A DNA stretch of 62,716 nucleotides, counting the filler, from Klebsormidium nitens (Eukaryota > Plantae > Klebsormidiophyceae): NCBI GenBank assembly GCA_000708835.1. It is 5 parts of 5 records of this genome, joined end to end, with 100 filler letters (N's around TTAATTAATTAA, not from the genome) between each part and the next. Parts side by side here need not be neighbours in the genome. Positions count along the whole stretch, not along the records: positions 34,673 to 40,916 come from DF238401.1; 4 more parts are not named here. One strand, written 5' to 3'. The notes under the pieces were generated by a model that did not search any database, was not told the origin of the DNA, and was given only the letters and a program-made list of their open reading frames with translations. This document shows positions 1-62,716 of the stretch, piece after piece (the first letter of the stretch is position 1; each line of letters begins with the position of its first letter). The position numbers and the translations under genes were made by a program.

Positions 1-599
1 CGTATAGCTACCGGGGGATCCCCGCGAGGGGCTCGGAAAGCTAGCGCCGTTACAACCAAACCAATGCGCACTTCGACATTAGGGTGGCGAACATTAAGCA
101 TCGAATCTTTGATGCCATCGAGCGAGAAGCTCTGCCTGATCGTTGGATGGCATGCAGCTAGATCAACAGGGTGGCTGAACTGAGTCGAGACTATGCAACC
201 TTTGAGGCTCGTTCAGGCTTACCTCGCATGCCAAGAATCTCCTGAACGTCCAGCAAGATGGTCCTCCAAACTGCACAGATAAACAAATCAACATTCAATG
301 CCCAGACGCTCATGAAGAATTCGAGTGCACAACTCACACAGTAAGTGCGACTTTCATTGGACACTTTAACAAGAAAGTTTTTTTCCTGCTCCTACGGGAA
401 AACACTTACTGTGGATCAGTCACCAGGAGCACATTTACGCAAAAGCTGTCAGAGAAACGTTTCCAAGTTACTGGACAAGAACGTGCACCTACGTTGAATC
501 TGTTTTTGCAGCATCTCCACTGACTTACTTTTAGCCAAATAATCACGATTAGAATGCAATCTTTTAAGGCAGCTTTCTGACGAAAAGGCTAATCATCCA

Positions 600-3400
600 G
601 CAACCTCTTACCTTCAAGGCTCTTCCGACACTCCTCTGCTTCCATTGTAGCCTTATCGAGATGAGTAATGGCTACTTCGACCTCCTCGTATGCTCGTTGA
701 AGGGAAGGAGGGCCATTGTCATAATCCACAGGAAGGTTTTCATTGGCTGCCAATACGAAAATGGTTCTGGATCATGCACCGTGCTTCGATATTTGCCATT
801 GAGCTGATCTTAGCATCGCTGCCAGCAGAAGCCACAGCTGCACCAGAAAGTCTGCAGGGCCCCCAAGCAAGTTTGCACTTTATCCTAACAGCCTTGCCTT
901 GAACTCCACAGAAAAGGCTGCATCGTGACTCTTCAAACGGAGAGCTTACACACTCAATGCCACTGAGCTCAGAACCAAAACGACGAGTACGAATTGAGGC
1001 AGAAAGAAAGCAAGCAAATAGCACTCACTCAACCGAGCTTCTTCCTGCTCCAACCTGGCTACAGCCTCCTGGACTGCCCTCGATTTCAAGCGCACCAGCC
1101 GACCTTTCCTGTCATAAAGCTCGTACGGGTCTCGCTGGGACAGGTGCTCATAAGCTGCTGGCATACCTGCCAAGAACACCTTAGTGCCCAAATCAGGCCC
1201 GCTTCCTACATAAACAGCCTGAGTGTGTATTGTCTGGTTCAGGGGTTAGTTCTCTGGGGCTCACTTTGCCGCACGGGTTTTTATCTCTACTGGAAATCTC
1301 AGACTTGAGTATATCATGCATAGCTCCTCCTTTCCTGCACAGCGCCTAGACAACCCGTGAAACACCTTTGCTCAAGCTTAAGCTCCACCTGCCACAAACA
1401 TAAAGCAAGGGGGACAAGCTGTATTGCTAGGAGCGTGCCAGAAAATAGATGTGGTGCTGAGGTCTAACCCAGCGCTTCTTGGATCTGGTGTAGTTCAAAG
1501 GTGAAGTGCAACTCAAGTCAAAGAAGACGAGGGCAAAAGACCTCAACACGACTTACCCTCTCCCTCCTCCATACTGAGCATCTCCCAATCCCAGCTGCTC
1601 CCGACCTTGCCCATGGTCGTGTTCTCCTTGCCCACCTCTGCAGTACAAACACCCAACAATACAGAGCATTTGAAAAGGCTGAGCAGGCAGTAATTCTCTG
1701 TATATCTTTCCAGTGGAATGCCCCATCGTGGTCAATCATGTCAAACTCCATGATTGGTCTGCAAAGGGTGTTGCCAAACAATCTGGTTCAGCACACAAAA
1801 CTTGAACACATTGTAAGCAGGAGTATGTAGGCTGTCCAGGTTAGCCAAAATTGCAGACACTGCTTAGACCAGGCAAGGGACTAATGCAGAGCGACCGACT
1901 ATTTGCAAGCTACAAAAGGCACATGCATACAAGCACGGCAACAGAGCCAAAGAAGCCTGCTAGTGTGCTGAACTACTGGGCCAATGTTGACTTAGGGCAA
2001 CCTCTTGATGTGAATGACGTTCTGGATATAACAATGACATATGCGTCCTCTGTTACTTTTGTTTCAAACATTCAATTGTTAAGTTGATTCTTCACCACAG
2101 GACCAACCAAGTACTATCAGGATTTCAAGCCTCACCCTCGTAGACAAAGACAATGGATTGCAAACCAGACAAGCCTCCCTAAAATCAACCCCTGAAATAG
2201 ATAGACAAAAACGTCACAGACACAGCAGACTGACTCGGACTGCAAAATTCTCCAGTGCTACTACAGCTCTACTTACTTCCATCCTCGAGTGGCCCCTCTG
2301 CCTTCTGCCCTGCTCCCACAAGAAACACCAGCCTTTGCAAATGGGCCCTCACGTTCTTCCACATCGTTGCATGGTCAGCCGGCATGCTACGAGTTGCAGG
2401 ACCAATTCATTCTGACAGTGATTCGTTGCCTCCACTCTTCAGAATTACCTGTACCGTACCTTGTTTAATACGACGTAGTCTGTTCCAAAACTCAAATTGC
2501 AGGGGTCGCACGACGCAAGCTGCCAGGCAAAATGGTGGGGAAGCAGAAAACCCTGAGGTCCACCGCGAGTGCCTATCCGAGATTTTGCATATGACTTCAG
2601 GACACTTTGTTCTACTATTAAAACCAACATTTTTCTGGGGTGGCATAAGCGGTGGACCATAGCCTCCTCATCAGTGTTTCCATTGGGGGCCGGCCACCAG
2701 CCATTTAATCGCCCCGAATGGCCGATGTCGTCCCCCAATCGAGGACGCTTGGGGGCCCAACGGGCCCCCAACACCCGAGTCAAGGGGGCCCTCCGGGCCC
2801 CCAATCAGGAGCCTAGCTAGCCCTTTCTATCCCCCTACTCTGTTCTCAGGGGGTTTTGAAAACTTGACAATTTCAGTAGCTTTTATGCCACACGCTGCGC
2901 ATATGAGCATAAATACACCAAATACCCACAATAAATGGTTTTGGGGGGTAGCTGAACCTCTGATCGGCCTCTTAGACCCCATGTCTCCACAGCAGTTCAA
3001 TATTTGGTCCCAAAAGGGGGCTACTCTTAGCAGACATTGGGGGCCCCGGTTCGATGTCTTGGGGGATCTGGGCCCCCAATGGAGAGGCTGAGGGGGCCCG
3101 AATAGCCCCCTTTGAAAAGTCCCAGGGGGGCCCTTCGGCCGCCAATTGAAAAAGTTAGCACGGAAACACTGCTCCTCATTTTGTGACTTTATTGAAATGG
3201 CAAGATACCAGGCAAAATTGCAATATAAGTGTAACATATTCAAACAGTCATAAGCAGGTGAATTTTAGCTGGCGGAACCAACCGTACTGGTCAAATTTCG
3301 CCTTGAAACCCGCTATACGTGCGATAACTTCATCGCATAATCCACGATCAGTTCGGTTTCTGCTTTCCCTCAAGCTGGCCCAGCTTGCGAGTCGCGACCC
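600..3400 (-). CDS. Fragmentary multi-exon hypothetical gene or decayed element gene, function unknown
   Basis: Several short open segments end in GT donors on the - strand: SMPADHATMWKNVRAHLQRLVFLVGAGQKAEGPLEDG (~2270-2380), VGKENTTMGKVGSSWDWEMLSMEEGE (~1555-1640), GTKVFLAGMPAAYEHLSQRDPYELYDRKGRL...EEARL (~1030-1190) and RAYEEVEVAITHLDKATMEAEECRKSLE (~612-700). No family is recognisable and I could not join them into one clean frame. Confidence 0.25.
2672..3171. mobile_element. hAT-type non-autonomous DNA transposon (MITE), 500 bp
   Basis: Perfect 10-bp TIR CAGTGTTTCC (2672-2681) / GGAAACACTG (3162-3171). Perfect 8-bp TSD CTCCTCAT (2664-2671 and 3172-3179). Subterminal clusters of GGGGCCCC-type motifs and no coding capacity. 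A CAG-starting TIR with an 8-bp TSD is typical of hAT elements. Confidence 0.9.
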
Positions 3401-3626
3401 CTGACTCGTAGTACCGTAGTACTTCCTGCATGGGCGCAGCTAGGCACAGTGCACACGCCTTGTGTGATTTCGACAAGCGAAGAACTCTGCAAAACATTTC
3501 ACATTTTCAGATTCCGCATTCAGCGAACTTGAGCCTGAGGCGCTCTCAATCACCCAGCGACCAGCAGCCAGCGATTTAGCGCTCTAGCATTCTCAGCTTT
3601 TAGCTAGTGCCCACGCGCCCGCTCGT

Positions 3627-5610
3627 ATGCACTTACTGTGCTTGCTAGCTATAGCGTCGCTGCACGCTACGCGCCCCAGGTTCACCACTGCTGCCCTTCA
3701 CAGGGCATCCGCGGGGCTCAGCACTGGCCCTCGCTGTTCACTGCAGACCGCCGGCCTCCGAGCGGTAAGATTTTGCGCTTCAGCATTCCCCTTAGTTTTG
3801 AGGAAAGTTTGAAACTGAAAAAGAAGCTTTAGTGCGATCGTATGGTGACTCTGACATCTTTGAACAGAAAAGTGTTGGTGCTGCTTATCATGAACAAAAT
3901 TTGGGTTCTATGAAGTAGGTGTTTCTGCCAGTGTTAGCTAAAACGTGCTTAGAAGCTCGGGTGCTTACAAACCAAGCACAATCTGCTTGAACAATAGCAA
4001 ATCTTTTTCTGATGAAGAAAACAGGGCGTCTACTCTCAAGCAAACTTCCGAAGGGAACGCAAATAGATTCAACACTTAGCTCTGACCTTACAACCACAAC
4101 AATCTGGAGATTGTGGTCAGGGGTATGAGTTGCAATAGGGAAAGCCTGAAGCAGAGCTTTGAAGTCAGTAACCCTTGAAGGGCCCTAAGACTAAAGCTAC
4201 TCAACCAACAAAGCGCGGTTGTTGCAAAAATTTCTTCTTTCTTTCAGTCTCCCCATTGGAAAGCTCATGTTCCTTTGTGTAAGGACTCCCAAAATTCTCT
4301 GTTCTCTTTAACATCCATTCTCCACTCACACTCGTAAACCAGCTTCTGAGCAAAGCTAAGGAGCCCTTCTTGTTAGTCTTCCAGACTATTAACTGATCCC
4401 AACTTCATTCCCTCGTGTCCGCAGCCGAGCGCCCCCCTCGTCCGCCGCCCCAGCGCCACCGCCCCGCTCCGGCGCCCCACCCCCACCCTCTCCAGACCCC
4501 TGCAAACCCCCACGCGCCTCGCCCCCATCAGGACCAGAGCGCCACTCGCAGCCTCCACCTCCTCTCCGCTCAGCCCGATCCCAGAGCACTCCCCGCTCTC
4601 GTTCTCCACCAGGAGCCCGACGACTCTGTTGGCTCCCAGGAGCCCGATCGTCCCAATAGACCCAGAGCCTTTCATTGGCATGGCTGAGGTTGAGGCTAGG
4701 AGGAGGAGGGAGACACTGGAGGCAGCGGTTTGGGGTGGGAAGGTCTTCCGGCCGGCGGGGGTTGCGGGGAAGGGGACCCACAGGAGGGCGGAGGCGCCGG
4801 CGAGGCGGCAGCCGCCGGCGCCCAAGTTCCAGGAGTTTCACCTCAGGACAGAGGTAAGTTCGTTGAACAAAACAATGTACTGTTGACTGCAAGTTGCTCA
4901 GAAGCTTTCTTTTTGCAACTCCAAACGGGTCTTTGCACATCTTGATTGCAACAAGGATAAGATACTTTGGTAAGATATCGTGACTTCACTGAAATCAGCA
5001 TCAAAGTTGCATGACACTACGGTGTTGCCTAGAACGTCTCATACCTGCGGGATGAAACTTGTACCGGGTCTGGCAGAGCTGTTAAGGTCTAAAAGCAACT
5101 GGTACTTGTCTCCAGGTGCGGGGCATCATGCCGCAGGCAGAGGTGGCGCGGCAACGGGCAGTGAAGGAGCTGGGGTCCCTGTGGGACGCCAACCTCTTTC
5201 ACGCCAGGCCGGCGCCCAGGTCGCTGAGGCATGGGCCGCCCGTGGTGAGTTTGCTCACTGTTTCTGACATAAAGCTTCTGATATCTTTGAGTATTCCCTT
5301 CAAAGTCATTCGGGAGAAGATTTTCAATGCAGTGGTTGAATTCAATTAGTCTGCTTTCCTTGACATGAGACGAGCCAAATGTTGTCCGTTGCATCTTACG
5401 CTGATATGCAATTCTCAGCTGTCACTTATGGGCCTGCAAATCAATGACACAATCCTAATAATGAAGCCTCCACCCACTTCTTGACTCGAGTTCCTAACCA
5501 TTGTGCAGGAACTGACACGGATGTCTCCATCAAGGAGGGCGGCCCTTCAGGGGAAGGCAACAGGGGCAGTAGATAGGTCCAGCAGGCACTGAGTCTAGGC
5601 AGGTAGTAAA
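3627..5610 (+). CDS. Hypothetical multi-exon protein with Pro/Ser/Arg-rich N-terminal region
   Basis: Possible first exon from ATG 3627 to a GTAAG donor near 3765. Open exon 4425-4853 between an AG acceptor and a GTAAGT donor (PSAPLVRRPSATAPL...KFQEFHLRTE). Exon ~5116-5244 (VRGIMPQAEVARQRAVKELGSLWDANLF) ends in GTGAGT. Possible exon from 5508. No recognised domain. Confidence 0.35.
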
Positions 5611-6959
5611 ATATGAGCGGGCACTGCAGCGGCAGGTCCTGCATATACAGATCTTCTAGACCGGACTGTTTATTCTTGCACGCAAGTTACTGCACACTGC
5701 CATAGACTTCGAAAAATTGCTTAAGACTGTGCCCGCTGGCGCTCTGTTAATATACTGCCCCTGTTGCCCCCCTGCCTTTTTGCGTTCACTGATTTCACTC
5801 AATGCTTCTTTCAGGCGTCTGTTGAAGAAGCTGTCTTTCCAGGCTAATCGAATTTCCGTGCAAATGCATCATTTTAGGAATACTTTCAATCCATTTGTCA
5901 TCTAGGGATGTGGTGCTTATTGCAATTCAATTGCTTGTACCTGTTCAAAAGACTATGACTCACAAATTGGCGCTGCGCGTATACGATACGATTGGGGCTC
6001 AGACACATATGCAATTTACGAGATCGATGAATCTGAGTTGATAGTACTTCTGTTATTAAGCATGCCCGGCACTAGTGACATGGCTGGCTCTGCTGCCGAA
6101 TTCATCCTCTTAGTATATATAGTCTCTTAAGTTACGCGCGTACTTCTTCAAATGTGCCAGCTAATGATATCTGAACTAGCTGCATGGGTCATGCATTCGA
6201 TTAAGACGACCGTCATGACAAAGTTTAACTTACATACAGAATGGGAGCATGATCAACATTGCATGCGCCGGTCGCAATCAATCTGCACATCACTGTCAGT
6301 GTGCTTTTGTTAGTACGGCCCGGCATGAACAGTCACAGGTACAGAGGTTGAATGTGCTGCATATAGGGCCGGGCCGGGCCGCCCTGATTTAAGGTCAGAA
6401 GTTAGTATCGTAATACTGAATCGTAGTGGAAAAGAATTGCGTAGCGCAGTTGCTTGCCATGAAGCTTTTCAAATATCGGATTAAAATTGGGTGTCTGCTT
6501 GTACTCCGATGGCTTCGATGTGGAACTGATTACGTACGGTCCTATAAAATCCCATGTACTCGATCAAGGGCCCCGCAGGCTTTACAACGTGCACTCAGAA
6601 TATGCAAACCGTGTGTGTATCCGAAAAGCTGAGCTTTCTCGGCGCTAGTCGGCTATTCTCCGGCGACGTTACGTATCTCGTTGAATGAGTGGCCTTGTCC
6701 TTTATCCTCCCGCAGCTCTTTTACAAGACTGCTCAACATGAATAAAGAACCAAGACGCATGCTCCTGCATCTCTCCGGCAGAAAACGAACACCACTTTTT
6801 GGGGCTGTCCAATTGAGATCAACTGCAGCAGCGGCTACCAAGGCGTCACAAGAGCGAGCTACCAGTACCTTAACTAATCAGCAACGACATTAGCAATGAG
6901 CCCTTTTGGACGCATGAATGTGAGGTACCTCGTTAGTCCCCTTGTCAGAACGGAGGCGT

Positions 6960-12810
<5,851 letters not shown>

Positions 12811-13466
12811 TGTTCTTGCTTCAATTGCAGATGCTATGCGCTGATACGCTGTGGGGAGACAGAGTCAGATTGCCAAAATCGATGCTTGCATACAATCAGC
12901 GTGGATTCTGAGCGCACCAGAAGTTACCTGAATACAACAGTTGCGTATTAGAGTGCATCAGACTGGTCGTTAAGGATAGGGATGAGATTGATAAAGAGAA
13001 TGGCAGAAGACATTATCAGCCCCACGTCGTTTCTCACGAGAGACAGGTCCTCAGCACCTTTGTCGATCAGGCAGACCTGTGAACTGAACAGTGTGCAGCT
13101 CAGCAAAGCTCTGCAGCCTCAGGATCGCTTCAACTTCAAGTTCTTGTCTTGGAAAACTGCTTTAGTAAAAGCTACATAAAAGGAGGCCCCGAGGGGCTGC
13201 TTATGACGGCTGCTTGACTGCCGGCGCTTTGGCTCCCGTTACAAAACCTTGGGTTCTGGATATATGTTGAGCTGCCGGTTCTGAGGCCGCTTGCCCCGAC
13301 GTTCAGACGCTGCCTGTCTGTTTTAATATCATGCAACAAAACTCTGGTCATTTGCATTGAATGTCACAGGACGAATTGCACTCTGTAGCCGCCTGTCAAT
13401 CGTAGGGGGAGTTGTAACTCGTGAGGAGCTGACTTCCCTATAAGTAACTTTCTTCCATGCAGAAAA

Positions 13467-16400
13467 ATGGCGCACTATCCAACAGTTGACACCTCACCCC
13501 CCGAGCTGGAAGCTGCTTCTGTAGAGCAGCCTTTTCTTGCAGCAGGACAGTCTTCAAACACAGCAAGTCAGCGGCTTGGGTATCATTCTGGACGGCGCTC
13601 CTACAGGGATGCTTTTTTCCTGGTGAGCACAAAGAGCTTCCTTGTCGTGTACAGTGCATCCAAACAATGCTTGTTGATTGATTGCCGTTCTGTATAACCG
13701 AAGATTGTGTGCAGTAGAATTTCACACAGCTTGTATTGCATGGAGTTGCCGTCTTCCCCCTAGCATGGCTGGAAGCAGACGAAGGGCTGTGTGGAGCCGC
13801 CTGCTCGTTGAACCATCAATCCACCAGCCTATTTAATTCCGTGAAGACTGAAGCAACTCGACGAAGCGTGTGCTAGCGCAAAAGATACTGACATCAAGAG
13901 TTGAAGTAGAAAGTAAGTCCATATTTTGGGCAGACTACAGCACGTGCAGAATCTAAGCTAGGTCCCAGAAACAATTTACACTGACCAATTGAAACTCAGC
14001 GAGGAGCAATGTGGTACATATTAAACTCCCGCTCAACTTAGAGCGCCCTCACGACCCACTTCAGATTGAAAATTTAGAACCAGGTACAAGTGACACGTTG
14101 TAGAAGATTGCAATGCTGAGCACTGCCCTGACTAGTCTATGGCGAGAGTCAGATATGTGGTCCAAGTTTGTCGATGGCTGAGCTCTTAGTCAGGCCCCCA
14201 ACAACAGGAATCCGTGAGTCCTTCTCTCTGCTACTATAAGAAGTTGTTCACTTTTTGCAGGTGCTCTTTTTGACGGCGCTTGGCGCCACCGTCGGCATTG
14301 GCATCTATGGGATCTTGCACAGAAACCGGGACTTTCTGGACCTTGTGGTAAGTGGACCTTGTGTTGAGAGGTTGCCCCCAGAGGTTGAGCATTCTATTGA
14401 AGAGGTCGCGAGACAAAGTGGGTTCAGCCCGCGGGGGCCACTCGCTTCTTGCGAAAGGAACCCAGAGCTGAGTTTCTCTTTTTGGGAAGTCTACGGTTGA
14501 ACTTCATGCACAAAAGGTAGAAGTGTCCCGTCATACATGAAGCGTTCGCTCAATTGCCATATCTCACAATCTCACAAATGCCCAAGACTAGTTTTTGCAT
14601 GCTTACCTCACAAAGGGCAAAACGATCATTTCTATAATTTAGAAAGGCCAGTAACGACAATGTATTCTTCCCTTCTCATGCATTGACCCCGTCCTGCAGG
14701 GAAAGGACTCGCTCAATGATCCTGCCAACTGCCCTGCTTACCACACAGACAACGTCACGCTTCTAAACCACCTGAGGAGCAACGAAGCTACTCTTGGGGC
14801 CCTGGCGAAGGCTTTTTTGACTCCTGTGGCGGTCACGCTTGGAGCGAGCGTTGTCCTCGGTGAGTTGAACCCGGATTTTTGTTCGCAGGCTGAGGGTGTG
14901 TTCAGATATATGATTGAAGTCGGGTGTTCGCCCAGTCTGTGAGCTGTATATACATAGACTGCTGTAGAGGGGAGATAAGCTCTTTCCCTTTTGATCAAGT
15001 GGACTTACAGCAGACCTTTGGCCACACGAGGAAGCGACGCATCCCATTCATCTGCTTAAAAGTCTCGCTGAAACGTCCAAGCGGCTACACTGAGTCAGCC
15101 AGCAGTCATGCAGACAGGTCCAATTTGCAGTCAATCATCTCTTAGAAGGATGGTCAGCAGAATTGGCGCTTGGAAGAGAGCCCTCGAGACTATGGGAAAG
15201 ATCCAACTGATCTGTGAAGTTTCCTTCCAGGTCTTATCCTCCTGTGGCTCCTCAAGACCGTCCCCTTCTTCCTCGTCTATGCCACCGTCAGCCTCGTGGT
15301 AAGTGTCCATATTTTCAATTCGACGCATACCCTGAAAGACCTTTCGAACAATTGCTGGGCAACATTGCAGGCCGCGAGAAGAAGCTGGCGGCTTCGTCTT
15401 AAGTGACTTCGACTGTCAAAGCGCCCTCTGCGGTTAAAACTTCGGGGTTCTCAGCAGTCAATTTTCTGAATTGTACTGCAGCTTATCTCAACGTATCAGG
15501 AATTATAGCAAACATCATTTAGGTGTCCATTATAAAATCAGCAAATCTCGAGTGGAGACTGCATTGTCTTCTAAGCGCTGGCTCGGGCGGTCTCACCTAT
15601 TCAAACCGTGGACACAGCGCCAATGCTGATGACCACTGTCGTTGTTATTGCGAGTTCCTGTTGCAAGTGGAACCTGACCCGACGTGCATCCTGTGCAGGT
15701 CTTGTCGCCAGCGCTGGGAGGGCTGGCAGCGTACTCCCTTGCTCGTGATGACAGGCAGAGGGACCCGCAGATCGTTCTGTACCCAGCGGGGGCCACCGCC
15801 GTCCTGGCATTCGTCTTTTGGTACATTCGAGAGTAAGTTGGACTAGTCTCTTGCGAAGTGAAGTTGCAGAAGAGTGCTGAGATTGCATGTGCAGACCACT
15901 GGCGCAAAGGCCTCCCTTGCTGAATGTCACTGGAGCGACTTTCGGGGGGTAACTATACCGATTGCTGAATTGCCAAATCGTGACGCTAGCGCAAAGAAAG
16001 GCTTATTGGCAGCGCCTTTGCGCAACCGCGTTGCAGCTCATTAGCCAATAGTTCAGCATTAACATCACGACGTAAAAAGCATTATCTCTAGTGTTTTCCG
16101 GGTCTTCTCCGACCTGTTCGGAACGGTCTAACAACGTAGAAACATTGTTTTGACATCTGACCGTGACTCCATTCTGTTCCACTCATCCAGCAAGTTGGCC
16201 CTGACGGCCCGTCTCCTGGGCTGCTCGGCGGCCGCACTGAGAGAGAATCTGAGCCTGGTAAGTGAACACCGGCGGGGCCTATTTCGAACTGAGCATCAAT
16301 CCGTGATAATCAGCATTTCGGCCTGAAGATGTCGCGAAGCTACGACTTCAGTGCGTTGCAGGCCTAGATCTTAGTTGTTTCGAAGCACCGTCTTGGGAAG

Positions 16401-19400
16401 AACTTCGTCGACTTGGCGGCTTCAAGTGTGATCTTGCATCTTCTGCCAACAACGCTTTCGGTCCATGATAGCGCCAGCTGCTTCGCCATCATTCGTTCCC
16501 TTCCTTTCTGCTGATACCCAAACGCCTTAAGCACGTCGAGGGCCGAGATCAATTTCAATGATGGCTTAAATGAAACACAGGACCCGCACTTCTCTTGCAG
16601 TTGACTTTCGTTGCGCTCGTCCAAGTGTTCGCGGTTGTGATTTGGGTCCCCATCCCCGCCCTGATCGGGGTTGCCTACACAGACGGCCGTCTCGCCCCTA
16701 ACCCGGACCTGAAGCCCGGCCAAGCGTGCGGAGCAAATTATGACGTCACGTGCTGCGCTTGGCAGCCCAAAAGGTAAGCACGCCGGCACATGGTCTTCAT
16801 AAAGCTGGGTGTGGTTTGAAAATCCACAGAGCCGTGCGCTTTTACATCGAGCAATTCAAAAGCTTATTGGAATGGTCGAACCGTCAGAGCAGAATTTGAG
16901 ACGTGACAAGGTATTCGTGCCGGACACACGGATCCTCAGAGCGCCATTATTGTCGATCAGTGGGATCAACGGCTTCTAAAGCACATAGTTGAAAGCAGGA
17001 ACTTTCAAAGAACGTCCAAGAGGCAGTCACGTTTGTCCCCGATGGCAATCAGGCACCTGGTTTGCCCTTGTTTCGCCTTTACCTACGGCATCTTGAGCAG
17101 TGTCTGTTCCTGCCCGCAGCTGGTTCCCAGCGTATGCCGCCCTGGCCGGCGTCGTTGCGCTGTGGCTGGCGGCTCTCGTGAACCACATCCAAAGCTTCAC
17201 AGTCGCAGGCGTCATAGCCCAGGTGGGTTGAAGCATCACTCCCAAACGGTCTCTCCATTGTTCCTGTCGTAAATAAAGAATCGAAAAATACCACTCTTTT
17301 GCTCAATGGACGTCGAGGAGGCTTCCAGCAGGAGTGCCTGTCTCCGTTAATTGCTTTTCGTCGCCCTTCTGTAGGCCTGCCGTTGGATTCCGGCATCTGT
17401 TCAAGATGATGAAATCTGAGCACCGCAAAGTCCACGCGCATCTTCTCGTTCTTCTCACTTGAGCCATCCTGGTCGAAAAGAAAAACAAAGCTCGGTCCGA
17501 GATCTTTTTGATTTAACAAGCCCCCGCAGCAAGGGCGATTTCTTTGGTCAAAAAGCTTCGGCAGAAGAGTGAAACCGGTGTCTGATTGGATGATTGCTTT
17601 CTTGTTGCAGTGGTATTTCGCAGAGCTGGGCCACCGGAGGAGGGCTCCCATCTGCAAGAACCTTCGGTCAGTGCGCTTTCTCATACTCTTGTGCATCAGC
17701 AAATGTCTCGACACTTGAAGCTGAGAACTTCCAGTCCCTTCTTCCGAATCCTCGCCGAATCTTTCCGCGCTGGAAGGCTGAGAAGTAAGCATGACATAGG
17801 CGATTTTGAAAACAAGTTGTGCATGAATCTGGTCGGGACGAACCGGGGACTTGAGTTTAATCAGTGAAGGCGTAGAAACCGCCCGATCTTGCGACCGGCC
17901 CTTCGTAGGATGTACTGTCAAACTGATGCAGATTCCGCCCAATCTCTTGAAGTTTCGACCGTGGACAGGTTGAACGAAAAACGTCATACAACCAGTCAGC
18001 TCCTTCAAGAGGAAGCAAGGGTTGTTGCGGGCTATCAAATGTTGAGTCGGGACCACGACTCTGAACTTTCCAGAACTTTCCAGAACTTTCCAGAACTTGT
18101 TCATAAAGTGGAACGTTTTCCTCACTGAGTTGACTTTTCTCCTCTGGTCATGCTTGGGACGCCCTCCTTACTGTTCTCAGTCGAAGATTGATCTTGTGGC
18201 CAACTTTTCTTGTGGCAGGTACGCGGTGGGCCCGTCGCTGGGCACGCTCTGCCTCTCCAGCCTGGTCGTAACGGTCATCTCTCTCGTCAAAGACGCCCTG
18301 GAAAAGTGAGCGTCTTTCTTGCTTCCATTGTTGCCTTCGTCTGTCGCTTGCAAGTATCCGCCTTTTGCTAGCATTGAGAGTTGCCAGCCCGAGACTTGCC
18401 TTTGGCAGCTCCAGAAGGATTACATACGTCAGCCGCAAAAGTGCGCGAGGAGAGTTGAAAGCTCCTATGACTCCATGCATTGCGAAGGAAGAGTTGCAGG
18501 AGTTCGGTGCGAGGACCCAGGTTGTGCCATCGGAAAGCCCCACGCTGAACCCAACGTTGGTCTTAATTTTAGAAGCCAAAATTGGCGGCCGTAATACCTG
18601 CTTCATGAAGATCGTCAACGTTCCAGCCTGAGATTGCCCGTGACGTCTTCTGGATGGACAAGGGTCCAAGAGCAGCAGCAGCCGTATTCACTGCGAGACG
18701 AAATGCAAAAGCTAGAAACTTCTTATCCGCAGTGCGAAGCAGAAGCTGCGGGAGAGCGGCGGCGAGAACCTGCTGCTGTCGTGCGTCGTGTGCTGCTTCG
18801 AGGCGATCCTGTCGGGCATCGAGTTCGTGACCAAGTTCACCATCATCACCGTTGCCATTACCGGCGACAGCTTCTGTTCCGCCGCGGCGCGCACCTTCGT
18901 CCTCCTACGCCGGAATCTGCTGTCAAGCGTCACAGTTGATAGCGTCTCGGTGAGTGGGGATGACAACGAAACTTGGATCCAGGATGACCTCGTGTTTCTT
19001 ATGGGGGGGTGGGCGGGAACCGTGTGTTCCAATAAATCAGCGAGTGCGAACCTTTGGGGCTTCGGTAGTGTTGAAGCGAGTCTCAGTGGGCACTGGTTGT
19101 CGACAGCCGTGTAATTAACGACGGGCGGAAATGGGCCTCTTTCTATCTGAGCAACCGTACGTATGTGACATTATTGCACATTGCCGTATGTGCAGTGTTT
19201 GAAGCGGGAAGTGTGAAGCATCTTTTTTCCTGCTTAGACGACCCTGGAGGTTTCGAATGTCCCTTTTAGCCCGGTACTGGCAGATATGGAGAAAAAATCT
19301 GCTCCGCTCATAGTAAGTGTACTGTGAGTGGTGGCTGGGCGAGTCTGGGGATTTTGGACGCTTTACATAGTTGTTTTTATCCTCAACCATAACCAACACA

Positions 19401-21106
19401 AGGCCTTTCTGGAATGCAACCATCTTTCAAAGCCCCCAGTTGGATCACGATGCAGGATACATGGACCTGTCTTGACAAGTCCCTTCGAAGCAAAGACGCC
19501 TAATCCAAACGATGACCTTTTTACCAACAGATCTGGGTCCTGAACCTGGGGACCTTCGTGTTGTCCGCCGCATGGGGGACCGCGGTCGGCCTGTTCTGCT
19601 CCCGCCAGTGGAGCCACCACAACGCACCCGGCTTCGACAGAGAGGACGCAGGGGTGAGCGGCGCCTTTTTAAAACGTTTGGAGAGCTTTGCGCGACTGCA
19701 TTTGAGCCGATCACGCCGAAAATTGGCCGTTCACGTCGAAGTTCCGGCACTCGCGCTTTCGACGACTCTAGGGGAACTTTGCTTGGCGGCCTCAATGTGG
19801 CTGAAGGCTGCATCAGTAATACGCGAAAGTGAACGAGGCCGAAAGGCTGCTTTGCCCTATGGGGCCTTCCAATGCTCAACCGTAAGAAGAAAGCTTTCGC
19901 AATCTGCATCGTCGTCTCTTCCCGCAGGCTTTGGGCGCTGTAGAAGGACAGGTGTGCTTCCTGGTGGCTTTCGCCCTGCTGCGGCTCTTCAGCCAGCTTC
20001 TTCTGAGCGTGGTAAGTGCGCCACGTGGCCAGACTGGACTAGCCATCCCTTTGCCGACCAACGGCTTTGACTGTAAGCGGTGAACGACAGACTACACCGC
20101 TACAGATATTAACATGAGCAATTACACCTTTCGATGTTGGGAAGACTCAGGGACCAGCTCTGTACTGGACTCTGTCAGAGCTTTGATGGTGATCTCAGCA
20201 CGATTTCATGCTCTGCCCTTCCGGTTGAATGTTGATAGATTCAACCTTGCGCCTCGTCCTACGTCACTGCCAGCACCTAAGCAAGTGAAAAAATTAATCA
20301 TGCCTTCCCTTTCCTTAGCCAGACTATACTGCTGGATTGCTGGTACAGATTCACCGCAACATTTTCTCCAGGTGGACACTGTCTACATCTGCTTCGCTCT
20401 GGACAAGAACCAAGGCGACGTGACCAGGCGACAAGTACACGAGGTGCGTGCCAGTCGTCTACTTCATCCTGGGAAGCCTGAATACTTTGCTGTAATTCTT
20501 CTCCTATTGCCACAATTCAATTGGGAAAGATGTTACTGCGTCATTCGTTTCCTGATGCGACCGTTAGACGAATGCGGTCAATAGGACGGGCCCCAACCGC
20601 ATTCTCGGACGAGGCGGCCAGGTCTACGTTGAGCTTTGCGCAGAATTTAGAACTTCGCCCTCGAGTGTGTCCTCAATCGGTTTTCTGCGTACAGATACAG
20701 AAGGCACACGTTCTAAGTGGTATCTGACGTTGAGACGTTCGAGCGGTCCTTTTTAAGCAATGGTCAACCTCATATTCTGCGCTCCTCTAGACATCATCCT
20801 CCTGAGAAGGACGTCACACAGGTCATTTGCTGCTGCTAGTTTCAAATAAATTTCCGCATCTTGACGATGAGCTTTCGCATCTGATCTGCAGCAGAATTAT
20901 GGTCGACTCCTTTACGAGATCTTGGACGTTCCTTTGTCCCGCAGATCTACGAGAAGCTTCCCAGCGTGAAGAAGGGCAGACATGGTGAGGACTACGAAGC
21001 TGCGCAAGGCAACGGCGGGCAACCTTACTATGCGTCCGCACCCCCAGTGCCGGGACTGCCAGCGCACAACGCCACAAGAGGGGAGCCGGTCACAGGTTAT
21101 CCTTTA
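13467..21106 (+). CDS. Choline transporter-like (CTL/SLC44, plasma-membrane choline transporter family) multi-pass membrane protein, about 13 exons
   Basis: From ATG 13467 the spliced product reads RRSYRDAFFL|VLFLTALGATVGIGIYG ... GLILLWLLKTVPFFLVYATVSLV ... KLALTARLLGCSAAALRENLSL ... FTVAGVIAQ|WYF ... RYAVGPSLGTLCLSSLVV ... CVVCCFEAILSGIEFVTKFTIITVAITGDSFCSAAARTFVLLRRN ... VDTVYICFALDK ... IYEKLP, with stop TAA at 21104-21106. All inspected junctions are GT-AG and in phase. Confidence 0.9.
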
Positions 21107-21476
21107 AGGTAGCCCTGGGGTCGCAACCTCTTTGGCTCTGTCAAAAGCAACAATATGCGTGTGTACATATGATGTCATTTTTAGTCACGTTTCCCATTTT
21201 TGGAGTCACTCCTGCTCGAGTGTTGCGGTCGACCCGTCAAGAACAAGTAAAGGGGTATTGCTGTGGTATTTTTAGTATTAAGATCAAAGATAGCCGGACA
21301 AGGAGAGGAACATTGCATGTGCCATTTTTGAGTTTGAATAGATTGGAGGCCGTAGTCACATGTTATGTGTAAGAGCGTGGTCCGACTAAATTGCGTGGCA
21401 GCTAGGTTGGCCCGCATTGAGTTATGAAAGTGTATTTCTTGCAAACATGTATTATTTTGTATCTCAAAAGCACTTT

Positions 21477-21566
21477 CATGTCGCGCGTGCCGCAATGCAT
21501 TGCAATGCATCGCGGCACGCGCGACATGAGCTCGCACTCTGAGACATGTCTCAGAGTGCGAGCTCA
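21477..21566. repeat. Two abutting long palindromes (52 bp near-perfect, 40 bp perfect)
   Basis: 21477-21528 CATGTCGCGCGTGCCGC-AATGCATTGCAATGCATC-GCGGCACGCGCGACATG has one mismatch. 21527-21566 TGAGCTCGCACTCTGAGACA|TGTCTCAGAGTGCGAGCTCA is perfect. Confidence 0.95.
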
Positions 21567-22212
21567 CCGTCATGTCTATACGTCATGTCCATCACCCCTG
21601 CAGGCTGAGGACTTATTAAAAAGTTTCTTCGTTCTCCAAAGGAGGAGCATCCGGTCGATCCATGTGTTGATAACATGCATCTGGTATTGATCAATGTATT
21701 GAACTCATGGTGCGCGCTTGCAATTGCATGTTCGAAGAGGAACTTATGTCTACGCGCCTTATAATGGGATTATTGATCGAACGCAGATCAATAGACGCAA
21801 TCATGAAGCAATTAAGTTAAATTGTATATATGCGGACTGATATGGCTTCCGCATACGCTATTCAATGGAGCCTGATTTCAAGCAGAACAAGGCTCATGTC
21901 ATGTGGATGATTTGGACTATCATGTTGCAGCTTCTTTGAGTTTAATACCAAGTTGAACTTCTTCTAAGGCCCTTGACTCTAAATCAAGCTACTTGCAGCA
22001 TTCCGAATTTGACACCATGCCCTCCTTCGATCAAGCATGTACGATCGGCTTCACTGAAGTTCCATAGCTAGATGTTAGTGTGAGTTCCAAAGCCTCCATC
22101 TTCTGTATAATATTTGTCCGCACTTCGCATCTGTGGTAAATGCTCTATTGGGCCAGCTGATATATCCACTCTTCATGGTCCATATTTACAATTCGTGTCA
22201 CAAGACCCTACT

Positions 22213-22742
22213 TCAATCTTCCAGAAGAATTACAAGAACCCCTTTCTCTTCGATCCCTTTTCTCACTTCTCTCGAGACCTTCTTCCCTAGAACCGCCGGT
22301 CGACATTTTACATTCAACTTCCCGTACACCTTCTCCCATAGCTCAGCGCGCCGGACAGCTCGTGTTGCATCTTTCATGCCGATCCGTATACTAATCTCCC
22401 CAATCAAAAACTCCGACAGCCCCGGCTTCCCACTCTGCTTCCCACAATCGACAACAATGTCAATCCTCAGAGCTTCTGCTGCTTCCGATTTTGTAATGAC
22501 CCCGTACTCAGCCGCCCACTCCGCATCTTTCCGACGCTCGTCTTTCGGAACATAGCGTGACTGTAGGCCGATGAACTCCTGAAACACCAATCCATAATTC
22601 TCGGCAATCTGCGCCTCTAGCCCCGGTCCGGCCAACGACCCAGTAAGATCGTCTAGCCTACGGTCCAAGCCCCTGATGCTTTTCTTCAGGTTCCCCTCCA
22701 GGTTCGAGAACTGCCTCCAAGTAACGTTTTCAATCACAGTTT
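22213..22742 (-). CDS. Terminal exon encoding a coiled-coil plus PD-(D/E)xK nuclease-like domain of prokaryotic type
   Basis: 174-codon ORF preceded by an AG acceptor at 22743-22744. Heptad segment NLEGNLKKSIRGLDRRLDDLTGSLAG, then RIDIVVD...FLIGEISIRIGMKDATRAVRRAELWEK...RPAVLGKKVSREVRKGIEEKGVLVI. This follows the pattern of bacterial/archaeal coiled-coil PD-(D/E)xK proteins. Upstream exons not identified. Confidence 0.6.
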
Positions 22743-24599
22743 CTGCATCAAACCAGCAAAGCTACCGCTGAGAAACAAATGAAAGAACTGGAGACTAAAA
22801 TGGAAAAGCAAGGGATTGCAACGAACACGGTTCTGCCCGCTCCTTTCTGCGGAATTCACAGAACAGTACAGGCAACCTTGCAAGACAAGCTGCTTGGCGC
22901 ATCAAAAAAACCCTTCTCCATTGATCCCCTGAGGCTGTTCTTTCCTACATACATCAGAAACTGTTCCTTCATGTGTTACGCTCACCTCCATGCTTTTTGT
23001 TGGTAACCGCATGCGACTCGTCTCGTAGTTTCGTTTGCCCTGAAAATGATGACATCAAGACTCTGAATGCAGTTGCCGAATGGCGCTGTAACTACAAGCA
23101 GCTTGCTAATATCAAAGCCTCACATATGACCAAGATGTGACACCTTTCAAGCATGTGTGCAGGGACTCGTAACTACGTCTTTCGTTGTCTGCATTGAAGC
23201 TGCTGATCAGTCGACCAGCAATTATGCATAAGGATGCACGACCCCGTACTCCAGTAGCATCGACTCATGCGACATGTAATCATCAGGCAGCCATGGTACC
23301 GCCTGCAGAACTAGAATGAGCCACCACCTTACACCACGAGTTGGTTTGCATCCAGCAGTACAATGGAATCAACCAGCACATCTTGGTTTGAGGTTAAGCT
23401 GCAGATATGTCTGATGTAGATCATGCTTTTTGACCACTAACCGTCCATGCATTAGGAAAGAGGGTCTTTCTTCATCTCCTCTTCCCTGACTGATGCTGAC
23501 AAATAATCGTCTGCCGAAGCTGGACAGGTATTGGTTCTGAGGGGCCCAATCTAGTGGACTTAAACCGTTGATCAACAGTTGACGTGAGCAAGACAATCAA
23601 GACTACGTTGGGGACATTGCAGCAGAAGTTACCTGGTGATGGTACGGACCGTGCAGGCAAACCCTGCTTGTCAGAATCATTGTTCACTGCCACCACTGAA
23701 AGTGGACCCATCCTCAATCCCTGCCGCACAATTGCACTTGAAGACGTCATAGTGGCAAATTACGTTCCCACGTTCCCCTGCTAGGAAGAAGGTGTCCTGT
23801 ACAGGGACTGCTACCCTGTTCTCGCCTGCCTGCTGATCTCTTAATCATACCTCATTCTGCTGATCATTCACTTCGCAGCGTGCCAAAGTTGCTGATGGAC
23901 TTGACTATAGCAGCACGAGAGGAGCATCACACAGGCTCCAGCAACAGCAGCACTGCAGCAACAGCAATTAGCCCTGAAAGGTCTATTTAAACACTTGGTC
24001 CTACACCATTTCGCTAGCTAGCTTGCGCGAAACAATGGCTTTATGGAAAACGGATTATCCTGAGGAGTACACTTACTCGGCTCCTCAGCTGATTTGTGAG
24101 GGGCAGAAAGCCTTGAAAGAAAGGTACACTACTAACCAGACATCTAACCCAACTCTCTAACCAAGGATTCCGTGCGCCCCTGCAGGAGGGGAAGGCGCGA
24201 AACAATGGCAACCCGATCTGACAGTGGAGACTGAAGCCAAGGCCCAAGCTGCCAGTTTGGCATGGTGAGCCGAGGAGAGTCTTCAGGAGAGTTATACCGG
24301 TAGGTAAGTTATAAGGCTACGCTACATTTAGGTAACATGGGGGGCCGTCTGGACGACGGCACAGGCTTGCCTCTTTCTCGATTCAAAGTCGTGCAATGAA
24401 TCTTAATACGATAATCATAGCAAGACACTTGGTATCCATGAGAAACCTCTAGAGCGCCGACTGATGCAGCTGAGCACTATGCAACCTTCACGAGATTACG
24501 TTCTCAGTTTAAGATCAGAAGTCCTCAACGCTCACTGACTGAAAACGACAATGAGGACATGCAATTCAGAGGTCCGCAGGACTGAACGTTTGATCTCAG

Positions 24600-26700
24600 C
24601 ACTTCAAAAGCGCTCCGATTTTATACCACCAGCAGCTTGGACTTGTCTACCATAACAGGTATCCCTAATCCTTGGAATTCCTAATATCAAATCATTCAAC
24701 GTGTCTTTCACGTGCGCATCTACGAGTTGTTCTCTTGTTATGCCAGAATGTCTAATTGCCATTTGAAAGCAACTGTACGTAGCTTGTTCTAATGCTCTTG
24801 GCTGCTCTGGAATTCCAAAAACTTTGCAAACATCTCGATCAGGTAGAACATCATCTCTTAAAGCTCAAAAAAGCCTGCTTGCCGCCCACCTCACCGTATG
24901 TCTAATGGTCTCTGCCCGTTCGTTTTCTGATACCAATCTCATCCTACTTCTCAAGGCTTTACACGCAGGCTTATGGTTCCTCCAATCTGATTGTTGATGC
25001 TCAACTGTACAATAGTACGTGGCTTTACAGTGACTGTCCGCATCTAGTAAACGTAGCTATTCCGCAGATTTCGCAGATGCCAGCCACCTCAATTGTACGC
25101 TCTTCTCTGTCAAAAGTACTCATCATTCGTCTAGTTCATCACATCAAGTGCTATTTCATCACTTCAGTAGCACTACTGCCTTTATCGCTGTTGCCCAGAG
25201 TAGTTTTAGCAACGGGAGGACTCTCCGTTCTTTGCGGGCTCGATCTTGTTTCCCGTTCAGCTGCGAGAGTCGACAAATGGTTTTCCATGCTTTGCAGAAA
25301 AGAAGTACCTCCATGAAGCAGCTGATGCTGCTGAAAGCGAACTTTACAGAGCGCATAGAAATAGTGCCCGCTTTTCCACGAATCCCAACAGAAATCATAT
25401 CATAGTACGAGCGGACTGATTCCGCCGGAATCCGAATGCCCACGATGCTCGTGATTTCATGTGTTTTGTGAAACTCACTGTCCATACAGATGCTATCGGT
25501 TAGTTTTCATACAGAAGTATGCCTTACCTGAGCGTTCTCTCGAGAGTGGCTGCAGTTCGTCGCGGATGTCAAAGATAGACTGCCCGACGTCGTTCAGCTG
25601 CGTGTGTTGGATGATTCGCCGGACCTGTGCGCGAAGCAACTTACAAGTTTAGACTCCAAAGATTTAGTAACAAGAATACCACTGTTCTGATGCAACGGGG
25701 AGCAAAAGTCTGCAAAGATGCGCGTTTCAACCGCGTCTTCAACTCGTACGTGCACTCTAGACCCAGCATCAATTTGAGGTCGTGTCTTTGAGACTCTCTC
25801 TGAGAAAGTTGTTTATGCTACCATTGTTTACAGGAAACCCATCAAAGAAATCCTTTCAGAGATTTCGATGCTTACGTGCATTGTATGCCCTGCATCGTCT
25901 TCAGACCGGGTCTGCAAGGCATGAGGCAGCTCCTCTGGTTTCAAGTTGTCCTCTAAACGAGAGAATCCAGGCGGCAGTCTGCTAGAATCGCCCACATCTG
26001 CTGCGTCATCTGCATCCGCGTCTCCTTTTCTAAGAATCCGCAAGCGCATATTGTGTCGAGGATCTGGGAAAATGACGTAGGTTTGGAAATGCCGCAAAAG
26101 ACGATCGGATTTCTCCCAGTCCTGCAAGCGAGGGCCACGCGAAGAAACTATCAGCGAGCCAATCTATCCTCCGAGAACAGCTATCAGCTTATTTTTCAGC
26201 ATGGTGTTAAGGCAGCGAGATTCAAAGTATTTATAGCAAACTGTACCATGTCTTGCTTCTCTAGTTTGGAACTGTCTCAATCTCCGAGTGTTCTACAATA
26301 ATGCTGTTGAAACATAAGACTCGTGGGCGCACTACAAAAAGAGCATGCACGACCAGCGTTAAATAAAGATCATTTCTTACCACGTCCCGAGCAAAAAAGA
26401 CCTCAAAATGGGTTGGATGGTGCAGCGTCTCAGCTCTCCGCATCGGATTCTGAAATGATACTCGCTCAGCGTGATTCTCAATAAGGACCAATTTCCCCAG
26501 CAGTATGAGTTCTTGCACCACAACTCCGCTTCGCGCCCTAAACTCGCGGAAAAGTCATGTCCTGAGATGTCCTCGCCAGACGCCATAGCTAGGTCCAGGT
26601 CTCTGCCAAGCGCTCGAATCAAGACGACCTGCTGCAGCGCATTTGAAATCAATCGAGGAGAAGCACACAGTGCAGTAGAGTGCGTCCAGCTAGCAAGACA
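24600..26700 (-). pseudogene. Decayed, apparently intron-poor long reading frame of unknown origin
   Basis: Protein-like ORF pieces 26377-26652, 26261-26521, 25828-26127, 25159-25485 and ~24640-24950 follow one another on the - strand, separated by scattered stops or shifts. No family recognised. Confidence 0.3.
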
Positions 26701-26993
26701 GAGTCATTAGCTTTGACATTCCGATCGTCCGATCAAGTATGATCAAACACCTCCTAAGCATCGAACAGTCTTCGACTGCTGCATGCATGTAGCTGGAAAA
26801 ATGTATCGGCAGTTTGCTTTGCGCACGCTTCCAACTCTTATGCATCGTGCTCAGGTTCCCTAATAGATCACTAGCATTCCGAGCTCAGAGACATTTAAAC
26901 AGGGCGCATATCTTAGAGGGATTGAGTAAGAGCGGCGCGCGAATTGCGCGCTGAGATTATGAGTCCTGTTTCATGTGAGCATGGCGGGGCTTA

Positions 26994-27900
26994 TTGCAGG
27001 CTAAGTGCACGAAGGTCCTGTTTCGTTTGCTTAAGCGGGCACCTTTGAATCTACGAGCAATGGCTAGACGAAGACTGAAAGCGGCGGGTGTGGCGCTCTT
27101 GCTTCGATGGTTGGAAGAGAAGAACGTCCGAAAGCTATTGCATGAGCTCACAGCAGCATGCGCGTCTGCAACTTACATACGACAGCATCCAATCGTGTAT
27201 GCGTCAGCACAACAGCGTGAGCAACTGTTTCAAATGGGAGCAAACCGGGAATTGGTGGACCAAGGCTTCAGCAGCAGACGAGAGCTCATGAACTTCATCA
27301 GACGCGCTGAGAGTGCGCTGCGAAAGTTGCAAGCCACCCGTTCTTCGAACGAACCTCAGGAGCTAGCTGACAGTAAGTTTTTTAAAAGTATAATCCAAAT
27401 CAGCCGTCCAAAGAACAGGTTGCTGAGCAAAGGGTGAAGTCTGTTTCATCTCGTGCTGAGCTGCAAGATGATTTGAAGCAACATGGAGGTCCCAAAGGAC
27501 AGCAAAACTGGCCGCGTCAAAGATCGTTTTACTGCATTTTAGTCTCAGTTCAGTCATGAATAGGTCTCAATTCAGCATTATTTGAGCGAGCAAAAGATTG
27601 CGAATCAGAAACATTCCTAATTAAGAATAGATTGCCAAATACCTTGGAATTCTCATACTTGTAGGTGTGCTGCGCGAGATATTGCAAACAGCTTGGGATT
27701 CTCATACCTGCAGGTGTGCTGCGCGAGATATTGCGCACGTGGTCGCCACCTGGAGACGACTTGGACATGCTGTACGACCAGCAGTATGCTATCGAGTACG
27801 AAGGAGACGGATGTGACATTCCGTTCTCCGTTCTCCGAGAGCTCTGCGACTTGTTTGGCATCACAGGGGCTCAGCTTCAACGGATGGGGGGCCGCTTGAT
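26994..27900 (+). CDS. Hypothetical protein (at least two candidate exons)
   Basis: 147-aa ORF 26994-27437 with a GTAAGT donor near 27373. Downstream exon VLREILRTWSPPGDDLDMLYDQQYAIEYEGDGCDIPFSVLRELCDLFG lies between an AG acceptor and GTAAGT at ~27902. No homology recognised. Confidence 0.3.
27643..27734 (+). repeat. 49-bp-period tandem duplication containing a splice acceptor
   Basis: CTTGGAATTCTCATACTTGTAGGTGTGCTGCGCGAGATATTGC (27643-27685) and CTTGGGATTCTCATACCTGCAGGTGTGCTGCGCGAGATATTGC (27692-27734). Confidence 0.9.
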
Positions 27901-28018
27901 TGTAAGTCATTCTTTTGAGCTTTCTGTCTTTCTGTGACGTCTGCCCTAAAGCCTCAGCTATAAAGCGGCAATACGATCAGAGAACGAAGCGGAAACTCTG
28001 TCGCCTATGCAGCAGCCA

Positions 28019-28118
28019 NNNNNNNNNNNNNNNNNNNNNNNNNNNNNNNNNNNNNNNNNNNNTTAATTAATTAANNNNNNNNNNNNNNNNNNNNNNNNNN
28101 NNNNNNNNNNNNNNNNNN
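28019..28118. other. Assembly gap spacer (N44-TTAATTAATTAA-N44); identical spacers at 34573-34672, 40917-41016 and 60139-60238
   Basis: Four identical 100-bp blocks with a six-frame stop linker. Plain N gaps also occur at 38505-38958 and 61594-61614. Confidence 0.97.
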
Positions 28119-28163
28119 AAGCAGATGTGCATGAGGCTAGGCTTGCCGGAGGAACCGCGCCAA

Positions 28164-28346
28164 TGTCACCATCGGCCGGGTTCAAACCGTGACACGACGA
28201 GTCAAGGCTAGGGCTTAGTCTGTACAGTAGCCCGAAGCCAGGCTAGCAAAGTACTGCTAGTGTGTAGTACTAGACTCGAACCTTGCGACTCGATGTATCA
28301 TTCCTAAAGTTGCAAGTCTCTACTCAATTCACAATGGCGCCCGAGC
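28164..28346 (+). mobile_element. LTR-retrotransposon 5' LTR-like remnant with primer-binding-site-like motif
   Basis: Starts TGTCAC at 28164 and ends TCACA at 28333. It is followed after 1 nt by TGGCGCCCGAGC (28335-28346), whose first 10 nt match the classic tRNA-Lys-type PBS TGGCGCCCGA. No second LTR or pol seen nearby. Confidence 0.45.
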
Positions 28347-29113
28347 TTCCCTCTCGTTCAGCCTGATCCTATAGCATTGTGTGCGAGCGTGGTGATTGCA
28401 TCGGCCCAAGCGCATGGTGAGTCATGGCATGGAGCGAGTGCGAGCATGGGGCTTTGTGGGAGCCGAAGCAACATGAGTGCAAGGAATCACCGAGCATGAA
28501 GTATGCTTGAGAGGTTATAGGAGTTACAAACCAGCCATCCCTTTGCCCATCATGTCCTGTAAGAAACTGTGCATGGTCTCTACTTGCAAATTTAGGAATG
28601 ATGGGTGGTGGCTGTTAGGAGCTTCTTGAAAAGGTAGAAAGGGGGAAATTGTGATTGATCCAAACCCGGAGGATCACTTTCACTTTGCAGCGGCAAGCGA
28701 GTTTGCTTGGGTGCACGATACAAGTGAGGGGCAAAGGAGCTGCAGGGCCCAAGGGTTCCTGTGCCGGCAGCCACTGTCGTTAGATCGCCTTCGGGTGGCC
28801 TCTCGGCAGCAAGTCACCAGAGGTGAGCCACTCGTAGCTCAACTGGGTGGTTACGGCCCTTCGTGGGCCATGACATAGACACCAGGGAAAGCAGGGTCGG
28901 ACTTGAGCACTGAGTGACTAGAAGCAAGTTGATTGGTGACGGCTCTCCTCGGCGACCTTCAACGGCCACAGAAAATTAGCCGTCAAAAGAACGTGGGCGA
29001 CAAGTTTGAGGGGCATTCAGGGCACAGACGGTGTTCCTGTTGTTTCTGAGCTTGACTTCCCAAGTCTGAGAGCGCATGTATTGTCTCCTTCTTACCGTGT
29101 TCTCTTTGTACAG

Positions 29114-29684
29114 GTCGCGGTGAACACGTCCATCACCGAGGTGTCGCAGTTCTTGGAGCACATTGTCAACTCCACCAACATGAAGTGCTTGACGCCTCCG
29201 TGAGTGCCAGGACCGTCTCTTGTCTCAGGATCGTCCTCATCCGTAGAAGTCGTGAACGCTGGCGACTCGTGCCCTTTCTGGCCCCGCTCTTTCAGATTTG
29301 CCTGTCGAATCGGGAGACCTGCCAGTGATGTTGGGGGCTTATGCTGGACCCTCTCTTTGAGGCTCCCTTACAAAGGGTTCTTGCTTCTGCGATTGTCCCT
29401 TTTGTTGAGCGATTAAAACTTTAAGTTACGACGATATTGACGGCACTTTGTTATGAATATGTGATCCCCCTCTTATTCGTTGCAGGTCGGCTTTGGATGG
29501 GGACTGCGGCTTCTTGGCGACGAACTTGTATGCGAAGAGTGTGTTTGGCGAAGATGCCCTGGTCAATGTGAGCGTAGAAAAGCAGCCTGATGGGAAGCTG
29601 GGTGGGTACATCCGGATTCGGAGCAAGACGCAAGGTATTGCCTTGAGTCTGGGAGACAAGATCACTCTCAAGCAGAAAGGTTAG
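29114..29684 (+). CDS. COPB1: Coatomer subunit beta, last two exons only (orphan 3' fragment)
   Basis: Exon 29114-29199 [29 protein letters not shown] and exon 29486-29684 [65 protein letters not shown] match the highly conserved beta-COP C-terminus. The intron is GT-AG and in phase. Confidence 0.92.
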
Positions 29685-30837
29685 TCGCTGAGTCCAGCAA
29701 TCCGGTGAGAGGAGTACCGAACGGTTGAAACGGGATCCGTTCTTGAAATGGAGTCGAGCTCCTGCAGATATTCCATTGTTAAGCACACTGCTGCAGATTT
29801 TGCATGCATTATGAATCATGATGGCCCGCCTATAGAGTATTCGTGATCCAAGTGTACACATGGGATCAGTGCCGCATATATATTGTGGTGGTCCCTGTTT
29901 GCACCATGCGCTTGTCATGTCTGTTGACTTCTTGGGTCAAACATGGACGGCCGAAACAAGAGACGTGGAGCTTGTCTATAAGATAGCTGACGTTGCAGCG
30001 TGCAGTTTGCGGGGCATGCGGAGTGCATCATCATATACTAAACTGACGACATGTACGTACGACCATACTTCATGTTGCACATTGATCTGCAATTCAGCAA
30101 TGCGGGCCTTATACAAGATCGAGCATAAGCTTTGCAAGCTAAATACCGTAACACAATGCAGATCAGATCTGATCGAGTACGCATGCAGCCTGCATAGTTA
30201 CTGTAGCTATATATCATGTAGCCTAGCTATGGGATCGATGTAGATTCGTCGGCCAGATCGGAGTAGTCACGATCAACTAGCTCTCTACACCGATCTTGAA
30301 GTCGTTTCTTTGTGCTTTCATAACTTCAAAAAACCAAAGCTTTGTAATCTACGATCGGGCCGCCGCGACTCATGCAGTTTCCCTGGCTACATGGACTCAA
30401 GAGCCTAGCTGGTTGCCTTGTTTGCAATGAACGTTTCCTGGGTGCTAAAAGAGCATAAAACGACTGGGTCACGTGCGACCCCATCAGTACCTGTACGTAG
30501 GAAGACGCCACGGCAGTCGGGCGTCAGTAAGACACAGTTCTTTGAAGCTCGCAGCGACAATGTCATAAGCAGTCCAAGAAGGACATGAGATGCGGAAAAC
30601 ATGCTTCGCTCAATTTAGATGGCCTCTTGAGAACGACCCAGTAAATTAGTTCGCAGTAACGAATTGAGAATCCTTTGAAACTTCGTTTTCTCTGTCTCAT
30701 TTCAAGATTTAGGCACACAAGCAAGCCGTCAAAGCTTCTTTTGGAGACAAAACGGGAGGCTTGGACGGAAAGTTTTCGGTTGAGAAAGCGATCACTGCTT
30801 CTAAGAAGGAGCGAGCAATCAGACCCTGCAACTTACC

Positions 30838-31752
30838 TCAGCCCTCAGCCACAAACCCCAGTGGGCTGCGGTAGACCGTCACCAGAGTCGCTTCTCCTCC
30901 CAAATATAGAACACCCTGTTCAGCGGTGCATCCCAGCTTTTCCCCGGTGATACCTTTCCGGTCACACGCTGCCAATCTTTCCGGCGACTCTTCCCCCTTT
31001 AGACCACGCCCTACCCACCGCCGCTCTTCCCTCCCGGAGAGAACTTCCTCCACCCAGCTTGGCGAGAAAATTTCTTCCTCAGAGTCAGCCGAGTACGTCT
31101 CGTCTGAGCCCGCCGTATTGGGGGGCTCTTCTTCCCTGGTCACGGGAACCCACCCTTTCCCACGCGTAAGATCTGTGCTTGAGTCCTTGGGGTCAGATAC
31201 CGGGTGATTCGATTGGGACTCAAGGTCAATAGAGGAGCCCCAACTGCGACAAAAAGTTGCCTCTTCGCTAAGCTGCTGCGGAGTGGCTCTGAATTGATCC
31301 AGCCACTGCTCATAGAAATGCTTCTTTTCTTTGAGTGAGGCCGCGAATGGCCCTTCCCTTGAAGTGACTTGGCTGGTGTCTTGAGTTTGTGCACCAGCAT
31401 AGTCAGTCAAGCGACCCCCCCTTCCTTCTGCCCACGTGTCAACTCCAGATTGCACGACGTACTCATACGCTTGCAAGCGCAAAGAAAGCCAGCTTGGCAA
31501 CGGAGAAGAGATGATGACCTTCGAATCGCAAGCAGTCGCCGGATCGCCAGACTTGCTCCCTGCGACGTTTTCTGGCAAACCCCGTAGTTGTAGAACTGTG
31601 TCATTACCAGAAGTCGCAGCCCTTTTGGAGTGCCGCATGGAAGAGCGTTGACGAGGGCTCTCGCTGCTTTCCATCTCCTCGGTTTGCTTGGCCATTCCCC
31701 TCGAGAAACAGCTCCAAAAAGGCATCTCTTCTGAATCCAGGAGAGCCTGCAA
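30838..31752 (-). CDS. Hypothetical low-complexity (Ser/Glu-rich) exon of an unresolved gene
   Basis: 304-codon open frame with a CAG acceptor near 31750 and a GTAAGT donor near 30835. No recognised domain. Confidence 0.4.
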   Translation of the reverse strand: MQALLDSEEMPFWSCFSRGMAKQTEEMESSESPRQRSSMRHSKRAATSGNDTVLQLRGLPENVAGSKSGDPATACDSKVIISSPLPSWLSLRLQAYEYVVQSGVDTWAEGRGGRLTDYAGAQTQDTSQVTSREGPFAASLKEKKHFYEQWLDQFRATPQQLSEEATFCRSWGSSIDLESQSNHPVSDPKDSSTDLTRGKGWVPVTREEEPPNTAGSDETYSADSEEEIFSPSWVEEVLSGREERRWVGRGLKGEESPERLAACDRKGITGEKLGCTAEQGVLYLGGEATLVTVYRSPLGFVAEG

Positions 31753-34421
31753 TCACTTCAGTGTGCTCTTGACAAAACTAAAGTGGCAATTGTAGTATGC
31801 CCTTGTTTCAACCACAAACGTATCAAAGGTTGACCAAAGATGGGAAGATTTTGAGGCGCCTCTTCCTTACCAACGCTTCTCACAAACACGGCTGTCTTAC
31901 CGGTGCTAAATCAACGAAAAGTAGGTTCTTTTCTGCCTAGGCTTGCTCTTTCTACATGTCCCGTACCGCTGCCAAGGAGGACAAGCAAATCAGAAAGATA
32001 TAATAGATCCTGCTAAGTCTTTTCAGTCGTGCAGTCCTGCTTGGAATTCCAGACAAGGCAGCTGAAAAAGGTGTTCTTTGAGATTTTTCCAGGACTTTCA
32101 AGCCTACGGTCTGAAGATTGGTACTCTGAAGGCCTCTTCCCTCCGTTCCCAGGAAGGCCACGTCTTGCAGTGTAAAGAGCACTGGTAACATTCACTGGGT
32201 CGCTATCAACCAAAGGCGATGCTGACGTTCAACGGTGACTGCTGCATATGCACAGTCCACAGTCTTCTTCGATTTCAGCAGAACAGCTGCACCAGTCCAA
32301 TTCTCCACGGGTGTAACTTTACATCAGAAGGTCAGAGGAAGGTTCTCGATGACATTTGATGGCGACGACTGCTGTATACGTCGTTATTTCTCTCCCCCAA
32401 CTGCGAACACACGGCTGCATTCAATCAGCCTGGTTGGCCTGCTAGTATACCGTATCACAAGGTCAAAGGAAAGGGTTTCGAGAAAGTCAGAGTGTTGCTG
32501 CGAAACACCTGAAAGTGGCAACTGAAAGCAAGTATCGTCAAGAAGAAAGTACGGAGTCACTAAAGAGAGACGAATCGAAAAGCAGATTCGAAGAAGCGGA
32601 TGCCCTGTACCATTGGATCGGATGACGTGACAGACTGCAAGGAGCCAATCATTGAGCCGTACAGGGCCATCCCCCTAGCTAGCCTTGCGACTTCGAAAGC
32701 AACTGCGTACCTTATCTACTTCCAAAAGCGATGTGACGTGCGAGTAGGAAGAACATGACTGTATTGTCTTGAACAGCTGATTTATGCTCCCTTTATCACG
32801 GCGACCATGTCTATATCGCAGGTTTTGTAGATGTGGAACCAGTCGAAGCTGGCCTCTTAACTAAGGAAAGCATAGTGGATAGAGAGGACACCTGCAACAC
32901 GTTCTAGCTCGCTTCTGCAAATCAAGACACGCTCGACTATTTGGACATGTGTCGGCGCGATCGAGCAGGAACACAAAGGTTATCGTAAAGAGGACACCAG
33001 GAAAGTATTTACAACGAGCTTTGGCTGTACAAGTGCAATCGCGCTCTCTTGGCATACCCCATTTCATATACAAGTAGGTTCGAAGAGTGAAAGTCAAGGC
33101 AAGAGCTGCGCCAGAGCCATAAACTACATCTAGTGATCGGAGTTGCCCTCCGGCTTCCCAGCTGCGGCTTGCTGTCTGCTCCCTGGAAAACGCTTCTGCT
33201 TCGCGAGACTCTTTTTCGCTCTCATTTATGCAATCAACTCGCGCACTTGATCGGCACATGTAATCGATGCGGATGGGGCAATGGAGTCTTGCCTCAATTG
33301 CGATGCGGCTCTAGCTTTAAGCTGCAGCTGCAGAGGATCGGTGACGTAATCAATCATGGCACGAGTGCTTCTGACATCTAGCACGCACCTCTTAGTTCAG
33401 TGCAGCGTTGGGTGTGAAAATCCGCGAAATATTAGCGCGGCCGCGCAAGACAGCTTTAGGATGCGGCCCCGGGGCAAGCCTCGGGCGGCAGCGGCCGCGT
33501 TCGCGGCCTGTAAAACCTCCGAGTCTGTCAAGGGGACACGCGGCCGCGGTGCGACATCGTCAACACCGTACGTGGCGCGTTTCGAAGCTGCGCGCGGCGC
33601 GGCTGCAATCACGATGTCAGTAGCGAGGTTTGGATTTTTGAGGAGTAACTTGAGGTTGACTTTTCTGTCTTCTAGCCAAATCTTCCTCACTTCTCATTCT
33701 TGCAGATTTGCAGCACATGCGCTTCCGTGAGGCATTTCTGACGCTCTGGATTTGCGATTACGGGCGAAAGCTACAGCGAAGGTTTCTGCAAGAGAGAGAA
33801 GCAACGTTCTGGACCGCCGAGAGATTCTGAGATTGAGAGAGAAGACCTGGAAATAGAGTCTGAGAGAGAAGAGTTTTGAGACGCGAGAGGTTCCTCAGAC
33901 GAGAGAGAGAAGAGCAGAGCACACTCCTGCAGGGGTCTGCGAGAGAGCGAAACGATTAAGAGCAGGCTTGGTTTTCTCGATTTGAGGTCCACAACGTTTG
34001 TTCAGTTATTTGAGGCAGTGACTTTGCGACTCTTCTTGGTGTTGTTCTTTCCTATTCTCCCTCTTTACTCCTGTGTCCTCGCCTTCTTGCTTTGCCAGTC
34101 AAACATCTTCCTTTCCATCACTAGATACTGGCACGGAGAATCTGTTCTACTCTGCTTGTTTGTCCCATTGGGTTGATAGAAAGTGAAAGGAACAAGGGCA
34201 AGATCAACACCACAAAACAGAAAGAACAAATCACAAAAAGCAAAAAACCAAAAAAACCAAAAAAATTAGAAACAAAGAAAATACAAAACATCTCTTCCTC
34301 TTTGCTTCATTCCACGAGAAACCTGTGCTCTTCCTTTCCCATGCCTGTGCTTTTTTGAGAGTAAACGCCTATTAAATACTTCAACTTTTGCATTCAGCCA
34401 GAGATTTGTTCATCACACACT

Positions 34422-34572
34422 ATGGCTTTCTCTGCTGTCTTCTGCGCCGTAGGCTCTCTTGCGTGTGCTGGCCTGTCCGCCCTTTCCCGTCCATCCGTGT
34501 GGGTGAACGGCAAGCCGCTGACGAGGACAGCCATCCTCGACACCGGCGCGATGCCATTGCTGATTGGGAAGA
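34422..34572 (+). mobile_element. Retropepsin-like aspartic protease fragment (retroelement-derived), cut by a gap
   Basis: PSVWVNGKPLTRTAILDTGAMPLLIGK has the hydrophobic-DTG motif, in the same context as the protease at 60239-60400 (FLINGVALDWLTIDTGCESVII). Confidence 0.6.
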
Positions 34573-35047
34573 NNNNNNNNNNNNNNNNNNNNNNNNNNNN
34601 NNNNNNNNNNNNNNNNTTAATTAATTAANNNNNNNNNNNNNNNNNNNNNNNNNNNNNNNNNNNNNNNNNNNNGGACGTCTTCTCGACATGGCTCTTGTGA
34701 TTTCATCAAGCGTAAAGAAGCAAGTGCCTTGCGAGGTGCGAGTCTCGAGACTCCTCGACTGAATATGGAGTCTCTTCGTGAGTCCTAACTAATCAGTCTT
34801 TAGGAAGAAGGCAAGAAGACGCAATTTTTCTGAGAGGCGCTCTTGCTGAGGTGATCCCAAGACGTGCTGAGAAGCTTCGCATGGTTTCCGCACATGTGAA
34901 GTAGATAGGCAGCGTGTGACCCTGTCCAACCGTCACAACAGATAGGCTTGGCTGCATCGAACGGCGAAGCCGAACACAACTTATCCTGAACGGTGACATC
35001 GGCTCACTGAAGCCGATCCATCCGGGATATTACGCCTTCTTGCAGAC

Positions 35048-35158
35048 AGCCACACAGTGCGTCGTTAAGACGTAACCGCTACCGTTTCGCTAACTCGCGG
35101 TCAACGAAATCCTGTCGAGAACGAGGTTAGGCTTACAGTCGTAATCGTTACAGTACCG
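35048..35158 (+). repeat. Left copy of a >=110-bp inverted repeat (partner 40804-40916)
   Basis: Manual alignment to the reverse complement of 40804-40916 shows 8 substitutions (all transitions) and one 2-nt indel. Confidence 0.95.
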
Positions 35159-35196
35159 AAAAGCCTCTCAGGGAGCTCGGCAACATTCCGATACCA

Positions 35197-36945
35197 GTGT
35201 CGTTATTGGCCAATCCTGTACGTTTGCACCCGACTCATGACTGGAGTACCTTCCCGAATAACATAAGAACGCTGTCGCAGGATGCTGTGAAAGCACAAAT
35301 GAATCTTATTCGGCGCAACGTGACGCAGCAGTGCTATCGAGGCATGGCTGCAATCTTCTCAGCCATGTATCTCGTCGACGGACGCATCATTGCTGAGGGC
35401 AAATGCTTTCATTATTGGAACGGTCGCAGATGGATAATCGATAACGCGTTCCATATACAAACCGTATTCAGCAACCATATGGCTCGTATCATGACTTGGT
35501 ACTCGAAACAGAGATTGAATGCTTTCAAGCGGGAGATTTGCGTGCATATGAGAGGCTCTGCAACAGAGCAAAACGTTTTATCAACGCCAGAACCAGTCCT
35601 TCCAGATTGGGCATTGAAGCCAACGACCGAAGAAGAAAGAAAAGCATGCAGCACTGCATGGAGAATGGTCAACAAAACGTATCCATTTCCAACGAAGAGG
35701 GATCTGGTGGATCTGACACGGGGATCCGAGGTTCGTGTATGTCTTGAATTTGTCATGAACTCCTTGCAGGCTTCCCAACCTCTCAGCGAGATGATGGATA
35801 TTGCCAATCCGTTCTTGTTTGCCTGTCAGACGGGCGTCATTGATACCGAGACCGGAGAGTTGCTCACATTTCATCCTGCTCACCTGTGTTCGCGCGCGTC
35901 AAAAGCAACTTTTCGTGGAATGCCAAAGGCCGGAAGCCGATTCGAGAGGTTCCTGTTTGATTGCTTCAACGATGACAGAGAAGTACTCGACTGGTATCAG
36001 CTCTTCTGCGGCTATTGTATGATGGCAGATACGAGTGAACAATTGTTCCTCGTCAAGCAAGGCAATGGAGCTAATGGAAAATCGTTGACAAAGCTGGCAA
36101 GTCTCGAAGCTCTAGGCAATTACGTTGTCGTTATGTCAGAAGACTGCATCATTGAGGCTGGTAAACGGTCGGCTGGCGCGGCTTCGAGCCACATCATGGC
36201 TCTTCGGGGCGGATGGCTTGCTGAAACAGACGAGTCGCGAGAGAAAGCAGTTCTAAATGAGGCCGCAATGAAAGCCCTATCAAGCGGGGGGACCACTACA
36301 GGGCGCGAGCTGCATAGCAGACAAGAAACATTTGAGCTCACCGTGAAAACCGTCCTCAACACGAACTACAAAACAATTCTTCAGAACGTATCCTACTGTG
36401 TCACTCGACGCTTGGCACTACTCCCGATCTTGGTCACTTTCTTAACTCCTGAAACACTTGATTTTAGCAAACCACGCCAAAAGCTTATCGATACTACTCT
36501 TGAAGCATACCGGAAAAGCAACCAAGGTCGAGATGAAGGTCTATCATGGTAAACACAAGGAGCAAAGTGCTATCATGAACTCAAGCGAACGAATCCCAAC
36601 ACGCTACCACTTATGCGCAGACCTCGTGTCATGGAAGAAGCTGTTAGAGCATACATCAACGACTCGGACATTGTGAGGCGATGGATCGTCGATTGTCTCG
36701 AATTCGAAGATATTCAACCGGGAGAAAGAGCGACATGGCACTTGGCCGTTGGCGAACGGCTCGGAGAGGTGTTTCGAGCTTGATTGAAAGAAGAAGACTT
36801 GACTAGCTCTCTGTCGGCGACGGCGCTGAAAAAGCGCATCTTGGAGTATGCTGAAGGCAAGAATCGGGTGGTTGCAGACGGCCGATTCACTGATAGCCAA
36901 GTCAATCCCGAGGACAGTTTAAAGGCCTTTCGGGGGTTCGACTGA
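35197..36945 (+). pseudogene. Intronless D5/P4-family primase-associated SF3 helicase with two in-frame stops
   Basis: D5_N-like FHYWNGRRW and LFACQTGVIDTETGELL, Walker A GNGANGKS, Walker B region LAETDES, motif C TVLNTNYK, Arg finger VTRRLALLP. The frame continues past TAA 36550-36552 and TGA 36781-36783 (EEAVRAYINDSDIVRRWIVDCLE...) to TGA 36943-36945. Confidence 0.9.
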
Positions 36946-37291
36946 AATCCGGCTATGAATTTCATGTGTAAAGGTAGGTGACGACGATTCGAGCGAGCGC
37001 TTACATGCTATAGACTTTGCAAGCTGATTGCTTGGTAAGATATATTTTCCAGGTCTAAGTTATGGGCTTCTGGTCTGCAGACCAAAAGTCTGGTCTGCGG
37101 CCCCATCTAGGCACGATTATGCCACTGGCACAAGTACCTTTCTCGTTTGCACCAAAGTGATGTAGCTTCTTATGATGATAACGACCATACGTATTATGCA
37201 CATCAATGCTGTTGGAACATGCCTGCCGCATATGATCAAACGTACAAGTCATGGTAACTTTTCAATTGATGTCTTTGCTTTAATAGGGTGT

Positions 37292-40200
37292 TTAGTACAT
37301 CAAGAGTCGTTGTCGTACAGCCGGACTCCACGTGTCCGCTCTGCCCGCAATGCGCAGCTTTGGTTCGTCAACCCGTGCTGGATCGCTATTCCTTCCGCTA
37401 ACTAGATTAGCGAGGATGACCATGAACGCTACGAGGCTGCTATACCACGCTTGCATCTTGAAGGTGACGAGGAACGCGTTGCACGACTCCACTGCCGACG
37501 TATTGACCCATCGCACAGAGTCGTAGTAGTCTGCATATAATACGGGGATTGAATTAGTTCATCATAGGAAAGCCTTGAGACATGGCGTTGTAGAAGAATG
37601 CTGCATAGACATGCACTCTTAGAAGGCAGTCAAAAGTTGCCTCCCTTTTCTATAGAAGAGCAAGGGCGTTTTTGACTGAGGCACTTCAAACCCGTTTTTC
37701 TGCAAACGCTATGACTTGGCGCCTTCTTCGACTCAAGAATTGGTACCATCTTACAAATATGTCAGGGTCTTACCCGGATTGTAAGAAGGGCCGCATTTGT
37801 GCGCCTCCGCAGAAGTGCGTTGGAAGTGGAATCTGCAAAGATGAAGCATGGATTGATAAATAAAAAGGTACAAAGAGTTCACAGTTGAAGTGACTTGCGA
37901 CGCTTGCATGGCAACGGCGCAGAGGATCATTAAAGCTGTATTCAACAAGAGCCGCCCCTTGGCTTGCGCAAATCTTTAGACCTTACCTATCGACCAGGAA
38001 CCAAACGTTCGCAAAGAACGCTGGCTCTCTCCGCATCGCGTAGGCACGCAGCTTGCAGGCGTTGTCGTAGACCAGGTTTGAGGGGAGATCTTTCCGATTG
38101 AGGCGAGTGTACAGAACGGTCAATGGGTCTCGCGGCGACCCCCGCGGAGCATGACGTGGAAGCCACAGATGACACAATGAGGGCACGAAAAGACAAAGCC
38201 GCCCTTCGTGTGCCGTTGCAGACGCTTATTCTTCTTTAACCCGCTTTCCAGAGCGACCTTGGCATCGAACTCTCCAACGGTGAGCCCGCTCCGACACCGA
38301 TGCTCCTCGTCGTGCTCGCGAGACCTACCAAGGTCGTCTTCGAACGGTTCGTATTGCGGCAGAGGGCGTTTCTGTTTCCATCCTGGAATCGGATAGCAAC
38401 CAAGCTCTCGTTGCTCGCGGCAGTAAGGATGGTCCCGGGGAAGAGAGCCGCGCTCCGATCCGTCCGCCTCGAGACCGAGCCTGTCGTTCAACAGGATCCG
38501 TTCTNNNNNNNNNNNNNNNNNNNNNNNNNNNNNNNNNNNNNNNNNNNNNNNNNNNNNNNNNNNNNNNNNNNNNNNNNNNNNNNNNNNNNNNNNNNNNNNN
38601 NNNNNNNNNNNNNNNNNNNNNNNNNNNNNNNNNNNNNNNNNNNNNNNNNNNNNNNNNNNNNNNNNNNNNNNNNNNNNNNNNNNNNNNNNNNNNNNNNNNN
38701 NNNNNNNNNNNNNNNNNNNNNNNNNNNNNNNNNNNNNNNNNNNNNNNNNNNNNNNNNNNNNNNNNNNNNNNNNNNNNNNNNNNNNNNNNNNNNNNNNNNN
38801 NNNNNNNNNNNNNNNNNNNNNNNNNNNNNNNNNNNNNNNNNNNNNNNNNNNNNNNNNNNNNNNNNNNNNNNNNNNNNNNNNNNNNNNNNNNNNNNNNNNN
38901 NNNNNNNNNNNNNNNNNNNNNNNNNNNNNNNNNNNNNNNNNNNNNNNNNNNNNNNNNNTCCCCGCGCAAACAGCGTCAACCGATAAAGATGGTGTAGTGC
39001 CGGATGGAGAAATCGGGGGTAGCATTTACCGTAATGGTCCAATAGCCGGCGTAGGATTGGGGAATGCTCGGAAAGCACGACCCTGTCCTCATCGTTTGCG
39101 GCTCCTCCGAGGAGCAGCTTACGGACCACCCCCAAGGCTTTCCCGTGTTGGATGAGATTGGAGTCATCCGAGAGCAAATATGGGGCACCTAGAGTGTAGA
39201 GCAGTTCCGCCCATCTGCGGGGGCAGCGGGGAGGCCATTGGGGCTCGTCTTGCATCGCTTCTCTCTCGATGCCGTCGAGCAGCTCGAGCACGGCTTTGTT
39301 CTTCGACCGAACCTGGCCAACCTGATGAGCCGGGATCTGCCGGCGCCAGTGCAAGAACACTAGGTCTGCATCAGCATCGGCTGGATCCTGGACAAAGCCC
39401 GTGACGACTTGCACACATCGTCCCTAGCGAGCGCAATCTGCACAAAGACGCCAGATCAGGTCAGCTGCTCGACGCGAGCGTGCATGTGCACTGCAAATCT
39501 TTCTTTCGGATCTAACAAAAGGCTGAAATACTACAGTCAAAAGTCGCCTCCATTCCTCTAGAATATGACGGGCAACTTTTGACTCAACCCGTTTACCAGA
39601 GGGATGTGTTGCAACGCGCTGACAATCCGAACAAGGTTGCCGGAGGAAAAGACCATGCTTGCAACTAGATCAAAGTCATAGCAGAGCGCTGGCATGTAGC
39701 CCTTCCGGCAAATCCTTAGGTAGAAGTATTGCCTCTTGGCAAACACCCGGCCACCACAGTCAGAACGGCCCTCCTTCTCTCTATAAAATGAGGGGCGCCT
39801 TTTGACTGGCCTCTCTCTAAATCCGGCCTGCCGCAGCTGAGAGTGGGCCGGAGTCAAAAGAGTCCTCCTTTCTTCTAAGAAATCATTATGGGCGCCTTTT
39901 GACTGGCCTCTCTCAAATATCCGGCCTACCGCAAGCAAAAGACGGGCCGGAGTCGAAACGTACCAGAAGCTCCTTGTATTCTCGTGTACTCAGCGTCTTC
40001 CCTAGCTCTGGGTCAGCAGCATGGTGTCCGCTGAACCGCGCTAGAAGCGTCCGAAGCTCGGGTTGACGCATGAGACGCTTTTTCAGCCCCCCTCCCGAAA
40101 GAGACGCCGCCAGGTAGTTGCTTCTAGCCTCCATGACTTTCCGTACGTTGACTTCATCGGAGCCTTGACTTGGCGCTGTGAAGGGCCGAAGCAAGGCGGC

Positions 40201-40830
40201 ATTGGTTCCGGCAAGCCCGCCCTTCTGACGCGTGCTGTCAGCGCAAGCAAGCCCCGCAATGCCGTCGCATAGAAGCACCTTCACAAGAAAGATGATCCAG
40301 TGCTTTTCAAAGGGTGAACTTCATAAATCTTAGGTGCCCACGCTCTAAGGACGTCAGCAATAAGCGACCGCAAAAAGTTGGTGCCAGAGCTTGGACACTT
40401 TGAACACGGCGGCAGGATTGACTCGGGATGTGATGACGTCATCAAAGATGCCCAAGAATTTCAATGGTGGTTGGAAGAATCAAGTGTCTTCATGGATTGT
40501 GGACAAGGGACTTGAGTGATGCAAAACGCACCTCTGGATGTGGTCCGCAGAGGCTACAACACTCCATGATCTGCCGCCCGAACAGCTTGAAGAAGCCAAG
40601 GCTCGCCTTACGCCAACACTCTTCCGACAAGAGGGTCGCGCTGGGATTGTATTGACGCCGTACCGCACTCCCAGCTGCAATGAGCGGGCTGAAAGCAGCT
40701 CCCGATTTCTGAACGTATCGTAGCAGTATCTGACAAGCGACCTGCGTGACGACCACCGCGCGTGTCCACGCGTATAGTCCGAGCGCCTCTCCATTGAAGT
40801 GAACGGTATTGTAACGATTACGACTGGTTA
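37292..40830 (-). mobile_element. KDZ-type (Kyakuja-Dileera-Zisupton / HMGXB3-like) transposase gene, spliced, with a frameshift and a gap
   Basis: Exon pieces in order: VHFNGEALGLYAWT...CCSLCGPHPEV, KVLLCDG, HTKGGFVFSCPHCVICGFHVMLRG/SPRDPLTVLYTRL...LVYDNACKLRAYAMRREPAFFANVWFLVDR|FHFQRT...HKCGPSYNP|..VNTSAVESCNAFL. These are the CxxCG-P-DG, CPH, YDxAC, DxFH and SxxEQxN-like motifs of this superfamily. GT-AG introns. A -1 shift lies in the C-run at ~38140 and 38505-38958 is N. Confidence 0.8.
39793..39958. repeat. Two-copy 97-bp-period direct repeat with internal hairpin, in a transposase intron
   Basis: GGGCGCCTTTTTGACTGGCCTCTCTC...GGGCCGGAGTCAAAA at 39793 and GGGCGCCTTTTGACTGGCCTCTCTC...GGGCCGGAGTCGAAA at 39890. 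In each unit TTTTGACT..GGCC can pair with GGCC..AGTCAAAA. Confidence 0.85.
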
Positions 40831-40916
40831 AGCCTAACCTCGTTCTCGACAGGATTTCGTTGACCGCGGATTAGCGAAACGGCGGTGGTTACGTCTTAAC
40901 GACGCACTGCGTAGCT
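40804..40916 (-). repeat. Right copy of the inverted repeat; homology runs to the edge of the gap
   Basis: The reverse complement AGCTACGCAGTGCGTCGTTAAGACG... matches 35048 AGCCACACAGTGCGTCGTTAAGACG... Confidence 0.95.
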
Positions 40917-41016
40917 NNNNNNNNNNNNNNNNNNNNNNNNNNNNNNNNNNNNNNNNNNNNTTAATTAATTAANNNNNNNNNNNNNNNNNNNNNNNNNNNN
41001 NNNNNNNNNNNNNNNN

Positions 41017-43210
41017 CCTATATGGTCACCAAACATTAAGGTGCGCGGGATACAGTCTTCGGTACATGCACGTAGAATTGCCAGCGGGTAAGCGGTACCG
41101 TACCGTTCTACCGGTAGTCAGCGTGTCAGTCAGTCAGACTACTGAGAGTTTTAGTCCGGAGTGGGTCAGTCGGTTAGTCAGTCAGGCTGGTTAGGCTTAA
41201 ATTAGAGTATCCGCGAGCAGTCAGCCGGTCAGTCAGCCAGGCTAGTTAAGCCTACAGGGAAACAGTCAGCCGGTCAGTCAGTCAGGTCGGTTAGTCCGCC
41301 CAGTGACTGAAGGTCCAGTCAGCCGGTCAGTCAGTCAGGCTGCTCACGGCGATCAAGACAGCGGCCACTTAGTCAGTCAGTCAGTTAGTCAGCCAATGGT
41401 CTAGTGGTCAAGGGGACAGTGGGTTATAGGAACCGGAACACTTGAAATCTCCCCTGTGGACTAGATTAGCGTGGCGGTAGATAATGCTGACTTACCAATC
41501 TAGTCTACTTATCACAAGTAAGCTATTGGATGATTCGTACACAGCCAGCATGCCTAGTCCATGGAGATGAGCTAGAGCATGAAAAGAATTGATAGTGGCA
41601 CCGATGAACGGCGCAACTCGTGCTACTTTAATGCTTGCTACTGAGTACGAGAGTACGTTGCAATGATCTGGACTCCGGGAGGCCCGTCGCATGCAGAGGC
41701 GTCACGGTGTCGTAAATTGCGGACGAAGGTCGCGGGAAGTCGCAAAAAATTACGGAACGTTGCGGAGCATTGCAAGCGCATCTAAACAGATAACAGGCAG
41801 AGAATTTGCCGGGGGCTGAAAACATGTGTTGCAAACATGCAAAGATCTGTAAGGCTGCGATGAAAGTTGCGAAGGCCGCAAGACAAAGTTGTGGACCTGG
41901 CAATATTTCGTTGTATAAAGTCGCATAAGGTTCCTATTAAGATCAGTCGCAGGAGGTCACCCCTTAAGTCGCAGGCAACTTTGGCAACCTCCCGGGGAGT
42001 CCGGGGTCCAGGGTTGGCCTGACAGGCCTAGATTTCATAATTCAGGCATGTTGTTTGAATTTCATGGATTGGCTTTAATACGTACTGCAATATTCACAAC
42101 CAGCATTGCCTGAGAACTCGGAACGACCATCATCCCATCACTGATCAGTAGCGCCGCGCGCGCGTATATAGCAGATATGATAGCAGTGCACTAGCAGTCA
42201 TGTGCATTATTGTCCGTACTAGCCTCAGCATGCCTTACCGCCAAGGGAATGCGCAGCAATGTTGGTGTGAAAACTTGATTTCAGTGAGTCATAGCCTGGG
42301 GTTTCACCCGGGGCCCTGAAAGTGTATTGTTCATCTCAAAATGAGTGTAATTTGCTTTTCCCCACTTGAAGTCACCAAGAAGACTGTTTCTACGTTTACG
42401 CTTTCACTCCAAGTTGACATGAGTCGGGGTCCCATTTAGTTTCAAACAATTCACACTGAGGTGAATTCCCAGCTTGAATTGGCGGTACGGTGATAGTACT
42501 AGATACTAGTAGTACATACTACACTTTTTGGTACTTACCAGTAACCATATAGCTAGAAATAACTGGTAGTAGAATGGATACTGTTGTGATGACTCACGAG
42601 TGACGACTCACGAGGTCACAAGGCTCTGCCAATGACATCATGTCAGTACGAGTCGTACGACGTCACTACGGACCGTTGACCCTTTCGTTGACCTGCATGG
42701 TGCAAAAGTCAAAAGCCGGGGCCCCATGCAGGGGCGGGCCAGGGCCCCGGGGCCCGGGCCCAGGCTTGAGCACCTCAGGAGTCGGTACAGGCAGTTTTAA
42801 GAAATTAGTAGGGGCGGCGCCTCGGGGCGTGCCGCGCCGTCGAGGGCCGCGCTTTTGCGCCCCTGGCTTCTGGCCGGGGGCGATACAAGCTGCCCGGGGG
42901 CGTTCTGTGCCCGGTTTTGAACCCCCGCCTGCGCCAGTGCAGCGCCACTCTTAATACGGTAATGTTTAAACAGTAAAAACAGAATCGTTCGTATGAATAT
43001 TCAGGAATCAGGATCCAGGTGGCAGTTGGACGGGTCACGACTCACGGGCCGGGACTTTAGATAGGCACCCGGGAGACGGGTGGGGTTAGTATGAAGGTTA
43101 GGGTGAGTTTGGGTGCGGAGCAGGAGATTATCTGAGTTCAGATTTTTGGTTTGTTTGGTCGGGAATTGTGAATCTTAAGTCACTCACCCGTTAAGTCACC
43201 CCGGAGTTAC
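41017..43210. mobile_element. Non-coding repeat-rich block, probable transposon terminus or relic
   Basis: No credible ORF. Contains AGTC arrays, recurring GTCGCA motifs (41690-41975), GACTCACGAG repeats (42590-42615, ~43038) and GGGGCCCC-rich tracts (42715-42765). No TIR/TSD pair found. Confidence 0.35.
41115..41395 (+). repeat. (AGTC)n-based degenerate minisatellite
   Basis: CAGTCAGCCGGTCAGTCAG(T/C)CAGG occurs three times (~41218, ~41262, ~41316) among further AGTC runs. Confidence 0.85.
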
Positions 43211-43458
43211 AAGTGAATTCGAATGGCAGTACGGGTACACGCGGGGAGTATCTTTTCGATCCGGAAAAGGTTGCGTGCCATGACGGCATGCAAGCGTGCT
43301 GCATTGGCCAGCGCATCTTCCTGAGATCCTTGAGGTTTGCCAGACTCGATCAGCGAACGGACTCATTCGATCGCAGGGCGGCTGAGCTGGGTCCTACGAA
43401 TAGGACTAGTCACTACCGTACTTCGAGCCCACGGCCAAACTAAATCAAAAGTTGAAGG

Positions 43459-43633
43459 GCAGTACCGAGGGAGCACGCTGGAACGGCTGCAGGTGCCATT
43501 TTTCTGATTTCGATACTACTAGACAATACAAAGGAAGCGTGCTGCAGGCGCCAGTTTCCTGATCATCTCCAAACTACTAGGCAGTACAAAGGGAGCGCGC
43601 TGCAGGCGCCATTTCCCTGCCAGATCTCCAAAA
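43459..43633 (+). promoter_or_regulatory. Three-copy ~58-bp tandem repeat immediately upstream of an ATG
   Basis: Unit TACTAGRCARTACAAAGGRAGCGYGCTGCAGGCGCCA.TT.CCTG..ATCTCCAAA. The last copy ends directly at AAAAATG (ATG 43634). A regulatory role is inferred from position only. Confidence 0.55.
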
Positions 43634-46600
43634 ATGGCTGCCATCGCTCGTTTCAAGGCTGCGCAGCGCTCTTATCGGCTCCAGGAGCGCCTCCGCAACG
43701 TCAAAGACATGAGAGTCCGAGCTTTGAGCTTGATCTTTCTCCTTGCTGCAAGCGTCTTCCAGGGCGCGTCGGCGCAGCCGATCGGCTGCGTAGTGGATGG
43801 GGAATGTCTAGCTGGATCGTGCTGCACTGCAGCATCCACACGTGATCCAGGTAAGGGAAGGAGCCACGTCTCTTCGAGCTTTACTCCAGTGTTACTCGGA
43901 AAAGGTATAAAGACGCATGCCTTTGCCAAAAGACTCTGCTTGATATAGGCTGGAAAAAGCACCCCCCCTGACGCTTCCACCTGCCTTCAACTGCCCTGTG
44001 TCCAGATGCTGTGGCTGCTGATTGCCATTGCAAGAAGTCTGACTCTGAATGTCCTCACTGTATAATGCTTTCAATTCCTGCTCAGTTTCACAATGTGACA
44101 AGCAGCCTATGGTGTCACCTGGTTGTTAATGGACTGTGGCTGAACGCCCTCTGAACCAGCTTTGACAGCTTACACTGCTCCACTGCAACTGGAAAGAGAC
44201 ACAGAGCCTATTAATAGAGGATGACTTGTGAGTCACGTAAGGCGTTAGTATGAGTTTGGGCCTAGACTCTGAACATATTATGTGGCTTATTCCAGGGTAT
44301 TGTGGAACCACCTGCGGCACGCAGTGCTGCGCCGCCGAATTGAACATGGCATGCAGTGGCGATGCAGCTACATGTGGAGCAGGTGAGAATTGGTCACGGT
44401 TCAGCAGGATAGAGAGCTCTTTTCCGGGCGGGTTTTGGGCAGGCTTGCTTCCAAGTTCGGACTTTCTGCTTAGCTAATCCTTTGAGTTGCCTCCAAACTT
44501 CTTGCTTTGAGATGCCTCCAAGTCCTTGCTTAGAGGAAAGCTCCTATTTGCTTGTGTATGTATCATCATGTCTCGTGCCTGTGCTTGGAACATTGTAGTC
44601 CTTCTCAGTGTATTGGGCCTCCAAAAGAAAGGGAGAAATTTGCCGGCACAACAGAAGCTAGCTAATATGTTTCAAGCTCATCCACAGACGGGGGGGGGTT
44701 CCTCATATCTAGAGCAACAGCATGATGTGTTCCTCTTTACCAAGCCTGTGACTCGTCTCAATCTACAGGGTCAATTGGCGGAGAAGATCCCCATTTTGAA
44801 CTCACTGGACTTCCAAACGGCACAGAATTCACGTGGGATTTCCATGGCATTGGCAACCAAACGTATTGCATGGTTGCAGACTCCTTCCTTGGCGTGAGTC
44901 TGTGTTTTGCCCGGCCTTTGAACTTGACACTTCCTCCAAGTTGGAGTGGCAAAACAGACCCTGTGATTTGCTAAAAGGTTCAAAGGTATATTGAGGGAAA
45001 TTGTCATCCATTTTGCCCTGGGATTGAAAGATGGTCATCTTGTAGACCTGGAAGTGTTTCTGGATAGGGAACAGAAGACCGAGCAAGAATTAGTAACTGG
45101 TCAAGCTTTGCTGGCTTCTGATTACACATCTCTTGTTGTGAGTGTAACTAGCGCTGTAACAGCCTGAGGGCACTTTCCTAAACAGGGTTAGGAAGAGCAG
45201 ACGTTTCATGTGCAGATTCGTGTATGGTCAACCATTGCCTGCTTTACAAGTCTTGCAATTAGAGAAAGACGCAAGTTAATAGAAGTTCATGCGCATGCAG
45301 TGGCCACTAAGAAATCTTGGGTATTTAAAGCTAGGTGACACTTCATTCCGGGCACCCTGCACCAGAATATTCTTATATGTCGTCATTTGTCCCTGTGCAG
45401 ATGAATGTCCATATGTTCAGCAAGCCAGCTGACGTCACTATCTTAGAGCAAAGGGCAGAAGTTGACAATGACTTCTTTGAAGGTACTTGGATGGATGAGA
45501 TGGGAATTATGTACTTCAATGAGCACAGTGAGAAGCAAAGCCTGGAGATTGTGATGAATCACTCAATCGCACGCACTTCTGGAGACCCTCTCATCATCCG
45601 CTACCTTGGGAAGGATATCGCAACACACTTGGTGAGCTTTTCTCTTCTTGCATCTGAGTATACTCACAGTCAAGTATCTGTAGACTGAATTGCATGCCTT
45701 GGTCCTTTGGGTAGGCTGGGTTTGTTTCTCTGCTAGCTCACCACTGCTCAGATCACATTTGAGATTCCTGCCTGTTTGCATACATGCTGTCCCTTTTTTG
45801 ACTTATGCAGAGCTGACTCAACTGAAGCAACTCGGTCACAAGTATGTTGAGATTAGCCTTGCAATCAATCCTCTTCTCCTATGCAAAATTTAAGGCCAGA
45901 ACGTTAGTCAATGTCACATCATGAAAATGATCTTAATGCTTGTGAGCTTGAAAGGTGCGGTGCTTAATCTTAATTAGCCCGTATACTTGCTATCTGACAT
46001 GCCTCAGAGCAAATCTGGTTATCAAGAGGTCAATTTTGCTCATTCCGATCCTTGTTCATCTCAATATGCAGTTCAAGGAAGACGAAGTCAGCTGGACCAG
46101 TCCGGACAAGAGCATCATGGCAACTCGTTCTTCCAACTTCTCCGTCTCAATCTCCATCCCAAGTCTCCTAACCATGGAGGTCGAGGTGGAAAAAGAAACG
46201 GAGCTCATCACCGAGCCACCAATTTACTACCTCAACTTTAAAATCAAGATGATCGCCACGACGCCAAAAGTGCATGGAGTAAGTGCGAGCCAGTGGTCTT
46301 ACAACTTATGTATCTGCACTCCTGTTGGATATGGAGTCTGCAAATTCTCGTGATAGCCTGGCCCCAAACAAGATTCGAAGACAGCGAACATGTTTAGGGC
46401 TGATTGACGCATTCGATCAGCTAGATTCAAACCAGGTGACCCCTGAGCTTTTTGTACAGTGTGTGTAAATCTCAATCGATTGCGCACCGGTTGTTTAGTT
46501 CTTGCCCCTCTGCCCAATCTGACGTGTACGAGTAGGTTGGCTACTGATCTCTGAGATGGTTTGATCCTGTTAAAGTGTCCCGATTGTGGACGAATCATCT

Positions 46601-48909
46601 CATTCACAGGCAGGCAACACTAGCCAAAAAGTTTCATAGGTGCATCATGGGTAGTCCTGTACAAGTAGAACATTCCGAAGGCCCATGCGACCTTTCAGGA
46701 GCGTTTTTGAGAACCTAAATCAGAATACCAATGTGCATGTGCCATTTTCAAGTTGTTCGATTGACGTTGGTGCCATCGAATCGTCTGGACAAAATCCGAA
46801 CCACTAGTATTGTTTCGTTTCCATCACCAACTTTCTGAGATGGTAACCTTCGCTCATTTGAACTCTCATTTGAAACTCGTGCAGAGGATTAGTTGTGTCT
46901 AGGCATCATCTGCCCGTCAACCCTTCGCAAGCGTGTGTAAATTTGAAAGCCTAATTGCTGAGACAATCCCTTCCCTGCATGCAGTTTCTGGGCCAGATGT
47001 ATGCTCCCGGAGCGGTAGAGAAGCGCCTGAAAATGGGCACTCTTGACGGGTTTCATCACCGCGAGTACGTCGAAGGGCCGGACGAGGACTACCTGACTTC
47101 CAATCTGACCGAAACTGACTGCTCCTTCAACCGCTTTGGAACGGTGCGTGCTTCTTGCTCTGGTTTTCATGTCACTCTATTCACGTGCTCATAACCTTGT
47201 CATAAAGGTCGGCTTTGCCTTGAGCTCCAAACTGCTAAATGAGTGTTCTGTGGTTCTGCTCTTTGGTTGGCAGCTTCAGATTCAGAAACGTCGCGCCTGT
47301 AGAATGTGTAATTGCTCGCGGATACGAGAGAATTTTAAGCCACTGACTGATTGAGGCCATCCGAATGTGACAAAAATCCGGAGGCCGCTCGGAGTCTGGA
47401 CTTTTTCTCAAGCGTGCCCATTATACCATCGTCTGTCTAGCTTCTCGTTCTCTTCTACTTTTGGGCCCTTCCTGACAAGATTTAGATCTCTCTGCGCAAA
47501 CCTCTTCCATCCGATTCCGATCATGTTTTGACCTGTACTGAAGAATACTTTTCGACCCCCTACTTTCCTTTAGTCTCCTCGAAGCTTTAGATCGAAGAAC
47601 GATGTCTCTTTTGCCCGATCTGCATACTACGGATTTCAGTCTGACCGACTGTTGCTTAGCCTTCCGAGTCGGTACCACTGTAAGAGTGTAACCATCCTCG
47701 ACTTTAAATTTCCAACTTGCATTTCTTGGTACCCCACGTCCTGACCAGCTTCAATATTGCAGACAGCCTGGCTCCAGTTTCTCTGGAGCATTCCTTATAT
47801 TGAAATAGATGCCTAAGACTCGCGAGCTGTTTCTCTTCTGCTAATGGCTTATCCTTACATCCTTAAGTCCTTCTCTCTGAGAAAGCAGGCAATTCAATTT
47901 GGCTCGAAGCTTCGACTTGTATTCTGCTCTTTATCTTGACCTCTCAACGAAGCTTGCTAGTAGGTTTCGGGCCCATGTCCACTTATTCTCTATTGCTCCG
48001 ACTGTCCTGTCCCTTGCACCGGCTCGTGAGTTATACTATATGCAGAAGCATTCGCTTATACCTATGCAGAACCTCAGCGACGGCGAGACCGAGAGCGAGG
48101 TCGTGTTCGGCGCCTTCTCGTCCACCTCTGAGCGATCCGGAATTCCCGGGCGCCGACTCCTTAAAGCCACAACCGCTCGAGAGTCGCGCCGGCTTCTCGA
48201 AGCCATGACCCGGGGATCACAGTGCGAGTGCGTCCCCCTCTGCAATGGATCCCCGTGCACCGACTCCTGCTGCAACGGCGTGTGCACCAAAACCGACGGG
48301 GATGACGCAAACAACTGCGGGGGCTGCGGGGTTTCATGCAACGCCAACAACGCGCTTGGAACATGCGTTGCTGGCGTTTGCCAGTTCTTTGGCTGCCAAA
48401 CGACCTATGCTGATTGCAACTCGAACCTCCAGTCGGATGGCTGCGAGGTGAACCTGTTTACAGGAGAACCTATTCCAGGATCAGACGACATCCAAGGGTG
48501 CGGCTCCTGTGGAAGGTCCTGCTTACAATCTGAAATGAACGCGTTGCCACGGTGCTCGGGTTTCCAATGTGACTATGTTTTTTGCACAATCGGTTACGGG
48601 GACTGCGACGGGTTCCGGGCGAACGGGTGCGAGAGGCGTCTGGATGACGTCCAGAATTGTGGCGCGTGCAACAACCGCTGCTCTTCCCAGGGCGGCATAC
48701 CTTTTTGCCCCGGCGGCGGAATATGTGCCATTCAATGTAACTTTGGCCGGGGGGATTGTGACCGTGACGACGTCAACAGCCAAAATGGTTGCGAGACCGA
48801 CTTGACTACTATTCAAAACTGCGGAGGGTGCGGGATCCAGTGCCTTCAGCGTTCGTTTGCACCTCCACCCCAGTGTGTTAACCGGAATGGTAACCTGGTG
48901 TGCCTTTGA
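43634..48909 (+). CDS. Secreted protein with root-cap/VWD-like domain and C-terminal Stig1-like cysteine-rich repeats, 7 exons
   Basis: Signal peptide from Met 43709 (MRVRALSLIFLLAASVFQGASA). Exons 43634-43850, ~44237-44382, 44769-44893 (GEDPHF...WDFHGIGNQTYCMVADSFLG), 45401-45631 (MNVHMF...GTWMDEMGIMY), ~46071-46278 (YLNFKIK..TPKVHG), ~46985-47142 (FLGQMY) and ~48070-48909 with repeats C..GY(A/G)DCD..NGCE..L....NCG(A/G)C...C. Confidence 0.85.
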
Positions 48910-51799
48910 GGCCTTGGTAAGTATATGCGTGTGTGAATGCAGCTACGCCAATCAGTGCAGAACCAACATGTCGGAACATAGCTTTGAAAGTGGTCGAACC
49001 TTTGGTCAGCTGCAGGCTTTACTACTAATTTCAAAGTCGCCCAGGTTGGTGTTTGAACCCTTGGCCAGAGGACTCAATTTGCTCCCCAAGGATGGATTGG
49101 ATTGGTAGTTCTAACCGACACGCAGCCGTCGGGAGGAAAGTTCTCGTGCGAGCGATCGTGCCAAGCCTGGTGTCGGTCTAAGGCAGGAGCTAGAAAACTT
49201 TATTGCCCCTCGGCAGAACAACTCTCACGTCTTGAGAAGGCAATGATTTGATAGATGCATGATCGGACCGACGTTGGCTCTTGTTCCGTTAAGGAAGAGA
49301 TGGGACTGGGTACCTTAGATGCGGCTGGCAACGGCAATCAAGCTTGAATAGTAAAATAGTATCTTTCAATGTTGTTGATTGAACGTTTTTGTTTGCGCGA
49401 CCGGCCAGACCACAATGATTGACGTATAGCTTAGCGGTTAAAGGCTTCATGCACTGCCGGACCGTACGGTAAAACCGTGTGCATGCATGCCGCATTTAAA
49501 ATGTTTGGACCGGGAGGACTCCCGTCGTGCGCAGCTAGCGATCTTGTCGAAGTCGGATCACGCGGTGTCTCAAATTTTATTCACGTATCTAAGTTCACAA
49601 CCTGATTGATCATTTGAGTACATACGCGAAGATTCCTGTATCTTCGCTTAGATTAGAGGTTTCGTGGGCGCTGCACAATGAAGTTCGATAATCGTGCGGA
49701 CGATCGTCGACATACATGCATTCATAACCGGATTTGATAGTACATTGACTGGTGCAAATGACTCCTACGGGCCCCCGGCCTCAATCATTGGCCGTCCTCG
49801 TCATGCCAGCATGACGTGTCACGGTAAGTACGACGAGGGTCCATTGGTCACTTCCTCTTGAATAGCGCCCTAAACCGCGTGAAGACATTGGGCAACGTAC
49901 TGGTTGTCGAAGGGACAGGGGCACATTAATTAGTTATTTTTGCAGCTCAGGCAAGTGAGTCACGTCGAATGTCCTACCAGCTTCAAAACGCAAATCACAC
50001 TAGCTCAGATATGCAATCGTCCATGCATGCGGTTGAGTCTAGCCTAGGATGACTTGGCCCGTTCCGCCCGCTGCTAGCCTAGGCGTGGTGTCAAATGAGT
50101 CTCTTTTCAAGACCCAACCAGCCTCAAATTACGGCAGTGGGCCGCTGCCCCCATCTCGACCATATTCCTGCGAACACGAGTAGTGTACTACTCATCGCAA
50201 CCTCATTCTGGTATGCTCTTAATCAACAAGGGCCCGTGCAATTATACCGCCTGAACGTCATCCATGAAGTGCACCCGAGTGCATCGAGCTGGGCGCGCCC
50301 AAGTTCGAATCTCGCAGTCAAAGAGCGGCGCCTTGATGATTTTTCTCATGACGTCCTGCAAATCTGCAAGTCGGTGTGAATGAGGTCAAGTGCGGCCAAG
50401 CTTGATCCTGCAGGATCCGCCAGCCAACCGTTCCTTCAAAAGCGGCTAGCAATCTGGATGATGATAAGATCGGAAAGGAAGGCTGGTTTTTCCTTCGGCA
50501 CTTTCAGAGTAATCATTATTCGGCGTGCCATGTCCTCATGGAGACAGTATGTCTCGCCTTGACTCTGGTCCCTTTTGGCACCCAAGGGATGCACTGGGCA
50601 CTAATTTTGACCTCGATTGCTAAAAGCGTTATACTGAACGAATCATGTCAAGGAAGCCGTTTGAAGCTTCATTGAATGTTCCAGTACAGCAACAAGCTTT
50701 TCGTTGAAATCCGCAAAGGCGGGACGGAAACTCCGCCGTGAAAGTTCTTCACCTTCCCTTATGTTGCGGAAATTGCAGTCGGTGGGCGTTTTGAAAGGAA
50801 GTGGTTGAGGTGCTTCACCGGGCACGCCTTCCTTCATCAGCGACTTGAGCAGCCGCGCACTCCAGCTCTCTCATCGCAAACACCTCGCCAAAATTACCGA
50901 GAATGTGAAGTCAGCGGCGGGCGGGAAAACTCTTCTCTTGACGTCAAGTCAAAGCCAGACACCATGCCAGTGACAGCCGAGAAGAGGAGAATGCTTTTGG
51001 GTTCACTTGGGGTCTGAAAAGCGGGCAAGCAGTGCGGGGTCAGGTTGGGGCCGCGATAAAACGCGTGCTGGGATGCCGGGGTTTATGGCGAAACAAGCTC
51101 GTAGTGGTTTGATCGACGAATGCACGTTTCTACCGAAACCTGAAGTTGCACCGGAAAGCACTTTCTATCGGAGCTTCTCAATTTGACAAGTGAAAAGAAG
51201 CAACTTCTACGAACAGTCAAACTCGACGTTCGCAGTTCAGAATGTTGCCCAGATTCCAGTACCAGCGAGGCCTTGCCGTTGCAACTCTCACAAAAGCTCC
51301 TGGTACTGTGTAAAAAGTATGCGCTCATCCAAATGCGAAAAAGCATTTCAAAACAAGCAGAGAAGATTTCAACAATCGACTTTTACGCATAGCTAGTACG
51401 TGAAAGCAGATTGTCGGTGAGCCACAAGAAGAACGATAGCACGTATCCACTTTGGCACCGTTTCACGAAGTGGACCCACGAGGTAGGATATGACGCCGAC
51501 CTAAGAGTGCAGCGATTTGGGAGGTGCCGAAACCTGCAGCGTAACGGGCTTCCAAGATGCGGGCCTGCCATTCCGACTTTTTTTTTTTGAAGAAATTGCC
51601 TCGTTGTTTGTGCGATGAGGACGCAACTAAACCGGATCATCTTGCAGGGCTACAGACCGCATCCGAAAATGCCACACATGCGCCAACGATCGGCCATGAT
51701 GACAGCAACGAGAGGAGTTACTTGCTGAAGGCGGCCCTGTGCAAAACAGGACACGTGGGCGCACAACAAAACGACACGTGGCACCAGACCGGGCGCTCT

Positions 51800-53430
51800 A
51801 CTCACCGTGGGGCTGGTGACGATGACGGACTCGGTGGCCCCTGTATCACGAAAGATGCCCCGCACCTGGACCATGCGCTCCTTCAAATCCAGCTGCTCCA
51901 GCTTGTCCACCTACAAAAACGAAACCAGAATCAATTACCCTTTCCGAATTTCCACTTTCCGAATGCGAAATCCGAGCTTCTGACTTTCCGAATGCAAATG
52001 ATTATTTATTTAATCGGAATCATTACCTTGGACTACGGTATCTCGCGCTTCACATCATGTATTCGGTCTGACCGAGGCTTATGTGTTTTCTCATCTTAGA
52101 CCCTTCGAGACTCCCCTGCCAATCTCCTCAAAGGCAGAAACAACACTGCTGCTATGCTGGGCGCTCCTTCAGCTATTCCAGCTTGTTCACCTGCAAAACG
52201 AGAAACAGTCTGAGAGTCTCGTGCCTTGGTTATCTGACTTAGCCTCCCGAGGAAATCTCTGATACGAACGCATCTGCTGTCGATACTCCAGCTTATCCGA
52301 CGTGACGTCATCGGCTTCGGTCAAGGCGGCCCTCTATCTGGATTCCGACCGTTTCGAACAGCACCTTCGCGCCTTTTTCTCGTGGACGAAACGGCACTAG
52401 AGCTAATCATGAACCTAGGGTCGGCTCTCGAACTCTGACGATCATTGGTCTGACTGACAAGAAGCACGGGGCAGTCTGCGTGCAACCTGCTCCGCTTTGA
52501 TTCTTGCTCACAACACGGTCAAATCTAGAATGTGGCGACCTGACAAATCCTGACGGACCAAACGCGCCATCTGAACCCAGGGTCGCAACGGGATGACGGA
52601 GCAACGACCCCGCACCGAGTTCTTTCGTCAGAGCTATCTTCGCCGAGCTGTCGTTGCGCGCTGCCGGGCAACAAAGAATCAACTGACACACCCAAGAGTC
52701 TCCGCTTGAAAAGGCACTTGAAAAGGATCAACAGTAATTAGCGCTGCGCGGATCTTTCAACCCGGAACCGGAAGCAAACGCGCATACCAACAGACTTGCG
52801 CGCGCCGAAGAAACAAATTTTAAACACGCACCGCGTGCATGTGTCTCCTTGGACCTGTCGTCCTGCCCAAACACCGCCTCGATCGCCGCCGTCGCGCTCG
52901 AGAGCTTTTACTGCAACCGCTTGATCTTCCCGAGAGACGCGTCTGGGAAGTCGGGGAAGGGAAGCAGCCGGAGGTATGCCCGGTAGGGGCGGTGTCGAAG
53001 ATGATGCGCGTGAGCTTCTGGTACTCGGAGGCTTGAATGAACTGGACCACTTTGGAACCAGCTACCCGCTTCGTTCAGACCTGGTGAGAGAATTTCGAGT
53101 TTTAGTGGGTTTCGAGGCACTTAATCCAACCGTTTTGAGGTCTTGAACGGATCACGCAGAGCGAAAGTGGGCGGAGGGTACGCCAGGTTGGGACGGTCTC
53201 GAAGATGATGCACGTGAGCTTCCGGCACTCGGAGGCTTGAATGAACTGGACGACTTTGGAACCAGCTACCCGCCTCGTTCAGACCTGGTGAGAGACGTTC
53301 AAATTCCAGTGGGTTTCGAGGCAGTTACTTCAACCCGTTTTGAAGTTTTGAACTGGTTACGCAGAGCGACCAAAGCGGGCGGAGGGCGTGTGCGGTAGGG
53401 GCAGTGTCAAAGATAACGCACGTGAAACTA
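51800..53430 (-). pseudogene. GET3/ArsA-family ATPase (organellar GET3b/c-like) pseudogene fragments
   Basis: GLNEA/VAGSKVVQFIQASEYQKLTRIIFDTAPTGHT/LRLLPFPDFPDASLGKIKRLQ*KLSSATAAIEAVFG has two frameshifts and a stop. A downstream exon reads VDKLEQLDLKERMVQVRGIFRDTGATESVIVTSPTV. The N-terminal P-loop exons were not found. Confidence 0.85.
52975..53430. repeat. ~205-bp-period tandem repeat (2 full copies plus 1 partial) containing the GET3 DTAPTGH exon
   Basis: GAAGATGATGCGCGTGAGCTTC at 52997, GAAGATGATGCACGTGAGCTTC at 53201 and AAAGATAACGCACGTGAAAC at ~53409. Confidence 0.9.
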
Positions 53431-54399
53431 TGGGCATTAAGGAGATCCGCTACCGCCTCGTCTAAAACGGCGCAACTTTCTCGACTTTGATCCTCTTGCC
53501 TTTGGAACAACAAAAGCGATGGGTCGCCGGTACCTGAATGGCCTTCAGCACTTGGGTTGAATGTAAGGCTCTATGGAATCCAGCGAGCCACGGTTTGAGC
53601 ATCCCGTCTCCGCCTATGCCCTTTGAAAACTGGAAATGTTCAGAAGCAATCTGGCGGAAGAGAGATGCTTGCCTCCACGAGCCTTTTCACATCCGTCTGC
53701 TTTTAGAGAAACAACCGTGCTGTTATCTAGGATGCAACCATGATGTCTCCCAAACCCTTGGTTCCGGTCAACTTCGTTATAACTCGAGAAACGGAGCATG
53801 TATGGTGCGAACCTGGCGGGAATGACTAGAAGCAAGCAAACGCAAGCGGTACGAACTTGCTGTGGAATCACTGCACGAAAGGAGTTAATCAAATTATGCC
53901 ACTTGCCGGCCAGATCGTTCACGCTCACTTCTCGACAATATGTGCTCTTAATCAGTGAAGAAAGGCATGGCTGGATGAAGGCTAAACATTTCAGGTCAAG
54001 CGCTAGAAAAGTGCAACAGAATCTGGGAGTCACGTCCACAGAATAGCTGATGGCATCAGGGAGAGCACCGATTCCACTGAAAATCTCGTTTGCAGACAGA
54101 GTAAGTTCAAATCTGAGCTGGTTCCAGATTCAGTTTTCGGCAGAAGGCACCCGGACGTAGGCAGAAGTGTGATCCACATATAAGCTCTCAAAATAGATCT
54201 CAGACCCATTCACGAGTCCTACTCATCATTGTCAAAGCCACGCAAGCTCAGAAACGAGCAGCGAAGCAAGAAGTCACGGACTAGCAGCTTGGCACCATTA
54301 CCAAGCGAACGTGAGCGGTATTAAACAATGAAAGCCGGCTTCAAAAAACACCAAAGTCACCAAGCACGCCGCGACTCTTCAGGTGCAGTTTTGAAGTGT

Positions 54400-57300
54400 C
54401 ACCTACTGGTTGACAGCAGGCGAAACAGACCTTTCATCTGATCAAGCTTCCATCACCAGAAGCCCCTCTTGGATCCGCGTTCTTCTACAGTCACAACCGC
54501 TTGGTATTCTACAGTTACAACCGCGCCGTAGGCTCACCCGGGGACGGTGTGTCCAGCAGTTCCTCCCGCTTAAGCTCCCCCCGTTGTTCCACCCAATCGC
54601 CGAGACCAATGCTCTCCATGTGCGTTCTCACGCCTTTTCCGCAATCTGGACCGGCCTTAACCCCAAAGTCTTTGCGCGCACCTGGAAAGGAGCTTGAGAA
54701 AAGTCAAGATGACGGTGACCTCTCGACGATTCTCTTGTTTACTCATTCCGAGTTGGGGAGGGTTCGGTTGATTGCCGTTTTTTTTTTCGAGCTGACAGAA
54801 AAGGCGTCAATCCGGCCTTGCCCTAACTTCTGCACGCGTCTGCAAAGATATCGCGTGCTTGGAGCAAGTTCATAGGTGTTGACTCGTTGACTTGACACGC
54901 TGAAATAGAAAGCGCCAAAGCCGCCGCGCCCCATGCCATCCATCAAGTACGTCTTGTCGATGCCGTCGCTCTGGCCGCCTTTCCCCAATACTCGTATCGT
55001 GCATGTGATAGGCGTCGCGTGCCTAAAACCTGCAGAAGTGCTCGCTGACCCGCTTTAGGATCGTTCTAAACAGCCGTTCTTCTTTCAAAAAGAGATTTGA
55101 GCAGATGGATAGAATGCGGGTACAGCTCGGCGTGACTGCTGAACGCATCTTGCTCAAGCCTGCGGCACCCCCTGTAGCGATTTCTAGGTGTCAAATTATG
55201 TGTAAAAGAAGCACAAAAAGCACACGCTTTCTCAGATCAGCGGAAAGTGAACACATGGTTCGGCTGGCCGTCGAGCGCGAGGCCTTGCACGTGGCGCAGT
55301 GTCAGTGTCTCGTGAATGAGCAAAGCAATTGCGCAAAGATACTGACGGTCTTCCGACATGAACGAAATTTCTGCTCGCTGTTGCATGACGTAAACGTCTC
55401 AAATCCTGGCACCTACCGTCTGGACCCACCGTAGATGCGGCGCAGCGCCAGCATTCTGTGGATGTGCAAGCGGGTAAGACAAGGGCGGTAAAAAATGACG
55501 ACATCGGCAGTTAAAGCTTCCAAAATGATCAGGAATCCACCTACCGTTGCGAATTGCAAAGCATTTGTTACAGGGACCTATCGAGCTCTTCAGAGAGTAG
55601 TGAGTTGTGACCGGTAGATACAGAGTACCGCTTGTTTCGAAGAGTACGTTCTGCAAATCGACCAACGCTTTTTGCATCTTATCTTTGTCAAAACCGTTTG
55701 AGACGGAAAAGAGTCCGTTTCATCACGGATTGACAGAAGGGAGCTGTCTTGACCGTTGCAATAACCAGGCCGTGGCTGAGGTTTGGCTAACGAACTGACT
55801 TAGTGAGTCAACTGGCTTACTGATTATTAATCACTCACAATTAATTACTAATTAATCGACTTATTGACTTCAGTGGCTTGACTAACTCAATGGGATGGAC
55901 AAGCGGTGGCCGTCCAGCAAAGACTGCAAAGAAGCCTAACAAATCCGACAAAAGCAGTGCACCAGCTCCTGGCTCAACACTCATAATCCATGAACAAATG
56001 CGCGAGATGCTCCGATGCCTGTCATTGTCCACCACTTCTCCACAAAAACGCCCGATCAGTTTTGCCAATTGACTTGCATTTCAATCTCCCGAGACGTAGA
56101 TACAGGAATTTTCAAAGCAAAGGCTGACGGATAAGAAAAGTCGACCGGACGAAAGCGTTCTCACCCGTGCGGGTTCACGTACGCCCCGATGGGCCCGGCC
56201 GCTGACGTCACCATGAGGTCAGACTTGCTGGCAATAAATAGCTGACACCGCAGCTTCTCCAGCGTCTCCAAAGTCTTGGCCTCTTTCCGCAGCCGGTGCT
56301 TTATGCCGACCGTCTCCTGCCTGCACGTCGGAATGCTACGTCATCACGTGTACATATAACGTCAGCATGTAGGGATCAGGATGCGTCTGGTCGCTTTGCG
56401 TTTGCTGTTCGAGGTGCCTTTTCGTCTTCAAAAGCTCCTGCGTGCAAAGGAAACCTTCCCTCGATTGCAAGATGAGTTGGGGTATAAGACGGTCTCGGGA
56501 AACCTCAGTCCCTGGGGCGTGTTTCCATTTGAAGGGAAAGTCCTGCACGGTATGCAGTCAGGGCCCGCAGCGGCAGCCCTACTGGCAAAATTGTAAGACA
56601 GCGCCTCGGGCTGTCGAGGAAAAGTTTAGGGAACCGTTTTATCTTCCAATCAGCATTCAAAAGTTGACCCCCTATCATTCCAATCAAATGCAAAAGTTGA
56701 CCCCCTATCAGCAACTTTCAGCCCAGAAAGCCTTTGGGAAAGCGCACCAGCTCACATCCCGCAGGTCTGGCTGCTGGCGTCGGTGGTCGGAGAGCCCCTT
56801 TGGCGCCTTCAGGCTCTGAGAAGAGCCTTGAGCATTTCGTTCTCAGCACTTACCCAGAAATAAACGCGTTTGCTTCCAAAAACGGGTTAACTTACCTGGT
56901 GGCGTCCTACAGTGGCGAGTCAACGTGACGCAACAGAGTTTCCGGCTCGTTCAGACACTTAAAGAACTATTGCCAAAAGCACACATCGAAACAAGAGCGA
57001 GTTTGATCTTAGCAGCGTGTGAAAGTACCTAAACATGAGCGCGTTTCTTTTCAAAACCGGGTCAGATACCTGGTGGCGTCCTGCAGAGGGAGATCGCTGC
57101 ATACGTAGTACGACAGTGCCCCCGGCAACCCCCCATCCGACTCGGCCATCTCCCCGTCTTTCCCCAGCCTCCGCTGCTTCCGTCTCGTATACGCCGGCAG
57201 GAACAGCGCGCTCCAAGGCATCACCACGTGGCGCGCTCCCTGCCTGCCCGCTGGCGGCGTTGCCTCCGCCCCGACTCCTGACACCCCCCCTCGTAAAGGC

Positions 57301-59113
57301 GTCCATTCGACAGGCCCGTCCCCCTTCCGTTTCCTGCTCCTCTTCGATGGGAATACTAAAACAGCAAACCCCGGCCGCTCCCGCAGTCGCTCCGCCGCGC
57401 CGCCGTCGAAGCTGACGTGGCGCCGGCTTTGACAGGTCCGGGAGAGGGGCTGACGTCAGGCGGGTGGCGGCCCCTGCGAGTGATTGAGGTGGATGGGATG
57501 CCGCCAGTGCTGGCCCGACGAGGGGTCCTGCAGAACATCTTTAAAAAGGTTCGAAACGGAGATCAAGTGCTTTATTTGCAAGTCGCTTGAGCGGGTTCAG
57601 TACCCCAGCGGATTGACCCCGGAGTTTCGGGAAAGGGGAGGCTCTCCTTCACTGTGGTCTTGATGTCTGTCCAAAGGGGGAAGTTTCTTCCATCGAAGAA
57701 GAGTGAAATTTTTGAAGTTCGCGATCCCATCGTGAAAAGTTCTGCATCATGGACGAGCCGCCGTGGAGCCGTTCCTGAACGCCAGAAAATGCAAAGCGAG
57801 GAGAGCCAAGTTGCTGTTTACTTTGTGTATGATGCTGGTGAAAGATCAGTAGGAATCCAGTGCTTGGAAGCGGTGTTAAGCTCTCAGCCCCCCTGAACCT
57901 CGATTAGACTCGGATCAAAGGCTGTTAGACCAACGTTAGACCTGTCTATAAAGCCGGTCGAACCCTTCACTTTCTAGCGAAACGCTTGTCAGACGTGGTT
58001 GACAGCCATGAACACCGCTGAAATTTTGCTACACGCGGGTTAGACGGAGATCAGAGAAACTGAATTCTCACAGAATTTCAGCTTCCGGCAGGTTCCCGAG
58101 GCTCCAGTGCAGAGAGGACGCGCCCGAATGAGGGGATGGTCAGGCTGCCACCTGGCAAACTGCCGCGCGCGGCGGGCACAGGGGCTTCTTCTCAGGAATG
58201 ATCTGCACGTTCGCTGACGCCTGTACACAGTAACAAAACTCGAAGACGACACCTGTGCAGATGGAGAATGCTCACTTTCAACTTGAGCTCATCTTCGGAA
58301 ACTTAAAACATATTTACAAATTGACCCTATCTTAATACGTCGGCGTTATGCTTTTGGTCGTTCAGAAAGGAGGAGAACGCCACTGCTGTCATTGAACACG
58401 CTCTCAGGTTGGACTGAAAACAGGGCAAAAAAAGCTTGACCAAGAAAAGGGAATGTTAGTGGAACATAGCACGCATTGGTCAATTAATGCACATCAAGGG
58501 AGTCTTGGAACAGATACGAGATTCGTACCACTGCAATGGTGCACGGATGTGCCGTTCGACGCCTGGCCCTCGTGACGGCGCTCTGGAAGCGCGGCTGGAT
58601 CACTCGCAGTGGTAGATAATCACCCGATAACAGGACGACACCTGGCACGTTGGGATTGGGTCGCTTCATTGATATACTCAGGCTGGGGTCTGCTGTGAAG
58701 TCCCATCCCTTCATGCGTGGCCCGCCCTTTTTTTCCGACTTTGTAGCCATCCTTAGCACACGCTTGCACCCAGTCTTTTCAAGCGATGCCGCTGCAACCG
58801 CAGACCAGAGCGCAAGATTCTTCCAGCGACACAGTGCAACAGAAGCTGGCACAGCTGGACCCACCATGGCCGCACTTGCTTGTTCGTAAAGCAAAAGGAA
58901 CGTAGTCAGCCAGTTGGTTTTCGTAGCATAATCACTGTCACTAGAAGGTGCTCTGGGAAGGGCAAAACTCGTGTCCGTGACAAAACAGAAGGAGTGACTT
59001 CTGAACAGGGAAAGGAGCAAGTCCTGCTCAAGTTCAGCAAGTTCCGGCTTCCATATGCCAGCTCTCAGCCATCGGCCGTGACACTTGCATTCTCCAGACT
59101 TACCTCTTTCCAT
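54400..59113 (-). CDS. Unresolved multi-exon hypothetical gene(s)
   Basis: Isolated exon-like segments with AG/GT ends (e.g. ~54539-54682 ARKDFGVKAGPDCGKGVRTHMESIGLGDWVEQRGELKREELLDTPSP) and ORFs at 54743-54988, 56959-57306 and 58484-59113. No family recognised. Confidence 0.2.
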
Positions 59114-60238
59114 GGCTTCTCTGGTTGTTCTTGGATGCGCTTACTTTCTTTCCGGTCCTCGGCAGTTTTCACCCACCTCTGTAAGTCACACAAGTGGCGA
59201 TGAGCAAAGAAAATGCAAAAAGTCAACCCAAGATGACGCTTATCAGACGGAGGGCTTGATTGTAAATCGGCACTCCTCACATTTAGTAGCGGGAGAAATC
59301 CAAGGAAAGTAGATCCTTGCACTGCTTCAAGACTGGTGACCTTGATTGAACAACCGCAAGCATGCTTCTTCATCGTTGAATTGTGGAATACTCTTCGCAT
59401 TTGAGGTCCTATTCACCAGCCCTGGGAGATCAGCATGCCGCATTACAAAGAAAGGAATGCCACTTTTGATTGCATCTCAATGCAACATGCTAAAAGATGT
59501 GCACACACATCTATCTGTCTAACTGCTACTGCCGCCATCACAGTGTCACTTCCGTTTTTCTTTCTTGACCTACCGACTAGAATTCTAGCTCGCAAACCCA
59601 TGTCCGCTTTGAAAAGATGCTGGCCAGAGTCTAAGAAACCGATATTGCAGAAAGATATTCCAGAGGATCGCTTCACAGTGTGCCGACGCACCTGGCCTCC
59701 CACCTGAAGCATGTGTCCTCATGTGTCCAATCTACACTCGGCGCGCATTGCATTACAGCCCCTGGAAGTTTGGCTAGAGGATGCTCTGTTTGACACACTT
59801 CTGAATTGAAGCCAGAATCTGCGCCTTGCGAGGTACTTGAGCAGTGCCGAAACTTCGAAATGAAAACGCAGATGTCCTGCAGGCTGCAGCAATGAAGGGA
59901 TCCCTGTGAAACATTGCTGGGCGCTTGCCTTTTTCTAACCGAGGGCCTTGTTCTGCGAGATTTGAAGTCCCCTTCTAAATCAACATCGAAGCGCGTCTAC
60001 TGAGGTGTAGCCTCTATAAATTCGACGCAGATGTTTCGAAGGCCCTCTGTTGAGCAGAATCAGGCTCCTGCGGTTCTTAGAAGGATGCTCGGAGCGAGGA
60101 GACTGCGGTACTCGCTATGTAGACGGGTAGGGTTAGTANNNNNNNNNNNNNNNNNNNNNNNNNNNNNNNNNNNNNNNNNNNNTTAATTAATTAANNNNNN
60201 NNNNNNNNNNNNNNNNNNNNNNNNNNNNNNNNNNNNNN

Positions 60239-61593
60239 CCCAGAATTGATAACTCAGGACCTAACCCCGCTTTCCTTATTAACGGTGTGGCCCTGGATTG
60301 GTTAACAATTGACACTGGCTGTGAGAGCGTAATTATCTCTAACTGGACAGCCAAACGATTAGGAATAAATTCAGAGATGCGGCAGCGAAAAGCCATCAGT
60401 CTTATCACAGCAGATGCAGTCACCACAGCACCTGTTGACAGGATATGGGACACAGTTGAAATCTCGATTAACCCAGGGACTTCTGCGGCAACAACGGTTC
60501 AGGTTAAACTAACCATTGTTCCGTCACAGACCCGCGAAACTCTAATTGGGATGAGTGTAATTGGGCGGATTGGGCTTACACCCAATCCGTATACCCAAAC
60601 ACTCACATATTACCCCAGGTGGTGGGAAGAAAACTCCACCACCGCAGAGTTGCCCTCTATTTTCAACGTTGACCTACTCAACGCAGGCCTCAGCGCCGCC
60701 ACTAGCTCTCGCTTAACTAATGTCACACTTTCCTACGCAGGACGACTCGTGACGGCCCCACGGGCCCCCAGACCGCCTCCAGCCTTTGTACAGCTATGTA
60801 CAGGGTCAGTCCCAGCGCCCCAGACGGCGCGGGAGGAGCGAGCCGTAAGGCTCCAGCTAGGGTTTAGGGATCAGTTAGACACGCAGAGTGTTATTACTAG
60901 CTTCCAGCGTAGCATTCGTAGTTTGACCGAGCCACCAGAGCCGGCCATCCTCTTAGCTTTTAGATACGGATCTCCATTGGATCCAAATTTTGTGCACATA
61001 CATGAACAAACATCTGTTAACAGCATAGGCATAGTCATAATTGAATTGTGTTCTGGACTATGCGCGGCAACAGAAGCGCTCGTTCGCGCAGGTGTAAAAG
61101 TCCGCAAACTTTATGCATGTGAGACAGATCCAATGTGCCGTTGTGTGGCCCAACAACGATTAGTCACACTCACCCAATTGTTTCCGCATCTAATTAATGC
61201 CGACGCTATTATACACAGCCATGAGCAGCTACCTCATGACATCGCTGAAATTACAGAACAACATATATCCGAGCTTGAACCGCCGGACATCGTAATTGCC
61301 GGATTTCCGTGTCAAGGATTTTCATCCGCAGCCACAAAGCCGCTTGGCCTTCGTGACACACGGACAAGCTTATTCTACACATGCGTAGAAATAGTACGAT
61401 GGATCTACCATCAACATGGGCCATGTATATGGCTGTTTGAAAATGTTGACGCTACCGACCATCGCGACACGCAGGTCGCACATGAATACAATCACATAGT
61501 GAAGGGCATATTAGGCCATGGAGTGGCCTTTGATGCCGTTGCAGTCGGCTCATACGCTCACCGCCACAGACGGTTCTGGACCAACGGCAGTGC
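60239..61593 (+). mobile_element. Retrotransposon polyprotein fragment: aspartic protease plus C5 cytosine DNA methyltransferase (copy 1)
   Basis: One intronless open frame between gaps. Protease IDTGCESVII...LIGMSVI. Methyltransferase motif I IELCSGL, motif II ACETD, motif IV DIVIAGFPCQGFS (catalytic Cys), motif VI LFENV, motif VIII AHRHRRFWTN. Confidence 0.92.
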
Positions 61594-61614
61594 TNNNNNN
61601 NNNNNNNNNNNNNN

Positions 61615-62716
61615 CAACAACGGTCCAGGTTAAACTAACCATTGTTCCGTCACAGACCCGCGAAACTCTAATTGGGATGAGTGTGATTGGGCGGATTGGG
61701 CTTACACCCAATCCGTATACCCAAACACTCACATATTACCCAAGGTGGTGGGAAGAAAACTCCACCACCGCAGAGTTGCCCTCTATTTTCAACGTTGACC
61801 TACTCAACGCAAGCCTCAGCGCCGCCACTAGCTCTCGTTTAACTAATGTCACGCTTTCCTACGCAGGACGAGTGACGGCCCCACGGGCCCCCAGACCGCC
61901 TGCAGCCTTTGTACAGCTCTGTACGGGACCAGTCCCAGCGCCCCAGACAGCGCGGGAGGAGCGAGCCGTAAGGCTCCAGCTAGAGTTTAGGGATCAGTTA
62001 GACACGCAGAGTGTTATTACTAGCTTCCAGCGTAGCATTCGTGGTTTAACCAAGCCACCAGAGCCGGCCATCCTTTTAGCTTCTAGATACGGATCTCCAT
62101 TGGATCCAGCTTTTGTGGACATACATGAACAAACAGCTGTTAACAGCATAGGCATAGTCATAATTGAACTGTGTTCTGGATTATGCGCGGCGACAGAAGC
62201 GCTCGTTCGCGCAGGAGTAAAAGTCCGCAAACTTTATGCATGTGAGACAGATCCAATGTGCCGTTGTGTGGCCCAACAACGATTAGTCACACTCACCCAA
62301 TTGTTTCCGCATCTAATCAATGCCGACGCTATTATACACAGCCATGAGCAGCTACCTCATGACATCGATGAAATTACAAAGCAACATATATCTGAGCTTG
62401 AACTGCCGGACATCGTAATTGCCGGATTTCCGTGTCAAGGATTTTCATCCGCAGCCACAAAGCCGCTTGGCCTTCGTGACACACGGACAAGCTTATTCTA
62501 CACATGCGTAGAAATAGTACGATGGATCTACCATCAACATGGGCCATGTATATGGCTGTTTGAAAATGTTGACGCTACCGACCATCGCGACCCGCAGGTC
62601 GCACACGAATACAATCACATAGTGAAGGGCATATTAGGCCATGGAGTGGCCTTTGATGCCGTTGCAGTCGGCTCATACGCTCACCGCCACAGACGCTTCT
62701 GGACCAACGGCATGCC
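61615..62716 (+). mobile_element. Second copy of the protease-C-terminus plus DNA methyltransferase frame, open to the window end
   Basis: Colinear with 60490-61593. Same motifs intact, one 3-nt indel and a few dozen substitutions, no stop in frame. Confidence 0.9.

Follow-up and report, generated by a model that had tools for sequence, protein, structure and literature searches.

Transposable elements that join a transposase to other enzymes have been described in several forms. In the available part of PMC11343200, SWIM, CxC4 and KDZ domains make up the canonical layout of Zisupton transposases, and the accessible portion of PMC12477816 describes KDZ elements of up to 10–30 kb with accessory genes, TEs nested inside them and, often, a pseudogenized transposase. 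Known KDZ cargo consists of TET/JBP or other genes (PMC12730594, in part). Integrated elements whose predicted replicase is an AEP- or TVpol-SF3 primase-helicase have also been reported (sections of PMC4642659 and PMC10120064), and Teratorn, in which piggyBac is combined with a herpesvirus, joins a DDE transposase to viral replication genes that include primase and helicase (excerpts of PMC6431247). The same excerpts of that review predict that new kinds of transposons could arise from a primase and nucleic-acid-primed polymerase joined to an integrase.

The window analyzed here, the whole stretch of 62,716 nucleotides from Klebsormidium nitens (assembly GCA_000708835.1), contains one 6.2-kb scaffold (DF238401.1) on which a plus-strand D5/SF3 helicase converges with a minus-strand KDZ-type transposase (Table 1). 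The first-pass annotation had proposed this arrangement, and Pfam and motif evidence and the match to the transposase P0020 agree with it. On balance, and with modest confidence, we favor a Zisupton-type transposon lineage that carries a viral-type primase-polymerase-helicase, the window holding a broken middle of one copy. Literature searches whose scope ended short of Repbase and supplements returned no Zisupton transposon with such an enzyme.

Table 1. Features of the scaffold and its surroundings, in window positions
Position	Strand	Feature	Details
34573–34672		Linker	N44-TTAATTAATTAA-N44; likely artificial join of unrelated scaffolds
34673–40916		Scaffold, 6.2 kb	two contigs around an inner 454-N gap
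34673–34937	+	LTR-like repeat, 3′ part	very high copy; ends ...CCGTCACA; nested within the right-hand repeat
34938–35152	-	LTR-like repeat, 5′ part	TGTAACG start at 35152; contains left arm; inserted in primase-helicase gene
35048–35158		Inverted repeat, left arm	111 bp
35153–36971	+	Primase-helicase pseudogene	intronless, 5′-truncated; D5_N, SF3 ATPase, C-terminal part; in-frame stops 36550 and 36781; frameshift near 36902
36061–36084; 36217–36234; 36355–36369; 36400–36414	+	SF3 motifs	Walker A, Walker B, motif C and arginine finger, in that order
36972–37291		Spacer, 320 bp	between two stop codons; multi-copy
37292–40809	-	CxC4-KDZ (Zisupton-type) transposase pseudogene	5′-truncated; colinear with P0020 residues 484–1181; frameshifts near 39416 and 38140
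40809–40532; 40278–39964; 39437–gap; gap–37987; 37832–37774; 37530–37292	-	Transposase exons	
40531–40279; 39963–39438; 37986–37833; 37773–37531	-	Transposase introns	GT-AG
40269; 38069; 37492	-	Likely DDE motifs	CDG, YDNAC, VESCN; putative catalytic assignment
38505–38958		Assembly gap, 454 N	within transposase; P0020 residues 841–910 missing; join colinear
40804–40916		Inverted repeat, right arm	113 bp
40810–40916	+	LTR-like repeat, 5′ end	TGTAACG...; right arm; inserted in CxC4 coding sequence
40917–41016		Linker	N44-TTAATTAATTAA-N44; right of scaffold

The window helicase lacks the first ~364 of the 968 residues of its closest relative, the intact protein P0050, and is 90% identical (536/594) to residues 365–957 of it. 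Its frame matches Pfam D5_N (E 6.7e-10) and TIGR01613. Intact relatives are intronless, measure 931–971 aa and follow the order Prim-Pol, zinc finger, D5_N, SF3; the DxD, H, DGR and Walker A motifs are kept in 9/9 and the first and second zinc-finger motifs in 9/9 and 8/9, respectively. Their N-terminal Prim-Pol domain (PF09250), with its catalytic motifs, is absent from the window copy. A structural model (pLDDT 86) finds its best folds among giant-virus D5 primase-helicases and ASFV PrimPol; the best structural matches are primase-helicases of Bodo saltans virus, Harvfovirus and a virophage, at 11–20% identity by structure, and identity to phage primases is below 28%. By domain content, the relatives are primase-polymerases of phage/giant-virus type joined to an SF3 helicase. 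P4-type enzymes of phages and plasmids and ASFV C962R PrimPol have the same order of Prim-Pol/AEP, zinc finger, D5_N and SF3, with matches to PHROG 1156 (E 1e-53), TIGR01613 (107.7 bits vs. a cut-off of 108.7) and PDB 8iqi (E 9e-25), but only 13–28% identity, whereas here we find a multi-copy family in a likely algal nuclear genome. Named close relatives of both the helicase and the transposase all come from K. nitens. Searches for related loci recovered none among candidates from viral sets (0/66, 0/1, 0/3 and 0/18) and GTDB (0/79), and a metagenome scan recovered one locus (L001) among 100 candidates, at 27% identity.

Compared with P0020, to which it is 88–100% identical over seven stretches, the window transposase is missing the N-terminal ~483 residues. 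Pfam searches with the window pieces alone gave no match, so domain content is read from 18 relatives of 68–94% identity: KDZ (PF18758) is found in 9, CxC4 in 14 (best 2.3e-6, below cut-off) and SWIM, the part missing from the window, in 1 by Pfam and also in UniRef names. The curated KDZ cut-off is passed by 1 of 21 transposase proteins, with most scores below it; P0041 lies above (33.3 vs. 26.6). By these domain matches, the intact transposase is probably a spliced SWIM-CxC4-KDZ protein of Zisupton type, the canonical layout of a transposon group that includes Cryptococcus KDZ1 and KDZx1 and the giant KDZ elements of Ectocarpus and Chlamydomonas. The described cargo of those elements is TET/JBP or other genes, in contrast to the primase-helicase here, and the word "primase" does not occur in the available text of PMC12730594 and PMC12477816.

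An inverted repeat brackets the two genes. It had been described as at least 110 bp long, with eight transitions and one 2-nt indel, and as reaching the right boundary; our recount matches exactly and adds that transversions number zero. Its interpretation as the terminal inverted repeats (TIRs) of a 5.9-kb element does not hold. Both arms lie within reading frames: by comparison with the helicase relatives, the left arm cuts in after the zinc-finger CFGxEC motif and before EKPL, and the right arm breaks the transposase within CxC4, interrupting conserved coding sequence and removing Prim-Pol/zinc finger and SWIM. When assembled contigs are aligned to the window, the repeat flanks are about 940–1960x deeper than the interior median. 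Summed depth is ~2.6e5 (contig set X1) and 4.5e5 (X5) over 34673–34937 and 1.1–1.9e5 (X1, X3 and X5) over 40810–40916, values that differ from copy number and serve for a thousand-fold contrast only. The flanking repeat also has features of an LTR, namely the TGTAACG start, a CGTCACA end, very high depth and, in other copies, a TGGTATCAGAG-type motif following the 34937 end (a loose end in 8 X5 contigs, agreement 0.74), which resembles a primer-binding site (PBS). Joints between the 34937 end and the 40810 start occur in 5+3+1 contigs of X1, and from them we infer that the TGTAACG start and CGTCACA end belong to one repeat family, likely a very abundant retrotransposon (LTR) repeat. The inverted repeat is two LTR-like copies that landed inside two genes rather than a pair of element ends; 5.9 kb is the distance between two insertions, and the suggested parallel to MuDR, with convergent genes driven from TIRs, is lost where the arms sit within coding sequences. 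In favor of TIRs, the repeat is real and five of the six bases just inside its ends match too (~0.5% by chance, a post hoc figure), but these six bases are native codons at either side, and the thousand-fold difference in depth and the PBS-like neighbor leave a 5.9-kb TIR element very improbable. As ancestral TIRs, the arms are already refuted. The true element ends would lie off the scaffold, on which no TIR or 8-bp target site duplication was seen. We also rejected the repeat as a reversed internal transposase fragment, finding no match to P0020 beyond the breakpoint; searches for the repeat patterns in viral contigs, GTDB genomes and plasmids found nothing.

The scaffold ends where it does because a high-copy repeat sits there: assembly breaks at two high-copy insertions, which mimics TIRs. 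The stretch had been taken for a single gap-bounded contig. It is a scaffold of two contigs whose inner gap had gone unnoticed, and the outer "gaps" are linkers, likely artificial joins of unrelated scaffolds, their pattern occurring four times within the window (other sites at 28019 and 60139). We give almost no credence to a chimeric scaffold, which would make the pairing or the repeat a product of misassembly. The inner gap, the high-copy ends and the lack of any listed contig across the whole stretch would fit a chimera, but one contig (34673–38504) carries the final ~270 codons of the transposase together with the helicase, the transposase is colinear on both sides of the 454-N gap, and the pairing is seen again at another tagged locus.

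That second locus is a 13,723-bp scaffold on which adjacent locus tags, KFL_011090010 (P0001) and KFL_011090020 (P0119), encode one protein of each kind, 68% and 75% identical to the window proteins (adjacency by chance 0.3–3%). P0002 and P0032 have a common longest JGI contig of 91,093, and P0004 and P0042 one of 52,642; both are matched by size only, near-equal sizes (e.g., 29,644 vs. 29,676) were not counted, and the chance of two such matches is 1–22%, depending on TE clustering. In X1 and X3, the helicase end at 36954 and the transposase exon at 37800 are linked, in the window's order, by a contig whose depth (19.6/19.1) is single-copy-like. These contig joints and the tag pair may represent the same locus, and gene orientation is readable from the joints only, not from the tag-adjacent or JGI loci. 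Helicase and transposase identities co-vary across pairs (r=0.84; Mantel test not significant, 4/24 permutations). The earlier proposal of a KDZ transposon with its own D5 helicase is supported in part, by the presence of both genes at other loci, but not as to a 5.9-kb element with TIRs.

The KDZ transposon and a primase-helicase element could instead be repeat families independent of each other, brought together in the window and at a few further sites through nesting, target preference or TE-rich neighborhoods, with the transposon's right end in the spacer. Most records lack a partner by JGI contig size (helicase 32/34, transposase 16/18), although the size lists behind these counts are very incomplete. 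Annotated K. nitens tags found number 25 for the transposase vs. 2 for the helicase, but the only close annotated helicase adjoins a transposase; the scaffold of P0133, a more distant helicase, carries none of the transposase tags found. On a transposase tree, the four linked transposases fall in three separate subfamilies, which speaks for a recurring pairing; their scatter speaks for two families, with 4 changes of partner status vs. 3.9 when shuffled, unlabelled rows being of unknown status rather than unlinked. This tree is coarse, with 45 rows (44 of 53 database proteins plus the window) over one 121-column exon; proteins with fewer than 95 aligned residues or no match were left out, and P0030 was dropped as not independent (270/309 15-mers in common with the window's own frames). 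The spacer itself has a cluster of GGTCT/AGACC motifs with a hairpin at 37045–37110 (4 motifs in 331 bp vs. 1.8 per kb window-wide; fold z −2.9) and loose contig ends at 37053, 37089 and 37110, and the cluster could be a transposon end between the genes. However, all bins of the spacer are covered in X1, X2 and X5 at gene-like depth, the loose ends look by eye like the window's own helicase-side sequence, and a diverged contig spans 37034–37133 and joins 37292. Taken together, we consider two independent families unlikely.

Less probable still is a Teratorn-like fusion, in which an endogenous element, either Polinton-like or small and giant-virus-related, replicates with the primase-helicase and took up a KDZ transposase as integrase, its capsid genes lying off the scaffold. 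The enzyme is intronless and of viral type, with the best folds named above. According to parts of PMC10120064, PLV/virophage EVEs are present in streptophytes and frequently combine a primase-helicase with an integrase, and Klebsormidium is reported to contain NCLDV core genes (PMC5294986, in part). Yet the integrases in the available parts of PMC10120064 and PMC4642659 are of tyrosine recombinase or rve type, whereas the scaffold's integrase-like gene is KDZ-type with introns. The low identities to named viral proteins and phage primases also count against a virus, as do at least four spliceosomal introns in the transposase. Viral integrase genes are not known to have such introns. Polinton-like viruses, virophages and Polintons have a primase-SF3 helicase in common with the window element but are defined by MCP, mCP, packaging ATPase and rve or tyrosine recombinase, and a Pfam search of 18 frames of the 6.2-kb scaffold found no MCP, mCP or packaging ATPase. 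Teratorn comprises a whole ~180-kb virus genome, while here one viral-type gene is visible. Helitrons pair a helicase with a transposase, as here, and so does AcademH. Their helicases are SF2 or SF1 and are not known to carry a primase-polymerase, in contrast to the SF3 domain fused to Prim-Pol in the window-type enzyme.

Under the favored reading of one transposon lineage, the intact element would be a larger Zisupton-type (KDZ) DNA transposon in which an intronless virus-type primase-polymerase/SF3-helicase gene faces a spliced transposase gene. Its predicted length is at least about 10 kb, from a 2.9-kb helicase gene, the spacer and a transposase of ~1200–1300 codons plus introns, and it would move by transposase cut-and-paste with 8-bp target site duplications (TSDs), as in Zisupton. 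The primase-helicase would likely derive from a captured replicon of phage, PLV or giant-virus type and would have been kept under selection; among the best-supported sites listed, third codon positions account for 21/35 variant sites in the helicase frame (P = 0.001). Given linkage, the most plausible reason for such selection is that the enzyme would unwind, prime and copy element DNA, raising copy number, a role we rate as possible, somewhat short of an even chance; the alternative is passive or host-serving cargo. Self-copying is more plausible than the truncated copy alone would indicate, because the intact helicase relatives carry the primase-polymerase domain. We advance only tentatively, as improbable on present evidence, a Zisupton lineage of capsid-less eukaryotic DDE transposons whose own primase-polymerase/SF3-helicase copies the DNA after excision and has been kept in at least three Klebsormidium transposase subfamilies. 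The window copy is dead.

If true, a Prim-Pol-SF3 enzyme that moves together with a KDZ transposase would give the prediction in the available part of PMC6431247 a small, concrete example. The pairing might mark a stage linking cut-and-paste transposons with integrating DNA viruses, in algae whose lineage is sister to the land plants. Self-synthesis, if true, would add a third route to those of Polintons (pPolB + rve) and casposons (PolB + Cas1); were the gene only cargo, a replication enzyme would be added to known KDZ cargo. The existence of intact, intronless helicase relatives puts the enzyme within reach of assays. The locus also illustrates how a pair of LTR insertions in opposite orientation, one at either contig end, can mimic TIRs.

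Contig sets X6 and X7 have almost no helicase cover, an observation with no bearing on expression. X6, which is catalogued as "DNA?", covers the transposase exons and one of its contigs omits exactly 37833–37986, an intron, so this set behaves like RNA of a relative.

The first-pass annotation placed a D5/SF3 helicase on the + strand facing a KDZ transposase on the - strand, and both genes are present. The helicase matches Pfam D5_N (E 6.7e-10) in frame from 35153, with SF3 motifs. Its closest intact relative, the 968-aa database protein P0050, is 90% identical, with an alignment beginning at residue 365 (35158); upstream, P0050 carries a Prim-Pol domain followed by a zinc finger, whose closing CFGxEC lies immediately before the EKPL motif at which the window copy begins. 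Among close relatives the sole species-named one is Klebsormidium nitens, the others coming from JGI, Logan or ENA records, and cluster sizes of 13 and 16 in JGI show that the family is multi-copy and includes numerous fragments. All nine full-length relatives (874-971 aa) retain Walker A, the primase motifs DxD, H and DGR, and the zinc finger (second half in 8/9); because these relatives are called as single ORFs, the gene is likely intronless. Of the 35 variant sites listed for the helicase frame, 21 are third positions (P = 0.001). This bias, the motif conservation and the existence of intact copies together point to selection for function.

An AlphaFold model of P0050 (alignment of 64 sequences; pLDDT 86, pTM 0.76) resembles giant-virus and phage primase-helicases, with that of Bodo saltans virus as best match (E 6e-38 at 15% identity), and also matches ASFV PrimPol (E 9e-25). 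Phage primases are <28% identical, and the Atlas look-alikes are phage-rich Prim-Pol/D5_N clusters. The donor is thus of viral type. Relatives at 25–33% identity from JGI, Logan and ENA records (P0120, P0122, P0127, P0129-P0131, P0134, P0135) have an identical Prim-Pol/zinc-finger/D5 layout wherever sequence was read, and their genomic context may reveal the donor element.

The transposase comprises six exon blocks and four GT-AG introns, and its pieces are colinear with its relative P0020 across the inner assembly gap (residues 689-840 on the right, 911-1031 on the left). It has 29 matches at 60-94% identity, 18 of them named K. nitens, one of which was excluded as the gene model of the window itself. 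The Zisupton layout is KDZ, CxC4 and SWIM (PMC11343200); among 18 long relatives, CxC4 was detected in 14, KDZ in nine and SWIM in one, mostly below curated cut-offs. Contigs of public run X6 cover exons only and skip 37833-37986 exactly, so a relative is likely spliced. Two introns hold four related hairpins of ~52 bp (AGTCAAAA...TTTTGACT), which may represent either a very small mobile repeat or an intron structure of the family. The window copy is inactive in both genes.

Features of the gene pair and of the rest of the window
Feature	Position	Strand	Details
Linkers between joined scaffolds	28019, 34573, 40917, 60139		N44-TTAATTAATTAA-N44
Scaffold bearing the gene pair	34673-40916		6,244 bases
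Inner assembly gap	38505-38958		454 N, within that scaffold
Primase-helicase pseudogene	35153-36971	+	In-frame stops at 36550 and 36781; frameshift near 36902
Transposase pseudogene	37292-40809	-	Frameshifts near 39416 and 38140
GGTCT/AGACC hairpin cluster	37045-37110		In spacer
Transposase intron hairpins	37627-37678, 39534-39585, 39757-39808, 39851-39905		Fold z -3.2, -4.7, -3.9, -1.9
Hexamer RTACCG	35153-35158, 40804-40809		5/6 bases match
Serine carboxypeptidase S10 exons	7924-11368	-	Ordinary spliced host gene
Choline-transporter-like exons	18716-19111	+	Ordinary spliced host gene
Two adjoining near-perfect palindromes	21476-21566		54 and 40 bp; fold z -11.4
Short frame ending at linker	34365-34572		ILDTGA motif
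CAGTCAGT-rich low-complexity repeat	41100-41400		Start of next scaffold
Protease/methylase ORF	60239-62714		Copies 60489-61589 and 61615-62712

The flanking inverted repeat exists as first described, its arms of 111 and 113 bases differing by 8 transitions and one 2-base indel, and has no further long match in the window, but its interpretation as TIRs of a 5.9-kb element fails: both arms break coding sequence, and the repeat has 940–1960 times the interior depth. The left arm ends at 35152, within the zinc finger-to-EKPL stretch, and the right arm begins at 40810, precisely at the point where the P0020 alignment stops (residue 484, in the CxC4 region). Summed depth of public-run contigs on 34673-35090 and 40734-40916 is 1-4.5 × 10^5, whereas the interior median is 130 in X1 and 199 in X5. 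The repeat begins TGTAACG, and segment 34673-34937 ends CGTCACA, followed in eight X5 contigs by a TGGTATCAGAG-type motif, which resembles the primer-binding site for initiator tRNA in plant LTR retrotransposons. In nine X1 contigs the 34937 end leads, through other sequence, to the 40805-40810 start, a pattern that retrotransposon interiors or inter-copy DNA would give. We interpret the flanking repeat as an LTR family present in three copies, the first inserted in the helicase, the second nested in the first, and the third in the transposase; no gag-pol interior was seen when the repeat was searched in viral contigs, GTDB genomes and plasmids. Both LTR-like insertions precede nearly the same hexamer, hinting at target preference or, alternatively, chance (0.5%, post hoc), the bases being native codons on both sides.

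The claimed pairing recurs at other loci, but most records show no partner. P0001, the only close annotated helicase, and transposase P0119 carry adjacent tags (KFL_011090010, KFL_011090020) on one 13,723-base scaffold; at 68% and 75% identity to the window proteins they are distinct copies, and chance sharing of such a scaffold is 0.3-3%. In each of two JGI helicase/transposase pairs the partners have longest contigs of equal length (91,093 in one pair and 52,642 in the other; chance of two such matches 1-22%). In X1 and X3, which are one sample, a contig with a depth of about 19 links 36954 to 37800 in window order, and a second covers 37034-37133 and connects to 37292; both may derive from the P0001/P0119 locus. 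The spacer is covered continuously at gene-like depth (three runs, two studies); its hairpin cluster could be a transposon end, origin or terminator. In the tree, the four linked transposases spread over three starred subfamilies, and helicase and transposase divergence peak in the same pair (r 0.84; Mantel 4/24, not significant). Against linkage, 32/34 JGI helicase lengths have no transposase match and 16/18 transposase lengths no helicase match, and for the more distant helicase P0133 no transposase neighbour is known. There are 25 annotated transposases and 2 annotated helicases, an imbalance weakened because such pseudogenes escape annotation, as the helicase in the window illustrates. The gene pairing probably stands, and we consider it likely that the two genes recur as one unit, with a transposon somewhat favoured and a virus-like element improbable.

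By Zisupton family knowledge, such an element would move by cut-and-paste between TIRs with 8-bp TSDs (PMC12730594), and KDZ elements can span 10-30 kb and include accessory genes as well as nested insertions (PMC12477816). The Prim-Pol-SF3 protein is predicted to unwind, prime and extend DNA. The simplest gain for a cut-and-paste element would be copying of its excised or donor DNA, a role that, given linkage, we hold plausible at a little short of even. In PLVs and virophages, which are defined by capsid genes, the partner of the primase-helicase is an rve or tyrosine-recombinase integrase (PMC4642659, PMC10120064); here it is a KDZ transposase. Teratorn is piggyBac joined to an entire herpesvirus (PMC6431247), and Amoebidium 'Plavaka giant repeats' bear tyrosine recombinases (PMC11244446). 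Searches of the openly accessible literature returned no match for Zisupton with primase and helicase or for Klebsormidium with KDZ and transposase; no KDZ transposase/primase-helicase pairing was found in broader searches of it or in passages of PMC9297572 and PMC12344493.

Elsewhere, the low-complexity repeat beginning the next scaffold is unrelated to the gene pair because a linker separates them. The short frame looks like a retroelement aspartic protease and has no BLASTP match to the long terminal ORF. That ORF encodes aspartyl protease and C5 DNA methylase domains and is consistent with KnitGypsy-Dnmt3, a retrotransposon already on record (PMC5890265); it occurs twice, 96.5% identical across a 20-N gap, a doubling that may be assembly overlap.
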